Part shown: piece after piece, positions 1-64,000 of the stretch
How positions within the stretch are numbered: position 1 is the stretch's first letter
Layout of the letters: each line of letters begins with the position of its first letter
Origin: Candidatus Poribacteria bacterium
Lineage (GTDB): Bacteria > Poribacteria > WGA-4E > JAJDTR01
Assembly (NCBI GenBank): GCA_965222225.1
Contig: CBDCTK010000002.1
Location: 1,216,001-1,280,000 of the forward strand
DNA length: 64,000 bases
Direction of reading: 5' to 3'
Position numbers and translations under genes: made by a program
Notes under the pieces: generated by a model
What the model was told of the DNA's origin: nothing
Seen by the model: only the letters and a program-made list of their open reading frames with translations
Database searches by the model: none

Positions 1-987
1 CTGCGCTTTGTAGTGGGGCATTCCGCGGAGCGTACCACCATCTCCTGCAAGTTGGTGAGGATGGATATAGATTGGAGTTGCCAGTCTAGCCTGCGCCGTT
101 TCCGTCAGCATGCTGGCAACATTGTGATAGTTGCCCATCCAATGAAACCCAAGATGTGCCCAGCCGCCGAAAAGCGCGCCGTTGACCACCCCTTGAATAC
201 CAGCTTCTTCAAGCTTGTACGCCATGTGACTCCCGTACCAACCGAGTTCGCGCCATACGAGTGGGTCGGCGTGCGGGTGAATCGGCTCGCAATATGGAAC
301 GACAAATAACCGTGGGCCATATGCACCCATTTCATGATGGTCCTGAAACACCTGCGGATGCCACTCTTGAAACATGATACGCGCCATGTATTGCGATTCG
401 ACCAGATTAAGCATGAACGCGTCTCGGTTATTATCGTGTCCGCAATATTTGTGATATAACCACGGCAACGGCGTTCCTTCGTATTCCGTACCAACGTATT
501 CGTTGTACCAGTCAGTGACCATAATCTGGCCATCGGGGTTAAAACAGGGAATCATCAGAAAAATCGTGTTTTCTAAGATTTCTGTTGTTTCCCTGTCCGT
601 ACCGCAGACCAAGTCGTAGGCTAACTCTGCCGACATTTGCGTCGCGGCAATCTCGCTCGCGTGTAGACTCATGCTCTGGCACACCACCGCGCGACCATTC
701 TTGATTAAGCGGCTAATTCTTGCCTGAGACAATCCCCTCGGATCGGCAATCTGTGCATTGATTCTCTTCAGCTCATCCAGGCGCGCAAGATTGCTGGCAG
801 ACGAGATAATTGCCAGTAAGAAAGGGTTCCCTTCCGTCGTTGCGCCCATATTGATCACTTGGATCTTTTCACTTCGATCATCCATTAGATTGAAGTAATC
901 AACAATTTTGTCCCAGCGGGCAATATTACGGTCACTCCCGAGACGGAATCCGAAATACGATTCCGGCCTCGGAATGGTGTTGGACAT
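1..987 (-). CDS. M14 family zinc carboxypeptidase (N-terminal part; runs off the window edge)
   Basis: Manual translation (not in the ORF track): MSNTIPRPESYFGFRLGSDRNIARWDKIVDYF...SLHASEIAA...PCFNPDG...GHDNNRD...FQDHHEMG; HxxE, NPDG and NRD M14 motifs; AAGGAG RBS upstream. Confidence 0.85.
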   Translation of the reverse strand, partial: MSNTIPRPESYFGFRLGSDRNIARWDKIVDYFNLMDDRSEKIQVINMGATTEGNPFLLAIISSASNLARLDELKRINAQIADPRGLSQARISRLIKNGRAVVCQSMSLHASEIAATQMSAELAYDLVCGTDRETTEILENTIFLMIPCFNPDGQIMVTDWYNEYVGTEYEGTPLPWLYHKYCGHDNNRDAFMLNLVESQYMARIMFQEWHPQVFQDHHEMGAYGPRLFVVPYCEPIHPHADPLVWRELGWYGSHMAYKLEEAGIQGVVNGALFGGWAHLGFHWMGNYHNVASMLTETAQARLATPIYIHPHQLAGDGGTLRGMPHYKAQ

Positions 988-1335
988 AACACGGCTCCTT
1001 TTTTCCTAATAGAAAGGTTGAATACGTATCATCCTACGATTATTGTCGCTCTTCACAGGCTAAAATTATTCCACAATTCACTGCTTAGACACGTCTCATT
1101 TGCGCCAAGACAATCGTACCCGATTCTAGAAGATTGACAAGTCGTCTTTTTTCGATAGTAGGAGAATGCTTATGAAGTTGGTTCCGTAACGACGATAGCG
1201 GCGGAGATTTTGGTGAGGAGTTCGTTGAATCAATGAAATGATGGATGGGTTTACAAATTGCAACTACGGTAGAACAAACCTTGTCGTAGAATTGGACCAA
1301 TTCTATGGACGGCACGGGGGCTGTTACAGTCGAAA

Positions 1336-2628
1336 CTAAGAATTTGGAGGATTAATCGGTTCCCCGAGGGTTGCCAAGACATCAAGAAAATTTGGGAAGG
1401 TCTTGCTAACACAGTCCGGATTCTTGATTCGAATCCCCGGCGCTTTCAGGCCAATTAAGGAAAAACTCATTGCCACTCGATGGTCATCGTAGGTATCAAT
1501 CTCGGCCGGCTTGATTTTCGAGGGATAGATTTCGACCCCGTCTTGATGCTCAACTACATTTACGCCGAGTTTCCGCAACGCCGTGACCATCGCATGAATC
1601 CGATCTGTTTCTTGCCAGCGCGTCTGTTCAATATTACGAATAACCACGCGGTCCTCTGCGAACGGGGCGATGGCAGCGAGGGTAAGTGCCGTATCGGAAA
1701 TCGCGTTCATGTCCACATCGATCCCCTTGAGGTTTTTGGGGCCCATGACTTCAATTCCGCTAGAATGTCGATTCACATGGCAACCCATCTTTTCAAGCAC
1801 ATTAACGAATCGAATATCCCCTTGAGTAGAATCCGTCGTCAAATCCTTCACGCGCACACGGCCGCCTGTTAAGGCGGCAGCGGCAAAAAAGTAGGATGCG
1901 CTGGACGCATCCGGTTCAATGGCATACTCGCGAGGCTCATATCGCTGTCCGGCAGGGATATGAAAGTAGCGGTAGTTCTTGTTGATTACCTGCACACCGA
2001 ATGCCTTCATCACCGACATCGTGATATCAATGTACGGTTTCTTCAGCTTATCCACAATTTCAATCTCTAAGCCATTGACCGCATACGGGGCAACTAGCAT
2101 TAACGAAGTCAAGAATTGGCTGCTTTTACTCGCGTTCAATCGTGCACGTCCGCCTTGAAGTCCATTTGCACATACGACTACAGGCAGATAGTCGTTATTG
2201 TATTGCGAGCGAGCGTCCACCCCAATCTGCCTCAGACTATCCAGCAAATCCGAGATTGGGCGGCTGTGGCGCATAGGTACATCGCCATCAATGATGAATT
2301 CGCCTTTCCCGAGTCCAACATAACTGACTAGCGATCTTGTTGTTGTCCCGGAATTTCCGACATAGAGATTCGCGTGATTCACGGGAATTCTGCCACCGTT
2401 GCCAATGACTTCAAACGAGCATCGATCTTCATTAGCGGCAATAGCCACGCCTAGCTGTCTTAGCGCCTCATACATATAGCGGGTGTCATCGCTGAATAAG
2501 GCGCCTGTCAGTCTTGAATGTCCTTTGGCAAGCGAAGCAATAAGTAACGCGCGATTTGTATAGCTCTTGGACCCCGGAACAGTTACAATAGCATCGACTG
2601 GATTCTGAATCGGTTCAATTTTAAGCAT
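1336..2628 (-). CDS. aroA: 3-phosphoshikimate 1-carboxyvinyltransferase (EPSP synthase)
   Basis: PGSKSYTNRALL, GNSGTT, SSQFLTSL, ETDRI and DDHRVAMSF motifs. Confidence 0.97.
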   Translation of the reverse strand: MLKIEPIQNPVDAIVTVPGSKSYTNRALLIASLAKGHSRLTGALFSDDTRYMYEALRQLGVAIAANEDRCSFEVIGNGGRIPVNHANLYVGNSGTTTRSLVSYVGLGKGEFIIDGDVPMRHSRPISDLLDSLRQIGVDARSQYNNDYLPVVVCANGLQGGRARLNASKSSQFLTSLMLVAPYAVNGLEIEIVDKLKKPYIDITMSVMKAFGVQVINKNYRYFHIPAGQRYEPREYAIEPDASSASYFFAAAALTGGRVRVKDLTTDSTQGDIRFVNVLEKMGCHVNRHSSGIEVMGPKNLKGIDVDMNAISDTALTLAAIAPFAEDRVVIRNIEQTRWQETDRIHAMVTALRKLGVNVVEHQDGVEIYPSKIKPAEIDTYDDHRVAMSFSLIGLKAPGIRIKNPDCVSKTFPNFLDVLATLGEPINPPNS

Positions 2629-2865
2629 TGATATTGCGAATCTGGAATGAGATTTGATAACCTAGCTGGCGGCTCTCCTTCGCCGCCGCAGATAGCTTTC
2701 CGCCTCAGCTTGGGAGGAAATTCCAGTTTAGCAGAATCAAATTTGCATGTCAACAGATAGTTTCTTGTCCTCTCATCGGTTTTTAGGCAAAAAAGAGCCC
2801 TATGCACGGTGCATAGGGCTGTAATCGCGGCAATGCTCCAAGAATGATTAAGCTGACAACTCGGT

Positions 2866-3687
2866 TTAGAAGCGCGTACGTAAAATGAGTTGACTTTCAA
2901 CGCCATCAGGTAAGACCGTCGTCTGAAAATCCAAATCTATTGGTTTGAACGACATCAAACGAGAATTCTTCTTCTTGTTATGTTTTTTGGCAACGATACG
3001 GGCTTCAACCGCGCTGATTGCATGATTTAAAATAACCCCGCCCAAGAGAGTTCGCGCCAACTCGAATTTGTCGTTAGCCTCGTATCTTAAACGCAAGGCT
3101 TCTTCACGGCTAGGCGAATCGCTGTCCCCCTTCCGGTCTTCATCCTTAAACGCGCGGCGGTCATCCCAGTACCATGGTCCTGTCCGGCTGAGGGGTTCAC
3201 CGTTATTCTCCGTATAAACATTATGCCAGTTATCAAAGAGCGTAGCGTGTTCAAAATCCTCAATCGGGTCCCACGTTTCAAAGGTGCCGGGGCCGTCAGA
3301 TATGACATGTTCCCTGACCAGATTGCGGTAGTCATCACGTGAGTTTTCGGCATCGCTGTGTGCAATGAAATAACCCACTAAAAGCGCAATGTCGGCGGCA
3401 AGAAATAAATAGCCTCGTTTTGCTCCAACATAAAGTTGACCCGATCCCGGTACAACGAGTGAAGACAGAAACGCGCGATTAGGCGATTTCATCGGTTCCC
3501 TCGGACGTAAACCTTCCAATTGCGCCCCCAATGTCCTCGTGCCAACCACAGATGCCATGAGAAAAGCAGTGAGTTCGGAATTAGGAGTCTCAGCTTCCTT
3601 GCTTGATGCAATACATAAAAAAGCGCATGAGAACAACATGCAACTCATCAATATAGTTGAGGCCCCTCGCCTCATTCCCCAAGTCAT
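2866..3687 (-). CDS. Hypothetical membrane/secreted protein (DUF5683-like 'KSP..AFLSSLVVPGSGQLY' segment)
   Basis: ORF track 2866..3849, but its first codons lie inside the MITE; a likely start near 3687 gives a signal-like N-terminus. Confidence 0.6.
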   Translation of the reverse strand: MTWGMRRGASTILMSCMLFSCAFLCIASSKEAETPNSELTAFLMASVVGTRTLGAQLEGLRPREPMKSPNRAFLSSLVVPGSGQLYVGAKRGYLFLAADIALLVGYFIAHSDAENSRDDYRNLVREHVISDGPGTFETWDPIEDFEHATLFDNWHNVYTENNGEPLSRTGPWYWDDRRAFKDEDRKGDSDSPSREEALRLRYEANDKFELARTLLGGVILNHAISAVEARIVAKKHNKKKNSRLMSFKPIDLDFQTTVLPDGVESQLILRTRF

Positions 3688-3788
3688 TATTGTGCCGTCT
3701 CCATTCGATTCATTCTGTCTCCAAAGAGACCTAAAACTACTGTCTACCGCAGAGGTGATAACTTGCGTTGTACTCTCCTCTCGACTTA

Positions 3789-4111
3789 GAGCCTGTTTGA
3801 ATAATCGGTGGCAAAGCCATTTTTGGTCATTTGTAGAAAGTTTTTTCATGTTTTCATTGTTGGCTGCTACATACCTGTCACTATTCTATCGCACTCACTA
3901 TTCGCTCCCTTGATCCCACGCTGGGGCTTTTAGAGGCTGGTAGGATTTCTATCGCGCTCCCTAGAAGATCTCTATCAGGATTTACTATCGCCTTCGCTAT
4001 TCGCTCAGTTGATCCCTCGCTGTTCACTCGGTTGATCGCAGGGGATCTCTATCGCAGTCATTTTTCATTCCTTTGATCGCACCCTACAAACTGTACTTTT
4101 CAAACAGGCTC
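3789..4111. mobile_element. MITE, IS5-family (IS1031-like) ends, copy 1
   Basis: 13-bp TIRs GAGCCTGTTTGAA...TTCAAACAGGCTC; TTA target duplication at 3786-3788 and 4112-4114; no transposase; second copy at 13657-13890. Confidence 0.85.
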
Positions 4112-5200
4112 TTAGAACCGAAGCATTAACTCAAAAACATTTAACCGTTTTCCTTCGGGACCCCGCGGCACTTCTACAGCGTAGTCAAATTGGTAGTCAA
4201 GCAATCTCACACCTAGACCATACGTTAGATGGTCCGAAAAATTCAGCAAGTCTATCCCCGGTTCCGTTTTGTAACCAACGCGCAATGCAAGGAGATTACC
4301 AAGCCAATACTCGGCGCCGATACTTTTCCGTAGATGCCTCCATTCAAGGGCGCGAATGCCAACACCCCGATTCGAAAGCACATCACTACGCGTTTCGTCA
4401 GGAAAGTCAGCCAAGCGTCTTTCTATCTCCTCTTCATCCTCTGTCAATTTATGGATAGATGCCGTCAAATCTCCAATGAGGTTGACCCGATGATTCGTTT
4501 CTTCGTAGAGTACCACTGCCGTCCCCATCTTGAATTTGCGAGGAAGAGGGTCGCTCTGATTCTCATCTATGAAGTGCAGACGCGTGCCCCAGTTCTGGAG
4601 GGCAGCGCCAATCTTGACTGGCACAAATGCATTCAACAAATCGTACTGCAATCCGAAATCAACGGCGTAAGCGCCCCCGCTCTCCCGTCCTAACTTCTGT
4701 CTGATAATCTTGCCATTCATGCCAGCAGAAAGCCGATCTGTCACTTGGTCTGCGTATGAAAACGTCAATACCCAATTCGTCCCGAGGTTTTCCTCTCTAA
4801 TCGGATTGGGAGAATCTGTTGTCACCAAGATGGTTCCTTGTCCTTCAAGCTGAAGCGTCGCTCCAAGGATGCCGACATCGCTAATCGGCATAGCTCCGGC
4901 AAAAAATGCATAGTACAATCCTTCGCCAGCTTCGCCGAAAATGTCCCCTTGGTTTTTGTACGAAATAGCCACCTGTTTCTCTTGAATAATTCCCAATCCA
5001 CTGGGATTCCATAAAGCGCTAGTCACATCGCCATCAACAGCAGTGAAGGCATCGCCCAATGCTGTCGCACGCGTCCCGCCGCCGAGATCGAGAATTTGAG
5101 AGCCTTGGGTGCCCGGTCCCGCCAATCCTGATGGTGGAGGCGAGATTATCGCCACAACCAAGACTATGTTAATTGCCAATATTAGGTTTACTCGCTGCAT
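4112..5200 (-). CDS. PorV/PorQ-like (UPF0164) outer-membrane beta-barrel protein
   Basis: Signal peptide, GGGTRATALGDAFTAV...LWNPSGL motif, GAEYW..LLALRVGY, C-terminal Phe. Confidence 0.8.
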   Translation of the reverse strand: MQRVNLILAINIVLVVAIISPPPSGLAGPGTQGSQILDLGGGTRATALGDAFTAVDGDVTSALWNPSGLGIIQEKQVAISYKNQGDIFGEAGEGLYYAFFAGAMPISDVGILGATLQLEGQGTILVTTDSPNPIREENLGTNWVLTFSYADQVTDRLSAGMNGKIIRQKLGRESGGAYAVDFGLQYDLLNAFVPVKIGAALQNWGTRLHFIDENQSDPLPRKFKMGTAVVLYEETNHRVNLIGDLTASIHKLTEDEEEIERRLADFPDETRSDVLSNRGVGIRALEWRHLRKSIGAEYWLGNLLALRVGYKTEPGIDLLNFSDHLTYGLGVRLLDYQFDYAVEVPRGPEGKRLNVFELMLRF

Positions 5201-5682
5201 TCATTAATCTCCTAGCACAAGCTCGTTGAAGTGAACCGTTTCCGCTACTTGCTAGAAAAAACGGGTAGAGTGCTGAACGGGTTTACAAACCGATGAGGTC
5301 GCGCTATACTACAGAGGTTGATTTCAACTGATTTTCGCGCCGCCGTCAATCTATTATGGAATACAATCGTATTGCACTTCAAAACGCTTAATGGATTGGA
5401 TTTTGAAATGATAGCCTACTACGGGAATAACTACAATGGAAAAGGATATTGTTTGAATGCACCTTAACATAAAGACTCGTTTCCCGCGTATTGAGCCAAC
5501 CCCGCAAGAGACCATCTAATTCATGCAAATTTAGAAAATAAGTTTCGCATTTTGAGCGAGGCGTGGAAAGGATAAAACTGGAAGATTGGAAGGGAATCTT
5601 CCAGCCTTCCAATCCTATTCTTCCAAGTCGCGTCACAAGATGAACTTTAATACTGAAACCTGCTTATAGACAACCAAAAGAC

Positions 5683-7791
5683 ATGAAAAAGAATATAGCG
5701 GCGGGGGTTTTCCTAACTCTCTGGATGTGTAGCGTATGCCATCCCGCGGCGCCAATCCTCAGAGAGATTGAAGCCGTTCCGACCGATTCCCCGCCGAAGA
5801 TTGATGGCGCGCTCAATGACATCTGCTGGCAAAAAGCGGCTCAGTCGGGAAGTTTCGTCCAATACGATCCGCTATCGGGCGAGCCAGCGACTCAGCCAAC
5901 CAAAGTCTACCTTGCCTATGATCGGAATCGACTTTATGTCGGTTTTGAATGCTTCAAAGATGATATGAACAGACTCGCCGCAAATTCGACACGCCGGGAT
6001 GCTCGGTTCTTTTCCGATGATTATGTCGAGGTTTTCCTAGATACATACCTAGACAAACGAAACTGCTATGCCTTCGCATTGAATCCACTCGGGACACAAA
6101 GAGATCGTCGTATCACCAATGAAGGCTCAAACGTGAGACGCAGCGGATCCGGCTCGGGTTCTGCATTACCCTGGGACTGTGATTGGGATGGTCGCGCCGC
6201 AATCTATAAGAACAGGTGGACCGCCGAATTTTCTATCCCCTTTGCCGAACTCCGTTTTCCGAAATCTCAGAATCCTTCTGTAGCCTGGGGTGTCAATTTT
6301 TGGCGGCACGATGAATCACGTGAAGAAGATCAATCTTGGGTAAACCTTGGAAGCCGCCGATACGCCGTTTCGCGTTATGGTCACTTGACGAATCTGCCCG
6401 TGAATACGCTTGCGACCAAACGACTGTTGGAGATAAAGCCGTATGGCGTTGCCAAACCGCAACAACTAAACGCCCAAAGCCCGGAAATGAAAGCCGATAT
6501 GGGTCTCGATTTGCGTTACCCGTTCTCGAACATGTCGGTAGATTTCACGATAAACCCCGACTTCGCGCAAATTGAGGCAGATCCGGATCGGATCAATCTG
6601 ACGGATATTCCGTTACGTTTCCCGGAAAAGCGTCCCTTCTTTCTGGAAGGAAATGAAATTTTTCAGATGCCGGTCGAATTGTTCTATAGCCGGCGTGTAG
6701 GAGATTTGTCAGGCGGTGCGAAGATGGCTGGCAAGGTTGGTGGATACAATCTTGCTGCCCTTAGTGCGCAGGCAGGCCCAGAGTATCCGGATGAAGAGAT
6801 TGAAGAAGGGCACCTACCCTTAGACGAATATAACTACTCCGTCTTCCGTCTCCAGCGAGAGTTGGGAAGGACATCGTCAGTCGGGTTCTTGGGAGTCAAC
6901 AAGCAGCGCGGGGGTTTGTACGATAGGGCATCCGGAGCGGATGCTCGATTTACACTGCCGGGCAACATAGATCTTAATCTCGAATATGCGAGAGAATGGA
7001 AATCCGGCGTCAAGAGCGACGATCTGGTTTTTGCCCAACTTACTCGCCAAACCAATCGCTTCTCATTTGATGTGCGTTATACCGACATCGGCGAACACTT
7101 TGATTTGGAGACCGGCTTTATTCCACGCATCGATCGCCGTGGGATTTTCCTTTCCACGCAGTACACCAAGCACTACGAGGGATTAATAAAACGCTTTCGC
7201 GGCCGTGTCAGATATGAACTCCTGGAAAATCATGCCGGACAACGCACCAACGAAAACCGGGACGTTAATGGATCAATCAGAATCCAAGATTTTTCCCTTT
7301 GGCTTGCGCCCCAATGGTATTTTCACGTGACTGAAGACGATATCGCCTATACAGATAAGCTCCTCAGGTTCTACCTTGGCTGGTCACCACCAAAATGGGT
7401 GTCAATTCGGAACTTCGGGTCAGTGGGAGTTCGAGATGATAAGGATAGTTTTTTCATTAGACCCGAGATTACCCTGCGTCCGACCTCGAAGCTCAATTTT
7501 GAAATCACCCTACAACGTCTGATTGAAGATCGCGAACTTGTAGAATGGACTCGGCGGATCACAGTCAACTACCAATTCGCACAGCGCATGTACGCAAGGA
7601 CTAGTGCGGAAGTTACCATAGAAATGGAACGACGTGTATTCGTCCTATTTGCCTACGAATATCGACCCGAAAGCACCTTTTTTGTTGTCTATAACGACAA
7701 CCGAGACGAAGAGGCGATACTGAGCGTATTTTATTTGTCAAAATCTCACATCTGTTTAAGTTGGGGATGTGGTAAGGCCTATTTTGATTAG
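5683..7791 (+). CDS. CBM9-like/DUF5916 outer-membrane protein (frameshift near the 3' end; true stop probably 7775)
   Basis: PPKIDGALND..W, DDYVEVFLDTY, WTAEFSIPF, INPDFAQIEAD, PEKRPFFLEG motifs; an alternative frame gives the typical C-terminus ERILFVKISHLFKLGMW*. Confidence 0.8.
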   Translation: MKKNIAAGVFLTLWMCSVCHPAAPILREIEAVPTDSPPKIDGALNDICWQKAAQSGSFVQYDPLSGEPATQPTKVYLAYDRNRLYVGFECFKDDMNRLAANSTRRDARFFSDDYVEVFLDTYLDKRNCYAFALNPLGTQRDRRITNEGSNVRRSGSGSGSALPWDCDWDGRAAIYKNRWTAEFSIPFAELRFPKSQNPSVAWGVNFWRHDESREEDQSWVNLGSRRYAVSRYGHLTNLPVNTLATKRLLEIKPYGVAKPQQLNAQSPEMKADMGLDLRYPFSNMSVDFTINPDFAQIEADPDRINLTDIPLRFPEKRPFFLEGNEIFQMPVELFYSRRVGDLSGGAKMAGKVGGYNLAALSAQAGPEYPDEEIEEGHLPLDEYNYSVFRLQRELGRTSSVGFLGVNKQRGGLYDRASGADARFTLPGNIDLNLEYAREWKSGVKSDDLVFAQLTRQTNRFSFDVRYTDIGEHFDLETGFIPRIDRRGIFLSTQYTKHYEGLIKRFRGRVRYELLENHAGQRTNENRDVNGSIRIQDFSLWLAPQWYFHVTEDDIAYTDKLLRFYLGWSPPKWVSIRNFGSVGVRDDKDSFFIRPEITLRPTSKLNFEITLQRLIEDRELVEWTRRITVNYQFAQRMYARTSAEVTIEMERRVFVLFAYEYRPESTFFVVYNDNRDEEAILSVFYLSKSHICLSWGCGKAYFD

Positions 7792-8009
7792 CGGAGTGAT
7801 TTGGAAACTTTATCGTGCCTGAATCAATCGACCCGGCAGATCGGGATTCGCTTGTCGGCTTCTTTGACATTGACACGCCTCCTCCCCGTTGGTTAGAATT
7901 CCCCGATTGATAAGATTCATGGCATCAAATCGTTGAACGAGAACGTCCTAGTTCTATGCCCTAGGCATGGGGCTTTTCAGCGCCCATCTTAATTCGTGCG
8001 GACGGATTT

Positions 8010-9551
8010 ATGAAACATTATCGAAATAATATTCTCGCAGTTGTTTCCGGGATTTTGCTAGTCTTGAGTCACCCCAGTTTTAACCTGTTCCCGCTCGCAT
8101 GGGTAGGATTGGTGCCGCTGTTAATAGCCATAAAGTCTGTCTCAAACGCGAAATCTGCCTTCCGGATAGGATATATTTCGGGATTGACGTTCTTCGCGGG
8201 GCTCCTCTACTGGATTGTCCTGCTCTATCCGTTTGCACACATCTTTGTAACCGTGCTGGGCTATGTCGCTCTCGTCGCTTACGCCGCCCTTTACTTTGCC
8301 GTCTTTGCCCTAGTTGTGCACCAATTGCCGCGTAAATCCGGGATATCCTTCATTTTTCCGACAGCACTGTTTTGGACGGGGTTGGAGTGGATTAGGAGTT
8401 GGCTACTGACAGGCTTCCCATGGGGCAGTATGGGATACTCGCAGTGGAACAATCATGCCGGAATTCAAATTGCCTCGATTACCGGAGTTTACGGCGTCAG
8501 CTTTGTTGTCGTGCTCTTCAACGCGGCAATCGCATATCTAATCATCTCGTCTTCCAACTGGCGAAGAGCAACCAAGAGTGTTGCATTTCCAATCGCCATT
8601 GTGGCACTCACGTTCGTTTACGGTGCATTTTGTTTGTCCGATTCCGGAAACTCGGTAGCGCACGTTAAACTCGCGCTTGTTCCCGGCAATGTCTCGCAAG
8701 CCGAGAAGTGGAAATCGGAACACGCCCCGAAGATTTTCAGGCGATATATCAGTTTAACCGAACAGACGAATGCCGCTAACCCGGATATAATTGTCTGGCC
8801 CGAAACTGCGATTCACCCCCAAATACTATCCGGGCAGGCGGAATCCTACAGGCAGCGTTTATTCGAGATGCTGCGAGAGCATCAAACCTATCTGCTCGCC
8901 GGTGCCGCCGTGCGAGAGGCTGATAAGAAGTTCTATAATAGCGTTTTTCTTCTCTCCCCGGCGGGTGAGAAGCTTGGCAGCTATTCCAAGATGCACCTCG
9001 TGCCCTTCGGGGAATACGTGCCGTTCTCCAGCGCTCTCCCAAACTTCATCCAATTTGAGACCTTCGCACCCGGGAAGTCAATTAACCTACTACCGCTCGC
9101 CAGCATAAAGGATGCCAAAGTCGGTATTGCGATCTGTTTCGAGTCCGTGTTCCCCAATCTCTTTCGCAAGTTCGTAGCGAAAGGCGCGGACATCATGGGA
9201 ATCTTGACCAACGATGCTTGGTTTGTAGGCACAACGGCGCCTGCCCAACACCTATCCGCCGCGCCGTTCCGTGCCGTCGAAAACCGCATCTCCGTTTTCC
9301 GCTGCGCCAACGGAGGAATCTCCTGCATAATAGATCCGTTCGGGAGGATAGTGAGCCAGACTATCACCCCGACCCAACCTGATGGCGTTCTGGTAGAAGA
9401 CGTCCCTTTGAAAAATCATCAGAACACGAAACAAACGCTATACACCCGCTACGGCGATTGGTTTCCAATCCTATGTCTGCTGGCAAGCCTCGTACTAATT
9501 GGTCATAGGAACCGAACGCGGATCCACTCCAAACTCAGGCGGTACACCTGA
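8010..9551 (+). CDS. lnt: Apolipoprotein N-acyltransferase
   Basis: TM helices, GFPWG..GYSQ, WPETA, KMHLVPFGEY, ICFES, TNDAWF, RAVEN motifs. Confidence 0.96.
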   Translation: MKHYRNNILAVVSGILLVLSHPSFNLFPLAWVGLVPLLIAIKSVSNAKSAFRIGYISGLTFFAGLLYWIVLLYPFAHIFVTVLGYVALVAYAALYFAVFALVVHQLPRKSGISFIFPTALFWTGLEWIRSWLLTGFPWGSMGYSQWNNHAGIQIASITGVYGVSFVVVLFNAAIAYLIISSSNWRRATKSVAFPIAIVALTFVYGAFCLSDSGNSVAHVKLALVPGNVSQAEKWKSEHAPKIFRRYISLTEQTNAANPDIIVWPETAIHPQILSGQAESYRQRLFEMLREHQTYLLAGAAVREADKKFYNSVFLLSPAGEKLGSYSKMHLVPFGEYVPFSSALPNFIQFETFAPGKSINLLPLASIKDAKVGIAICFESVFPNLFRKFVAKGADIMGILTNDAWFVGTTAPAQHLSAAPFRAVENRISVFRCANGGISCIIDPFGRIVSQTITPTQPDGVLVEDVPLKNHQNTKQTLYTRYGDWFPILCLLASLVLIGHRNRTRIHSKLRRYT

Positions 9552-9580
9552 AGCATCACTGGATTCCCCGCACACATGTA
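9237..9580 (+). repeat. Direct repeat copy 1 (lnt 3' end plus downstream sequence)
   Basis: Aligns by eye with 10641-10986. Confidence 0.9.
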
Positions 9581-9713
9581 AGAGCCCTCGCCTGATGGCG
9601 CACTTCATTTTGCTCTTTTATTTGCACATCAACACTTTTTTGCGTTACAATTCCCATGATGTTTCACAAGACAGTACTCTTCAATTCCGAATAACAAAAG
9701 GACGTTTCTCGCC

Positions 9714-10016
9714 ATGTTTATCCAAACCCCAGACGGTACGCTTGTGAACCTAAATCAAGTAGGCGGAATCAAAATTATCAAAGAGGAAGCAGCTCGTACT
9801 TATCCTACCAGATTTGGACACAGCCTCTATGCTATCCTTCCAGCCGGTATGGGTATAGTTGCACCTGAACCCCTTGAACAACACCATATACTTTTGGTAA
9901 GCGGACGGGATTACGACCAATGCATTTACGTCCTTAACGACATAAAAAAACATCTTGAATCGAAAGATTCGTTTATGGTGTTAAAGTGTCCTGATCCACA
10001 ACAATCGACACCTTAA
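9714..10016 (+). CDS. Hypothetical protein
   Basis: 100-aa ORF with upstream AAAGGA; lies between the lnt direct repeats. Confidence 0.6.
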   Translation: MFIQTPDGTLVNLNQVGGIKIIKEEAARTYPTRFGHSLYAILPAGMGIVAPEPLEQHHILLVSGRDYDQCIYVLNDIKKHLESKDSFMVLKCPDPQQSTP

Positions 10017-10088
10017 AACAGGGCACGGATAACATTTCTGCAATAATCCTTTTCGGAAGCACAAGGAATTTATGTAACTCCAATCGAA

Positions 10089-10517
10089 ATGAAAGGACAT
10101 CGGACAATGAAAGAAACTTTGGAGTTGTTCCTAACACCGGGAGTATTGGCCCTCGGAATAGCGATGCTGGCAATCATGTTCCGCATGACTCACAAACGAA
10201 TTGATGATTTGCGCTCCCAGATGGTGTCCGACCATAACCATCTTTCCGAAAAACTGGAAGTTATCGATCACAGGTTGTCTGAAAAGATTGACGCTGTCGA
10301 TAAGAGGCTGTTTGAAAAGATTGACGCCGTTGATAAGAGGCTGTCTGACAAGATTGACGCTGCTGATAAGAGGCTGTCAGGAATGATTAATACCCTTGAC
10401 CAGCAAATACACGGTATGAATCAAAGAATTGACACATTCAACAATCAGTTTGCCGCACATTTGGAATCGCACCGTTTTACCAACACACATAATCGCGCTA
10501 ACGGCGTTCGTCAATGA
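10089..10517 (+). CDS. Membrane-anchored coiled-coil protein with 11-aa tandem repeats (Bdr/apolipoprotein-like)
   Basis: N-terminal TM segment then LSEKIDAVDKR-type repeats (33-bp DNA repeats at ~10241-10380). Confidence 0.7.
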   Translation: MKGHRTMKETLELFLTPGVLALGIAMLAIMFRMTHKRIDDLRSQMVSDHNHLSEKLEVIDHRLSEKIDAVDKRLFEKIDAVDKRLSDKIDAADKRLSGMINTLDQQIHGMNQRIDTFNNQFAAHLESHRFTNTHNRANGVRQ

Positions 10518-10640
10518 ACGCAGCACGATAGACGAGATTCCATAAGCAGAAAAATTTTACTAACTACTTCCCAGAGAAGAACCGTTCCACCGCGCCCCGT
10601 TCCGCCAGTTCTGCTTTCGTATAATGAGCCGGCATAGCGG

Positions 10641-10986
10641 GCACCTTCCCAACACCTATCCGCCGCGCCCTTCCGTGCCGTCGAAAACCGTATCTCCGTT
10701 TTCCGCTGTGCGAACTGAGGCATCTCCTGCATAATCGATCCGTTCGGGAGGATAGTAAGCCAGACTATCACCCCGACCCAACCTGATGGCGTTCTGGTAG
10801 AAGACGTACCGTTGAAAAATCATCATAGCGCGAAACAAACGCTATACACCCGCTACGGCGATTGGTTTCCAATCCTATGTCTGCTGGCAGGCCTCGTACT
10901 AATTGGTCATAGAGGAACCGAACGTGGATCCACTCCAAACTCAGGCGGTACACCTGAAGCATCACTGGATTCCCCACACACATGTA
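10641..10986 (+). pseudogene. lnt: Duplicated, decaying 3' fragment of lnt (direct repeat copy 2)
   Basis: Matches 9237-9580; contains an in-frame TGA (10716-10718) and a 2-bp insertion near 10911. Confidence 0.88.
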
Positions 10987-11559
10987 GGAGCGATCTCCTG
11001 ATCGTGGACAAGTCAATTCGAGACCTGAAACTCTCCGATTTTACCTTCTCTTTTAGTTATTGAACCGGTCTCTAATCGTCCACTTGCAAGCGACGCCCTG
11101 CACCGTCTTTTTACAGAACACTTCCTTCAATACCAAGACGGAATCAAGCGAACAGGCAGTGAATGCGATAGTGACTCCCGTGCGAGATTGTCAGTCTCTC
11201 ATCAACGATTAGTCTTGTCCTAATATTGACGAATTTGGGGAATCAAACATGTGTTCTGCGCTTTAGAAGGTATTACACAAACGTATCTCAATTCCCTCTC
11301 GTGTCAGGCGCAAGATACGGATGCGATTGCCGCATCCGGTACCCGAGAAAAAGTTGCGAAAACGGGGCGGCAATGTTAACATTCTATCAATGATTAACGT
11401 TTCAGAGTTTTCAGAGTAGGCGTGAGAAATATAGCTAGACAGAAAACGGCGAAAGTCCATGCCAGGACTGATGTCTCGGCGGTTTCACAAGACGGGTACT
11501 CGGAATGATACTCTGAAACGGGGGCGATTTTTAATGCTGGTTCTGGCGTAATACGGAGG

Positions 11560-12498
11560 ATGACCATGACGGCAAAGAAGACTAATGCTTCACTTCAAAA
11601 CGCGCTTCAAGGTAGGGCGATGAGCAAGGGACGCACAGAACTTGGATCGGATATAAGGAAGTTGCTAGATACGTTAGATGGGGATGAGCGTGTTGAGGCG
11701 GTTATTGAGCGGGTGCAACGATATACGGTCGAGGCAGCGGGTAGAACCGTAGACTCCGACTTTCGCCTGATGGGGAAACATCTAGCCGATGAGATTAAGG
11801 AGATAATCTGCAAAGAATTGGCGCCATACGTATCGTCCTATATCTCAGATGCACACCGGGAATTGGTCGTCCACGCTCATGCGCGCGGGTTATCTACCGC
11901 CGATGCGGTTCGGACGTTGATATTGGAAGACCGTACGATGAATCGGCTGGCGCAAGAGGACGCTGTGGGCGTGGAAGATTTACGCACAATCTTGATTCAT
12001 CGGTTATCGTATCTTAAGCCGGGGACGGCGCGATGGCCCGAAGCGAAGTACGGTTCGGTGTGGCGCGAAGCGCGGGAAGAGTATAGGCAACAAGTCAGTG
12101 ATATTCCGTTCACCTCTCAAGCGGAGCAGGCTGCGCTTTTAGCCAAGAATGCGGAGCGGATAAACCGTGCTTTAGACAATGAAAAAAATTCCGTCAAAGA
12201 TATTCAAATGCTGACAAATTCGCTGACCAAAACCTTGGAGAGTCTGCGAAAGCTATCGGCGGTTGACGAGCCGATGCCTGCGAGTCTGTCCGGGGTTCAG
12301 CTTGTCGGCGTGCTGGAGCGGTTGACGCTTGCCTTGGGAGCACCCGAACAGAAACAGCTTGGTGGCGATGCGAAGGAACTGGTTGGAGTTTTGGAGCACT
12401 TAACGCTTGCATTGAAAGCGCCGCAGCGAGAGCGGACGGGCAACGGAGTTAAGGCACTGCCTTCGGAGGCGGACGCGGACGACGGCAAAGCAGAATAA
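11560..12498 (+). CDS. Hypothetical phage-like protein with a DUF2280-like segment
   Basis: GGAGG RBS; 'SYLKPG..W..KYGSVWREAREEYRQQVSDIPFTSQAEQ' resembles the DUF2280 core from memory. Confidence 0.55.
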   Translation: MTMTAKKTNASLQNALQGRAMSKGRTELGSDIRKLLDTLDGDERVEAVIERVQRYTVEAAGRTVDSDFRLMGKHLADEIKEIICKELAPYVSSYISDAHRELVVHAHARGLSTADAVRTLILEDRTMNRLAQEDAVGVEDLRTILIHRLSYLKPGTARWPEAKYGSVWREAREEYRQQVSDIPFTSQAEQAALLAKNAERINRALDNEKNSVKDIQMLTNSLTKTLESLRKLSAVDEPMPASLSGVQLVGVLERLTLALGAPEQKQLGGDAKELVGVLEHLTLALKAPQRERTGNGVKALPSEADADDGKAE

Positions 12499-12683
12499 TA
12501 CGGCAGAAACGACGAGTCGTCTTTTTTTCGAGGCGTTGACGTGGCGACTTTCACACTCATCCCTTGTTTTATCATCAAGCATTTTAGCCTGACCGAGTAG
12601 GTCGGCTTTTTCCCCTTGAATCTCCCTCATTTATGTCTAAAGGATAGTGGGAAAGTTTAATGACAGTCGACTGTCTTTTTTGA

Positions 12684-12712
12684 TTGACAACTACTCATAT
12701 GTATAGTATAAT
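12684..12712 (+). promoter_or_regulatory. Consensus sigma70 promoter
   Basis: TTGACA (12684-12689), 17-bp spacer, TATAAT (12707-12712); preceded by the palindrome GACAGTCGACTGTC (12662-12675). Confidence 0.8.
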
Positions 12713-12802
12713 GTGGACGTGGCCCGATGGAATGGGAATGGTAGCTCCCCAATTTGTTTTAATGCTCGGATTACATCTTACTTGAAAGGAGACATTCCAC
12801 GA

Positions 12803-13606
12803 ATGAAAGTAAGAATTCTAGTCACGCTTGAGGTAATTGACAACGGCTGGCTCGACCCTGCACGTAGGGCGTCAACGTGCACCGTGGCGCAGGCGCTGGT
12901 AAACGCGAAGATTGTGAGGGATACGCTCGGAGTCGACGTTTTGAACGACACAGTCTTGCTGCGGTTGCCGAATGATGGAGATCAATCCGTGTTTACCGTG
13001 TCACTGGCGTTTTCGGAATGGATTCGTAAGTTTGATCGATGGACAGCCGTCCGGAGCAATTATCAAAAATGGCGCAAAGAATGCGCAGACTTACGACGAC
13101 TTGGAAAGACGGACTTGCCGCCAATGCCAGCAATCAAGGGAAAAGCGGCGACGCCCGTTACAGTCATCATGGACACTGAAGAACAACACGTCTCTATCGA
13201 AGGCGATCCAGCATCCAAGAGCGAGAGGGTTGTGCTCCCGCCATCCTATCGCGATAGGTATCTTCTAAGTATCCGTGACAATTTTGAGTCACTACTGCGA
13301 TTAGACACAGAACGCTTCAATTCACTCTGCAGTTATCTTCACGTAGTGGCGGGAGGACAATTGTCGAGTTCTGTCCGGAGGATGGGTCCCCCGGGGAAGA
13401 GCAAGGCGTACCCACAAACCGTGGTCAAGCCTGTATCGAATTACAGCGGCAACTCTGGCGATGTCCAGGCACACTCTCCGGAAAAATACAGCATGTCAAC
13501 CCAGCGCGACAAAATGTCAAAGAACCAGAATGGTTCAAAATGCCCAAAATCGCCGTCCGTTTATCCGTCTGAATACCAGAACCCCCAACTCGATCTAAAA
13601 TCGTGA
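12803..13606 (+). CDS. Hypothetical protein (phage-like 'IDxG...CxxAxA...WIxxFD' family)
   Basis: ATG after GAAAGGAG RBS; paralogous to 23978..24415. Confidence 0.65.
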   Translation: MKVRILVTLEVIDNGWLDPARRASTCTVAQALVNAKIVRDTLGVDVLNDTVLLRLPNDGDQSVFTVSLAFSEWIRKFDRWTAVRSNYQKWRKECADLRRLGKTDLPPMPAIKGKAATPVTVIMDTEEQHVSIEGDPASKSERVVLPPSYRDRYLLSIRDNFESLLRLDTERFNSLCSYLHVVAGGQLSSSVRRMGPPGKSKAYPQTVVKPVSNYSGNSGDVQAHSPEKYSMSTQRDKMSKNQNGSKCPKSPSVYPSEYQNPQLDLKS

Positions 13607-13656
13607 ATGTGACGGCAAAGCGTAGTCATCCGAGGTGACAGTCGTACATAACCTAA

Positions 13657-13890
13657 GAGCCTGTTTGAATAATCGGTGGTAAAGCCATTTTTGGTCATTT
13701 GTAGAAAGTTTTTTCATGTTTTCATTGTTGGCTGCTACATACCTGTCACTATTCTATCGCACTCACTATTCGATCGCTTGATCCCACGCTGGGGCTTTTA
13801 GCGGCTGGTAGGATTTCTATGGGATTTCTATCGCACTCGTTATCCACTCGTTTGATCGCACCCTACAAACTGTACTTTTCAAACAGGCTC
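13657..13890. mobile_element. MITE, IS1031-like ends, copy 2
   Basis: Same 13-bp TIRs; TAA duplication at 13654-13656 and 13891-13893; first ~150 bp nearly identical to copy 1. Confidence 0.85.
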
Positions 13891-13944
13891 TAAGAATGAG
13901 ACACAACTACAAGTTGGCGTGATTTGGTGCGTTGGAATAGCATT

Positions 13945-14065
13945 ATCCTGAAGGATATCGTGGTAGCCGCTGAAACCTATGTCGGCGAGAGTCTCGCAAG
14001 CGGACCAGGCGACCTTACAACGAGAATAGCGAAGATAAACCTAAGCGTGGTAGTGGAAAGACGTA
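13945..14065 (+). pseudogene. Degenerate IS1595-family transposase remnant
   Basis: Translates as ILKDIVVAAETYVG...KRGSGKT, similar to LLKGIVEADETYVGGKPR..KRGRGT in 20498..21127. Confidence 0.5.
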
Positions 14066-14773
14066 CCTTCAGTCGCAGCCACAAGAGGTAACTAACATTC
14101 GGGTGATAAAACCATGAGCCACCGAAAAACCTATGCCAATGCCCCAAATGGTATGTGGTTGTTTCCGCAGAGTTCCTGCGAGACATATTAACCGAGTATT
14201 TGAATCATCCAGAATACGGCAAGGACTTCAGTATCCATCAGCACTGTTTCATGTGTGCCAATGATGACCGAACTGAATCCTATACTATAAGATGGCCTGA
14301 TAACACCTGAGAGCGGTCCTGAAGAATTGTTCGGGGACCTACCTCACCCAAACATGTTGAATGCCCTGTTTGTTGGATCGCGAGACGGCACTCTGACGAT
14401 TCCGTCGAGATTCTCAAACACCGACAACTAACAACAAACTGGGAAGACTGGGGGACCTTGCCCGCAGGGTAGAAGTAAAAGCTAATTGTCGGCGTGCAAG
14501 AGGCAATCTTACTAGCATAACTTCGACAAGAGAAGACTTCGGCGCGGGGCGGTTGACATTGCGACTCATGATGTGGATGATTTTAATGATGATGTAAAAG
14601 GCGTGCGTTCCCACTTGGCTAACCCCCTGTCCGCCTCCCGCATCGCCTTAGGAGCTACTCACTTAGGCCGATGCCCTTCCACAAGTGAGAAGGGGAGTTC
14701 AGCGAGGCGTGCATCGTCGTGGCTTTTGCAACTCCACTAAACGCAATAGAGATATGCAATACCTGGCGGCGTT

Positions 14774-15121
14774 ATGACAGTCGTACAGAGCCTAAAGATG
14801 AAATCCAAACTTCCCACTCTCCGCCTCGGCTACATTCTCGTGTGCTTGGCGGTTTCCATCGCTATTCCCATCCCGCCAACCGGCGCCTCACTCAAACACG
14901 CCGCGGTCGTCGGCTTCGAGTCCCCGCGCTCCTTGGCAGGGTTTCTAATACTGTGGTTTATTTTGAGCCAGCTAAACATCATTCCAAGAAGTTGGAACAG
15001 GACAAAAACGAATCCCCGGAAACGACTTCAGCTCATCGAACCCTTCGACAAAATGCGGCATTGGAATCCATCAGATCGTGTCTCACTCCAAATGAGCGCT
15101 GACGTGAACAAAGGAGAATAA
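14774..15121 (+). CDS. Hypothetical small membrane protein
   Basis: Two hydrophobic segments; directly upstream of the DUF4159 gene. Confidence 0.4.
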   Translation: MTVVQSLKMKSKLPTLRLGYILVCLAVSIAIPIPPTGASLKHAAVVGFESPRSLAGFLILWFILSQLNIIPRSWNRTKTNPRKRLQLIEPFDKMRHWNPSDRVSLQMSADVNKGE

Positions 15122-15123
15122 TC

Positions 15124-16587
15124 ATGGAGCAACTCGGATATATCGCCCTCGGCTGTGTTCTGATATTAGTCGTGCTGGGACTGCGGCGCGTGGACTGGTC
15201 GAAGATTAGGTTGCCGAAATTTGGACGGGCGGGTGTCGGCGTGGGCGCCAGAACGAAGAACTCGGTGCTATTGAGCATCGCGTTTCACGCTGTGCTGGCG
15301 TTGATTGGTGCGTTATTCATTGTTACGAAGGACATCGAACACGACGCTATCAACGTGGAGTGGGTGAAGATACCGCGGACACCGCGGCGCCTAAAGACAC
15401 CTGAAGTCAAACCTGTCCAACCCCGGATTATACCCCCTCGTAATCTGGCGACGCATCAAGCAACGCCGAATACAAAGCCGGTCGATGTGAAGGTGGCGGC
15501 GAGACGGTCGATTTCTCTGGTCGAAAGGAATTTTGATTTGTCCGTAGACACGAGCTAGGGGAGCGTGGGCGACATTGAAACCAAAGCTGAATTCGTCCCC
15601 AAGCCTCGCGAGATTACGCTGTCTTCACGTTCCGGGAAGGCCGGAACGGGTATGGTTACCGGAAGCGCCGACGCCCCCGGCAGAGGCAAAGGGAAAACTG
15701 CGGGCAGGGGCGGATTGGGCGCAACGATAGAATCGACGGGCACGGCGGATTCAGCCAGCCTAGAAGATTCCGACTTCACCCATCTGGAGACTGTACCTGA
15801 TGGCGAACTGGGCGCAATTCTCACGGGCGAGGGCAAGGACATATCCGGGCATATCCGGATGATACGATTGAAACATTCGCTTTCGGACTGGTGGCAGGAC
15901 CCGACGGCTATGCCTAGCTTTATGAAGTGGCTAAAGGATAATACGCGCATTCGGGCGGATATGAAATATAAGGGTGGATCACTTCGATTAACCGAGCCGG
16001 ATATTCAGGACGCCCCGCTAATCTTCATGACCGGGCACGACAAGGATATAACCGTGGGACGCGGACTCGCTAAAGACGGACCGTTATTGGACGGGTTTAG
16101 CACGGAAGAACGTGCAGCCTTGAGGAGATATATCGTAGAACGGGGCGGGATGCTTTTCTTTGACGATTGCGGTTTCAACGGACTCTTTGCCCAACAGGTC
16201 GCCCTCGAGCTCGGCAAAGTCTTTCCGGAGTATCCGCTCAAGGATATTCCGCACAACCACGAGATTTACAAACTCTATTACCAGCTCCCCCGGCCTCCCA
16301 CAGGGGGCGACGTGTTTTGGGCTGCTCCGGGCGCAGGCCAGCGCGCGGGAGGCGCCTATCGAGCTATCTCGTCGAAGTTCGCGTACCAGAAAGGCATCTC
16401 GATTGGCAGCAGATTATCCGTCGTCTATAACCGCAAAGATTACCTGTGCTCAATGGAGACCGCGGAAGTCGATAGTCGCGCTAGGCTGCGAGATAGGCGA
16501 TCGCCCGACGTTCACCGATTCATGACCAACCTCTTGGTCTATGCCATGAAATACGGCGGGAACACTGACAGGAGTAACTACCAATAG
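15124..16587 (+). CDS. Membrane-anchored DUF4159 protein interrupted by an in-frame TAG (15556-15558)
   Basis: ORFs 15124..15558 and 15565..16587 are in the same frame; SIAFHAVL TM anchor, DWWQDP, PLIFMTGH, GGMLFFDDCG and HEIY DUF4159 motifs. Confidence 0.75.
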
Positions 16588-16713
16588 CTTAGCCAATAAG
16601 GAGCTATCATGAACTTCACACAAAACTCCGTTACGCCACCCTCGGCATCGTAATCCCTTTGCCACGCTCGTCAGCAGATTTGTACTCTACGATCAAAAAA
16701 GTCCCACGACTCC

Positions 16714-16744
16714 GTAGGTTGGGTTGAGCACAGCGAAACCCAAC
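16714..16744 (+). repeat. GTAG-type REP-like palindrome
   Basis: GTAGGTTGGGTT-gagcacagcga-AACCCAAC; related copies at ~18178, 30462, 47993 and 48579-48680. Confidence 0.65.
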
Positions 16745-16905
16745 TCCCCGCAAATTCACCCGAATATCTTCCATCCGGCTCCCCATTCAATCGCTCTCTT
16801 CCATTCTTCCGCCCTTCCCCTCCCCTTGCCACTTGCGATTAAGTCTGCTATACTATATCAACCACAGAAATGATCGCCACAAATCCTTATTGAAAAAATC
16901 GTCCT

Positions 16906-18180
16906 ATGCGCATCCAAAGACCCCGCTTCCCCTGCTCTCCACTCATCGCCGCCGCCATCGTTATCCTACTTACCATTGGCTTCACCGTTCCGTGCGCCCA
17001 CGCTTCGGGCCCGTGGGTCGAGGTTAAATCACCGGGCGAATTGGATGTCGGAATCATTCATTTTATCGATGCCGAAATCGGTTGGGCTGTGGGGTCAGAT
17101 TTTATACTCCGCACCGCAGATGGGGGACACAATTGGCACCGGCATGAAAGGCCTGACGACCTTCCTCGCTGGACGAAGGATTTTTCTTCTCCGACGACGG
17201 GATGGAGCCTAACCGAGTGGCGCCATCAGAATTCCCCCATGTTGCTTGAAGACATCGAGTTCATTCAAACTACCGATGGCGGCTTAACATGGCAACCAAA
17301 GCGCGGGAAGGTTACCGAGTTGGTTCTCATTGGAGATGAGACGCCTCACCCTGACCGACCCCTTGCGGACAACGTAAGGCTTAAACAAGTCGGAATCTAT
17401 TTTTTTGATGATCAGTTTGGGTGGATTGTCGGACCCACGGGCAATTGGGTCTGGCGCCACGACTGGCTTGGGGATCCGATCGGGAATTTATTAGCAGGCA
17501 ATTACCTATGTTCTACTCGTGACGGCGGCGAGTCGTGGAAGTGCCAGATTCATATCTATCTCTCGCGCAAACAAGGACACTTCAATATTGATGAATATTT
17601 GAGAATGCCCGAACATGTATATTTTCTCAATCCTCAGGTAGGGTGGATCGCGCCAGCCACCGGTTGGATGTATCACACAACGAATGACGGCACGGATTGG
17701 GAAGTGGTAGGTCACCCACTTGCGGGAGTCATGCCGGTCCTGCCCCGTGAGCGCTTTCTTACTAAACTCAAATTCGTTGATGAATCTCGCGGCTGGGCGG
17801 GCACTACATGGGCTGGCACTCCAGAAAGTGCATGGTTCACCGCAGACGGAGGACGGACATGGAGCATAAAATTTAGAGGCCTGAGTGGTGTCCTTTATGC
17901 CAACAAAGATGGTGTGTGGCTGCCAGGCTATAGGTGGTCTCCTACTGGCGAGACAATTCGAGGGATTTTCTATTCGGCGGATGATGGAGACACCTGGGAA
18001 CTGGAATGGGAAGGTCCCCAACGCATATATGTCATCGTATACAATGAAGCGACGCAATCCCTCTGGGCGGGCGGAGAAGGCATAATTCTTCATAAGAACT
18101 TGCAAACAGCCGTCGCGCCGCAAGGTAAACTGACTACTCTCTGGGGAAAACTCAAAGACGCTCCCGACTCCAACCCGTAG
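16906..18180 (+). CDS. YCF48/BNR-repeat beta-propeller secreted protein with a Poribacteria-type C-terminal motif
   Basis: Signal peptide, repeated (T/S)xDGGxxW BNR motifs, terminal AVAPQGKLTTLWGKLK. Confidence 0.8.
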   Translation: MRIQRPRFPCSPLIAAAIVILLTIGFTVPCAHASGPWVEVKSPGELDVGIIHFIDAEIGWAVGSDFILRTADGGHNWHRHERPDDLPRWTKDFSSPTTGWSLTEWRHQNSPMLLEDIEFIQTTDGGLTWQPKRGKVTELVLIGDETPHPDRPLADNVRLKQVGIYFFDDQFGWIVGPTGNWVWRHDWLGDPIGNLLAGNYLCSTRDGGESWKCQIHIYLSRKQGHFNIDEYLRMPEHVYFLNPQVGWIAPATGWMYHTTNDGTDWEVVGHPLAGVMPVLPRERFLTKLKFVDESRGWAGTTWAGTPESAWFTADGGRTWSIKFRGLSGVLYANKDGVWLPGYRWSPTGETIRGIFYSADDGDTWELEWEGPQRIYVIVYNEATQSLWAGGEGIILHKNLQTAVAPQGKLTTLWGKLKDAPDSNP

Positions 18181-18552
18181 GTTAGGATCAAGCGACTGAT
18201 TAAGGAGCGCGATAGAAATCTCAGAGAGCACAGCGAAACCCAACTTCATTGGGCTCCGCAGCATATCCATAGGGTGAGATTGGGTATCGTCTAATCCCCG
18301 ATTTCCGCCCCTACTGACCCTCATCCCCTGTAGGAGCGATCAACTGAATGGACAGTGAAGGATTTGTTGCGGTACTCACTGGGAAATAAAGACCGATCTC
18401 CCGAACGCTATTAGTGTACGAGATTCTTATCTCGCGCACAATCCCAACATGATTTTTCTAGTTGGATTACCCTGGCTTTTCGTCGATCTGGACACTTACC
18501 CTAGTGATTCACCCTATTGGCTGAGAGATGCACATGGACAAATCGCCATGGG

Positions 18553-19263
18553 CTATGGCTTGGCCAGGGCAAACACTTCAACCTTTTTTATGAGGCCCAA
18601 AGCATGGGTTTTGGGGATAACTCGAACCGCGTCTCCTTCAGCTCGAATATCAACCGACGTAACCCCTTCTATCCAGCCCTTGAATTGCTTGACATGAACC
18701 CACCTGTCTTCTCCCGTCCGGACATAAATATCCGTGTTTCGCATTCGGTCAATCGAATGAATCACGACTCGTCGGATATGACGCTGTTCGCGCAACTTAA
18801 CGGCATGTGCGCTAGGCAGAGATGCGGACATGGGGTCGTAAAAGAACGTCGCATCAATGCGTTCCAATTCTTCCGGCACCTCGAGTAGCTTGGCGCAGCC
18901 AGTCATTGTTCCGAAACTTATCGCTACGAGTGCGACGACAAGCTGGCCGTACCTGTTTGTGCCGCGCGTACCTTTGACAAAGGGCATGATTCTCAAATTC
19001 CAGTAAGGCACGAACATCCACCAACCAGGTTTGTTGAGATCATGACAACGTTTGACCGAGGCTGCCCCTGCTACCCAAACGTAAAAACCCAATAGGGCGT
19101 ATCTAACGATAGACATGACAATCCAAAACGTTTTTGAAACTACGAGAACTCCAGCAGCGCATGAGGCAACAGTCAGTAGTATGAGCGCACCGCCTCCAAT
19201 GCCGAAGACATGCCAATAGTCTTTTGTTGTGGATCGACCTTTGAATGAAAAGAGTTCGTTCAT
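18553..19263 (-). CDS. DUF805 membrane domain fused to a lipoprotein-like domain
   Basis: LFSFKGR...YW, VKRCHDLNKPGW and KGTRGTNRYG are DUF805 motifs; followed by TGCAK and a beta-rich domain. Confidence 0.65.
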   Translation of the reverse strand: MNELFSFKGRSTTKDYWHVFGIGGGALILLTVASCAAGVLVVSKTFWIVMSIVRYALLGFYVWVAGAASVKRCHDLNKPGWWMFVPYWNLRIMPFVKGTRGTNRYGQLVVALVAISFGTMTGCAKLLEVPEELERIDATFFYDPMSASLPSAHAVKLREQRHIRRVVIHSIDRMRNTDIYVRTGEDRWVHVKQFKGWIEGVTSVDIRAEGDAVRVIPKTHALGLIKKVEVFALAKP

Positions 19264-19296
19264 AGGATGAAGTATAGTAAAGCATTGAGGCAGCGT

Positions 19297-19535
19297 CAAC
19301 CATAAAGGGCTGCGAAAGAGCCACTTCGAGCGTGGGCTCTCGGAAACGACGGTACGCCATCGGATACGGGCGATATTTCATCTTTGGCCAGAATGGTTTT
19401 TACTCCGGAGACGAAGCGAGCAGCAAGTGTTGATTGACCGCCTTACTTCCGAAGTTGACTATTTGCGCACAGACGCAACTCCTGGCAGTCTTGACCGCAC
19501 AGAACAGTGACATGGTGGCGAAGTTGAATCCCCCT
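19297..19535 (+). pseudogene. Degenerate HTH/coiled-coil gene (copy of the 23366 gene family)
   Basis: DNA at 19333-19420 aligns with 23418-23537, with an internal deletion; continues LIDRLTSEVDYLR. Confidence 0.6.
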
Positions 19536-19889
19536 CCTCAACCGTCATGGGTTGAGAGGATTCGCGCGAAGTTTCTCACGATACGCACCAAAGGCGACAC
19601 AGAGGCTTGATAGCCTATCTGTGAGACATTAACCTCGTACCAACACACAAACGCACGAGAATCAAGCGAATACGAAAGGACATTCAATTTCAGTACAATC
19701 ACTTGCGCCGCTCTATTTACGGCACTCATTGTGGGGCTTTGCGGCGTGAACTGAGGAATCATCATCCGAAATGGTTAGCTCATCTTCAGTTTCAGTTAAG
19801 GGATCAATCAAGTTGACTGGAGATGAGGTTGCAGTGTCCAGAAGGCTTGGTTGAGATGGTGGTAAGAACAACATGTTTCCTGCGCATGG

Positions 19890-20207
19890 CTAGTCGTCTC
19901 CTTCCTGTTCTTCCTGGACGGCGGCTTCTGCCGCGGCCTGTTCGGCTTCCAACCTCGCAATTTCAGCGTTCGTATTGGAGATGGCGGAATTAGAATCCGC
20001 TATCCGACGTTCTAAGTCGTCGATTTTAGCTGCACGAGCGGCTGCCTCGGCCTTGGAATCATGAAAATGTTGCATGGCGTCGGCTGCTTGACGCTGTAGG
20101 TCGGCGTTATCATCCGCAAACCAGACTTCTGTAACCAGCCAGAACACGCCACTTACAAACATGATCCCGGCAACAATGGTGGCAAGAGCAACATGTTTCC
20201 TGCGCAT
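19890..20207 (-). CDS. Small TM plus coiled-coil hypothetical protein
   Basis: AAGGAG RBS; flanked by 35-bp direct repeats at 19869-19903 and 20189-20223. Confidence 0.65.
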   Translation of the reverse strand: MRRKHVALATIVAGIMFVSGVFWLVTEVWFADDNADLQRQAADAMQHFHDSKAEAAARAAKIDDLERRIADSNSAISNTNAEIARLEAEQAAAEAAVQEEQEGDD

Positions 20208-20497
20208 GGCTAGTCGTCTCCTTTGGTAGCGTGCAATTGCGTCATTATAGCCGGCAATGGTTTCTAGGATTGAGGTTAATTGTCCTTCAAGCTCCTCAAC
20301 AGTGTGTAAGATAGCGTCGCGTACACCTACTAAATAACGGATGGTGGGATTGGCAGTTGTACGGTTTCATAAACTCTTCGGAATTAGTAGCTTGTAGCTT
20401 TTAGACTGACGACAAACATAAAACTTGGTACCCTGTCGTAAATCTTTTCGTCACACGTAGATGTCCATAGTGACTATTCTTCTCGTAGGAGTTTGCT

Positions 20498-21127
20498 ATG
20501 GACATTTTGAATCTTATGAAAGAGTTTCCAAATCAAGAATCTTGTCTCAGATTTATAGAGGAAAAACGTTGGAAGGACGGTGTCTGCTGTATCCACTGTG
20601 GCAGTGAAAAAGTTGGACGCAAGAACAAAAACGACATTACTGCTGGTTGGAATTGCTACGATTGTGGATCTAGCTTTTCGGCTATAGCAGGAACAATCTT
20701 CCATGGTGCCAAGATACCTCTCCAGAAATGGTTTTTGGCTATCTCAATCCTTTCCAATGCCAAGAAAAGCATATCGAGTTGTCAGCTTGCTCGTGACTTG
20801 GACATGAATCAAAAGTCCGCTTGGTATATGGCAATGCGCCTCCGTGAGAAAATGAGTGATAGTGATGAATTGCTGAAAGGGATAGTTGAAGCGGACGAAA
20901 CCTATGTCGGCGGCAAACCCAGAGCAAAATCTAAGAGAGGTAGAGGCACAAATAAATCTCCCGTCATCGGAGTAGTCGAGAGAGGCGGTCGGGTGGTTGC
21001 TAAATTCATGAAGGTTCTATCTGGTGAAAATATCAGAGAATTCATCCTTAGCAATGTCTCACCCGATGAGTCTATTCTTATGTTTGAAGTGAAAATAAGC
21101 CGTTCAGCTATCTCGACTTTTTTTTGA
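20498..21127 (+). mobile_element. IS1595-family transposase, 3'-truncated
   Basis: Zn ribbon (CIHC..CYDC), GTIFHG.KIPLQKWF, VEADETYVGG; C-terminal catalytic part missing. Confidence 0.9.
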
Positions 21128-21391
21128 ATACACTCTTTTTGCTACAACTCGAATCAGAATTGTAAGTGTCAATAAGATACCGAGTTCAATTAACCAAGCA
21201 GTAATGCCGTAAGTTGATATTAGAAACTCACCGACACCTACTCCGACCACGGCTGTTACTGATGCTATGACAACTAGGAAGGTGCCGTGCCGTTTCTGTG
21301 CTGCTCTTATCACTAATGGAGCAATAGCTACTAGCAAAATTATAGCTACTGCTGTTAGGATTGCAACGGTCATGGTAGCAATTTCTTTCAA
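21104..21391 (-). CDS. Small hydrophobic membrane protein
   Basis: 95-aa ORF with three TM-like segments. Confidence 0.5.
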   Translation of the reverse strand: MKEIATMTVAILTAVAIILLVAIAPLVIRAAQKRHGTFLVVIASVTAVVGVGVGEFLISTYGITAWLIELGILLTLTILIRVVAKRVYSKKSRDS

Positions 21392-21487
21392 TTACAACTA
21401 TAGTCATTTCAAATAAGAATTATACATTTTGATAATATCGTCAATTTTTTTGTGTTTCGGTGCATATTGCCACCGTTTCTTGATAAT

Positions 21488-21616
21488 GGCATTGATACGC
21501 CGGAAATGCGACCTTCAAAGAAAACTGCCGATGGTGCGGGACGTATTGTGGCGGATGTGGAAATCGGTGGAGTAGACCTCGGTGACCACTTGGTTGAGCT
21601 TGGCAAAACCGTATGA
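21488..21616 (+). pseudogene. Thermonuclease (SNase)-family remnant
   Basis: Translates GIDTPEMR...GRIVADVEIGGVDLGDHLVELG*, both SNase motifs with the middle deleted. Confidence 0.55.
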
Positions 21617-21664
21617 CGGTAGGAAAAAGCCAACTTGGAATTTCGATAAATAAGGAGATTTATC

Positions 21665-21988
21665 ATGTTTGGACCTAAGCATCAGTGGAAATGGCGAATA
21701 CCACTATTCATTGCGACTATATCAGTGCTTCTAGTGTCTGTTTACAAGATGACCACCCACAAGGCAACAGTCCCACAGCCAGTAGTTTATACAATGCCTG
21801 ATCTGGCATACCCGTATAAGCCACGTAATATTAACACAGGAAGGATTCGATTTTCCGACCCGATAGCACGTGCTAACAACAAACCAACCAGCACAACAAA
21901 TTTCGAATCCGAGAAAACAGACTCGGTAGCGATAGTCAATGGGGCGGGGAGCCGCCGGGGCGGGAGATTTGGGATTCTAAAGAACTGA
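21665..21988 (+). CDS. Hypothetical protein (N-terminal TM, possibly truncated)
   Basis: AAGGAG RBS, TM segment. Confidence 0.45.
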   Translation: MFGPKHQWKWRIPLFIATISVLLVSVYKMTTHKATVPQPVVYTMPDLAYPYKPRNINTGRIRFSDPIARANNKPTSTTNFESEKTDSVAIVNGAGSRRGGRFGILKN

Positions 21989-22260
21989 TGAGTATGGGTG
22001 GAAGGCTGGGGCAAGATCTCATACACTTGATTGACACTGCCAATTACGCCCAAGCGAAATCGAAATGCCTGAACGTGTATCGTGCTATCGACAGGTTCGC
22101 TAGGCGCACAAATCGTAACGCTACGGGGGTAAATTGACGATTTTGGAGGGGTGGGAAGGTGGTCCTGGTACTCGGAAGGGCGAAAAAAACGGCTAATTTG
22201 GAGCATGAGGAACGGATTATTCGCCACCGCGGAAGAATTCGATCGTGAAAGGAGCTGAAT

Positions 22261-22509
22261 ATGAAATTCCTTGCATCGTATCGCGTGGGCTGCGCATTAG
22301 CTTCAACGATTTTGTGTTCGTTGGTGTTAATCGCTTTGCTTGTGGTGCTTGCCAATTTTCTTGCGCCATACGTTGACGGGAACACTGACTATCCAGCAAT
22401 AATGCAACACCAAATTACTGGCTTACCTGCGGCGAAAGAATGCAATAATCCACAAATGGTGTTGCGACAAGAACTAACAACGCTATCCCACGAATCAAAA
22501 GCCTCCTGA
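22261..22509 (+). CDS. Hypothetical small membrane protein
   Basis: AAAGGAG RBS, hydrophobic N-terminus. Confidence 0.45.
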   Translation: MKFLASYRVGCALASTILCSLVLIALLVVLANFLAPYVDGNTDYPAIMQHQITGLPAAKECNNPQMVLRQELTTLSHESKAS

Positions 22510-22718
22510 AGAACACAAAAAATATTGCAGCAACTATGCCCATGTTTGTACATTGATCCTTCTTCATAATATAACTGTCAGTTATATCACGATCCATATA
22601 GCAACTGGTCACAGAAAAAACTAGAGGATTTCTGCCGGATAGGCACTCCAATGGTATAGAAAATGATGTCCATATCCTGTAGTCAAAGCCCTTATCTACT
22701 CATTGCACAATAAAGTGG

Positions 22719-22976
22719 CTACTTATATGCTTTGTCCCTCGCTTTAATGTCCGTCAAAAAGCAAATTTTCTCTTTCCTATTTATTCGGTATTTATATAGT
22801 CCGCGAAACCGCTTCTCTCTTAGCTTTTCTCCTACGAAAGGATTCACGGCAATTGTGTCTATTGCCTCCTCTATATCCTCCGACATTTCATGAAGTTTGG
22901 AACACCTCCTTTCAAATGTGCTTGTATATTCAACTTCATAAGGCTTGGAAGCCTTTCCACTTCTTTGTTTTCCCAT
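22719..22976 (-). CDS. RelE/ParE-family toxin (possibly internally deleted)
   Basis: YEVEYTSTFER...IAVNPFVGEKL....GLYKYRI pattern; overlaps the upstream antitoxin-like ORF. Confidence 0.7.
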   Translation of the reverse strand: MGKQRSGKASKPYEVEYTSTFERRCSKLHEMSEDIEEAIDTIAVNPFVGEKLREKRFRGLYKYRINRKEKICFLTDIKARDKAYK

Positions 22977-23196
22977 TTGCTATTTCCCATTCCGACCGTT
23001 CAAGGTCACTCATAAACTCTGAGTCACTAAGCAACTCAACATCCTCCAAATCAATAAGCGGAGGGTTTTCTGCTATAGCGGCAGGGGCAGGGCGTGTAAC
23101 AGCAGTCTCTCGTATGGCAGCGGAAGAACTTTGTTGTACTGTTCCACTTGAAGGACGTCGGCACACTGCTTCGTCTGCCTTATTTCGATTTTTCAT
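22936..23196 (-). CDS. Putative antitoxin
   Basis: Acidic C-terminus ELLSDSEFMSDLERSE..IANGKT typical of RelB/YefM-like partners; overlaps the toxin start. Confidence 0.55.
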   Translation of the reverse strand: MKNRNKADEAVCRRPSSGTVQQSSSAAIRETAVTRPAPAAIAENPPLIDLEDVELLSDSEFMSDLERSEWEIANGKTKKWKGFQAL

Positions 23197-23365
23197 TTTT
23201 TTCTCCGGTTGTCGTCTGTCAACGTTTTATAGAACCCCATTGAGCATTTACAAGTATAACTGAATGACTTAGCAAAAACAACAAAAAGCCGTAAAGAGGG
23301 GACGCCATTGCCGCAATGAGTAGGGAGATTGAAACGATGGGCGATTCGCTTCGTTGAGTGTATAC

Positions 23366-23590
23366 ATGACTACTCAAATGAACAAACCATTGACCATCAA
23401 GGAATATGCAGTTAGCCAGGGACTTTCGGAGACGACGGTGCGCCGTCGGATACGGGCTGGCGGGCTTGATGCTCGGATCGAACACGGTCGATATTTCATC
23501 TATGGACAGAACGGTGTCCATTCCGAAGAGGAAGCGAATATGCAAACCCGATCGGGGATTGCACCCATGAGTTTTGGCATTTCGTCGTAA
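23366..23590 (+). CDS. Excisionase/MerR-like helix-turn-helix protein (truncated)
   Basis: LTIKEYA...GLSETTVRRRIRAGGL winged-HTH pattern. Confidence 0.7.
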   Translation: MTTQMNKPLTIKEYAVSQGLSETTVRRRIRAGGLDARIEHGRYFIYGQNGVHSEEEANMQTRSGIAPMSFGISS

Positions 23591-23977
23591 GGATACCTCG
23601 TGTGTCGCGGGTGTGTTTGCCCTTGTATTCCGTTTGCATCCGATTAAGCGAGTGGATAGCAATCAAGGGAACGGATAGTGACCGATCAACTGAGTGGATA
23701 ACGAAGGCGTTAGGGATCTTATAGCGACTGCGATAGAGCACCCCCTCCCATAGAAGTTTCATCGCTCCGATAGCCCCAAAATAAAACCATCCAAACGACC
23801 GCCCTGCAATCTCGACTGGCAAAATGGGCCTCCGTTATGTTACAATACGCCACGTTGAAATCCTGTCGACCTGACCGTATTCCTCAGATATTCTACCTCA
23901 AATCCCCAATCTGAGCGATAGCGGAAGTTCAATCACCTCGCCATCAAACGTATCATCTCACTAAAGGAGGTATAACT

Positions 23978-24415
23978 GTGATCGAGTCAATCTGGGTAGA
24001 ACAGCGTCACATAGACGAAGGTGTCCCTCGCAACCTAAGCGACTGCGCAATCGCCCGTGCATTCTACGAAGCCACCGGTCTCCCGACAGTGGCGCATCCC
24101 AACATCATACGGATATTCTACGCCAAGGAGTTAATGGACCATTATCTCGCGGGTAACGAGGAGATGCGTCCGTATTGGCTAAAAGATTCCTGCGCCTACA
24201 ATGCGTCCCCTGCGGTAGGGAGCTGGATAAAGTCGTTCGATAGAAACAAGCCTTCTGTGCCTCCGCTCTATTTATGGTACGATTATCGGACCGGTAGATT
24301 AGAGACTGATTACATTCCACCAGCTATGAGGCGTTTTGAGAATGAGAAGGAAATGCTCAAGGGCACCGAGATAACCAAATCGGTCAAAGCCGGTACCAAT
24401 GCCGAATTGACCTAG
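23978..24415 (+). CDS. Hypothetical protein (paralog of 12803..13606)
   Basis: AAGGAGG RBS; HIDEG...CAIARA...WIKSFDR motifs. Confidence 0.7.
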   Translation: MIESIWVEQRHIDEGVPRNLSDCAIARAFYEATGLPTVAHPNIIRIFYAKELMDHYLAGNEEMRPYWLKDSCAYNASPAVGSWIKSFDRNKPSVPPLYLWYDYRTGRLETDYIPPAMRRFENEKEMLKGTEITKSVKAGTNAELT

Positions 24416-24815
24416 AAATCTTCTGTTTAAGTCGTAGGGTGCTATCAGTCGGCCGAATAGTGATTAGGATTTTCTATCCTAACCTATCCGCTCAGTTAAT
24501 CGATAGCGAACCCAACTCAATAGGAAATTCAGTCGATAGTTGTAGGTGCGCATTGCAATCAAACGACTGGACAGGGAGTAAGATTTCCTATCGCCTTCGC
24601 TCAGTTGATCGATAGAGTTCCCATAGAGATCCCACCAGCCTTTGAAAACCCTAACGCCAGAACAGGATAGGGGTGTAAAACCAGAAACCACCTCGCTCCG
24701 CATTGGGTTATTCGACTCCGGTTGAACTTGGGCAGCAGAACTTGCCTTGGTTTTCCTTATTTGTGATCTAGAGTAGCGTTAGCGCTTCATCGTGACATGG
24801 AAAGGAGTTTATACC

Positions 24816-25433
24816 GTGAAGATACTGGTTATCAGTTCTTGCACAAGCGATAAGCTAGATTGTGAAGCCTCCGCTGCAAAGATGTATACCGGACTTCAAC
24901 ATAGGTATTTAATGGAAGGATTGGAAAAGGTGCGGAACAGCTTTGGAGAACAAGCTATTGATTTAGCAATTATCTCCGCGAAGTATGGTTTGCTCAGTGA
25001 ATGCGATGTTATAGCTCCTTACAATTGTACATTTCCAGGTCTTAAGAAAAAGGAAGTCTTGGAGCGCAGTGACAGCCTTCATCTTCATGAACGGACGAAG
25101 GCGTTAATTACGCGCTATGATTTGGTTTTCTTTTTATTGGGTAAAGAGTACGTCCAAGCGTTGCAACTCCCTTTTGATGTTCCGGATACGGTTGCTCAGA
25201 TTTTTCTGCTCGGCCCAATAAATAGGAAGCTGATTCCTAATTTGCCAAATGTCTATTTTATTCCAGCTGGCAGAGATTTAGCGAAAACACTCGGTGTCAT
25301 GATAACTGCCCTTAAAGGAGTCATGTTTAAAAAATTGTGTTGCGTTGTATGTCGTGAGGGATTAGAGGTCTTTGAAATGATTAGGCAGGATCCACAGCTA
25401 GTCCTTGAGTTGGTGCATGATGGAGAGGGGTAA
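24816..25433 (+). CDS. DUF6884-like protein
   Basis: ILVISSCT..K...A..MYTG.QH, IISAKYGL....I.PY and LLGKEY motifs; AAGGAG RBS. Confidence 0.7.
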   Translation: MKILVISSCTSDKLDCEASAAKMYTGLQHRYLMEGLEKVRNSFGEQAIDLAIISAKYGLLSECDVIAPYNCTFPGLKKKEVLERSDSLHLHERTKALITRYDLVFFLLGKEYVQALQLPFDVPDTVAQIFLLGPINRKLIPNLPNVYFIPAGRDLAKTLGVMITALKGVMFKKLCCVVCREGLEVFEMIRQDPQLVLELVHDGEG

Positions 25434-25805
25434 AGCGTTGGGCTTTACTTGGTAACGCTTGATAGCCACGCAATGAAAGCGAAGTTTGTCTTAACTTCGA
25501 TGGTACTTGAGAATACATACATTAATCCACCGTCCATGACAACACCCATCGGGGTCTTGTTCTCGCTAATGGTTCGGTTGCCCCGTCATCCCCAAAGCCC
25601 ATTTCTACTACGAACGCGCAGGTCTTTAGAACCGAGAGCTCACCCACTGTTGGGCGGTGTACAACCACTGCGACACGCCACTGGTAATAGCGCTGCCTCG
25701 GGAGGTACAAGGCTTTGCCTTCGAGTCCGCACGCGGCCTGGCAGGGTTGCTCACAATTTAGTTTATTTTTGAGCCGACTAGACATTATTCCAAGAGGTGG
25801 TACTC

Positions 25806-26276
25806 ATGACTGAAGACCAATCCCAAAGCCGGTTATCCTACGGTAGAAGGCACGAATATATTGTAATAGCGGAATTGCTGCGACACGGATTTGATGTTTA
25901 CATACCTTTGGTGGATGACCGGCAGATTGACTGTATCATCCGGCGTGGCGACGACCACTATATTGACTTGCAACTTAAAGCGAGATCTAGGGATGGTAAC
26001 TTCGCTGCGATGAACATTGCCTGCCCTAGAAAAAATTACTTCTTCGTCTTCTATGTTGAGAGCATAAAAACTCGCTGGATTTTCCCCTCTCGCGATCTTG
26101 TTGAGGCAGCGAACCAAGACCGGACGGGAAGAAATACAGGAAAATTTAACATTTACCTCACTAGTCGTAGTGGTGGGGAAGTACGCCCCTCGCAAACATT
26201 CGACGAGTATATAGACTTCTCCGAATACTTAGGCATAGACAGAGAATTTGAACGCCTGCGAGGCCCCAAAGAATGA
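25806..26276 (+). CDS. PD-(D/E)XK nuclease-superfamily protein
   Basis: G..HE...AELL..GFDVY.P.VDD..IDC....IDLQLKAR pattern. Confidence 0.75.
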   Translation: MTEDQSQSRLSYGRRHEYIVIAELLRHGFDVYIPLVDDRQIDCIIRRGDDHYIDLQLKARSRDGNFAAMNIACPRKNYFFVFYVESIKTRWIFPSRDLVEAANQDRTGRNTGKFNIYLTSRSGGEVRPSQTFDEYIDFSEYLGIDREFERLRGPKE

Positions 26277-26545
26277 ATACAGGAGAACGTTTGTATGCAG
26301 TAATAAGCGGCTGCGTTTGCGTCATACTCGCCCTTGTCCTCTGCTCCTTCTTACCTCTCGGCGTTCAAAGCCAATCCGATAAATTAAGCGAAATCACATG
26401 TACTGCGCTTAGGGTGGTCAATAATCGGGGGGATGAAGTGGTTCGACTGCTGGCTGGCGAATACGGAGGACTCATAGGGATCTACGAGGAAAATGGGCAA
26501 CACGCACAAACAGCATTGGTAACTAAAGAAGGCGAGTCATTTTGA
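26273..26545 (+). pseudogene. Truncated secreted hypothetical protein
   Basis: Signal peptide plus EITCTALRVV; ends abruptly against a convergent ORF. Confidence 0.4.
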
Positions 26546-26731
26546 AGATAGATTTTTCTCAATTAGACCATTTACAGAGTTTATCAATGCGGTAAGCGCA
26601 GGAGTTACCGCGACTTGATGAAGACGGATTTCGGAAATTTCTTCCCCTATATTGGCAATATTAGTTTCGATGGTTTTAAGACGCTTATCAAGTTCTTCGC
26701 CGACAATGCGACGCAGACTTTCTTCGTTCAT
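26537..26731 (-). CDS. Small coiled-coil hypothetical protein
   Basis: 64 aa; ATGA overlap with 26728..26997. Confidence 0.5.
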   Translation of the reverse strand: MNEESLRRIVGEELDKRLKTIETNIANIGEEISEIRLHQVAVTPALTALINSVNGLIEKNLSSK

Positions 26732-26997
26732 GGTGAATGTCCTTTGCCCTTTTGCGTAGGTGGTGGGGCCGTCGTTGGATACTCCAGTAGGAAATAATTG
26801 CTATTTATAACTAGCCCGCGTTGTTTAAACAGAGCGCCCTGGAAAACGCCCTCTGTTTTTAGAACACGGGTAGCTTTTTCCAAATCGTCAAAAAAAGCAT
26901 TTCCACTCAACAACTTGGATTCAAACTCAAGGATTACCCCCTCGCGCTTACGGAGATACTCGTTCACGCGATGGAATTGTTCTAAAGCTGTATTCAA
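26728..26997 (-). CDS. Hypothetical protein
   Basis: AAGGAG RBS, 89 aa. Confidence 0.5.
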   Translation of the reverse strand: MNTALEQFHRVNEYLRKREGVILEFESKLLSGNAFFDDLEKATRVLKTEGVFQGALFKQRGLVINSNYFLLEYPTTAPPPTQKGKGHSP

Positions 26998-27248
26998 GCT
27001 ACTCCTTTGACGAGTTTCAGGATTTGATTATCACAATAGCGTTTTTTATAAGAAAACTTCGCGACAGAAAACCGACTTGTACCATTTCTCTAAAATTCAA
27101 GTGCATTGATTACAGTGGATCAAGTAAAGAAATCTGTGCGGAGAGAAGTAAGAAGCCGTATCTCCGCGCAAAGCAGGCGGGCAGGGGAATCTCTATCGCA
27201 CTCCCTGTTCGGTCATTTGATCGCTCCCACTGCCCTACCTCGCCGAAA

Positions 27249-29543
<2,295 letters not shown>

Positions 29544-29968
29544 TCAATAACTACAATTTCGGCTAACGTTGCCGCAATCGCTCAGGTTAAGAAATAGTGC
29601 AAAGACATTGAGTTTTCAAGAAAAAACTCGGTTTCTCTGAGCTGCCCTGCACTTTCTTATGAAGGGAATTTCCGCAATTTGTGAACCCGCAATGCGGGTT
29701 ACCCAAAGCAAATATGGCGTAGCCTGCATGTTCTCACAATACCGAGCTATTGTCAAGTATAAGTGTCGAATCGTCAATGCCAATTGTGCCATAATCCATA
29801 TAGCCGAATGAGCTATCTATCGGACTGGCAAATCCGTCCTCAGCCGGGCTATACTATTGAGTCGGGAAGTTTCTTCAACTGTCCAGATTCGTTAGATTGC
29901 CTAACCTAAATCTCCCCAATTTTTGTCTAAAGACTGTGGGTAAATTCACACCACCCACTGTCTTTCGA

Positions 29969-29997
29969 TTGACAACTTTACATAGGTCAAGTATAAT
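29969..29997 (+). promoter_or_regulatory. Consensus sigma70 promoter (homolog of 12684-12712)
   Basis: TTGACA, 17-bp spacer, TATAAT; flanks align with 12615-12722. Confidence 0.75.
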
Positions 29998-30099
29998 TTG
30001 GATGTAATGAATGCGTAGTGCCAGAGAAAGTGCGAACCTCTCAAATCTGTAGGCTCAAAAACGGCCCCGAAACGCAAACTTTTTTCTCCGTTAACATTT

Positions 30100-30241
30100 T
30101 GTTCACATCCATGACGCCACAAACCCACACCAGCAAAGGAAACCTTAATCTCGGAACATGTGAACACCCCCTCCAAATCGGCGCCTTGTTCACATTCTTG
30201 TACCTATTTTTTGCCCCTATTTTTCAAATGAAATGTGAACA
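30100..30241. repeat. Four alternately oriented TGTTCACA/TGTGAACA octamers (iteron-like)
   Basis: Copies at 30100, 30159, 30187 and 30234. Confidence 0.6.
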
Positions 30242-30702
30242 AACCATACCTAAACCTTCAAAAAAGTGCGATGAGTATACATTATTTCACGCCAGCCGCA
30301 CCTTCATACAGTCATTCTTGAGACACATTGGTCGCATATTTATGCGCGAAATCCCCAATTTCCCTTCTCTCCATTCACGGGGGTTCGATTATAATCACAT
30401 ATGAAATTAGTCATCTGCTTCTGGAACTCAAACGTCTATCAAAGCGTAATATAACAGCCTTGTAGGGTGGGCACTGCCCACCATTTTATCTTCATTCGAA
30501 CGCTGTGCCACCCTCCAAATACCGCGCCTCCCCGTTTGGAGGGCGTCGCGCTGGGGAGGTACCCAAAGATTAATCTTGGATTGGCGATTTCCGTTTTTTG
30601 CGGAACGAACCCAAACTGCCCAAGTAGGTTGGGATTGTTGAAACCCTCCCGTGCACACAGACACAAAACTCAGAAAGTAAGGCAGGCCGACACGGTGGGG
30701 TA

Positions 30703-30990
30703 ATGTCACAGCGACGATTCACATGGGATCCCCAAAAAAACCAAATCAATATCGGAAAACATCACATCAGTTTCCCCAGAGCGGCGAAGATTTTTGATGC
30801 ACCCCGAGTGGAAAAAGAAGATACGCGTCAAGACCATGGTGAAGAACGAATAATTGCGTTGGGACAAAGTGAAGGAAGAATCCTACGAGTAGTTTATACA
30901 CGGCGCAATTCGGTCATCCGAGTCATTTCGGCAAGGAGGGCGAAAAAGCATGAAAGAGCAGAATACATACGTCGAGTACACGCGTTCTGA
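30703..30990 (+). CDS. brnT: BrnT-family toxin
   Basis: FTWDP.KN..N..KH.ISF...F, EER...LG, VYT.R....RVISARRA motifs. Confidence 0.9.
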   Translation: MSQRRFTWDPQKNQINIGKHHISFPRAAKIFDAPRVEKEDTRQDHGEERIIALGQSEGRILRVVYTRRNSVIRVISARRAKKHERAEYIRRVHAF

Positions 30991-31225
30991 ACTGGACGCA
31001 ATCCCTGACGAGACCGACTGGGATCGTGTCGATGAACTGACCGATAAGGACATTGACGCGGCAGCGCGATCGGATGCGGACGATCCGCCAACAGAAGAAT
31101 CCTTCTGGAAGGATTCAACGGTCGTCGAGTCAGAAAACGCTGCGGGCCACACTCCCAGTTCAGGAGATGAGAAACCGAAATTGTCCGAGTTGAACCCAAA
31201 AGCGGACACGCTTGCTCAGTCCTAG
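30950..31225 (+). CDS. BrnA-like antitoxin lacking the C-terminal DNA-binding domain
   Basis: TDWDRVDELTDKDI..A...D.D.PP.EESFWK motif; overlaps brnT. Confidence 0.65.
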   Translation: MKEQNTYVEYTRSELDAIPDETDWDRVDELTDKDIDAAARSDADDPPTEESFWKDSTVVESENAAGHTPSSGDEKPKLSELNPKADTLAQS

Positions 31226-31444
31226 TAAGCAACATAATTCAAGAGAAGTTACGCTCAAATATCATGATAAAAGAATGCAAGGAGGGAAGATTGGACGAGA
31301 AGCCCCCACTCTCCCGCTCCAGAGGATTGAGGGTGGCGTGGGAAGAAATCTTCCACTCTTCCAATCCTATTCTTCCCACGTCTATGCTGAAGATAAACTT
31401 TTATATTGAAGCTTGTTAATCCCAGATACGAAAGGAAACACATT

Positions 31445-32552
31445 ATGATTGCAGATCTTAAATCCGAAGTTGATACCATGAACACTCGACTCGTTGAACT
31501 CCGGAGGTATCTTTGACCTAGAAAACAAAGAGAATGAACTGGCAACGCTTGAGGAAGAGCATTCAAAACCCGATTTTTGGAACAATCCACAGCAAGCTCA
31601 GAAAACCAGCCAGCGGATGGCGCAACTCCGCAATGAGGTGACAACGTACAAAGACATAGAATCGGAATTGCAGAATCTCCAAGTGTTAGTCGATCTCGCT
31701 ATTGAGGAAGACGATGAAAGTTTCAATGACGAAATCACTACCGGATTAAAGGAGATTGCGACGCAAATTGAAGGCATTGAGTTCAAGTTGATGCTTGATG
31801 GGAAACATGATGTCAATAATGCGATTCTGTATATCCGTCCCGGCGCGGGGGGGACAGAGTCTCAAGATTGGGCAGCAATGCTCATGCGCATGTATCTTCG
31901 TTGGTGTGAACGGAGTGATTACGACACAGAAACGCTAGAATTGACGCCTGGCGATGAAGCGGGAATCAAAAGCGCTACCATTCTCGTCACAGGCGAGTAC
32001 GCATACGGCTATTTGCGGGCAGAAGCTGGTATTCATCGGCTGGTCCGCTTGTCTCCGTTCGATTTCAACCATCGTCGTCATACCTCCTTTGCAGCAGCCG
32101 CGGTCAGCCCTGAAATCGATGATACCATTGATGTGGAAATCAATCCCGCTGACCTGAGAATTGACTGTTATCGTTCAAGCGGTGCCGGCGGCCAACACGT
32201 AAATGTTACAGATTCTGCGGTTCGGATGACCCATCTCCCCACCGGAGTTGTAGTCCAGTGCCAAAATGAGCGCTCACAACACAAGAACCGCGAAGTTGCC
32301 ATGAAAATCTTACGTTCGCGGTTATATGAATACTATGAAGCACAACAGCGTGAGGAGATTTCCAAACTGCACGAGGACCGACTTGACATTAACTTTGGGA
32401 GCCAGATTCGATCCTATGTGATGCACCCCTACCGACTCGTCAAAGATTTGCGTACGAACATCGAAACCGGTAACGTGGATTCGGTCATGGACGGTGATTT
32501 GAACGCCTTTATTGAAGGTTACCTGAAACATAGACAACAGCACAATCCATGA
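31445..32552 (+). CDS. prfB: Peptide chain release factor 2 with programmed +1 frameshift
   Basis: ATG at 31445; internal SD and slippery site GGAGG-TAT-CTT-TGA-C (CTT 31511-31513); SPF and GGQ motifs. Confidence 0.97.
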
Positions 32553-32669
32553 CACGGTTCGTCCACGGAAGCGCCATATTCATTACCCCTGATTTTATTT
32601 GCCTTAATCATTGGCGCGTGCTATACTACTACGCGCTATAATTTGATGGACTTTGAAGGGATATGAAAA

Positions 32670-34148
32670 TTGGAAGCGCCCAGTAATCTGATTGAACAGC
32701 GCCGAGAAAAATTAGACGAAATCCGAACTCTCGGCGCAAATCCATATCCATACAGATACTCGCCAACACACACCACCTCCGAAATTCATTTACAGTTCGC
32801 TGAAATCCAAGAAACTCCCGACGAAAGTAAACCAATCTGTATTGCCGGACGTATCATGACCAAACGGGATCACGGCAAGAGTAGCTTTGCCAATGTGCAG
32901 GATTCCGAAGGACAGATTCAGATTTACGTCCGCCAGAATGTCATCGGTGCCAACCTTTACGAAATCTACAAAATGCTTGACGTTGGCGACATCATCGGCG
33001 TCAAGGGGGATGTTTTCCGCACTCGAACGGGTGAAATTACAGTCCTGGCAAGTGAGATTGAACTCCTGTCCAAATCGCTTCGCCCGCTTCCTGAAAAATG
33101 GCACGGTCTACAGGATAAGGAAACTCGTTATCGCCAGCGTTATGCCGATCTGATTATGAATCGCGAGGTAAAGGACGTTTTTGCCAAGCGAACCCTAATC
33201 GTTCAGGCTATCCGAGATTATCTTAATGCCATCAATTTTATTGAAGTTGAAACGCCAGTACTTCAACCAATATACGGCGGAGCGAATGCACGGCCATTTG
33301 TCACCCACCACAATACGCTGGATCAAACCCTTTACTTGCGTATTGCGAATGAACTCTATCTAAAACGCTTGATTGTCGGCGGTTTCGATCGCGTATATGA
33401 ATTCTCAAAAGACTTCCGAAATGAAGGCATGGACCGCGATCACAATCCTGAATTTACAATGCTTGAGTTGTATCAGGCATATGCGGACTATGAAGATATC
33501 ATGTGCCTCACTGAGCAGTTGATTGCTCACACCGCTCAAGAGGCGGTTGGCAGCACGACGATATCCTTTCAAGGCGAAGAGATCTCGCTTGAGCCACCAT
33601 GGCGGCGGCTCACTATGATTGAATCAATTGGTGTGGAGACCGGAATCGATGTGGAATCCCTCAATAAGGACGAACTGCATAACGCCGCATTGGATGCGAA
33701 TGTCGATTTGGACAGAATTGAATCAAGAGGGGGAACCATTGCGGCGCTATTTGATGCGCTGGTTGAACCCAATCTGATTCAGCCAACTTTCATTTATGAC
33801 TACCCGATTGAGGTGTCGCCATTTGCCAAGAAAAAGCGAGGCGATGAACGTTTTGTGGAGCGGTTTGAGTATTTCATGGTTGGCATGGAAATGGGAAACG
33901 CCTTCAGCGAGTTGAACGATCCGATAGATCAACGCGAGCGATTCATTGAGCAGGGCAAGAAATTCGAGGCTGGGGACGAAGAAGCATTCATGGTCGACGA
34001 AGATTATCTCCGAGCATTGGAATACGGCATGCCGCCGACAGGCGGACTCGGATTTGGCGTCGATCGACTCACCATGTTGTTGACGAATCAGAGATCAATC
34101 CGGGATGTGATTTTTTTTCCGCAAATGCGACCCGAAGACCAAACCTAA
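32670..34148 (+). CDS. lysS: Lysine--tRNA ligase (class II)
   Basis: RYRQRY, YGGANARPF, FRNEG, HNPEFTMLE and GMPPTGGLG motifs. Confidence 0.98.
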   Translation: MEAPSNLIEQRREKLDEIRTLGANPYPYRYSPTHTTSEIHLQFAEIQETPDESKPICIAGRIMTKRDHGKSSFANVQDSEGQIQIYVRQNVIGANLYEIYKMLDVGDIIGVKGDVFRTRTGEITVLASEIELLSKSLRPLPEKWHGLQDKETRYRQRYADLIMNREVKDVFAKRTLIVQAIRDYLNAINFIEVETPVLQPIYGGANARPFVTHHNTLDQTLYLRIANELYLKRLIVGGFDRVYEFSKDFRNEGMDRDHNPEFTMLELYQAYADYEDIMCLTEQLIAHTAQEAVGSTTISFQGEEISLEPPWRRLTMIESIGVETGIDVESLNKDELHNAALDANVDLDRIESRGGTIAALFDALVEPNLIQPTFIYDYPIEVSPFAKKKRGDERFVERFEYFMVGMEMGNAFSELNDPIDQRERFIEQGKKFEAGDEEAFMVDEDYLRALEYGMPPTGGLGFGVDRLTMLLTNQRSIRDVIFFPQMRPEDQT

Positions 34149-34166
34149 TCCGGATTGTCACGCATT

Positions 34167-35639
34167 ATGAAATTTGAGTGGTTTATTGCTTCTCGTTACC
34201 TAAGGTCTCGAAGAGAGCAGTCGTTTATCTCGATTATCGGCGTCATATCCGTCGTCAGTGTTGCGCTTGGTATTGCGGTTGTTATTCTTGTTATTTCCGT
34301 GATGAACGGTTTCGAACATGGGCTAAAGGAGAAATTCCTCGCCAATGAAGCCCATGTCACAGTTCGTTTGGCAGGCGGAAATTACTTCTCGAATTATCAG
34401 GACACCATCAAACAAATCGAAGCCATTGACGGGGTTGAAGCCGCTTCTCCGGTGATTTACACTCCGATTGCGGTTTGGCCCAAGGACAAAACGTCGATTG
34501 ATAGGACAATATTCGTAAAAGGTATTGATCCGGAGAAGGAGGATCGGGTAACACGCTTCTCAAAGTTTTTTGATAGGTCTACTGACTTCAAAAATTCACC
34601 CCTGATTGAAAGTGCTCGCTTGAAGGGAGATGAAACGATTTCTGGCGGCATTGTTTTGGGAGACGCCGTCGCAAATCACATGGGAGTCCTAAAAGGAGAT
34701 GTGTTGCGCTTAATCTCCAGAATGGAGCAAAACCCCATGGATCCAACCGCTTTTTGGGCACACATTCGGAACTATGTCGTGGTTGGCATTTACAAGTCTG
34801 GGATGTACGCCTACGACAATCACCTCGGTTTTATCCACTTGGAGGCGGCGCAGAAACTGTACAATCGCCCTGATCAGATTAATATGATTGAGGTGCGCAC
34901 ATCAAGCGCGGAGATTGCATCTGAAGTACGAGGGCGTATAGCATCGACAATCCGTTTTGACGGAGGGATTCGCGGCATACCAATTGCCAACACATGGGTA
35001 GACACGCATGCTCCCCTGTTTGATGCCATAAAGTTGGAGAAGCGTGTCACCGTAATTATTGAAGCATTGATTATCCTCGTAGCCGCATTTAATATCGCCA
35101 GCACGCTGATTATGACGGTCATGGAGAAAACTCGGGACATCGGCATTCTTCGTGCGATGGGATCTTCCAAGCGTAACATCCTCAAAATCTTCATGGTCCA
35201 AGGCTGCGCTATCGGTGTGTTGGGAGGCATACTGGGTACAGTCTTGGGCGTGAGCATCTCTTGGCTGCTTGATCTACAGAATATTCGACCTTCACGTTGG
35301 TTTGCGCTACTCATTCTGATTCCAATCAGTATTCAGTTCTTAATTGCATTTCGACATTTCTTTAGTGCATTTCGACTCTCATTAGCGCTGCGTTTCAGCT
35401 TTAAGTGGCTGCAAGGCTTGCTGTGGATTGGGGCAATCGGACTATTTCTCTATTGCCTCGCCCAGCCGATATACATAGATGGCCAAGTTTATCAATTGAG
35501 TCGCCTGCCCGTTAAGATTAACTGGCACTTTGTTGGCTTTATGAATATTCTTTCATTTGCAATCTGCTGGCTCGCGACAGTGTATCCGGCGTGGCAGGCT
35601 TCAAAGCTCAACCCCGTTGAGGCATTGCGATATGAATAA
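34167..35639 (+). CDS. lolE: Lipoprotein-releasing ABC transporter permease (LolC/E)
   Basis: IASRYL, SVMNGF, VMEKTRDIGILRAMG, PAWQAS.LNPVEALRYE motifs. Confidence 0.9.
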   Translation: MKFEWFIASRYLRSRREQSFISIIGVISVVSVALGIAVVILVISVMNGFEHGLKEKFLANEAHVTVRLAGGNYFSNYQDTIKQIEAIDGVEAASPVIYTPIAVWPKDKTSIDRTIFVKGIDPEKEDRVTRFSKFFDRSTDFKNSPLIESARLKGDETISGGIVLGDAVANHMGVLKGDVLRLISRMEQNPMDPTAFWAHIRNYVVVGIYKSGMYAYDNHLGFIHLEAAQKLYNRPDQINMIEVRTSSAEIASEVRGRIASTIRFDGGIRGIPIANTWVDTHAPLFDAIKLEKRVTVIIEALIILVAAFNIASTLIMTVMEKTRDIGILRAMGSSKRNILKIFMVQGCAIGVLGGILGTVLGVSISWLLDLQNIRPSRWFALLILIPISIQFLIAFRHFFSAFRLSLALRFSFKWLQGLLWIGAIGLFLYCLAQPIYIDGQVYQLSRLPVKINWHFVGFMNILSFAICWLATVYPAWQASKLNPVEALRYE

Positions 35640-36327
35640 TCTCATTCGCACTGTCGATCTACATAAGTCATATTACGATGGGGCAAAAGAACTTCCCGTA
35701 CTCAATGGTATTGATATAGAGATCGAAAAAGGCGAGATTCTCGCAATCATCGGCGCGTCAGGCGTCGGCAAGAGTACATTGCTGCATCTAATCGGTGGGC
35801 TGGATCGCCCAATACAAGGCAAAGTCTTCTACGAAAATCAGGACATCTTCAATTTTAACGACCGAGAGCTGGATCGATTTCGGAATCTCGGAGTAGGGTT
35901 CGTTTTCCAATTCCATCACCTGTTGCCAGAGTTTACAGCTATTGAAAACGTAGCACTCGGAGCGCTGATTGCCGGCAAAAATAGTCACGATGCGCGCGCC
36001 GACGCCGGGAAGTTGCTTGACTACGTCGGATTGTCCGAACGGCTTGAACATCATCCAAGCGAACTTTCAGGTGGCGAACGACAACGCGTAGCCCTCGCCC
36101 GCGCTCTGATTAATCGCCCCAAAGTGGTACTTGCCGACGAACCAACAGGGAATCTCGACCGTAAAACTAGTGCGGCGGTGTTGGATCTATTGTGGGATTT
36201 GAACGATCGTTTCGACCAAACGTTTATTATTGTCACCCACAATCAAGCCCTGGCGCAGCGAGCGGATCGGTTGATTCACCTCGTTGATGGAAGGGTCTCG
36301 AATCAAGTCCAAGTGGTTGACCTATGA
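35632..36327 (+). CDS. lolD: Lipoprotein-releasing ABC transporter ATPase
   Basis: GASGVGKST, FQFHHLLPEF, LSGGERQR and DEPTGNLD motifs. Confidence 0.93.
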   Translation: MNNLIRTVDLHKSYYDGAKELPVLNGIDIEIEKGEILAIIGASGVGKSTLLHLIGGLDRPIQGKVFYENQDIFNFNDRELDRFRNLGVGFVFQFHHLLPEFTAIENVALGALIAGKNSHDARADAGKLLDYVGLSERLEHHPSELSGGERQRVALARALINRPKVVLADEPTGNLDRKTSAAVLDLLWDLNDRFDQTFIIVTHNQALAQRADRLIHLVDGRVSNQVQVVDL

Positions 36328-36389
36328 AGCGAATTCCGAATGAGGTTTACAAGGCGAAGATTCATTAAAGTACGCTAAAACAGAGTGTC

Positions 36390-37457
36390 ATGGAAATCAA
36401 GATAACAAAATCAACAAATCTCCGGCAGAATCGTCCAAAGGATTCTGAGTTATGCTTCGGCAAATACACTACCGATCACATGTTTCTAATGGACTATGCC
36501 CTCGGAAAGGGATGGCATGATGCTCGTATTGTTCCCTACCAATACTTGCGCTTGGATCCGGCGGCGATGGTGTTACACTACAATCAGGAGGTTTTTGAGG
36601 GCTTAAAAGCCTATGCTCTCGCAGACGGCGGTATCGGTCTGTTTAGACCGGAGAAGAATATTCAGCGGATGAACACCTCTGCCCAGAGGCTAGTAATGCC
36701 GGAGGTGGACGGTCAACTGTTTCTTCAAGCGATGAAACAGCTAGTTTTGATTGATCGCGAGAGGCTCCCGAAATCCGAGGGTACATCCCTTTATATCCGC
36801 CCCACAATGATTGCAACCGAACCGATGATTGGGATCCGAGCTTCGGAACGGTATCTGTTTTACATCATCCTTTCTCCGGTAGGTGCCTACTACCCCGAAG
36901 GCTTTAACCCAACACGCATTTATGTTTCTGATACGCATGTGCGCGCCGCGAAACACGGCGTCGGTAACGTCAAAACCTCGGGAAATTACGGATCGACCCT
37001 TTTTGTCTCGCAGGAAGCCGCGGTGAAAGGGTATAGCCAGGTCTTATGGCTTGATGCAAACGAACTTAAGTACATAGAAGAGGTCGGTACAAGCAATGTT
37101 TTCTTCTTGATTGACGATGAGCTTGTTACTCCTCCCCTTAAAGGCACCATTCTGCCGGGAATCACGCGAGACTCGGCACTCCAGCTTGCCAGACGTTGGG
37201 GACTCTACGTTTCTGAGCGGTTGATTTCCATTGATGAGGTCATTGGTGCATGCCGAAGTGGCGCACTCAAAGAAATGTTTGCCACGGGGACGGCGGCGGT
37301 TATCTCCCCGGTAGGCGAAATATCCTATAAAGGCAAGCAATTCCGGATAGCGGATGGCAAGACGGGAGAACTTGCTCAGAGGTTTTATGACGAACTCACC
37401 GGCATTCAATACGGTCGCATAGAAGACCCATTTGGATGGCGAATCCGTGTCGATTGA
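36390..37457 (+). CDS. ilvE: Branched-chain amino acid aminotransferase
   Basis: FEGLKAY, LYIRP, KTSGNY, EEVGTSN, ILPGITR and GTAAVISP motifs. Confidence 0.95.
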   Translation: MEIKITKSTNLRQNRPKDSELCFGKYTTDHMFLMDYALGKGWHDARIVPYQYLRLDPAAMVLHYNQEVFEGLKAYALADGGIGLFRPEKNIQRMNTSAQRLVMPEVDGQLFLQAMKQLVLIDRERLPKSEGTSLYIRPTMIATEPMIGIRASERYLFYIILSPVGAYYPEGFNPTRIYVSDTHVRAAKHGVGNVKTSGNYGSTLFVSQEAAVKGYSQVLWLDANELKYIEEVGTSNVFFLIDDELVTPPLKGTILPGITRDSALQLARRWGLYVSERLISIDEVIGACRSGALKEMFATGTAAVISPVGEISYKGKQFRIADGKTGELAQRFYDELTGIQYGRIEDPFGWRIRVD

Positions 37458-37839
37458 AGCTCGCATCTGACAAGGGCGAATTAGGCCGATTCGGCGATAA
37501 CGAAAACCTATGATACCCAGCACCGATTTACCATTTATCGCAGATATTCACATGCCGCTCCTCGGGAGCGCCATGTTGGGCTGTCTCGGGAATAACGATT
37601 GTCGAAACTCCAAGTTGGGGACCGGGCAAGGTGCAATATTTTGGGGTGCATATTGTGCTAATTCAACCTCGGAACAAGGCGATCATCAAATCGGCGACAA
37701 AATCCTCATGCATATCCATCTGCGCCTTTTGGGTTTACATTAAACACATGCATTTGTCGACCAGAACCCGCAGCACCCGGAAAGCTGTCAAGGAAGCCTG
37801 CTTAATCCGCAATAACGCACCATCAGGAGGTGTTTTGAC

Positions 37840-40443
37840 ATGTCCAGAATTGCATTCAGCACATTGATTCTGCTATTTGCATTGGCGAATAGTCTAATGC
37901 TAGCTCGCGCAGAAGAAGCAACGAACACAGAAAATCCCGTGGCGGATACTGTTGACCAAGCTCTAATTGTAAAAAAAATCACCTTTGAGGGGATAAAGAA
38001 CACCCCGGAAGACTTCTTTGAAATACTTATACAAACCAGAATTGGCGAGGAAATCTCTCCGGATCGTCTTTCCGAAGACATTAAGAACCTTTACAAAAAC
38101 ACCGGTTTTTTCTCTGACTTTGGCGATGCAGGAGAATCCCCGATTAGAGTTGAAGTTAAACCTGCTGAAGGCGGCGGTCTGGAAGTTATCTACAAACTCA
38201 TAGAAAGCCCAAAAATCGAAAGTGTCAAAATCATTGGAAATGAGCAGTTGAAGACGGGCAAGATTCAGGAAGCCATTACACTTAAACCCAGTGAGATTTA
38301 CAGCGATCAGCGCCGCTGGGAAAGTGAAAGAGCTATTCTTAACGTGTACAAGGAAAAAGGTTACTACCTTGCCACGATAAAGTCTGACACTAGTGTAGAT
38401 CGGGATACAAATACCATTGTGGCCACTTTTGAGATTAGCGAAGGTGAACGCATCAAGATTCAGGAGATTAATTTTGTCGACAACAGTAACATCCCTGAGA
38501 AAACGCTTAGCAAAAAGATTAAAACTCGTGTCGGTAAGCATTTCGATGAGAACCTGTTGGATGAAGACATGATCCTCTTGCGCCACTATTACCAAGATCA
38601 GGGATATGCGCAGATCGAGGTCGAAGGATATGAACATCGTCTTACTGCTGATAACACTGGACTGATAATTGATATTTCCGTTGATGAGGGCCCGGAATAT
38701 ATTATAGGCACCTATGACATCAATGTCCTGCATGCGAAGAAACCCGCCTTTTCAGAAGATAAGATTCGCGATATGCTAGATCCGATTGAAGGCGAAATCT
38801 TTGACCGAGGGACGTTTCAGGAGTCGATTGAAAAGATTCAAAAAGCCTACCAAGATAAAGGGTTCCTCCTGTCAGAGTTGTCGCCAGTTCCGCACTTTAA
38901 CGAAACAACGGCGATTGTTGATATCGCATTGGACATTAATGAAGGGGATGTCATCATCATCGAAAAAGTGGAGATTGACGGGTTGGAGAAAACCAAAAAG
39001 AATGTCGTCAAGCGAGAACTCGATCGAGTGAATCTCAAAAGTGGAGAATTTCTTGATGTAAAATCTCTGCGCAAAGCTCGCCAGAAGCTCTTCCAAATGG
39101 GCCCATTTATCCGAAATGTCGATTTTATACCTACTCCTAACGCCCTCGGAGAGAACAGTCGCGATCTCAAGGTTGAAATCACCGAAACGTCGAGGACCGG
39201 TATGTTCAGCCTCGGGGGCGGATACGGCACGGAAGGCGGCATCTTTGGCGTTGCGGAAGTCGGTGAAAATAACCTCTTTGGGCGCGCTTACCGCGTGCAC
39301 TTAAAAGGAGAACTAGGCACACGCGATCGTCACACCGCGGAACTCCGCTTCAACTCCCCCTGGATTTTCGGCACGCCGACACGTTTGAATGTTCGTCTTT
39401 ACAACACACGACGGCTCCACCGATATTACAATTCAATTATTTACCGTGACCGTGGATTGGACCGCTCCATTTATTCACGAAAAGGGGGTACGGTAACCGT
39501 AGGACGATCGATTGCCCAGGACATTGATATATCTGTTCGCCTCAGAAACGAGTATACACACGACAATCGCGGAGATCCCCTTTTCTCCATTGGTCTAAAT
39601 CACCAAGCAAGCCTAGATAGTGGTATCGTTACGGATGAGTTGGGGGCGGAATTTGAAAACGGTGGGAATGCTCTTTCTGAAAACGCCACTACTTCGATTT
39701 ACGAACTTGGTCGGGAATGGAGAGTTGAAGATCTTGAGGATGAAGCCGATGCTACGAAGAAATTCGTAATCCGTCAGGGGGAGGATGCATTAAACTTAGA
39801 TGTATATAGATCGGGACAGCATCCCTTCGATCGTACTGTTCGAAGTATCACATTCTTCCTATCCAGAGATACGCGTGATTATCTGACGAGCATCTACGAC
39901 CCGGTGTCCGGTTCCTTGAACACGCTTTCCTATGAACACGCTGGAGGTCTTCTAAGAGCCGAAAGTGACTTCCAGCGATATACTTTGGACTCGAGTTGGT
40001 TCCTAAGCACATGGAGTAATCACGTTTTTGCCTCTCACGCGAGGGCTGGCTTCTTGAATAGTCGAACCAGCGACGATTCGTTTCTTCGTTATGAACGTTT
40101 TCTCTTGGGCGGTATTGATACCGTCCGAGGATATGAAGACTACGAAATCATACCATCTAGCGGCAACTATAACGGCGGAAACAAGGTTTTCTATGCAAAC
40201 TTTGAATACCGTATTCCGCTCGGCTCACAGCTGACGGGTTCTGCATTCTTCGATATTGGTCAAGTTTGGGATGAATATCAGCCCAATATCTTCAAGGATA
40301 TCAATTTAAGGAAAGGTGCCGGCGTAGGAATTCGGTTCAACCTGCTAGGCATGTTGGCACGAGCCGAATGGGGATATGGATTTGACCGACCTGGAGGACA
40401 AAAGAGAGGTAAGCTCCATTTTACAATCGGTCCGGGCTTCTAG
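37840..40443 (+). CDS. bamA: Outer membrane protein assembly factor BamA
   Basis: Five POTRA-like repeats, VRGY motif, terminal GKLHFTIGPGF; upstream of skp. Confidence 0.93.
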   Translation: MSRIAFSTLILLFALANSLMLARAEEATNTENPVADTVDQALIVKKITFEGIKNTPEDFFEILIQTRIGEEISPDRLSEDIKNLYKNTGFFSDFGDAGESPIRVEVKPAEGGGLEVIYKLIESPKIESVKIIGNEQLKTGKIQEAITLKPSEIYSDQRRWESERAILNVYKEKGYYLATIKSDTSVDRDTNTIVATFEISEGERIKIQEINFVDNSNIPEKTLSKKIKTRVGKHFDENLLDEDMILLRHYYQDQGYAQIEVEGYEHRLTADNTGLIIDISVDEGPEYIIGTYDINVLHAKKPAFSEDKIRDMLDPIEGEIFDRGTFQESIEKIQKAYQDKGFLLSELSPVPHFNETTAIVDIALDINEGDVIIIEKVEIDGLEKTKKNVVKRELDRVNLKSGEFLDVKSLRKARQKLFQMGPFIRNVDFIPTPNALGENSRDLKVEITETSRTGMFSLGGGYGTEGGIFGVAEVGENNLFGRAYRVHLKGELGTRDRHTAELRFNSPWIFGTPTRLNVRLYNTRRLHRYYNSIIYRDRGLDRSIYSRKGGTVTVGRSIAQDIDISVRLRNEYTHDNRGDPLFSIGLNHQASLDSGIVTDELGAEFENGGNALSENATTSIYELGREWRVEDLEDEADATKKFVIRQGEDALNLDVYRSGQHPFDRTVRSITFFLSRDTRDYLTSIYDPVSGSLNTLSYEHAGGLLRAESDFQRYTLDSSWFLSTWSNHVFASHARAGFLNSRTSDDSFLRYERFLLGGIDTVRGYEDYEIIPSSGNYNGGNKVFYANFEYRIPLGSQLTGSAFFDIGQVWDEYQPNIFKDINLRKGAGVGIRFNLLGMLARAEWGYGFDRPGGQKRGKLHFTIGPGF

Positions 40444-40512
40444 GCGATTGCCATGGTACATAGTAATCGTCCACACACTACTCATTAATCTCAAACATAT
40501 AAGGATCGACAC

Positions 40513-41094
40513 ATGAAGCGAATTTCGATATTATACGCCACTGTTGGGATTGGGATATTTGCGATCGCCATTAGCGCGGTGGCTCAGAATCAATTTAAAC
40601 TCGGGGTTGTTGACACGCAGAAGGTCTTTGAAGGATATAAGAGCGCGAAAGCCGCTGACGAGGTTTTGAAAACTGCAGAGGACAAACTCCGAGCCCAGCT
40701 CGAAGATGTCCGCGAACAGATTCTAACAATGGAGGAACGGCTCACTAAGCATAAACTCTTCCTTGAAGATCCCGAAACTGAAAGCATAGAGAATGACATC
40801 CGGCTGAAAAAACAGCAATATCAGCGTGAGTTGGAAATGGGCCAACAGTCAATCTTGGCAAAGCAAAAGGAGCTTGTTGAACCAATCCTGAATGAGATTG
40901 AGACACTTATCAAGGAAATTGGCAAGAATGGAGCGTATAACCTGATTCTTGAGAAACGCCTTGTTACGCTTTATGTTGATCCAAGCTACGATTTGACGGA
41001 GAGCGTGACTCAAACGCTGAATGAACGATATGAAGAGACGAATTCGTCTGAGCCAAGCGAAAAGGATGCCGAGAAATCAGAAACTCCCCAATAG
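40513..41094 (+). CDS. skp: Periplasmic chaperone Skp/OmpH
   Basis: Signal peptide, KLGVVD.QKV, coiled coil, LY.DP.YDLT..V; conserved position after bamA. Confidence 0.9.
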   Translation: MKRISILYATVGIGIFAIAISAVAQNQFKLGVVDTQKVFEGYKSAKAADEVLKTAEDKLRAQLEDVREQILTMEERLTKHKLFLEDPETESIENDIRLKKQQYQRELEMGQQSILAKQKELVEPILNEIETLIKEIGKNGAYNLILEKRLVTLYVDPSYDLTESVTQTLNERYEETNSSEPSEKDAEKSETPQ

Positions 41095-41178
41095 AAAAGG
41101 AGGGATGGGACGGGGTGATAACCGTTCATTGACCACGAATAATTATCAAACTGTCCTGTTGCACCGGATGGGGGCAAT

Positions 41179-42234
41179 ATGGTAAAAACACTGAAGGAAA
41201 TATCTGAGTTAATTGATGGAGATTTGTGCGGTGACGGCGATTTGGAGATTACCGGCGTATCGGGAATCAAAGAGGCGCACCCGAATGAGATTACGTTTGT
41301 TGCCAATGCCAAATACCGTAGCGAGATGGAGCACACAAATGCCTCCGCGATAATAATTGGCACGGACATCCAGTGCAATGGGAAAGCCACAATTCGAGTT
41401 GCAGATCCCTATCTCTCCTTCGTTAAAGTCCTCGAAAATTTTTCTTGGCGCAAGAAACGCAGGACCGAGTTCGGAGTTCATGAAACCGCCATTATCGGCG
41501 AAAATGTCCACGTGGGAGAACGGGTCTCAATCCAAGCCCATGCATATATAGGGGATAACGTCGAAATTGGGGATGACACTATAATCAGTCCCCTTGTATA
41601 CATCGGTCATGATACCAAGATTGGCAGTGGAACGTTAATCTATCCCCGCGTTACAATCCGGGAAGAAATCCAAATTGGCGATCGCGTAATTATTCACTGT
41701 GGTGCCGTAATCGGAAGCGATGGGTTTGGGTTTGCGACCGTTAGTGACCGGCATCATAAAATCCCGCAAATCGGCAGCGTCATCATTGAGGATGATGTTG
41801 AAATTGGTGCTAACACCACAGTGGATCGGGCAACAATGACAAACGGGGCTACTGTTATCAAGCGCGGCACCAAGATTGACAACCTGGTTCAAATCGCCCA
41901 TAATGTTGTAATCGGCGAAGACTGTCGGCTAGCTGCCCAAGTGGGAATCGCTGGAAGTGCCGTGCTCAAAGACCGGATAACAGTTGCAGGCCAGGCGGGG
42001 GTGGTTGGACACCTGACAATTGGGGAAGATACTGTTATATTCGCAAAATCCGGCGTCACCAAGAATACGCCGGCTGGAAGTTGTGTCTCTGGATTCCCAG
42101 CACGACCTCATGCACAAGAAATGCGAGTCCTAGGCGCTTGGCATAAATTACCATCAGAGTTTTCCCAGCTTCAGAAACGGGTAGCCGAACTAGAATCTCA
42201 ACTTCGTCAGAGTGACGATGAGTCATTTGAATAG
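41179..42234 (+). CDS. lpxD: UDP-3-O-acylglucosamine N-acyltransferase
   Basis: Hexapeptide repeats, [24 protein letters not shown] motifs. Confidence 0.96.
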
Positions 42235-43189
42235 GTCACAACCCTCTAACGATGGGACTCCCCTTGGATTATCCGTCTCAGTGTTGGCATATCATAAAAT
42301 CGATGGTGGGTTTGAACTTGGCGTTAACTCTATTTCTCCCGAAGCGTTTGACCGCCAGATGCGGTTTCTTGCCGAACACGGTTATACTGCTATTACCGTT
42401 GACCGCTTCATTCAGGCGATTGACTCGTTCTCCCTCCAGAAAAAAAACTCAGAGGGGCATTCCCTCCACTCAAGCCAGTTGCCCCGGGGCTCTACGCTTC
42501 GATTGAAACAGGAGGAAAACGACCATACTCCCTACCCTCTTTCCCGCGAAGAGTCGACTTGTGAACGGCAGGAAGAATTCGATCTACCGTCCAGATCCAT
42601 CATGATTACCTTTGACGATGGATATGAAGATTTCTATACGTCGGCTCAACCCATATTAACGAAATATGGCTTAACCGCTACCGTTTTTGTTCTCGCGGGA
42701 TACATTGGGAAGTTGAACACGTGGGATGTCCGATTACGGTTGAAGCAATCACGACATTTAAATAGCAATCAGATTCAAACCCTTTTTGGAAAGGGATTTG
42801 GAATTGCCTGCCATGGTATGCAGCATCGTTTTCTGACGCGCTGTAACGAGGCGAACACAAAGGTCGAACTTTGGGAATCAAAAGCAATCCTTGAGAATTT
42901 ACTGCATCACCCTGTTCACAGCTTTGCTTACCCATACGGATGTGCGAACCCCAAAGTTGCGGAGCAAGTCAAATCCGCGGGTTATCGCATTGCCTTTAGC
43001 TTGAAGCCCAACAAAGCGATAGCATCAGAATCAATCTATCGTTATCCGCGCATAGCAGTTTATCGATGTGACACGCTTTCAACCTTTCAGGCAAAGTTGG
43101 GTTTGCGGGGACGACATCGCTTCAAGTTAGAGAGTATGAAAAACAGCGTCATAAACCGTTTTGCCTATTTGAATCGACTCCGGCACTGA
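42218..43189 (+). CDS. Polysaccharide deacetylase (NodB/CE4)
   Basis: LAYH, ITFDDGY, H...H and FAYPYG motifs; overlaps the lpxD stop. Confidence 0.9.
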
Positions 43190-43215
43190 CAAGAGGACAA
43201 CGGGAAAATGCGGAG

Positions 43216-44235
43216 ATGGAAAAACAAAGTCATGCTCGGTCTGGGATGCAGAATCAATTCTCACGTTCCATCCTCCCGTTTTTTGATTACCTGATAGTTC
43301 TCCGCCCCACCCTCCTATTTCCTGTCTGGACACTCGTACTTCTAGGACATTATCATGGAACAGCGCACATCTCTCATTCCTTAAAATTTGAGTTTCTAGC
43401 TGCTGAAATTCCAATCTACTTGAATTTGGACGCTCGCGTCTGGGTTACGCTTTGCTTGTACTCAATGTTGGCAAGTGCCGGTTATATCATAAACCAGATA
43501 GCAGATAAAGAAACGGATTTGGCAAATGACAAGCTATATCTGGTTGCCAACGGATACGTAAAACTACCGCTGATTAAATTGGAGGCGGCTGCATTATTTC
43601 TTGCCTCGATTGTGTGGGCGGTTGTGTGGTTTCACCGTAGTTGGGCATATCTCGCGCTGATTGCACTATCCACTGTTCTGGGGGTGATTTACTCCGTCCA
43701 ACCGTTTCGATTGAAAGGCAAACCGATACTTGACCTTCTGGCAAACGCGATTGGATATGGGGGTATAGCATTCCTTCTCGGATGGGCGGCAACCGCCAAA
43801 TTAAACGCAGAAGCGCTACAGCGAGCTATCCCTTACATGTTCTGTGTCGGAGCCGCTTTTGTTAATACAACGCTTCCGGATCTGAAAGGAGACTCGGCGC
43901 ATGGCGATCGAACAACCGGAGTTTTATTGGGCGTGCGGCGAGCGTGTCAATTGAGTCTATTCCTCTTGGTCATCGCAATACTGTCGGCGTGGATTGTCAA
44001 AGATGCCATTGCGCTTATTTCCGGTTTGGTCTCCGTTCCGTTCTTCGTATACATGAACATCACGCCGAAACGGCAAGCTATCATTCTGGCAACTCGTGTC
44101 GGCATCCTTATGCTCTCGCTTGTTGCTTGCATTCTCATTCCGCCCTATTTCATCTTATTCGGGTGTGCCTTGCTATTTGTTCGTTGGTACTACAGCGCTC
44201 GATTTGACATCGTATATCCCGGCTCTAAAGCATGA
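43216..44235 (+). CDS. UbiA-family prenyltransferase (divergent)
   Basis: Multi-TM; NQIADKETD..N, YS..PFRLKG.P and PDLKGD...GDRT motifs. Confidence 0.85.
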   Translation: MEKQSHARSGMQNQFSRSILPFFDYLIVLRPTLLFPVWTLVLLGHYHGTAHISHSLKFEFLAAEIPIYLNLDARVWVTLCLYSMLASAGYIINQIADKETDLANDKLYLVANGYVKLPLIKLEAAALFLASIVWAVVWFHRSWAYLALIALSTVLGVIYSVQPFRLKGKPILDLLANAIGYGGIAFLLGWAATAKLNAEALQRAIPYMFCVGAAFVNTTLPDLKGDSAHGDRTTGVLLGVRRACQLSLFLLVIAILSAWIVKDAIALISGLVSVPFFVYMNITPKRQAIILATRVGILMLSLVACILIPPYFILFGCALLFVRWYYSARFDIVYPGSKA

Positions 44236-44308
44236 TATTCAAACTCAAAACCCTCTTAGGTATCACGGTCATGCACCCATTTCACGCCTTGCGCATTAAA
44301 GTAGAAGA

Positions 44309-45169
44309 ATGTCTTCGTCAGTAGCGCGACTATGCGCTATTCTAGAACTCTCGCGCCCAGCTAATGGTGTTATCGCTTTTGTCTCGGTTATGCTAGGCGG
44401 GCTTTTCGCCGTCAAGGGACAAATAAATCGCCTTGATGATGTTGGGTTGTTGATGGCGGCATTTTCCGCACTACTACTCTTGGCGGCGGGCAACAGCCTC
44501 AATGACTACTGCGACTCTGAAATTGACCGCACCAATAAACCTCGACGCCCAATCCCTTCGGGGCGGATTCAGCGGAGAGAGGCCTTAATCGCCGCCATAC
44601 TCTTAATGGGAGCCGGAATAACGCTCGGGTGTCTTGTCAATCGACACATAGCGATAATCGTTGTGGGCGTTTCCACAAGTTTAATCGGCTATGCACTCTG
44701 GCTCAAACGCACCCCGATGATTGGAAATCTCCTTGTAGGCTTTCTCACCGGACTGACTTTCATCGCGGGGGGTGCGGTTTTTGAGTCCTTTCGAGGGACA
44801 CTTGTACCGGCGACCTTTGCACTCCTGTTTACCACAGCGCGTGAGATTGTCAAAGATATTGAAGACACTGAAGGTGACTTCAAAAACAACGCGAACACAA
44901 TCGCGGTCATCAGCAAATCTGTGGCTGCCTTGATAGCTTCAATTTTTATGGGAACTGTTATCCTATTTAGTCCGGTTCCATATCTGTTGGGCTGGTATTC
45001 ATGGCGTTACATGCTCATGGTTTTTATTGGCGTTGATCTGGTTCTAATGTACCTCCTTGTTCAACTCTGCAAAGATGCCTCAAAAGAAAATAGTTTGCGT
45101 ATCCAGAAGTGGATGAAGTGGGACATCTTGGTCGGACTCGGTGCAATATGCGTTGGCGACTTTGTATAG
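44309..45169 (+). CDS. Digeranylgeranylglyceryl phosphate (DGGGP) synthase-like UbiA prenyltransferase
   Basis: GNSLNDYCDSEIDRTNKPRRPIPSG, LKRTPMIGN and AREIVKDIEDTEGD motifs, characteristic of the archaeal DGGGPS subfamily. Confidence 0.85.
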   Translation: MSSSVARLCAILELSRPANGVIAFVSVMLGGLFAVKGQINRLDDVGLLMAAFSALLLLAAGNSLNDYCDSEIDRTNKPRRPIPSGRIQRREALIAAILLMGAGITLGCLVNRHIAIIVVGVSTSLIGYALWLKRTPMIGNLLVGFLTGLTFIAGGAVFESFRGTLVPATFALLFTTAREIVKDIEDTEGDFKNNANTIAVISKSVAALIASIFMGTVILFSPVPYLLGWYSWRYMLMVFIGVDLVLMYLLVQLCKDASKENSLRIQKWMKWDILVGLGAICVGDFV

Positions 45170-45199
45170 TACAGCGTAGTTTTCGTAGGTTTCTGACAA

Positions 45200-46561
45200 A
45201 TGGCGGTTGAAACCAAAGACTACGAAACAGTGATTAACTTTCTCCAATCATCTGACTCAAGGGAATGTCTTGCCCAGATTCCTGCGCGCCCCGAATCGAC
45301 AAGGTCGACGCAAGCAACCTCCGATTTGGGAGCATTGTTGAAAGAAGATTACGATTACCAAAAGCGGACTGGCGAATGGCGGCGCGACTATCAGATTTTC
45401 ATTGCCGGTTGGGTGCAGCTTGAGGGAGTAATGGTACTCACTTCCGCTCAAGAGTTGGACGCGGACTTATTGGTTGAAATTTCTGCCACCAACGAACGTG
45501 CGCTGAGAGATTTACTGTTGTCATTTCCCCGAACGAAGGTTGGGTGCTTTCGTTGCGGCGACAGATGGATGTTTAACCCTCTAGGAGAAATTCTCGACGG
45601 TCATGAAATGCCCGACTATGGTGACTGCTGTTTTCTCGGAATTAAACGAGGAAGCAAAAATGTCTCTATCGTTTCTCCTACCGAGAAGCAATTTGAAAAT
45701 GAGCGCGGAAACCAACGAACGATTAAGCGGAAGGACCCTGTTATCTCTGAATTCCGAACCCTTGCTTCTCTGGGTGGAAAGCTGAAACTGTCAAAATTTA
45801 CGGTTGAAGGGTCAACCCTTGCAAGACGCGCGATTGATGACGGTTTGCCAGTAGAAAAGGTACTTTTTACTCCCGATTTGCTATCAGATTCTGGTGGTAA
45901 AAATCTCCTGAATCGTATACATTCGGAGAACCTGATGTATTATCAGGTGAATGATGGAGTGATGGGAACGCTTACGACTACAAGGCCTGTGCCATCAGTC
46001 ATTGCTGCGGTGCAAATGAACTATCGTGACGCGGATGACTTTCATCTGACCTCAGAGACCGTAATACTAATCACAGATAGCGTTGCGAACCCGGACAATC
46101 TTGGGATGGTTCTGCGTACCGCCGATGCCGCCGGTGTGGATGGAGTTCTTGTTATTGGTGACGGTGCAAGCCCTTTCCACAGGAATTGCATTAGGGCGTC
46201 TAGAGGCGCGGTTGGGAGAATCCCTCTGTTATATTGTTCGGATGTCGATCGCTATCTCGCAAGATTAATAGGTGCCGGTTTTAATCTTATAGCAGCTACT
46301 TCCAAATCGGACAACCACCTATATGACCTTGAACTCGAAGTTCCTTTGGCATTTGTCGTTGGCAACGAAAATGAAGGAATTCGGAAAACAATATTAGATC
46401 TTTGCACAAATCTTGTCTCCATCCCAATGGCACCGGGGCAATCTTCCTTAAATGTGGGGGTTGCAACTGGTGTGCTACTGTACGAGCTTGTACGCCGCCG
46501 CAATTTGTCCGGGAACGGCAAACAGCTTGTTATCGGTCAGACGCTGCACGGAGATACATAG
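45200..46561 (+). CDS. TrmH/SpoU RNA 2'-O-methyltransferase with N-terminal extension
   Basis: NPDNLG.VLRTA.AAG, VGNENEG and IPM.....SLNV motifs. Confidence 0.88.
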   Translation: MAVETKDYETVINFLQSSDSRECLAQIPARPESTRSTQATSDLGALLKEDYDYQKRTGEWRRDYQIFIAGWVQLEGVMVLTSAQELDADLLVEISATNERALRDLLLSFPRTKVGCFRCGDRWMFNPLGEILDGHEMPDYGDCCFLGIKRGSKNVSIVSPTEKQFENERGNQRTIKRKDPVISEFRTLASLGGKLKLSKFTVEGSTLARRAIDDGLPVEKVLFTPDLLSDSGGKNLLNRIHSENLMYYQVNDGVMGTLTTTRPVPSVIAAVQMNYRDADDFHLTSETVILITDSVANPDNLGMVLRTADAAGVDGVLVIGDGASPFHRNCIRASRGAVGRIPLLYCSDVDRYLARLIGAGFNLIAATSKSDNHLYDLELEVPLAFVVGNENEGIRKTILDLCTNLVSIPMAPGQSSLNVGVATGVLLYELVRRRNLSGNGKQLVIGQTLHGDT

Positions 46562-47002
46562 ATGCCTGGACCGACATGGATAATATGTGACCCGTGAATT
46601 ACTTATTGGAAATCCATCGGTTTTCGATAAATTTGAATTGCTCAGCCTTTCGCGCCAGCGGGGATCAAATGAGCGGATAGCGAGTGCGATAGAGATTCCT
46701 GTATGCGCAAAGTTACGTCGAATCAACCCGCAGAACCCAAGCGTAGGATAGCCAATCATCAAATTAAGATAAAATCCCTGCATGAGACTTTGTAAGTCCC
46801 GCCGTGGATTAAGCCGCCGAATTGGGAGCGCGATTGAAGCCCTAAAGGCGTAAAACGGGCAACAACAAAAACATGGGCAAGTCCTTCCTCAAATGACCAA
46901 ATATGGCATTGCCACCCACAAGTCAAGCAGGTTGTCATTCAACTGGATGATGCATAAAAAAATTCATGGACTATAAGTCAGCCGCGCAAACTGGAGATTG
47001 CC

Positions 47003-47946
47003 ATGAGTAAACGATTTAATATTTATATCCCCAGTGGGGACAGCGGGGTGGAAGTACATCGAATGAAGAAATGGCTTCGTCAACCTCGCGAACACGTTCC
47101 TGAAGGAATAGATGTCAATAGGCAGAACTCTTATCAGTTGCGCTCAACCTTAAAACACCAGGGCTGGGTGGACCGGGAAACAGAAACAGAGGTGCGGCTA
47201 ATATCACCTGAATCCGACACTCTGTCAAGGGTTGACAAGTTGTTTGGACAATTCGAGAGAAGACGATATAACGTTTATATTCCAAGTGGGGATAGTGGGG
47301 TGGAAGTACATCGCATGAAGGAATGGCTTCGTCAACATCCCGAGCACATTCCTGAAGGGTTGGATGTCGGCGAGTACGACGCTTTTGCGGTGCATACAGC
47401 TTTGCAAAGGCAAGGTTGGGTGGATCAGGAAACAGAATCAGAAGTGCGGCTGATTTCACCAGATTCCGACACCGAATTAAGGGTTGCCAAATTGTTTGGG
47501 CAATCCGAGGACGAGGAGACCAACTTAGACGGCGATCCCGTCTTCACTTTAGAGCATCAACTTCGGGATTTCTTCGCTGAAAACATCAATACGATTCTTG
47601 AAATGGTAGGCATCTGAGGTTATATGAGGACGAAGAAGGGCAAGAGGGTGTTGAATATCAAACAGTAACAGGTCGAATTGATATCCTTGCGATAGACGAT
47701 GATGGCGCGTTCTACGTCATTGAGTTTAAGCGCGATCGGGCAAGTGATAAAGTTGTGGGCCAGGTCGCCAGATATATGGGTTGCATCCAGCGCACCATAG
47801 CGGTAGGAAGAGAGGTAAACGGGGTCATCGTGGCAAAGGATATTGATCGCAATCTGAGATATGCCGCATCGGTAATTCCACAGGTACATCTCTTCGAATA
47901 TCAAATGGAATTCCACCTGAATGAAGCCGATGAAATTGGATCCTAA
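47003..47946 (+). CDS. NucS/DUF91-like PD-(D/E)XK endonuclease with a tandemly duplicated N-terminal domain (frameshift near 47600)
   Basis: LE.QLRDF...N, then in the shifted frame GRIDILAID...VIEFKR...SDKVVGQVARYMG; N-terminus repeats NxYIPSGDSGVEVHRMKxWLRQ twice. Confidence 0.75.
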
Positions 47947-48975
47947 CAATTATAGCACCTTACGCACTAAAGATTCCGTCTCCAACAGGGTCGTAGGTTG
48001 GGTTGATCGGGAATCCATTAATAATTGCTCGTCCCCTTAACACATATTTCAGCCCCTTGAAAACTTAACATACGTATGGTATAATTCGCCTATCAAAGGA
48101 ACGAATAGATTAAGCGAACGAACAGTGAGTGCGATGAAGATTTCAATGCGATAGAGTTCCCATAGAAAATCTTGATAATGAATCCTGATTCATACAATTA
48201 CCAAAATACGCCATCCTTACACATTATTCTTCCCAATAAACAACTACAGGATGGGGGGGGTAAAAACTATTCGCACAAAATCGCAGATTTTCGCAGAACG
48301 CTGCATTGCCTTCCAACCCGTGTCATTACGGGTTTCCAAGGCGATTTTTACTAGTAGCTATAGTATGCGACCTGCGGAACTGTAACTCCAAATTGAATCT
48401 CGGAAAGTCAGGTCGAAAAACAGGATAGCCATCAAACAAACGAAGTTTGACCGCGTTGCGCTGACGATGGCAAATCCCCGTGCGTTAGCGCTCCTGGAAT
48501 ACAGGCGAAACGCATCTAAATTTACGACTTTACAAGAAAGAAATCCGGGCTAAGTTTGTAATGCTTTTCTTGGGGATCGTAGGTTGGGTTGAACGGCAAT
48601 CCGTCAATAATCGTTATTCTTGGAGAAGTTTTCGAGTGCCCACTTTACATGTATGTGCCAAAATTTGAGTGAAACCCAACAATAATCGTACATTCTACCA
48701 CCATGAGACGTCCTTTGTAATTGGATGCGATTCTCCGGCGATTTTTGTGCCCCTATGGACAATGGAGAAAACTTGGGTTAATAGTTAAAGGCAGGCATTC
48801 CAAACGGTATACTGGACGACTCTACCGTTAGATTTTTCAAACATGCGGACAACACCAGAAGTCATGACAGGTAGGGAGGGGATGATTTTATTGAGGCCAC
48901 ATTGCGAAGATTCCCGCCTGTCCCATATATATTAGAGGAGTCCCTTGCGCTTCAATTTCAACGGACGTAAAATCA

Positions 48976-49194
48976 ATGATTCTAATTAACGAAGAACTGT
49001 GCAGCTATTGTGGGGCATGTGTCGCTGTCTGCCCGGAAAATATCATCGATTTAGTTGACATTTATCTGAAAATAGATCAATCGAAGTGCACCGACTGCAT
49101 GCGTTGTGTTAAAGGTTGCCCGGTTGGTGTGCTTGCTCTGGAACGCAATGGTAAGGTATATTATCCAGCATATGAAGGGCGGGGATTATTTTAA
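48976..49194 (+). CDS. 2x[4Fe-4S] ferredoxin
   Basis: [12 protein letters not shown] and [12 protein letters not shown] motifs; TAATG overlap with the reductase start. Confidence 0.93.
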
Positions 49195-50386
49195 TGTTCC
49201 ACTCCGAGTTTGATGTTATTGTCGTCGGTGCTGGCCCGGGAGGTTCGATTGCCGCGAAGGTTGCCGCCGAAAATGGCTTAAGTGTTCTGCTCTTGGAGAA
49301 ACGCCAAGAAATCGGTTCCCCCGTTCGCTGAGCGGAAGGTATCGGCACAGCGTCGCTGTGTGAATTTATTCAGCCGCATCCATCTTGGATATCCCAGCAG
49401 ATCAACGGCGGCCGACTGTTTTCGCCTAACGAAACAGCAGCTACACTTGACTTCCCGAGAGCGGGATATGTGCTTGAGCGCAAAGTCTTCGATCGCATAC
49501 TCGCGGAGATGGCAGGAGATGCCGGCCCGAGTTGCTAGTGAAAGCGAGGGTAACTACGGTCACCAAGTCGGACGACGGAGTAGTCAACGGCGTAACCTTC
49601 CGTCATTCTGGTCGTGATTACACCTGTAAAGCCAAAACGGTGATTGCCGCAGATGGAATTGAATCGCAGGTTGCGCGTTGGGCGGGAATTGATAGTACTC
49701 ACGATTTGCGCGATGTGGATATCTGCGCCCAATATTTGGTTTCAAACATTGACATCATTCCGGATCACTGTGACTTCTATGTCGGACGCGAGATTGCTCC
49801 ACGCGGATACATCTGGGTTTTTCCAAAGGGGAAAAACATTGCCAATGTAGGCGTTGGCATTGGGGGCGCCATATCCGGAAAGGGCGGCAAACTCGCCATT
49901 GATTACTTGAATGAGTTTGTAAAACGAAAATTCCCCGATGGCAAAATCTTGGCTCAAGTCGTCGGCTGTGTGCCAGTCGGCGATAGCCTACCCGACATAG
50001 TTGGCGATGGAATCCTCCTAATAGGTGATGCCGCACACCACAGCGATCCCATCTCCGGCGGCGGAATCGCTAACGCAATGTACTCAGGTCAATTCGCAGC
50101 AGAAGCCGCAGTCGAGGGAATCCGAATCGGCGATGTTTCCGCCAAGACTCTTAGCTCCTATGAGAGGCGTTGGAACAAACAAATAGGGAAGCATTTCAAG
50201 CATATATGTCGTATACGTGACGGGCTGTTTAAGTTCAGTGATGACACGTTTGATAGGTGTGCTGAAGTCATATCGAAAATGCCCAGTGAAAAAGTTACCA
50301 TGACACAAATCTTCAAAACCGTGTTAAAACACCAGCCCCGATTACTGTTGGAATTAAGACATTTGGTTCTGGCGGGCTGGGTTTAG
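49194..50386 (+). CDS. Geranylgeranyl (DGGGPL) reductase; in-frame TGA at the conserved Cys and a 1-bp frameshift near 49525
   Basis: [17 protein letters not shown]...[14 protein letters not shown]...[10 protein letters not shown], then [15 protein letters not shown] and [17 protein letters not shown]; archaeal DGGR signatures. Confidence 0.88.
49345..49361 (+). promoter_or_regulatory. Candidate bacterial SECIS hairpin
   Basis: GCACAGC-GTC-GCTGTGT stem-loop; loop begins with G, 20 nt after the TGA at 49329-49331. Confidence 0.5.
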
Positions 50387-50446
50387 TAAGGATGCAGCGC
50401 TTAGAACGTTGGCATTTGGTGATTGAACCGAATCATTCCTATTATA

Positions 50447-51193
50447 ATGCAATCTGATTTTGTCCTCAACTATCTTCAAGAGACCATTACGAGATATAAA
50501 GCGGGATATTTAGTTCTTATCGATCCCGATCAATACTCCGTCTCGGACTGTGTCGAATCAGCTCATCAAGCAGAAGATGCGGGTACCGATGCACTTCTTC
50601 TAGGTGGCAGCTTTCTGACTACCGATCTCCAACCCGTAGCGGAGACCCTGAAAAGAGAAACACGGTTACCAATCATCCTCTTCCCCGGCGACGCAATGCA
50701 CCTAACGCCTCATGCGGACGCCATTTTATACCTCAGTCTTATAAGCGGGCGGAACGCCAACTTTCTAATCGGAGAGCAGGTTAAGGCTGCGCCTAGGCTA
50801 CGACAGTACGGTATTGAATCGATTCCAACGGGATATATGTTGATTGATAGTGGTCGCCAAACATCGGTTGGATTCATGAGTGGGACAACGCCATTGCCCC
50901 GTGACAAGTTCGATCTCGCTTGGGCGCATGCTCTTGCCGCTGAATATCTCGGTATGCAGTTGGTCTATCTCGAAGCCGGCAGTGGAGCAGAATATCCCGT
51001 CCCTGATCGGATGATTGCCGCAGTGAAGGAACACATCAGTATCCCGGTTCTTGTTGGCGGTGGAATCACTACACCTGAAATTGCTGCTCAAAAAGTCGAA
51101 GCCGGTGCAGATTTCATCGTGACAGGTACGGCCATCGAAAATAGTCGCTCTTTGACGGTGATGAAACAGTTCGCCGACGCGGTTCACGGGTAG
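50447..51193 (+). CDS. Geranylgeranylglyceryl phosphate synthase (group II GGGPS)
   Basis: LIDPD, GGS, LFPG, SLISGRN, PTGY, YLEAGSGA and VGGGI motifs. Confidence 0.92.
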   Translation: MQSDFVLNYLQETITRYKAGYLVLIDPDQYSVSDCVESAHQAEDAGTDALLLGGSFLTTDLQPVAETLKRETRLPIILFPGDAMHLTPHADAILYLSLISGRNANFLIGEQVKAAPRLRQYGIESIPTGYMLIDSGRQTSVGFMSGTTPLPRDKFDLAWAHALAAEYLGMQLVYLEAGSGAEYPVPDRMIAAVKEHISIPVLVGGGITTPEIAAQKVEAGADFIVTGTAIENSRSLTVMKQFADAVHG

Positions 51194-51255
51194 CTTGCAC
51201 CGAGAGATTTTCGCTTGACAACCATAACGTAGCATGGTATTTTTTGCACATTGTG

Positions 51256-51282
51256 TTAGCACTTGCAAGTAGAGAGTGCTAA
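51256..51282 (+). promoter_or_regulatory. CIRCE operator (HrcA site)
   Basis: TTAGCACTT-N9-GAGTGCTAA upstream of hrcA; TTGACA-17-TATTTT promoter at 51215-51243. Confidence 0.93.
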
Positions 51283-51309
51283 AATTTAATTTGTGATAGG
51301 GTTAGAGCC

Positions 51310-52374
51310 TTGGCAACTTCTACATTGGATTTCCGTAAACGTGAAGTCCTAGAAGCAATAATTGAGTGCTACAATCAGACAGCTGCACCGGTTGGGTCAC
51401 GCACCATTGTACGCCGATATGGTATGGGGGTTAGTGCTGCGACTATCCGGAATACGATGGCCGATCTGGAGGAGCTTGGGTATGTGACTCAGCCTCATCC
51501 TTCCGCTGGACGGGTGCCGACGGAGATTGGATATAGGGTCTATGTCGACACATTGATGGAAGCAGAGGAACTTAGTAACAAAGAGAAACTATTGATTCAA
51601 GAGAGATGCGCCTCACTTGATGGTAGCTTTGAAGGAATTATTGAACAAATTTCCAAAATTTTGTCCGAAATCTCACATTATATCGGTTTTGTTCTAACCC
51701 CGGAACTTCATGACAGTATCTTGCGCCGACTTGAGCTTATCCCAATTGACGAAGATGATGACAACTCGGAACATCAAGGCAAGGTGCTCGCGGTTTTATT
51801 GATGGCGTCGGGAGTTGTAAAGAACCACATTGTTCCAGTCAGTAAAGATCTTTCAGACAAAGATATTCGTCGAATTAGCCGAATCTTGAATGAAAAACTG
51901 GTGGGTCTTTCTTTGCAACGTATACAGCAAATCTCTCAAGACACAGCGCACCTTAAAGTAATCTTCGACACCTATCTGTCGGACTCAGTCGTGGCATTCA
52001 CTCGTGACACCTTCTCACTAAATCAAGAGATACATATTTTTCTGGACGGTGCTTCCAATTTCTTCAGCCAGCCTGAATTTCTACAGGTCGAGAAGATCGG
52101 GCCTCTGTTCCGCTTACTTGAACAGAAAGAACGGATTGCCGGGTTGCTGTCTCCTCAGCAGCCAACGTCCGGAATTCAGGTAGTAATTGGTAGCGAGAAC
52201 AAATACGAAGGTATGGAGATGTGTAGTGTTGTGCACTCATGTTACACAAGCCACGGCGATGTCTTGGGGACGATAGGGGTTATTGGACCAACTCGGATGC
52301 AGTATTCACGCATTGTGTCAATCGTCGATTTTACGGCTCAAGTTATGAGCCAAGTTTTTGAACATACTCTATGA
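51310..52374 (+). CDS. hrcA: Heat-inducible transcription repressor
   Basis: PVGSR, SAATIRN.MADLE, SAGRVPT..GYR.YVD and IGPTRM.Y motifs. Confidence 0.96.
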   Translation: MATSTLDFRKREVLEAIIECYNQTAAPVGSRTIVRRYGMGVSAATIRNTMADLEELGYVTQPHPSAGRVPTEIGYRVYVDTLMEAEELSNKEKLLIQERCASLDGSFEGIIEQISKILSEISHYIGFVLTPELHDSILRRLELIPIDEDDDNSEHQGKVLAVLLMASGVVKNHIVPVSKDLSDKDIRRISRILNEKLVGLSLQRIQQISQDTAHLKVIFDTYLSDSVVAFTRDTFSLNQEIHIFLDGASNFFSQPEFLQVEKIGPLFRLLEQKERIAGLLSPQQPTSGIQVVIGSENKYEGMEMCSVVHSCYTSHGDVLGTIGVIGPTRMQYSRIVSIVDFTAQVMSQVFEHTL

Positions 52375-52390
52375 AATCAAGGAGACGAAC

Positions 52391-53104
52391 ATGTCGAAAG
52401 ACACAGAAACACAGGTAGAAATTGACGAAGCGGAAGGTGAGACGTCGTCGGAGGCTACCGCCCCAACTGACGACACAAACCAATCAGAAAAAGATAGTAT
52501 ACAAGGCGGCGAGGAAAATGAAACCCAAATTGATGACGGTGTCGAACCGGAGACCGCAGTGTCTTTTGAGGAAGAATTCGCCAAGCTGAAAGCTGAATAT
52601 CAAGAACAATACGACCAGATGCTTCGTAAAATTGCGGAATACGACAATGCAAAGAAACGGGCAGAGCGCCGGGCGGAGGAATCCTCTAAGTATGCCGTTG
52701 AAGGAGTCATTAAAGACATAATTCCAATCATTGATAGCGTTGAAAGAGCAATTGAGTCCACGAACGAATCCAAAGACTTTGATGCGTTAAGCGAAGGAAT
52801 TCAATTGATACACAAACAACTTCTTGATTCGCTTCAGAGGCGTAGTGTCAATCCAATTGAAGCCTTACGCGAGAACTTTGACCCAACTCGCCATGAAGCA
52901 ATCATGCATGTTGAATCAGAGGAGGTTCCGGAAAATGCAGTCATCGAAGAATTTCAGCGAGGATATACACTCCACGATCGCGTGATTCGTCCCTCCATGG
53001 TCTCAGTTTCGAAGGGTAAACCTGAGAAAGTGAAAGAATCAGTCGCCCCTGACGAAGAGGCCAATGCTCCGGATGATGTCAATGAACAGACGACTCCCAA
53101 ATAA
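52391..53104 (+). CDS. grpE: Nucleotide exchange factor GrpE
   Basis: AEYDN.KKR, FDP..HEA and GY.LHDRVIRP.MV.V motifs. Confidence 0.95.
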   Translation: MSKDTETQVEIDEAEGETSSEATAPTDDTNQSEKDSIQGGEENETQIDDGVEPETAVSFEEEFAKLKAEYQEQYDQMLRKIAEYDNAKKRAERRAEESSKYAVEGVIKDIIPIIDSVERAIESTNESKDFDALSEGIQLIHKQLLDSLQRRSVNPIEALRENFDPTRHEAIMHVESEEVPENAVIEEFQRGYTLHDRVIRPSMVSVSKGKPEKVKESVAPDEEANAPDDVNEQTTPK

Positions 53105-53166
53105 TCGGATAAAAAATAATGTAGGGCGGGACAGTATCTACGCTGATAAGAGAAAGGGAACACAGC

Positions 53167-54312
53167 ATGGCGCAAAAGCGTGACTGCTACGAAGTATTGA
53201 GCGTTGGTCGCAATGCAACTGAAGACGAAATAAAAAAAGCATATCGCAAACTTGCTATCAAGTATCACCCGGACAAGAATCCTGGAAATAAAGACGCCGA
53301 AGATAGCTTCAAAGAAGCGACTGAAGCCTATGAAATTATTCGAGACCCTAACAAACGTAGTCGGTACGACCAGTTTGGACATGCAGGTCTTGAGAGAATG
53401 ACGGGTGGTTCAGGTATTGATTTCGGCAACTTCGATGATATTGTCGGAGACATCTTTGGAGATCTCGGCGATGCCTTCGGGTTTGGAAGTTCGCGGCGAA
53501 GGACCGGGCCTAGGCGCGGTCAGAGTTTACAATACGATTTGGAGATTTCCCTAGAAGATGTTATCCATGGAAAAACTACCACTATCGAGGTCCCTCGGCT
53601 TGAAACCTGTACAAGATGTAATGGAAATCGGGCCGAGCCGGGATTTCGACCTGAGACGTGTCCGGAATGCCGTGGACACGGGCAAGTCACGCATTCTCAG
53701 GGATTTATTACGATGTCGCGGATCTGTGGGCATTGCCACGGTGAAGGTCGTGTTGTAACTCATCCTTGTGGCGCATGTAACGGACGCGGCGTCAGTCGTG
53801 CGACACGAAATATCAAGGTTGGTATTCCTAAGGGTGTTGATACCGGGTTTAAAATCCAATTGCGTGGCGAGGGTGAAGCTGGCACCAATGGAGGCCCCCC
53901 GGGAGACTTGTTTGTCGCCATTCATGTGCCGCCCCATGATACCTTTACCCGCGAGGAAAACGACCTAATCACATCAGCCAAAATCTCCTTTGTACAAGCC
54001 GCTCTAGGTGCAGAGATTCAGGTGCCGACTGTGGACGGGGCGGAAAAATTGACAATTTCACCGGAGACACAGTATGGCCAACAGTTTCGCATACGAGGAA
54101 AGGGCATTCCCTACTACAACCATTACGGATCCGGCGATCTGATTGTCCAAGTGAGGATTCAAACACCAACCAAATTAACGCCCCAAGAGCAAGAGATTTT
54201 GTCGCAATTTGCTCATCTGCGTGCCGAACAAGAACATCTTGAGCACGAAAACAGTGGCTTCTTTGACAAGTTATTCCACCGGCATCATGATGACGACGAC
54301 AAAAACAAATAG
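53167..54312 (+). CDS. dnaJ: Chaperone DnaJ
   Basis: J-domain HPD, G/F region, four CxxCxGxG-type repeats. Confidence 0.97.
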   Translation: MAQKRDCYEVLSVGRNATEDEIKKAYRKLAIKYHPDKNPGNKDAEDSFKEATEAYEIIRDPNKRSRYDQFGHAGLERMTGGSGIDFGNFDDIVGDIFGDLGDAFGFGSSRRRTGPRRGQSLQYDLEISLEDVIHGKTTTIEVPRLETCTRCNGNRAEPGFRPETCPECRGHGQVTHSQGFITMSRICGHCHGEGRVVTHPCGACNGRGVSRATRNIKVGIPKGVDTGFKIQLRGEGEAGTNGGPPGDLFVAIHVPPHDTFTREENDLITSAKISFVQAALGAEIQVPTVDGAEKLTISPETQYGQQFRIRGKGIPYYNHYGSGDLIVQVRIQTPTKLTPQEQEILSQFAHLRAEQEHLEHENSGFFDKLFHRHHDDDDKNK

Positions 54313-54354
54313 CGCGAGACATCAAGATCTTTGGAAAACCTTCAATAGTCGAAC

Positions 54355-55257
54355 ATGAAATGGGTACAACTTACTGTAACAATCTCCCCGGAAGCCTCGG
54401 AAGCTGTTGCCAATCAACTCTTTGATTTGGATGCCCTCGGAGTTGAGATTCGAGATGCCCAACCACCATCCTCCCAATCTACAATCCTTATCTCCTATTA
54501 CCCAATGGATGATTTGGTCGGTGACCGTATCCAAAAGGTTCAGCGATTTATTGATTTACTACCAGAATGGGACCTTCCAGTTGGACAGGCATCAATTACG
54601 CTCAAAGCAATTCAGGATACAGACTGGACAGAAGAGTGGCGTTCCGCATTCCCCCCTAGGAGAATCGGTAATCGCATCATTGTTGCTCCTACTTGGGTTG
54701 AAATTTTGCCCAAACCCACCGAAGTGCTGATTCGTTTAGACCCGGGAATGGCCTTCGGTACCGGACACCATCCAACCACTTGCTTGTCAATCCGCTTACT
54801 TGAGGAAACAATCAAGGGAAATGAGGTGCTTGCCGATATTGGCACAGGTTCGGGAATTTTGTCAATTGCCGCAGCCAAACTCGGGGTGAGACGCGTTGAC
54901 GCGGTCGATCTGGACGAAACCACACTTCCAGTCGCCTCCAAAAATTTCCAGCTAAATGATGTTGAGTCGGTTGTTCGCCTTCAAGCTGGAAACGGACTTG
55001 ATGCATGTGCCGGCGAGTATGATGTTATCATCGCCAATATTTTGACGAAGGTCCTGCTCCCGATGATTCCTGAATTCCCTCAATTTCTAAACGTAGGAAG
55101 TGTGGTTATATTATCAGGGATTATGACGCAAGAAGCGGCGCAAGTTGTAAAAGTATTGAAACTACATCAATTGTTTCCTATCAACATTGAACATGACGAG
55201 GAATGGGTGGGAATTTCAGCAAAATTGAGTGATCGATCTCCGCAACTATATTCGTGA
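54355..55257 (+). CDS. prmA: Ribosomal protein L11 methyltransferase
   Basis: DPGMAFGTG.HPTT, DIGTGSGILS and ANI motifs; after dnaJ. Confidence 0.95.
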   Translation: MKWVQLTVTISPEASEAVANQLFDLDALGVEIRDAQPPSSQSTILISYYPMDDLVGDRIQKVQRFIDLLPEWDLPVGQASITLKAIQDTDWTEEWRSAFPPRRIGNRIIVAPTWVEILPKPTEVLIRLDPGMAFGTGHHPTTCLSIRLLEETIKGNEVLADIGTGSGILSIAAAKLGVRRVDAVDLDETTLPVASKNFQLNDVESVVRLQAGNGLDACAGEYDVIIANILTKVLLPMIPEFPQFLNVGSVVILSGIMTQEAAQVVKVLKLHQLFPINIEHDEEWVGISAKLSDRSPQLYS

Positions 55258-55384
55258 AATTTACGCTCTTTTCCGAAGGTGAGATTCGCATTGAAAAATC
55301 AAAGACCAATCCGAACAAGGAAGAAGAGGGATGGCAACAAGCATTACAGCGATCAATGAAAACATTTAACAAGAAAGTGTTATT

Positions 55385-55612
55385 GTGAATTCGATTCGCG
55401 AGGAAATTGAGAAAGCCATTGTCGCACAGAAGGTCCTAATCGATCGACTATTAATTGGAATCTTGGCGAATGGAGATTTGCCTCTAGACGAGGGTACCTC
55501 GACTAGTATAGATGATGTCCGTAAAGGCGCTCTCGGAAGCCATTCAGACAAAGTTCCAGTGCCTTCAGTTTTCTCCGGATCTCTTCCCCGCAGGCTCAAT
55601 TGGTACATTTAG
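55385..55612 (+). pseudogene. MoxR AAA+ ATPase 5' remnant
   Basis: IVAQKVLIDRLLIGILANG, then in another frame FQCLQFSPDLFP..IGT (similar to MoxR RIQFTPDLLP). Confidence 0.65.
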
Positions 55613-55663
55613 TGACCCGACCAATAATTACCTTGTTGAGCCATTAATCCAAGGAGGTGCGGT

Positions 55664-56452
55664 ATGGCACCAGAAACAGCCATCCAAAAGCGAGAACAGA
55701 TGACGCGTGATGGTTACTGCGTGATAGATGATATATTGACCGAAGATTTTCTACATCAACTCCGAGAGGAGACTGAGCGGCTAATTGAGGCACACGAACC
55801 CCCTCCTGACTTGAGATATCAGGGTCAACATGTAAACGTACGTGGGACAGACAACACCATCATTCAGAAGTTGCTAGATTGGAAGCCCTCACGTGAAGCA
55901 CTCGAACAACTTGGATTTGGAGATTTCGTGAGCAGTGGAGGAGTAATCATCCTCACGAAGGATCCGGGGGAACCCGCACTGTATTGGCACCAGGATTGGA
56001 TGCGATGGAACGATCCCATTAGTTGCTCTCCATGGCCGCAAACAATGTTTGTGTCCTACTATTTGAGCGATACATCAATTGAAAACGGTTGTCTCAAGGT
56101 AATCCCTGGCACCCATCTTAAGCGAATCCCATTTCACGATCAGCTAGTTCCCGCCCACGAACAGGGAGCTCGATTCGTAGAAGAAGACCATCCGATTATG
56201 TTTAGCGATCACCCGGACGAAGTCAATGTATGTGTTTCGGCCGGATCGCTCGTGCTCGCAGACGCTCGGGTTCTTCACTCGGCACGAAGAAACCTGACAG
56301 ACCATAGAAGAACCCTTATCTTGGCATGGCACAGCCGACCCACCATCTCAGTCCCCGCATATTGGCACGGCGACATTCCCGAGGTAATTCTCAAACGGGT
56401 GGCGAATCAGGATTATCCCGGCTCCCGCATTCCGGGCGAATATCTTCAATAA
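55664..56452 (+). CDS. Phytanoyl-CoA dioxygenase (PhyH) family protein
   Basis: WHQD, ENGCLKVIPGTH and LHS...N....RR motifs; AAGGAGG RBS. Confidence 0.9.
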   Translation: MAPETAIQKREQMTRDGYCVIDDILTEDFLHQLREETERLIEAHEPPPDLRYQGQHVNVRGTDNTIIQKLLDWKPSREALEQLGFGDFVSSGGVIILTKDPGEPALYWHQDWMRWNDPISCSPWPQTMFVSYYLSDTSIENGCLKVIPGTHLKRIPFHDQLVPAHEQGARFVEEDHPIMFSDHPDEVNVCVSAGSLVLADARVLHSARRNLTDHRRTLILAWHSRPTISVPAYWHGDIPEVILKRVANQDYPGSRIPGEYLQ

Positions 56453-56605
56453 AACGTAGTAACAAAAACAATTGTGCAACAGTTGATGAAGTGGTCCGTC
56501 TCTATCTTCATCGTTGCTCGGCTGAAGCATGATAGGTAAAATAACGGTAAAACCGTTCTCACTTCAATCTTAATTTCTTCACTGTTCAAAGTTTAAGGGT
56601 TTAAA

Positions 56606-57010
56606 GTGGTCCAACATTTCAACCTTGACGAATTGACTGCCTCGGTGTCTCTGCTCTACACTAGCTTGATGGCAATTCTGATTCTGCGCATTCTTTTCAG
56701 GAGTTTTCGGCGAGCCACTAACTACGGCATTGCGATATTAGGGATATTCTTGCTTTTCTCGGCTGTCTGTTTCGCACTTAGACTTCATCACAAAACGCAA
56801 TTTGAGCGACGGACGGTCATCACGTCTGAATCCGACGAGGCGCGGTTTGAACCCTCCGACGCTGCAACCCTCCATTTGACGCTTCATGAGGGTATGGCGA
56901 TTGAAGTTGTTGAACCCCAATCTGAATGGTCCAAAATTGAGAGATGGGACGGCAAAGCCGGTTGGCTAAGAAATTCTGCTTTCGAGACGCTGTCCCTACG
57001 GGGGAGCTAA
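56606..57010 (+). pseudogene. BatE-like TM plus SH3 C-terminal fragment
   Basis: Two TMs, then AR.EP......TLHEG......W.KI...DGK.GW; N-terminal TPR absent. Confidence 0.55.
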
Positions 57011-57040
57011 CCAAACATCTTGATTAAACCGCAGTTGCCA

Positions 57041-57304
57041 TCACGACTTTGGCGTGGAGTCCGCTAATTCGTGACAAAGTGTACAATTGCCGAGGTTGAG
57101 GTGCGGCATGGTGGGCGCTTCCTCCGTTCCAACAAGATGACATTTCAAACAGGCAGCGGGCGCCGTTGACTTATGGTGTGCGGGAATGTTGGATCTTGCT
57201 GGCGCGGCGTTGAAAAACAGAATTACCATGATAATCGCGAAAACCAGTCCGATGATACTGACAATCACCATTAGCGTCCGTGCGCTCGCTTCTTCTGTTG
57301 GCAT
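57041..57304 (-). CDS. Small membrane-anchored diheme cytochrome c
   Basis: TM helix, CLKCH and CTLCH, PH motifs as in NapB-like proteins; AGGAG RBS. Confidence 0.75.
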   Translation of the reverse strand: MPTEEASARTLMVIVSIIGLVFAIIMVILFFNAAPARSNIPAHHKSTAPAACLKCHLVGTEEAPTMPHLNLGNCTLCHELADSTPKS

Positions 57305-57336
57305 GTCTTACTCCTATAATGGGGGAAAATCTAAAA

Positions 57337-57816
57337 TTGAAGTGGAAGATTGAAGTTTACTGCAAAGCCGATACACCTGATGCCGTTGGACAAAGCAAAT
57401 TGGAAGACATCGCAGACTCTGGCGTCGCTAGCATTACTTCAGTGCGAACTGCAAAGGTTTATTGGCTCGAAGGCGAGCTTCAGATCCAAGAGGTTATTCG
57501 AGTTTGCTCAGAACTACTCGCCGACCCGGTGACCGAGGACTATGTTTACCAGAAGTCTGACGGCTGTTCAGATACATGGACTGCACAAGACCGTGCGTGG
57601 ATAGTCGAAGTCCAATTAAAGCCTGGGGTTACCGACGCGGTCGGCGACAGTGTAGTAAAGGGTATTCGCGACTTGGGAATCTCGGGGATAAACGCTGCGC
57701 ATACGGGTCAAAAATACTGGATAGATGGAACCTCAAACTCAAGCACAATCGAAGCAGTTGTAAAGCGCCTTTTGGCTAATGAAGTCATACAAACGTTCGC
57801 GATTGAGGGAAAATGA
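57337..57816 (+). CDS. purS: Tandem PurS-like domains (FGAM synthase PurS-type subunit)
   Basis: Two repeats: IEV....DAVG...LLADPV and VEV.LKPGVTDAVG...LLANEVIQ. Confidence 0.7.
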   Translation: MKWKIEVYCKADTPDAVGQSKLEDIADSGVASITSVRTAKVYWLEGELQIQEVIRVCSELLADPVTEDYVYQKSDGCSDTWTAQDRAWIVEVQLKPGVTDAVGDSVVKGIRDLGISGINAAHTGQKYWIDGTSNSSTIEAVVKRLLANEVIQTFAIEGK

Positions 57817-58008
57817 GGCACTGAAGACTGATTTTGAATATTTTGGGTTTATACCATACAAAATTACCTTAAAATATAGTTCCGGTCAAGGATTAATTTT
57901 GCCAGAATTTACAAATCCAAAAAAACTTGACAAACCTTGACGATGTCGATTACAATATAGTTGCTTGTTGACTGATACACTGGAAAACTAATCACACACC
58001 TGTATCAG

Positions 58009-58097
58009 GGTCGAGTGGTGGAATCGGTAGACACAATGGACTTAAAATCCATCGCCTGTAAAAAGGTGTGAGGGTTCGAGTCCCTCCTCGACCACCA
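58009..58097 (+). tRNA. tRNA-Leu(TAA)
   Basis: GGTCGAG/CTCGACC acceptor stem, TAA anticodon, long variable arm, encoded CCA. Confidence 0.95.
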
Positions 58098-58115
58098 TTT
58101 CAATACGCGTCTTGA

Positions 58116-58192
58116 CGCAGGGTGGAGCAGTCTGGTAGCTCGTTGGGCTCATAACCCAGAGGACGTGGGTTCAAATCCCACCCCTGCAACCA
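58116..58192 (+). tRNA. Initiator tRNA-fMet(CAT)
   Basis: C1:A72 mismatch, GGG/CCC anticodon stem, CAT anticodon, encoded CCA. Confidence 0.95.
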
Positions 58193-58241
58193 TTCAATAT
58201 GGGAAACGTGTTTCGCCGCGCGTTTCCCTTTTTCATATTCT

Positions 58242-58313
58242 GCCGGTGTAGCTCAGTGGTAGAGCACACGACTCATAATCGTGCTGTCCGGAGTTCAACT
58301 CTCCGCACCGGCA
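58242..58313 (+). tRNA. tRNA(CAT), probably Ile2 (lysidine)
   Basis: Cloverleaf with CACGA-CTCATAA-TCGTG anticodon arm; no encoded CCA; directly upstream of tilS. Confidence 0.85.
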
Positions 58314-58335
58314 TTTCACTGTCTCCGTTTTCTCC

Positions 58336-58357
58336 GCCGCTGCAAGCGGCTTTTTTT
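58336..58357 (+). terminator. Intrinsic terminator after the tRNA cluster
   Basis: GCCGCT-GCA-AGCGGC followed by T7. Confidence 0.7.
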
Positions 58358-58390
58358 ATGCCTGTTTAGTGTCCTTTATGGAGATATGGC

Positions 58391-59803
58391 ATGAGCATAT
58401 CTTCTCGTTTTCTACAGCGGACCCATCGCTTCATTTTGCAGCATGATATGATTTGCTCAGGGGAAGCCATTGTTGTTGGTTTCTCTGGTGGAGTCGATTC
58501 TCTTGCTCTCCTCGTTGCACTCTACGAATTACGCCATCCCCTTGATTGCCATCTCCACATTGCTCATCTAGATCACCAATTACGTGGAGATTCGACTTCA
58601 GATGCAGAGCTTGTAAAGCAATACGCCAACCTCTTGAAACTGCCATTTACAATTAAAAAGATTGACATACCAGCTCTGATGAAACAGCGGAAACAGTCGA
58701 TCGAAGCACTAGCTCGTAAGGAGCGCTATGAATTTTTTGAAACTGTATCCAAGAAGATTGGGGCAACAAAGGTCGCATTAGGACATCAGCGCAACGATCA
58801 GGCAGAAACAGTGTTGATGAATCTATTACGAGGAGCCGCTCTTACGGGGTTGAGAGGCATACTTCCCATCCGAGATGGCAAATTCATCCGTCCCCTGCTT
58901 GATTTTTCACGGACGGAAATCGAGGAATTTGTCGCCGAACAGGGGTTGCAGCCGTGCGAAGACTCAACCAACTGGGATCGAAACTTTCTGCGCAATCGGA
59001 TTCGGCTGGATCTTCTCCCTCTTCTCAAACGAGATTATAATCGCAATATTCAGAATACACTGGCTCAAAACGCCGAGTTGTTGCGGGCGGAATCAGACTA
59101 CCTTGAGGACATAGCTCGTAAAGCGCTTGACGCATGCCTCGCAGAGCCAGCTACACATGATGTAGTTATATTAAACCGATTGATGTTCCTCCGACATCAT
59201 CCCGCGCTGCGTCGGCGCATCCTCCGTCTCGCCATCGGTCAGATACAAGGGGATATGAAAGAGTTGGCTTTCAATCATTCTGAATTCATGCTACAATTCA
59301 GCGAGGGTAAATCTCCCAACCGGCAACTCAATCTTCCCAACAACTTGGAATTTCTACGAGCATACAATCAGTTAATCATTCAACGTCCCACAAGCAAGAT
59401 TGGCGAATTTGAGTACACCGTTGCCGTGCCGGGAGACAACAATTTTCCAGCGTTAAATGCAGTAATGGTCGCTACCATTGTTGAGGCGCCAAGTCGCAAG
59501 ACTTCCTACGTGCCTGATGGTAAATTTCAAGCAGTGTTTGATGTCGATCAGATTCAAATGCCGCTCAAAATCCGAAGTCGGCGAGCGGGCGATGGATTTC
59601 AACCATTTGGAATGGGAGGAACAAAGAAAGTGAAAGATTTCTTCATTGATGCAAAAGTACCTCAACGAATGCGACAGTCCATACCGATTCTTGTTACTGG
59701 AGACGAAATTTTGTGGGTCGTTGGACACCGCACGAGTGAAAAATGCAAAGTTAGCAATAAAACAAGGAGATTCCTCCATCTAACTTATTCGCCGGAATCC
59801 TAA
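58391..59803 (+). CDS. tilS: tRNA(Ile)-lysidine synthase
   Basis: SGGVDS, H..R, ARKERY, HQRNDQAET, RPLL and RNRIR motifs; C-terminal TilS domain. Confidence 0.96.
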   Translation: MSISSRFLQRTHRFILQHDMICSGEAIVVGFSGGVDSLALLVALYELRHPLDCHLHIAHLDHQLRGDSTSDAELVKQYANLLKLPFTIKKIDIPALMKQRKQSIEALARKERYEFFETVSKKIGATKVALGHQRNDQAETVLMNLLRGAALTGLRGILPIRDGKFIRPLLDFSRTEIEEFVAEQGLQPCEDSTNWDRNFLRNRIRLDLLPLLKRDYNRNIQNTLAQNAELLRAESDYLEDIARKALDACLAEPATHDVVILNRLMFLRHHPALRRRILRLAIGQIQGDMKELAFNHSEFMLQFSEGKSPNRQLNLPNNLEFLRAYNQLIIQRPTSKIGEFEYTVAVPGDNNFPALNAVMVATIVEAPSRKTSYVPDGKFQAVFDVDQIQMPLKIRSRRAGDGFQPFGMGGTKKVKDFFIDAKVPQRMRQSIPILVTGDEILWVVGHRTSEKCKVSNKTRRFLHLTYSPES

Positions 59804-59985
59804 CGAGTTCCATAATGTAACATTACGCTAGTTGCCACCGTAATCAGCCAAGAGACATCAACCTAGTTTTGATGACAAATCATGCGATTCAGGCGAAGGC
59901 GTGATTGATTTACTCATCGTTTCTGAAACGAATATAAAAACTCGTTTTCTCTGGAAAAGCCGGTAACTTGAGATAAAACAGAAAA

Positions 59986-60773
59986 ATGCCAATTCTAGTT
60001 AAGTCCCTCGTGGAGATTGTAGACAGGGAGGCATGTATTCGCTGGCTAGCTCGCGACCCGATTCATCATCTTATGTTGTTAGGGGATTTATACCCACCTC
60101 TAATTAATGTTCCCGAGGTTTATGTCGCAACTGAAGTGGGACAACTTGTTGGCATAGGGAGCGTGTTTCGCGGCTTTTCGACGCCGTCGGTCATCATTAC
60201 TGAAGACAATCCAACAGTTCAAAACTCACTTCTGACGAGGATGAATAGACATCTTGAAACCGAGTGGATAACGCTTTCAACCTCTGCTTCGTCCTCAATT
60301 CTCTCTAAATTCGGAAAGCGAATCTATTCTCACACCGAACATCAAATGTTGCTTCGTATGCCTATTCCAAAACCAGTGAAACCAGCCCGATTAATTCAAA
60401 AGGGTGAATTCGATGCGTTAAATCAATTTTACAACGAACATCGCGTCGAAGCATGGACGCCGCTGATGTTTGAGATGGGCCCCTCTATGGTGTTTGGTGT
60501 AATGATCGGCTTATTGCAGCTGCCGGCATCCATTTCGTGACACCCTTCATTGCTCAGATAGGCAATGTCTTTACGCATCCCAAATTTAGGGGACGAGGAT
60601 ATGCTACAGCGACAACCGTGGGTGTTACGAATCATTTGCGGCGGATGGGGATTCAAATCATCAGTCTCTTTGTAGTCGCCCATAATACGCCTGCGATCCG
60701 AATCTACGAGCGACTAGGATTTGTTAAAGAGCGAGAACTTGTACTCGCCCACTATGAACCTAAGAGGAATTAA
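59986..60773 (+). CDS. GNAT acetyltransferase (FR47-like; frameshift near 60485)
   Basis: Restoring one base gives GPFYGVWCNDRLIAAAGIH...IGNVFTHPKFRGRGYA...N.PA.RIYERLGF. Confidence 0.8.
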
Positions 60774-60778
60774 CGTTC

Positions 60779-61321
60779 ATGAAGCCTGCAGTGCAGTCAG
60801 TCTTAATCACTGAAGCGCAGATTGAAAAACGAGTTCATGAATTAGGAGGACAGATTTCCAGGGATTATGACAAATCTGATTTGGTTTTGGTCTGCGTTCT
60901 AAAAGGGGCAATCCTGTTCTTCGCTGATCTAATTCGCACGCTTGCTGTGCCAGCCCGTTATGAGTTTGTACAGCTCGCAAGTTATCACAACGATACAAAG
61001 TCTTCAGGCGTGCAGATGATTCAAGGACTTTATCAAGATCTTTTTCGCGCGGACGTACTGATTGTGGAAGATATTGTCGATACGGGAATGACGTTAGATT
61101 TTCTCTTAAATCACATCGGATCGTTTGAACCGACTAGCGTCAAAGTATGCAGCCTACTTGATAAACCTGAGCGAAGAGAAGTGCCTGTCACAATTGATTA
61201 TCTTGGGTTTGAGATTCCGAATACCTTTGTAGTAGGATACGGCTTGGACTACGCCCAACACTACAGGAATTTGCCGTATATCGGAGAATTAGATGGGGAT
61301 TCTGTCGCTTTAGACTCTTGA
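60779..61321 (+). CDS. hpt: Hypoxanthine phosphoribosyltransferase
   Basis: VLKGA, VEDIVDTG, FVVGYGLDY and YRNLPYI motifs. Confidence 0.96.
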   Translation: MKPAVQSVLITEAQIEKRVHELGGQISRDYDKSDLVLVCVLKGAILFFADLIRTLAVPARYEFVQLASYHNDTKSSGVQMIQGLYQDLFRADVLIVEDIVDTGMTLDFLLNHIGSFEPTSVKVCSLLDKPERREVPVTIDYLGFEIPNTFVVGYGLDYAQHYRNLPYIGELDGDSVALDS

Positions 61322-61642
61322 CACAAACAAACTGTAGGGGCGGGTATAATTGTGGGGGGGGGGGTGCTAGGAATATCTTTATTGTATTCCTAAAGTCTCG
61401 GAATGTATGCCTAGTGGACATTACAACTCAATACTCCGCTTGTAGCGCTGACATGCAAGCGACATCGCGATTGTCATGATGTATTTCACTGATTTTCATG
61501 AATAGTCTTGATGTGGATGTACTTGCTCAAGGAACCACGCAGAATCGGGTATCAAGCATTAGAACTCAATCCTAAGGTGTGCCAAGACAGATCCCCAAGA
61601 CATAGTGACGTGGTAAATCTAGATTGGATCAACCAAATTCTT

Positions 61643-62296
61643 TCACTTCATGAATTCATCAAACTCATCGATTTCCTCGCCCTTGCTACCGGCTGACGTT
61701 TGAGAGGCGTCATTCGCCGCATTAGACTTCGAGACAAATCCGTATATTTCTATCTCCGAAATCTTTGCCGGAGCATTTACGTTCCCGCTATACGTCCTCC
61801 AGCCGCGGATGTTTTGGACATTCTTGCGACGTTGGCCCGCGTCATCCGATGTCCGGCGCACTCGAATCTTGACACCTGAAGTATACACCGTCCGATTAAG
61901 CCGGATATCAATAATCTTCTTCTTGTTGCTTTCAACCTCCTTGATCTTCTCCCATCTGCCTTGCGAATCAGTCGTCCAGATATCGAAAGCTTGCAGGTTG
62001 GAAGAGTGAATGATGACGCGATGGATGGATTTGGGGTTTGGGAGAGTAATAATTGACTCGGATTGTGAACCGAAACTCATAACCATATCTCCCGTGCTCT
62101 CCACATATTGGGATTGTCCAACTGTTCTAACGTTCCCGTCAATAATTGCCGGATCGTTTGCCCTTACACCATCGGCTAGGACAAAGTTGCTGCTCCACTG
62201 TTGCTCGGCAGAAAGGCCCTCCAAACCGGAACAGCCACACGATGAAACGACGACTAGCACAACCGTGAAAATCATTATTGTCGATTGAAGATTCAT
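61643..62296 (-). CDS. Lipoprotein with a discoidin/F5-8-like beta-sandwich
   Basis: Lipobox-like SSCGC, C-terminal ISEIEIYG; AGGGAGG RBS. Confidence 0.65.
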   Translation of the reverse strand: MNLQSTIMIFTVVLVVVSSCGCSGLEGLSAEQQWSSNFVLADGVRANDPAIIDGNVRTVGQSQYVESTGDMVMSFGSQSESIITLPNPKSIHRVIIHSSNLQAFDIWTTDSQGRWEKIKEVESNKKKIIDIRLNRTVYTSGVKIRVRRTSDDAGQRRKNVQNIRGWRTYSGNVNAPAKISEIEIYGFVSKSNAANDASQTSAGSKGEEIDEFDEFMK

Positions 62297-62312
62297 CTGA
62301 TTTTGCTCCCTC

Positions 62313-63311
62313 CTATTGAGATGGGGCTGCTTGCCGAATAACTGATTCAATGTCGTCTCTAGTCAACCGGCGGACATTGAATTTGAGATTCTCAAAGAAG
62401 GGAACAAGATCCTCCCCCGCAGCCTGACTCATGTAATAAACCAGCATACTCGTCTTCATCTCTCCGGGAAGTTGCTGGTGGTATTTGTCCGCCTCCATAA
62501 GGCGGAAAACCTCAGGATAAAAACCCTCGCCGTAAAGCCTGTAGAGCTCTTTCACAATTGAGAACGAGTAGGCGTAGCCCCACTGCGCATCAACTGACGC
62601 GTGCCCCTTCCACGTTTGTATTGCGTTGACACTGTCCATGTCAAGTTTCATCCTCTCCTGAAGGTCGAGCGATCTGAAATCTCCTCCCTTCGCATACTGT
62701 ATCTGCACGAAAACTGCTATTCCTTCCGTGAACCATGTCGGCAGATAGTAATTGGCTGTAAAAGCATGGGTTAATTCATGCGCTCGTACTTCCCGTTGGT
62801 CAAACATAGCCTTTGGGAAGTGCATCACAATCTTCCCAACTGTTTTCAGCAGTCCGTTGCCCTGAGGAACCGTAGCATGGTGAGATTCTGTTATCGCCCG
62901 CATTGTGGAACCTTCAAATTCTTCATACAGCACAATACCGATACGACGAGTCGGAGGCGCAATGCGAAACAGTTCGTGAATAAACTCATAAAGACTCTCC
63001 ATATACAGCAACGCGCCGTGTCCTACCTCTTGACGTTCTTCGGACTCATCCAAGGAGCTTCTCTTAAGTAAGTCCTCATGAAAAGTTAGTGTATAATGGT
63101 CACTTCCAATCTTTAATCCGTCAGGGGAAACTGCAATGTGAACGTCGGGAGGCGGAAATGTCAGGTAACGCTTGCTTTGCTGCTGCCTAATTTTTTCCTG
63201 TTGGCGTTGCTGCGCCTTCTCAAGCGAGGCACAACTGGAAATGCAGATCGCGACCATAAGAAGCACAAACATGAACTTCCAGTGTTTGTAAGACAAATTC
63301 AGTTTTCTCAT
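62313..63311 (-). CDS. Lipoprotein, gluzincin/peptidase MA-like metallopeptidase
   Basis: ISSC lipobox; AHELTH...PTWFTEGIA motif. Confidence 0.8.
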   Translation of the reverse strand: MRKLNLSYKHWKFMFVLLMVAICISSCASLEKAQQRQQEKIRQQQSKRYLTFPPPDVHIAVSPDGLKIGSDHYTLTFHEDLLKRSSLDESEERQEVGHGALLYMESLYEFIHELFRIAPPTRRIGIVLYEEFEGSTMRAITESHHATVPQGNGLLKTVGKIVMHFPKAMFDQREVRAHELTHAFTANYYLPTWFTEGIAVFVQIQYAKGGDFRSLDLQERMKLDMDSVNAIQTWKGHASVDAQWGYAYSFSIVKELYRLYGEGFYPEVFRLMEADKYHQQLPGEMKTSMLVYYMSQAAGEDLVPFFENLKFNVRRLTRDDIESVIRQAAPSQ

Positions 63312-63419
63312 CTGCCGTTTTTCCGATTGATGATCTCGAAGGCTGCCACTCAGAGTCATTCAAGCCAATGCTTCGACCATCAAGCCGTTAGCGCGGGTAA
63401 ACCCTACTCCGAATCCTTC

Positions 63420-64000
63420 TTACTTGTAACCTACCGCCCCGTTAATCGGACGGCTTAAAGGATAAGCTCTAATACCTGAACGTGAAGAACTGCTAAACAA
63501 ATCTTTTATCTTCCTCTCCATTTCCCCTTCACCATGAAAGCCCACATCTCGATCTCGAATAATCCCGTTTTTGTCAACATAATATGTGCAGGGAATACCT
63601 CTGACACCGTAGTCCTGGAATTGCATCTGTCCACCTAAGAGAACTGTATAGGAAATTTGTGATTGTGCAAAGTCGCGAACTGCCTGGTGATTGTTCTCAT
63701 TGTTCAAGCCTATAACGACTAAACCCCGATCTTTATACTTCTTGGACAAATACTCTAAGTGCGGTATCTCCATGCGACAAGGCCCGCACCACGTCGCCCA
63801 AAAGTTTATCACGACAGGCCTCCCCTTGAACTCTGATAATCTGACCCGATTCCCGCTCAAATCTTGTAACGTGAATAACGGAGCAGGCTGACCATGAAGA
63901 GGAAACTCTTCGTTAGGCGTTTCTGGTGGGGTCGTGTACCCCGCAAATTTCCGCTTCAGTCGCTCTTGTCTTCGTTGCTGTGCCTCTTCCAGCGCTGCAC
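63420..64000 (-). CDS. TlpA/ResA-like thiol-disulfide oxidoreductase (5' end beyond the window)
   Basis: APLFTLQDLSG..V.LSEFKG.PVVINFWATWCGPC and GIP motifs; frame stays open to the window edge. Confidence 0.9.
   Translation of the reverse strand, partial: AALEEAQQRRQERLKRKFAGYTTPPETPNEEFPLHGQPAPLFTLQDLSGNRVRLSEFKGRPVVINFWATWCGPCRMEIPHLEYLSKKYKDRGLVVIGLNNENNHQAVRDFAQSQISYTVLLGGQMQFQDYGVRGIPCTYYVDKNGIIRDRDVGFHGEGEMERKIKDLFSSSSRSGIRAYPLSRPINGAVGYK

Follow-up and report, generated by a model that had tools for sequence, protein, structure and literature searches.

Archaeal-type isoprenoid lipid genes have been described in bacteria before. The available text of two studies describes, in Cloacimonetes and FCB bacteria, GGGP synthase (GGGPS), DGGGPS, and a Euryarchaeota-like geranylgeranyl reductase (GGR) encoded beside bacterial lipid genes (Villanueva et al. 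2020, PMC7852524; Coleman et al. 2019, PMC6431249); according to the available sections of the former, Cloacimonetes genomes too are without CarS and G1P dehydrogenase (G1PDH), and CdsA is proposed as a substitute. For the archaeal reductases, the accessible part of a review states that the GGR of Methanosarcina acetivorans requires the ferredoxin from its own locus, and that Cys47 is conserved across archaeal GGRs and essential in the Sulfolobus acidocaldarius enzyme (PMC10821996). The Poribacteria locus analysed here resembles the Cloacimonetes/FCB case in its GGGPS, DGGGPS-like enzyme, and GGR and in that neither CarS nor a convincing G1PDH was found, but differs in belonging to another phylum, in forming one cluster after bamA-ompH-lpxD, and in having a second UbiA, a dedicated ferredoxin, and a GGR predicted to contain selenocysteine (Sec). 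With M. acetivorans it shares a small ferredoxin gene directly 5' of a DGGR-type GGR, whereas archaeal GGRs use an active-site Cys and the host here is a bacterium.

The locus lies in a 64,000-nt stretch of DNA (the window), whose nearest public records carry the title Candidatus Poribacteria bacterium, in agreement with the lineage that an earlier sequence-only reading had proposed. We consider it probable, at roughly three chances in four, that the cluster (Table 1) is an archaeal-type isoprenoid glycerol-ether lipid module of Poribacteria in which the window's order has a selenoprotein as its reductase. These lipid genes were not found reported from Poribacteria in the literature searched.

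Table 1 Features of the cluster, with positions counted from the first letter of the window
Feature	Position	Strand	Evidence or description
UbiA1	43216-44235	+	Pfam UbiA 70.8 bits; divergent UbiA-family prenyltransferase
UbiA2	44309-45169	+	Pfam UbiA 138.2 bits; DGGGPS-like prenyltransferase
SpoU/TrmH-family RNA methyltransferase gene	45200-46561	+	Pfam SpoU_methylase 122.6 bits
Repeat-rich spacer, largely non-coding	46562-48975	.	2.4 kb
Ferredoxin, 72 aa, 2x[4Fe-4S]	48976-49194	+	Fer4 families; two CxxCxxCxxxCP motifs
GGR, DGGR-type flavoenzyme	49194-50386	+	PF22578 93.5 bits; FAD_binding_3
In-frame TGA, GGR codon 46 (U46)	49329-49331	+	aligns with essential Cys47 of archaeal GGRs
17-nt hairpin, candidate bacterial SECIS	49345-49361	+	13 nt 3' of UGA
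Frameshift, one G absent	49526-49527	+	vs all relatives
GGGPS, group-II-like	50423-51193	+	Pfam PcrB 156.9 bits

The two UbiA genes, the ferredoxin, GGR, and GGGPS all lie on the plus strand at the coordinates given in the sequence-only reading, which had rightly described them as co-oriented and embedded among bacterial genes: BamA, OmpH, and LpxD flank them upstream and HrcA, GrpE, and DnaJ downstream. That reading overlooked the SpoU gene and the spacer between the UbiA pair and the ferredoxin block, and its tight ferredoxin-reductase-GGGPS operon stands as to the genes present but not as to GGR, which is no single clean open reading frame and is interrupted by the TGA and by a change of frame near 49526. 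A single 2328-nt RNA-library contig spans ferredoxin, GGR, and GGGPS; such contigs are no proof of transcription. At public loci compared from other Poribacteria families, UbiA1-UbiA2-Fdx-GGR-GGGPS are contiguous behind bamA-ompH-lpxD, and because this synteny and the bacterial flanking genes recur across many Poribacteria, gene order rules out the chimera with archaeal DNA that the sequence-only reading had considered. Among 41 related genomes, UbiA2 was found in 34, as was a PcrB match above cut-off; genus g6 had UbiA2 in 0/7 genomes and only one weak PcrB match (E 4.9e-4, below cut-off). In gene content and order, this candidate phylum thus has a conserved cluster of archaeal type for isoprenoid ether lipids.

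In the proposed pathway, GGGPS would couple geranylgeranyl diphosphate to glycerol phosphate through the first ether bond, UbiA2 would attach the second chain through the second, and the flavin-dependent GGR would saturate the chains with electrons supplied by the ferredoxin encoded upstream, while UbiA1 would be an accessory prenyltransferase. We infer these steps from family membership; what the enzymes act on, the role of the ferredoxin as electron donor, and the lipid finally made are predictions. The GGGPS, present in one copy in the window genome, exceeds both NCBIfam cut-offs for GGGP synthase (TIGR01769, 218.7 > 161.55; NF003198, 289.7 > 247) and matches GGGPS entries in the PDB at E 4.7e-55 to 7.5e-45. 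The proposal that UbiA2 is of DGGGPS type fares well against structures, where DGGGPS 6m31 is by far the best PDB match (E 1.7e-36 over residues 6-283, the full length, with both Asp-rich motifs aligned; next best is a chlorophyll synthase, E 3.7e-10), but its profile scores fall below both equivalog cut-offs (NF009521, DGGGPS, 206.3 < 296; NF009523, 221.5 < 269). Poribacteria homologues of UbiA2 are labelled DGGGP synthase in public sources. UbiA1 is more distant, with weak NCBIfam matches (at most 53 bits), a best PDB match at E 2e-4, 22% identity to UbiA2 (E 0.18), and nearest ESM Atlas clusters consisting of UbiA proteins of WOR-3, Fibrobacterota, and Zixiibacteriota; it occurs in 22 of the 41 related genomes, adjoins UbiA2 wherever it is present, and lies on its upstream side at the public loci compared.

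The sequence-only reading had noted that GGPP synthase, CarS, and G1PDH are not encoded in the window. The genome contains a candidate GGPP synthase, but neither CarS nor a convincing G1PDH was found when the whole genome, 94.87% complete, was searched; the best G1PDH-like gene scored 82.8 bits, the cut-off being 413. The distribution of this gene does not track that of GGGPS, as it is present in g6, without GGGPS, and no copy turned up in g3, g4, g5, g9, and g10, genera that do have GGGPS. Since CarS was not found, lipid activation would run via the bacterial CdsA encoded in the genome.

Bacillales make heptaprenylglyceryl phosphate derivatives, and the product here might by comparison be a prenyl-glycerol ether of a minor or specialised kind, perhaps built on glycerol-3-phosphate, or the enzymes might degrade archaeal lipids, rather than yield a bulk archaeol-type membrane phospholipid. 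We regard this as possible though doubtful. The failure to find CarS and G1PDH in so complete a genome favours it, as do the bacterial lipid genes present (three PlsC-family acyltransferase matches, CdsA, and LpxD), and the same doubt is voiced, in the available text of Coleman et al. 2019, for FCB bacteria without G1PDH (PMC6431249). The GGGPS nevertheless matches GGGPS structures (E ~1e-55) far better than it does heptaprenylglyceryl phosphate synthase (1e-9), the module is retained in the 144 of 176 Poribacteria species genomes with GGGPS, and, according to the available text on Cloacimonetes, the GGGPS and DGGGPS of that group yielded an archaetidylglycerol-type lipid in E. coli even though its genomes, too, are without CarS and G1PDH (PMC7852524).

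The ferredoxin stop codon overlaps the GGR start codon (TAATG), and a ferredoxin match lies directly 5' of GGR in most Poribacteria, in 3/3 Chloroflexota, and at 29/35 archaeal loci; fused Fer4+GGR proteins of 465-538 aa also occur. This supports the suggestion of a dedicated ferredoxin like that of methanogens, the same order being seen at Methanotrichaceae and Methanosarcinales loci; Isobe et al. reportedly described the M. acetivorans GGR with its locus-encoded ferredoxin in 2014. The GGR is the sole GGR_cat match in the window genome and has a GxGxxG motif, a PxxYxWxFP motif (as PRGYIWVFP), and the GGR catalytic domain. Its best NCBIfam models are NF041160 and TIGR02032. The full-length protein of a congener aligns with PDB 3oz2 at E 7e-82, and the motifs and catalytic domain are shared with 3oz2, the Thermoplasma acidophilum digeranylgeranylglycerophospholipid reductase, and with 3atq, the S. 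acidocaldarius GGR; in contrast to these, the GGR analysed here has a predicted Sec in place of Cys47 and scores under the NCBIfam equivalog cut-offs.

Instead of a diether lipid, GGR might reduce a different polyprenyl substrate, for instance the side chain of menaquinone, GGPP (to phytyl), or a polyprenol. GGR-family enzymes do serve several substrates, as the available part of the review notes (PMC10821996), several family-f2 loci have ferredoxin-GGR apart from GGGPS and UbiA2, and just 56 of the 176 genomes yielded a GGR, against 144 for GGGPS, so that saturation by GGR would be dispensable or replaced in most species. We think such a substrate unlikely, given that the top family matches are digeranylgeranylglycerophospholipid reductases (MenJ reaches only 25-42 bits), that GGR sits between UbiA2 and GGGPS at many loci, and that outside bacteria its nearest homologues are GGRs of Methanosarcinales and Methanotrichaceae, which are ferredoxin-linked and 43-46% identical across the entire GGR.

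The most unusual feature of the cluster is the conserved codon predicted to specify selenocysteine. The 56 GGR orthologs of the phylum scan comprise 39 with one TGA, 13 with no stop, three partial orthologs that stop short of the TGA site, and that of the window genome. TGA stands at codon 46 in 39/39 same-order relatives whose ortholog covers the site; a Cys codon stands there in 13/13 Poribacteria outside the order and, among archaeal and Chloroflexota loci in which it could be located, at 37/37. Across 80 public loci, 36 have TGA and 42 TGT or TGC, with the site not located in two, and among full-length orthologues in 40 relatives 25/25 share the TGA codon followed by an open frame of 351/352 aa. 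In structure-based comparison partners, U46 falls opposite a Cys, that within 'SPVRCGEG' for 3oz2 and within 'KPCGDAV' for 3atq, and the site is identical in contigs of four sequencing runs. In the gene tree, the Sec-form GGRs make up a single clade (34 rows, SH-aLRT 99), the state changing once, and the Cys-type Poribacteria GGRs fall outside it.

Downstream of the TGA, the hairpin has 7 bp and a 3-nt loop whose first base is an invariant G. Its alignment shows 97.1% of cells paired and compensatory double changes in three of the seven pairs, a covariation score reached by 0/500 shuffles, and the hairpin is specific to TGA genes, with 6-7 of 7 bp formed in 36/36 of these versus 1-5 of 7 in 12 Cys homologues. 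Folded as a single sequence, the region is unexceptional (z -1.6), and Rfam gave no match over it at E <= 0.1. The genome encodes selA (523.9 bits), selB (343.1 bits), and tRNA-Sec (76.1 bits, anticodon tca) adjacent to one another, SelA occurs in 41/41 related genomes, and selD has an in-frame TGA of its own, behind which lies a comparable hairpin, also with a G-rich loop. In its UGA at a catalytic Cys position, its downstream G-rich-loop hairpin, and the accompanying selA, selB, selC, and selD, GGR thus resembles bacterial selenoproteins such as this genome's own SelD, but it differs from known ones in that its family was not found in the selenoprotein literature searched and in that public gene calls shorten it, taking the TGA as a stop. 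SelB and tRNA-Sec would decode UGA46 as selenocysteine, directed by the hairpin, and Sec46 would sit at the flavin-adjacent Cys position of archaeal GGRs. We read the order-wide GGR as a selenoprotein with Sec at codon 46, selenium insertion itself being predicted from these features.

The TGA could instead be a true stop, leaving a pseudogene or split gene throughout the order, or readthrough could place Trp or some other residue there. Such readings agree with the public calls, and among the homologues listed, those with at least 68% identity cover just 71-87% of the query and are proteins of 283-346 aa, except P0173 (398 aa); the window copy, moreover, is truly damaged by a frameshift. We nonetheless consider them highly improbable. 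Beyond the retention of TGA in every same-order relative, the presence of Cys, not Trp, in homologues, the covarying hairpin, and the full Sec machinery, purifying selection acts on both sides of the codon: in the 43 codons 5' of it, synonymous changes make up 81% of the pairwise codon differences, and 22 of the 43 varying columns retain a single residue. TGA is otherwise used as an ordinary stop, ending nine of the window's 33 long frames and also GGR at L026 and L028, and a protein begun 3' of the TGA would be without the GxGxxG FAD-binding motif.

The window's own GGR copy is broken by a 1-nt deletion, and chain saturation is therefore not assured in the window genome; the observation made in the sequence-only reading is confirmed in part, and its interpretation, a saturated archaeol-like lipid, is partly supported. 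The copy is either recently inactivated or mis-sequenced. That the deletion is a sequencing or assembly error, the organism having an intact Sec-GGR, is a serious possibility that we place somewhat below even odds. The absent G is found after 49526 in contigs of runs X3, X4, and X17, and in all nine congeners (9/9) the frame stays open for 351 aa beyond the TGA; relative assemblies of few contigs also show isolated frame breaks, in UbiA2 of G003, GGGPS of G008, and the G1PDH-like gene of G006. On the other hand, contigs of run X1 (0.99 of words, depth 76.7) agree with the window, although X1 is possibly its source and hence not independent, the site is no homopolymer, and the genome shows no depletion of GGCGCC, the motif when intact (2018 observed, 2101 expected). 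GGR is lost or a remnant in other Poribacteria (G010, G036, and G040), making a real loss plausible.

The SpoU gene, whose RlmB-like score is under cut-off, separates the UbiA pair from the ferredoxin-GGR-GGGPS block and is probably not a pathway member; the UbiA2-ferredoxin interval had no SpoU match at loci of other families, e.g., L059, L063, L064, L066, L074, and L084. In the spacer behind it, no Rfam match was found, and Pfam and NCBIfam profile searches assigned no family to an open reading frame at 47003-47617 (204 aa). The gap between SpoU match and ferredoxin is only ~150-400 nt at four of six congener loci (L045-L048) and ~0.5 and ~1.9 kb at L049 and L050, respectively. The window's spacer contains an internal tandem duplication of 253 nt and a dispersed ~42-nt repeat (~46658-46699) that is present at dozens of places genome-wide.

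The geranylgeranyl reductase (GGR) gene in the window begins at an ATG that overlaps the stop codon of the ferredoxin gene (TAATG), and its translation runs to ...EIGSPVR, meets a TGA at codon 46 (49329-49331) and continues as AEGIGTASL... in the unchanged frame. The protein carries the FAD-binding GxGxxG motif (as GAGPGG), the PxxYxWxFP motif of GGR as defined in PMC10821996 (PRGYIWVFP in the translation) and the catalytic domain PF22578 (93.5 bits, cut-off 27). It scores below the NCBIfam equivalog NF041160 (96 and 188.6 bits on its two halves, cut-off 780), and against the subfamily model TIGR02032 (90.5 and 135.3 bits, cut-off 158.8) only the sum of the halves exceeds the threshold. In alignments the TGA falls on a Cys in both archaeal structures: the one within SPVRCGEG of 3oz2, the T. 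acidophilum reductase (E 7e-82), and its counterpart in 3atq from S. acidocaldarius. This residue, Cys47, is common to all archaeal GGRs and essential in the S. acidocaldarius enzyme, where electron transfer or flavin tuning has been proposed as its role (PMC10821996). The conserved catalytic Cys47 is absent from the window and its order, in which the codon is a TGA that we read as selenocysteine (Sec), a chemically analogous replacement.

The same TGA recurs across the relatives. All 25 full-length orthologues among 40 relatives, drawn from four families of one order, have it at the same codon, with 45 codons in frame ahead of it and an open frame of 351 or 352 aa behind it. GGR orthologues (E <= 1e-40) were sought in 176 Poribacteria species genomes and detected in 56: exactly this TGA in 39 relatives, all from the window's order (39 of the 39 in that order with the site covered, one of them with an additional TAG), a stop-free frame in 13 genomes, all outside that order, three partial matches short of the site, and the window's own genome. 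A profile search with the protein returned 80 public loci, with TGA in 36, TGT or TGC in 42 and the site not found in two; the Cys loci comprise five more distant Poribacteria-like, three Chloroflexota and 34 Methanosarcinales/Methanotrichaceae sequences. Purifying selection acts on the 43 codons 5' of the TGA: in 35 sequences compared pairwise, 81% of the 15,707 codon differences are synonymous, and one residue is retained in 22 of 43 varying columns. TGA is not reassigned and also serves as an ordinary stop: nine of the window's 33 long frames end in it, as do the GGR genes in two relatives.

A hairpin of 17 nt (49345-49361; 7 bp, 3-nt loop) begins 13 nt past the UGA. In an alignment of the window with 35 loci, pairing holds in 97.1% of cells, three of the seven pairs show compensatory double changes (CG/UA, AU/GC and CG/AU/UA) and the first loop position is an invariant G; locus L084, which holds an N, was excluded both here and from the codon count. 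The covariation score was matched by none of 500 shuffles, and slid registers pair at 25-56%. All 36 TGA genes retain six or seven of the seven pairs, compared to one to five in register in 12 Cys homologues chosen from the 42 (five Poribacteria-like, three Chloroflexota and four archaeal). Folding of the single sequence is uninformative alone (z -1.6), and the hairpin region had no match to an Rfam family at E <= 0.1. Its size and spacing resemble those of the minimal E. coli SECIS. We regard this hairpin as a candidate SECIS, covarying and specific to TGA genes.

The genome that holds the window encodes selA, selB, selC (tRNA-Sec) and selD, each above its cut-off, with selA, selB and tRNA-Sec adjacent at C2:1590469-1593758, and SelA is present in all 41 related genomes. 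The selD gene (locus L133, G000:C2:2933348-2934274) is itself interrupted in frame by a TGA (...VECAG-U-ASKL...), 3' of which lies a hairpin of 8 bp with GGG as its loop, and is, judged from its sequence, a predicted second selenoprotein gene of this genome. We propose that the TGA of GGR is likewise read as selenocysteine and that GGR is a candidate new selenoprotein family. A 76-row gene tree (quick IQ-TREE, LG+G4, rooted at the midpoint only) grouped the 34 Sec rows in one clade (SH-aLRT 99) that implies one change of state, with Cys-type Poribacteria outside it as a ladder, then Chloroflexota, then archaea; four loci (L075, L078, L104 and L105) were missed by the motif or length filter and are absent from the tree. 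Since every outgroup carries Cys, the direction is most simply read as a replacement of Cys by Sec.

Genes of the ether-lipid cluster and its surroundings in the window
Feature	Position	Strand	Basis
BamA	37840-40443	+	ORF listing, Pfam/NCBIfam scans
OmpH, LpxD, polysaccharide deacetylase	between BamA and UbiA1	+	ORF listing, Pfam/NCBIfam scans
UbiA1	43216-44235	+	ORF listing, Pfam/NCBIfam scans
UbiA2	44309-45169	+	ORF listing, Pfam/NCBIfam scans
SpoU-family methyltransferase	45200-46561	+	ORF listing, Pfam/NCBIfam scans
Ferredoxin (Fdx), 72 aa	48976-49194	+	two CxxCxxCxxxCP motifs
GGR	ATG at 49194; frame interrupted	+	ORF listing, Pfam/NCBIfam scans
GGGPS	50423-51193	+	ORF listing, Pfam/NCBIfam scans
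HrcA, GrpE, DnaJ	downstream of GGGPS	+	ORF listing, Pfam/NCBIfam scans

The sequence-only reading had placed an archaeal-type set of lipid genes in a probable Poribacteria lineage. The host assignment is correct, given that the nearest public records bear the title Candidatus Poribacteria bacterium, and the gene set proved to be real, conserved and bacterial in context. The surrounding genome comprises 5.70 Mb in two contigs (completeness 94.87%), and G+C is even over 42-54 kb (0.467-0.477 in 2-kb windows). Other families show the order OmpH-LpxD-UbiA1-UbiA2-Fdx-GGR-GGGPS without gaps (loci L059, L063, L064, L066, L074 and L084), with a BamA match also visible upstream of the cluster in L063, L064 and L066. 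The window's genus has SpoU between UbiA2 and Fdx. GGR is directly preceded by an Fdx match in each of the three Chloroflexota loci and 29 of 35 archaeal loci. Across the phylum, GGGPS was found in 144 of 176 Poribacteria species genomes and 28 of 31 genera. Within the 41 related genomes, UbiA2 was detected in 34, PcrB (the GGGPS family) above its cut-off in 34 and UbiA1 in 22; genus g6 has UbiA2 in none of seven genomes and a single weak PcrB hit (E 4.9e-4), a co-absence that is statistically weak because it probably reflects one loss. UbiA2 is split at residue 151 in one relative (G003) and GGGPS is split in another (G008). The stretch is held by 20 of the 24 listed sequencing runs, from 11 studies, six on record as RNA, and one RNA-library contig of 2328 nt covers Fdx, GGR and GGGPS, which is no proof of transcription.

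The window's own copy of GGR differs from those of all relatives by the lack of one G after 49526, near which the frame changes; 25 of 25 relatives keep it unbroken. Contigs of three runs from three studies contain the G (X3 and X17, RNA libraries on record, and X4, probably DNA), and those of a fourth, X1, which may be the source of the window (0.99 of words, depth 76.7), agree with the window; at the TGA the contigs of all four agree. We consider it somewhat more likely than not that the deletion is a real and recent inactivation of GGR; some Poribacteria retain no more than remnants of the gene (G010, G036 and G040). That the missing G is instead a sequencing or assembly error has a substantial chance, if one below even, and isolated breaks of frame also occur in other genes in the relatives' assemblies. 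Systematic loss at GGCGCC as the cause of the frameshift was unsupported, as this motif is not depleted in the genome, and inspection of the sequence at the deletion site revealed no slippery heptamer of the kind expected for programmed frameshifting. In G010, a GGR remnant with stops lies beside an intact GGGPS gene.

The enzymes predicted to form the two ether bonds are GGGPS and UbiA2. GGGPS exceeds its curated cut-offs (TIGR01769, 218.7 against 161.55; NF003198, 289.7 against 247), and it matches solved GGGPS structures at E 4.7e-55 to 7.5e-45 compared to 1.1e-9 for heptaprenylglyceryl phosphate synthase; it is closer to the former and is a predicted GGGP synthase. UbiA2 aligns over its full length (residues 6-283) to the M. 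jannaschii DGGGPS, 6m31 (E 1.7e-36), the next structure match being chlorophyll synthase (E 3.7e-10), and both of its Asp-rich motifs, NDYCDSEID and KDIEDTEGD, align to 6m31. Its scores lie under the DGGGPS equivalog cut-offs (NF009521, 206.3 against 296; NF009523, 221.5 against 269; NF009522, 146.6 against 353), and the next unrelated UbiA families reach at most 87 bits; Poribacteria homologues of UbiA2 are already called DGGGP synthase in public sources. UbiA1 is a remote member of the UbiA family that lacks close named relatives, and a recent duplication of UbiA2 was rejected as its origin (22% identity, E 0.18). For the ferredoxin, a partnership with GGR is supported by natural fusions: proteins of 465-538 aa with an N-terminal Fer4 domain joined to GGR (P0199, P0203-P0212 and others in the protein collection; ~50% identity), some of them labelled Candidatus Poribacteria, suggest that the two may act together.

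Glycerol-1-phosphate dehydrogenase (G1PDH; EgsA or AraM), GGPP synthase and CarS had been noted as missing from the window, and the search of the whole genome supplied a candidate for GGPP synthase and neither CarS nor a convincing G1PDH. One of two polyprenyl synthases best matches IdsA and GGPP_syn (229 and 218 bits, both under their cut-offs). Four Fe-ADH_2 matches were found: one AroB, two alcohol-dehydrogenase-like proteins and one distantly G1PDH-like (L013:1297-2376; NF002022, 82.8 bits against a cut-off of 413; PDB 5fb3, E 1.7e-13). The last was rejected as a dedicated G1PDH, as its distribution in 41 genomes does not track that of GGGPS; the G1PDH-like gene of G006 is in three pieces. 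No match to CarS (PF01864) or PlsY (PF02660) was found in the 94.87%-complete genome, which encodes a bacterial CdsA and three PlsC-family matches. Cloacimonetes are reported to have the same gap, with CarS and G1PDH missing, yet their GGGPS and DGGGPS yielded an archaetidylglycerol-type lipid in E. coli (PMC7852524), and Coleman et al. describe the same uncertainty for FCB phyla (PMC6431249).

The cluster joins bacteria with archaeal-type lipid genes, a group already known, and its new feature is the Sec codon in GGR. In the literature covered, chiefly outside subscription journals and supplements, no report of a Sec-containing GGR was found; the one paper found to join Poribacteria and selenoproteins concerns [NiFe] hydrogenases, and the examined co-mentions of Poribacteria with GGGPS or geranylgeranyl terms were unrelated. 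In a collection of 5.8 billion proteins, the listed homologues of at least 68% identity cover just 71-87% of the GGR query, and full-length matches reach at most 67% identity; the lack of full-length matches above this value indicates that gene callers stop at the TGA. Such truncated public gene calls may lead pathway surveys to score GGR as partial, or to miss it, in this order.

We would put at roughly 0.3 the probability that one Poribacteria order has a membrane composed partly of saturated archaeol-type ether lipids, with saturation made selenium-dependent by a Sec flavoenzyme; the lipid product is predicted here from the genes, and the window's own genome may have lost the ability to saturate it. 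If this is true, GGR would constitute a new selenoprotein family, to our knowledge the first known in membrane-lipid synthesis, the saturation of these bacteria's lipids would respond to the supply of selenium, and archaeol-like biomarkers of Poribacteria-rich samples would be partly bacterial. As Sec replaces a Cys reported to be essential, the order would also offer a natural experiment on whether this residue acts in electron transfer or flavin tuning, and for biotechnology Sec-GGR may lead to an alkene reductase of higher activity. More broadly, archaeal-type lipid genes in bacteria are relevant to the 'lipid divide' and to the question of how mixed membranes can exist. Cloacimonetes is the case tested to date; here the module characterises almost all of another phylum, as a conserved cluster next to genes for outer-membrane biogenesis.

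The spacer between SpoU and Fdx (46562-48975) spans 2.4 kb in the window; in the congener loci L045-L048 the SpoU match stops ~150-400 nt 5' of the Fdx gene, and in L049 and L050 the gaps are ~0.5 and 1.9 kb. An Rfam scan of 46400-49400, covering spacer and hairpin, gave no matches at E <= 0.1. The spacer carries a ~42-nt element (about 46658-46699) with dozens of genome copies, other dispersed segments of 100-250 nt, and a 253-nt internal tandem duplication within a family-less ORF of 204 aa (47003-47617). Elsewhere, the window has few ORFs of at least 110 aa between ~19000 and 31000, a region that contains a 764-aa ORF (27249-29543, - strand) within a patch of higher G+C (0.556 at 28-30 kb). 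Genome-wide, the GGCC tetramer is strongly depleted (7155 observed, 20909 expected, ratio 0.34), other 4-mers and 6-mers being at 0.6-1.1 of expectation, which looks like restriction avoidance.

Follow-up and report, generated by a model that had tools for sequence, protein, structure and literature searches.

The genes at the locus

The window is a stretch of 64,000 nucleotides of a Candidatus Poribacteria genome, and positions refer to it unless a contig is named. This genome is called G000; other G numbers are relatives in a set of 176 Poribacteria genomes. The window holds a gene for a geranylgeranyl reductase (GGR) with a ferredoxin gene directly upstream and two genes of prenyl lipid synthesis nearby:

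44309..45169, + strand: UbiA prenyltransferase, nearest to archaeal DGGGP synthase models (NF009523 and NF009521, below cut-offs)
48976..49194, + strand: 72-aa 2x[4Fe-4S] ferredoxin (Pfam Fer4, E 1.4e-15)
49194-50386, + strand: GGR gene from the ATG at 49194, with an in-frame TGA, a hairpin and a one-base deletion inside
49194..49526, + strand: N-terminal part of GGR in frame 0, with the Rossmann motif GAGPGG, the putative selenocysteine (Sec) codon and the candidate SECIS hairpin (translation)
49329..49331, + strand: TGA, probably read as Sec, residue 46 (alignment to orthologs and to Cys45 of Thermoplasma acidophilum GGR)
49345..49361, + strand: putative bacterial SECIS core, 7-bp stem with apical loop GUC (fold and covariation)
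49526..49527, + strand: site of the one-base deletion (G in all 9 congeners), -1 frame shift (congener alignment)
49529..50386, + strand: C-terminal part of GGR in frame 2, catalytic domain with YIWVFP, LIGDAA and SGGG, stop TAG (Pfam GGR_cat, E 7.2e-27)
50423..51193, + strand: geranylgeranylglyceryl phosphate synthase (PcrB/GGGPS; TIGR01769, NF003198)

The ferredoxin stop codon TAA shares one base with the ATG of the GGR gene, and the ferredoxin encoded here is probably the electron donor of GGR. The GGGPS gene scored 218.7 bits with TIGR01769 (cut-off 161.55) and 289.7 with NF003198 (cut-off 247), and the UbiA prenyltransferase 221.5 with NF009523 (cut-off 269) and 206.3 with NF009521 (cut-off 296). 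The prenyl chains that serve GGR as substrate probably come from these two neighbors. A CarS homolog was not found in the G000 genome, and a G1P dehydrogenase was not identified there, the only matches being to generic Fe-ADH. GGGPS was found in 144 of the 176 Poribacteria genomes compared to 54 with a GGR ortholog, so that GGR is dispensable in many relatives. Five genomes with a Cys-type GGR (G048, G057, G056, G042, and G041) had a GGGPS match on the GGR contig, within about 2 kb.

Identity of the reductase and its active-site position

The intact gene of the congener G003 scored 242.4 bits with the GGR model TIGR02032 (cut-off 158.8). Because the G000 gene is split, neither of its two pieces came up to this cut-off (134.5 and 80.5 bits), while the C-terminal piece reached 93.5 bits with GGR_cat (PF22578; cut-off 27). 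The DGGR equivalog models stayed below their cut-offs (309.5 against 780 and 179.8 against 580). The translations contain GAGPGG, YIWVFP, LIGDAA, and SGGG, corresponding to the motifs GxGxxG, YxWxFP, LxGD, and GGG named for the family (PMC10821996; PMC6309074).

An intact congener protein aligned end to end with the GGR of T. acidophilum (PDB 3oz2; E 3.9e-82), with U46 opposite Cys45. Cys45 of the Thermoplasma enzyme and Cys47 of the Sulfolobus enzyme are described as the active-site residue behind the isoalloxazine ring, essential in the latter (PMC6309074; PMC10821996). The original prediction had placed the TGA at the conserved Cys beside the FAD, and residue 46 does align with this active-site Cys. 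The cysteine itself is absent, the aligned codon being TGA. On the reading favored below the position is kept and filled by Sec, and is a variant of the feature and not its loss.

The copy in this genome carries a one-base deletion

The predicted frame break near 49525-49526 is present. Frame 0 meets a TAG after ...GDAGPSC, and homology resumes in frame 2 from 49529. Compared to the congeners G000 is one G short, with GCCGGC-CCGAG in place of GCCGGCGCCGAG in 9/9 congeners, and the deletion is unique to G000 among the 10 congeners. The N-terminal part is 92-96% identical to that of the 9 congeners. We dropped programmed -1 frameshifting, since no slippery heptamer was seen and the lesion is unique to G000.

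The original prediction took the deletion for a probable read error and allowed for pseudogenisation. The first view did not hold in its simple form: independent contigs of two runs (X15 and X16) repeat the deletion at a k-mer depth of 77-85, with no alternative contig. A read or assembly slip would hardly recur in this way. This points to a true selenoprotein gene that has probably turned into a pseudogene in G000, and only recently. G000 itself may have been assembled from X15 and X16, which have no sequencing platform on record, and a systematic error would recur there.

Such a systematic sequencing or assembly artefact, with the G000 gene intact in the living cell, is the less likely account but deserves serious weight. 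It would explain why the deletion is unique among the congeners and why the base is there in a nearly identical strain from run X1 of another study: its 1474-nt contig is 99.7% identical, differs in 3 other letters, and has the G restored behind 49526 and the frame intact. The C-terminal piece is also without extra divergence, its branch of 0.024 in the tree being no longer than those of the congeners. Two more genes are broken by one-base deletions confined to a single genome, a GNAT gene in G000 (~60485) and UbiA in G003, and assembly errors at a modest rate could be behind these. Against an artefact, besides the depth at which two runs carry the deletion, the site is not a homopolymer, and GGCGCC is not generally miscalled since it occurs 2018 times in the genome. 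Relatives carry other lesions (an extra TAG in the GGR of G135 and a truncated GGR frame in G087; a TAA in the GGGPS of G008 and G048), and GGR is absent from most of the order, which fits an ongoing real loss. On balance we regard it as probable that this copy is a very recent pseudogene, split by the unique deletion after 49526. The only other TIGR02032 match in G000 (C2:859227-860201; 129 bits, below the cut-off) provides no compensating second GGR; it was rejected as a spare copy, being halogenase-like and without the Cys.

The TGA codon is conserved in one order of Poribacteria

From the ATG at 49194 the frame stays homologous beyond the TGA. The same codon was TGA in all 26 orthologs compared base by base, and the 25 relatives among them all had uninterrupted frames of 397-436 aa (25/25) with the TGA read through. 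As had been suggested, we looked for an alternation between TGA and Cys codons. All orthologs from one Candidatus Poribacteria order had TGA (41/41), whereas those from outside the order (10 from the same class and 3 from other classes) had TGT or TGC without a stop (13/13). In a tree of 42 rows all Sec forms grouped together (support 100/99), in one clade that branches from within the Cys forms.

The TGA was unchanged in contigs of four public runs (X15, X16, X1, and X2) from three studies. Together with the 41 genomes this rules out a sequencing error. A genome-wide reassignment of TGA is also ruled out, as TGA ends 784 of 2330 long frames.

We scanned 185,579 species genomes for the motif E-x-G-x-P-[VILMF]-R-TGA-[AG]-E-G and obtained 61 loci, 34 of them GGR. 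Thirty-two of these were titled Poribacteria and two 'uncultured bacterium', the latter with the same sequence type. The remaining 27 loci, from other phyla, were judged from their translations to be chance matches that are not GGR. The metagenome contigs had 62 motif loci. Of these, 27 were GGR-like, each of them poribacterial in type, and a script filter, not one-by-one inspection, removed the remaining 35. The motif scan found no Sec-GGR outside Poribacteria, being blind to Sec forms with another flanking motif.

A hairpin follows the TGA and covaries in the TGA forms only

The predicted hairpin GCACAGC-GTC-GCTGTGT is present at 49345-49361, with its loop starting 20 nt after the UGA. A published model of the bacterial SECIS (bSECIS) has a loop of 3-9 nt, a stem of 4-16 bp, a G in the first two loop positions, a spacing of 16-37 nt from the UGA, and an MFE of -7.5 or lower (PMC13188914). 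The GGR hairpin fits this model with its loop GUC, stem of 7 bp, spacing of 20 nt, and MFE of -9.3 kcal/mol.

The hairpin columns paired in 97.1% of 174 cells in the TGA forms. Shuffled controls paired in 89.9 ± 1.0% on average and none of 500 reached 97.1%; compensatory changes were found in three of the seven pairs, in 12 cells (0/500 shuffles), although both shuffle controls overstate the significance because the sequences are related. With the partner strand slid out of register, pairing was 8.6-59.8%. The 13 Cys forms paired in the same columns in 28.6% of cells. The hairpin thus covaries in TGA forms and is absent from Cys forms, in agreement with what had been predicted.

RNAalifold favored another consensus fold over alignment columns 7-33, which include the UGA, without compensatory change. 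Two of four pairs of a lower-stem extension (22-46 and 23-45) held in all sequences, with no covariation. The outer stem GCGG/CCGC of the G000 fold was rejected because it is not conserved in the alignment.

Selenocysteine machinery and the reading of the TGA

All four genes proposed for checking, selA, selB, selC, and selD, are in the genome. selA scored 601 bits, selB 343 bits, and the Rfam tRNA-Sec model 76 bits; ARAGORN also reported a tRNA-SeC with anticodon tca. In selD the known Sec/Cys site is occupied by U. Of the 41 genomes with Sec-GGR, 39 had a selA.

The earlier inference of a Sec-containing lipid reductase is supported by the alternation, the hairpin covariation, the selABCD genes, and the active-site alignment. 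As judged from comparative sequence data, the gene is very likely a lineage-specific selenoprotein form of GGR, with the UGA recoded through a small hairpin.

Three other readings of the TGA were considered. Near-cognate or suppressor decoding might place an ordinary residue (Trp, Cys or Gly) at the UGA instead of Sec. The small size of the hairpin is in keeping with this, as is its folding energy, which is unexceptional compared to shuffles (z = -0.45 for 60 nt and -1.29 for 35 nt). We nevertheless find such decoding improbable, because the genome has a complete Sec system and treats TGA as a normal stop elsewhere, the site is the Cys position of the homologs and makes a classic Cys/Sec pair, and the hairpin, which is confined to TGA forms, conforms to the SelB-type bSECIS model.

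More improbable still is that the TGA is a true stop, with a product that starts downstream or a gene that is dead throughout the order. Public protein collections agree with a downstream start in that they hold the in-order orthologs only in N-truncated form (283-346 aa, 71-87% of the query, compared to about 397 aa). Such a truncated product would, however, be missing the Rossmann motif that binds FAD. The 40 codons before the TGA had a dN/dS of 0.046 in the same frame, and the 45 codons after it one of 0.108; purifying selection acts on both sides of the TGA in one frame. Third positions varied in 40/40 of the upstream codons compared to second positions in 7/40, and the TGA was invariant in 41 genomes while adjoining synonymous sites were near saturation (dS ~1.3). 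The full-length frames of the relatives also speak against a stop.

It is hardly credible that the UGA closes a leader ORF of 45 codons and that the hairpin with a T-rich tail acts behind it as an intrinsic terminator or attenuator. A consensus scan flags 49345-49361 followed by GAATTTATTC as terminator-like, but it gave 3 such sites where chance would give 3.3 ± 1.7. The conserved residues EFI are encoded within the 'tail', and GGR homology passes straight through it.

Discussion

We propose that the TGA is decoded as Sec in the following way. GGR, an FAD enzyme, saturates archaeal-type lipids in their isoprenoid chains. Sec presumably took the place of the active-site Cys behind the flavin at the base of one Candidatus Poribacteria order, which was already using Sec. 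SelB with Sec-tRNA(Sec) would bind the hairpin (7 bp, loop G-U/G-N) inside the coding sequence, starting 16 nt after the UGA, and selenium would be inserted by UGA recoding along the standard bacterial route. Electrons would probably be fed to GGR by the ferredoxin from the upstream gene, and the substrate chains probably come from the GGGP synthase and the DGGGPS-like prenyltransferase nearby. The exchange of Cys for Sec may bring a catalytic gain.

With Sec-GGR, the flavin-dependent C=C reductases of lipid biosynthesis would join the known prokaryotic selenoproteome as a further enzyme class. We suggest tentatively, and with some doubt, that it is the first selenoenzyme of membrane-lipid (isoprenoid) biosynthesis, and that ether-lipid saturation in one order of sponge-symbiotic Poribacteria is Sec-dependent. 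If so, lipid saturation would be tied to selenium supply, and the long-debated GGR cysteine would be a redox-active or nucleophilic catalytic residue and not a passive modulator of the flavin. The natural Sec swap offers a direct handle on the role of this cysteine. Because the public gene calls are N-truncated, poribacterial lipid metabolism is mis-annotated. That GGGP synthase is widespread in Poribacteria matters for the 'lipid divide' as seen from the bacteria.

Comparison with known systems

The poribacterial enzyme resembles archaeal DGGR/GGR (T. acidophilum, 3oz2; Sulfolobus acidocaldarius, 3atq/4opc) in its end-to-end alignment and in the motifs GxGxxG, YxWxFP, LxGD, and GGG. A ferredoxin gene also adjoins GGR at loci of Methanosarcina, Archaeoglobus, and Thermoplasma (PMC10821996). 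It differs from the archaeal enzymes in that the active-site residue is encoded by UGA, the host is a bacterium, and the scores are below the DGGR equivalog cut-offs.

The gene shares with bacterial selenoproteins of the Cys-to-Sec kind a UGA at the catalytic Cys site, Cys homologs in relatives, and the presence of selA, selB, selC, and selD. The paradigm of bacterial selenoproteins decoded through a bSECIS is FdhF of Escherichia coli. The GGR gene likewise shares with them, following the bSECIS model of PMC13188914, a hairpin just 3' of the UGA whose small apical loop, 20 nt downstream, has G followed by U or G. Most selenoprotein families listed in a 2026 review are thiol oxidoreductases with UxxC/CxxU motifs, whereas GGR would have a single Sec beside a flavin. 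By word matching, the GGR family is not named in the main text of this review, Table 1 included, and 'geranylgeranyl' is absent from the main texts of the GOS survey, deep-Sep, BSepDB, and a 2022 review. A selenoprotein of this type, which the original prediction presented as not known to be described, was not found in the main texts searched.

Bacteria of the FCB group with archaeal-type ether-lipid genes are similar in having GGGPS, a DGGGPS-like prenyltransferase, and GGR homologs (PMC7852524). They belong to another phylum: that paper has 0 occurrences of 'Poribacteria', and the part of it consulted mentions no Sec form (PMC7852524).

The Cys-type GGRs of other Poribacteria are orthologs, with 53-69% of the N-terminal 111 aa identical, and appear as sister lineages in the tree. 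These have TGT or TGC at the active-site codon and mostly unpaired hairpin columns, and some of them are Fer4 fusions of 465-480 aa.

Organization of the GGR locus

The geranylgeranyl reductase (GGR) homolog is located between the genes for a ferredoxin and a GGGP synthase. The features of the region are:

44309-45169, + strand: DGGGPS-like UbiA, the window equivalent of C1:1447452-1448305 in the congener G003
48976-49194, + strand: 72-aa 2x[4Fe-4S] ferredoxin directly upstream of GGR, its stop overlapping the GGR start
49194-50386, + strand: GGR homolog, ATG at 49194, in-frame TGA read as U, stop at 50384-50386
From 49194, + strand: first GGR piece (frame 0), FAD/Rossmann families (Pfam)
49329-49331, + strand: candidate selenocysteine (Sec) codon TGA, in the frame from ATG 49194 with TGA read as U
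49345-49361, + strand: hairpin GCACAGC-GUC-GCUGUGU, 7 bp, loop beginning 20 nt after the UGA
49529 to stop 50384-50386, + strand: second GGR piece (frame 2), GGR_cat E 7.2e-27 (Pfam)
50423-51193, + strand: GGGP synthase directly downstream of GGR, TIGR01769 218.7 bits (cut-off 161.55)

Frame 0 of GGR runs into a TAG soon after ...GDAGPSC, and homology resumes in frame 2 at 49529. Two UbiA prenyltransferases are encoded 4-6 kb upstream of GGR, one of them nearest to archaeal DGGGP synthase models, below their cut-offs. Between 47950 and 48975, a stretch of about 1 kb ahead of the ferredoxin gene, neither strand has an ORF of at least 100 aa, and only short ORFs are found. The host is a bacterium, since hrcA-grpE-dnaJ, bamA, and lpxD are found in the window. 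Public runs holding the window sequence were mostly labelled sponge metagenomes.

Conservation of the in-frame TGA

Orthologs were searched for in G000, the genome holding the window (5.70 Mb in 2 contigs; 94.9% complete), and 40 relatives, and in a set of 176 Poribacteria genomes at E <= 1e-20. A strong GGR ortholog with exactly one in-frame TGA was found in G000 and 25 relatives, and read base by base the TGA occupied the identical codon (PVR-TGA-AEGI) in all 26. Across the phylum, 54 genomes had an ortholog. All 41 orthologs from the window's order carried the TGA; among these G135 had an additional TAG, G087 was truncated, and G124 was split across two contigs. The 13 orthologs from outside the order (10 from the same class, 3 from other classes) were without a stop and had TGT or TGC at this codon. 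The original prediction that the TGA stands at a conserved Cys codon was thereby supported, the proposed check in relatives showing alternation between the two.

The frame had also been said to stay open and homologous past the TGA. Uninterrupted frames of 397-436 aa were found in all 25 relatives, G000 alone being broken, and dN/dS was 0.046 for the 40 codons ahead of the TGA and 0.108 for the 45 that follow (24 orthologs, two of the 26 being left out for an N; 139 and 174 of 276 pairs were usable, respectively, the remainder having undefined or saturated dS). Upstream of the TGA third positions varied in 40 of 40 codons and second positions in 7 of 40. The GxGxxG FAD-binding motif lies upstream of the TGA, so a protein begun after it would be without this motif. 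TGA is an ordinary stop codon in G000, where it ends 784 of 2330 frames of at least 300 codons.

In a maximum likelihood tree of 42 rows, calculated from the sequence downstream of the Sec/Cys codon, with G000 entered by its C-terminal piece only, the 26 TGA-bearing Sec forms made up one clade (100/99) nested inside the Cys forms. This is consistent with one change from Cys to Sec on the order's stem lineage, if the root lies outside the group.

A SECIS-type hairpin follows the UGA

The hairpin expected immediately 3' of the UGA is found at 49345-49361. According to a figure legend (PMC13188914, Fig. 2), the bacterial SECIS model asks for 3-9 nt in the apical loop, 4-16 bp in the stem, a G among the first two loop nucleotides, a spacing of 16-37 nt, and an MFE <= -7.5. 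The hairpin conforms to the four criteria of the model as stated in that legend, with an MFE of -9.3 kcal/mol here. Its seven pairs were formed in 97.1% of 174 cells of the 26-sequence alignment, and the apical loop was GUC, GGA, or GGC throughout. The predicted covariation was seen as compensatory changes at three pairs in 12 cells (C-G to U-A; A-U to G-C; C-G to A-U or U-A), and none of 500 shuffles reached the pairing, the number of compensatory cells, or the covariation score. Sliding the pairing partner as a control gave 8.6-59.8% pairing, and in the 13 Cys-type orthologs only 28.6% of cells at these columns were paired. Further compensatory variants were present in metagenome contigs.

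Against a SECIS element, the folding energy was unremarkable relative to shuffles (z -0.45 for 60 nt and -1.29 for 35 nt), and RNAalifold favoured another consensus fold taking in the UGA, a fold with zero compensatory changes. No covariation was found for a lower-stem extension of the hairpin. A terminator scan flagged the hairpin too, at chance frequency (3 sites vs 3.3 expected).

Two Cys-type loci, L118 (G048) and L119 (G047), have a hairpin of their own, GGGAAC and GUUCUC around a 4-nt loop with a G in its first two positions, shifted upstream by about 2 nt relative to the SECIS register. Only G057 is a closer outgroup to the Sec clade than these two, whose hairpin may be a pre-adaptation, a relic, or a chance occurrence.

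Sec machinery

The proposed decoding called for selA, selB, selC, and selD, and all four are present in G000. selA (601 bits) and selB (343 bits) adjoin a tRNA-Sec gene (Rfam 76 bits; called as tRNA-SeC with anticodon tca by ARAGORN) at C2:1590238-1593758. selD (364 bits; C2:2933348-2934274, locus L001), a selenoprotein in its own right, has U at the known Sec/Cys site (...VECAGUASK...). selA was found in 164 of the 176 Poribacteria genomes, including 39 of 41 with Sec-GGR (not found in G061 and G087) and 9 of 13 with Cys-GGR; the Sec trait is therefore older than the conversion in GGR. Poribacteria appear in a list of phyla with Sec-containing group 4 hydrogenases within PMC13582414 (2026).

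The one-base deletion in G000

The original prediction noted a one-base deletion near 49525, called it a probable read error, and proposed a check of the reads there and at the TGA. The lesion is there: one G, present in 9 of 9 congeners, is missing after 49526 (GCCGGC-CCGAG vs GCCGGCGCCGAG). The check was made on contigs. At 49329-49331 nothing differed in contigs from four public runs belonging to three studies. Those of X15 and X16, two runs of one study at k-mer depths of 77 and 85 that contain 99% of the window's words, equal the window across the deletion. The assembly may have been built from these two runs, for which no platform is recorded. The X1 contig from a separate study (1474 nt, spanning 49111-50500) differs from the window by three substitutions and has a G added after 49526; with this G its GGR frame is intact and includes the TGA.

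The lesion does not lie in a homopolymer, and the motif GGCGCC occurs often in the genome (2018 copies). The branch of the G000 C-terminal piece (0.024) is inside the range of the congeners (0.0056-0.054), so the lesion, if real, is very recent. We consider it fairly likely that GGR of G000 is a real, recent pseudogene, and a systematic error, as the intact X1 contig might suggest, to be distinctly less likely. The only other TIGR02032 match in G000 was halogenase-like and without the Cys, so no backup GGR was found there. Altogether, the sequence features first noted are confirmed, and the Sec-GGR reading finds support at the level of the gene family; the copy in the window has probably been broken only recently.

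Comparison with an 80-kb syntenic stretch of G003 (101 stop-to-stop frames of at least 120 aa, 59 with window matches) revealed two gene-breaking one-base deletions in G000, in GGR and in a GNAT acetyltransferase gene (59986-60755). The latter, a single 275-aa frame in G003, is split near 60485 at a non-homopolymer site, as judged from G003 only. Lesions were also seen in the same module of other genomes. Of the 10 genus genomes, G003 alone has the DGGGPS-like UbiA split by a one-base deletion, the gene being intact in the remaining nine. GGGPS of G008 and G048 contains a TAA, and the GGR locus L103 has an extra stop, as does GGR of G135.

Distribution of Sec-GGR

A scan for the flanking motif plus TGA over 185,579 species genomes gave 61 loci, 34 of them GGR (32 titled Poribacteria and two "uncultured bacterium" of the same sequence type); the other 27 lie in unrelated frames and were chance matches. 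Among metagenome contigs, the same sequence type accounted for 27 of 62 loci, the remaining 35 being rejected by a script filter only. Public proteins 66-95% identical to the query covered only 71-87% of it (283-346 aa, without the N-terminus) and are taken to be in-order Sec-type orthologs; full-length matches were Cys forms. The nearest named non-poribacterial match in the public protein collection was a Methanocellales protein (50% identity).

GGGP synthase was found in 144 of the 176 genomes vs only 54 for GGR. Within the order 118 of 159 genomes had no GGR ortholog, and 19 of 20 genomes of genus g6 lacked both. In most Poribacteria the prenyl-glycerol products may thus be unsaturated, or a different reductase may act.

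A full-text literature search, judged by titles, gave no Sec-containing GGR or digeranylgeranylglycerophospholipid reductase. Neither the 2026 nor the 2022 review of prokaryotic selenoproteins (each including family tables), nor the GOS survey, deep-Sep, or BSepDB, uses the word "geranylgeranyl" in its main text, and FixC, TIGR02032, and prenyl likewise do not occur in that of the 2026 review. In the main texts searched, the combination of this known enzyme family with a known recoding mechanism was not found in print, in keeping with the suggestion of an undescribed selenoprotein type.

Proposed function and comparison with known enzymes

The analysis shows that the UGA is conserved at the position of the catalytic Cys, that a covarying hairpin of SECIS type follows it, that the genome encodes the Sec machinery, and that the protein is a GGR homolog. 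SelB would insert Sec at the UGA by way of the hairpin, and Sec46 would lie next to N5/C4a of FAD and take the role of cysteine. In archaeal GGR, this Cys is described as the active-site residue behind the isoalloxazine ring and as essential in the Sulfolobus enzyme (PMC6309074; PMC10821996). Electrons would probably be delivered by the co-encoded ferredoxin, and the prenyl chains acted on would probably come from the GGGPS and DGGGPS-like enzymes encoded nearby. Which substrate is used is uncertain, as scores on the DGGR equivalog models fell below cut-off, CarS was not found in G000 (94.9% complete), and no G1P dehydrogenase was identified.

The ferredoxin partnership is supported by the overlapping ferredoxin stop and GGR start codons and by proteins of 465-480 aa from other Poribacteria in which ferredoxin and GGR are fused (public protein collection, P0078-P0111). 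In G041 and G042 frames of 475-477 aa join a Fer4 domain to a Cys-type GGR. Such fusions are a Rosetta-stone hint that the separate ferredoxin (48976-49194) may be the redox partner, and passages of PMC10821996 give archaeal precedents for the link.

The remaining GGR motifs YIWVFP, LIGDAA, and SGGG are present. The intact G003 ortholog (397 aa; 96% identity to G000 over the N-terminal 111 aa) matched S. acidocaldarius GGR at about 1e-34 and, over its entire length, the T. acidophilum digeranylgeranylglycerophospholipid reductase (PDB 3oz2; E 3.9e-82), in which the Cys of EIGSPVRCGEG (chain residue 45) is opposite U46, the residue encoded by the TGA.
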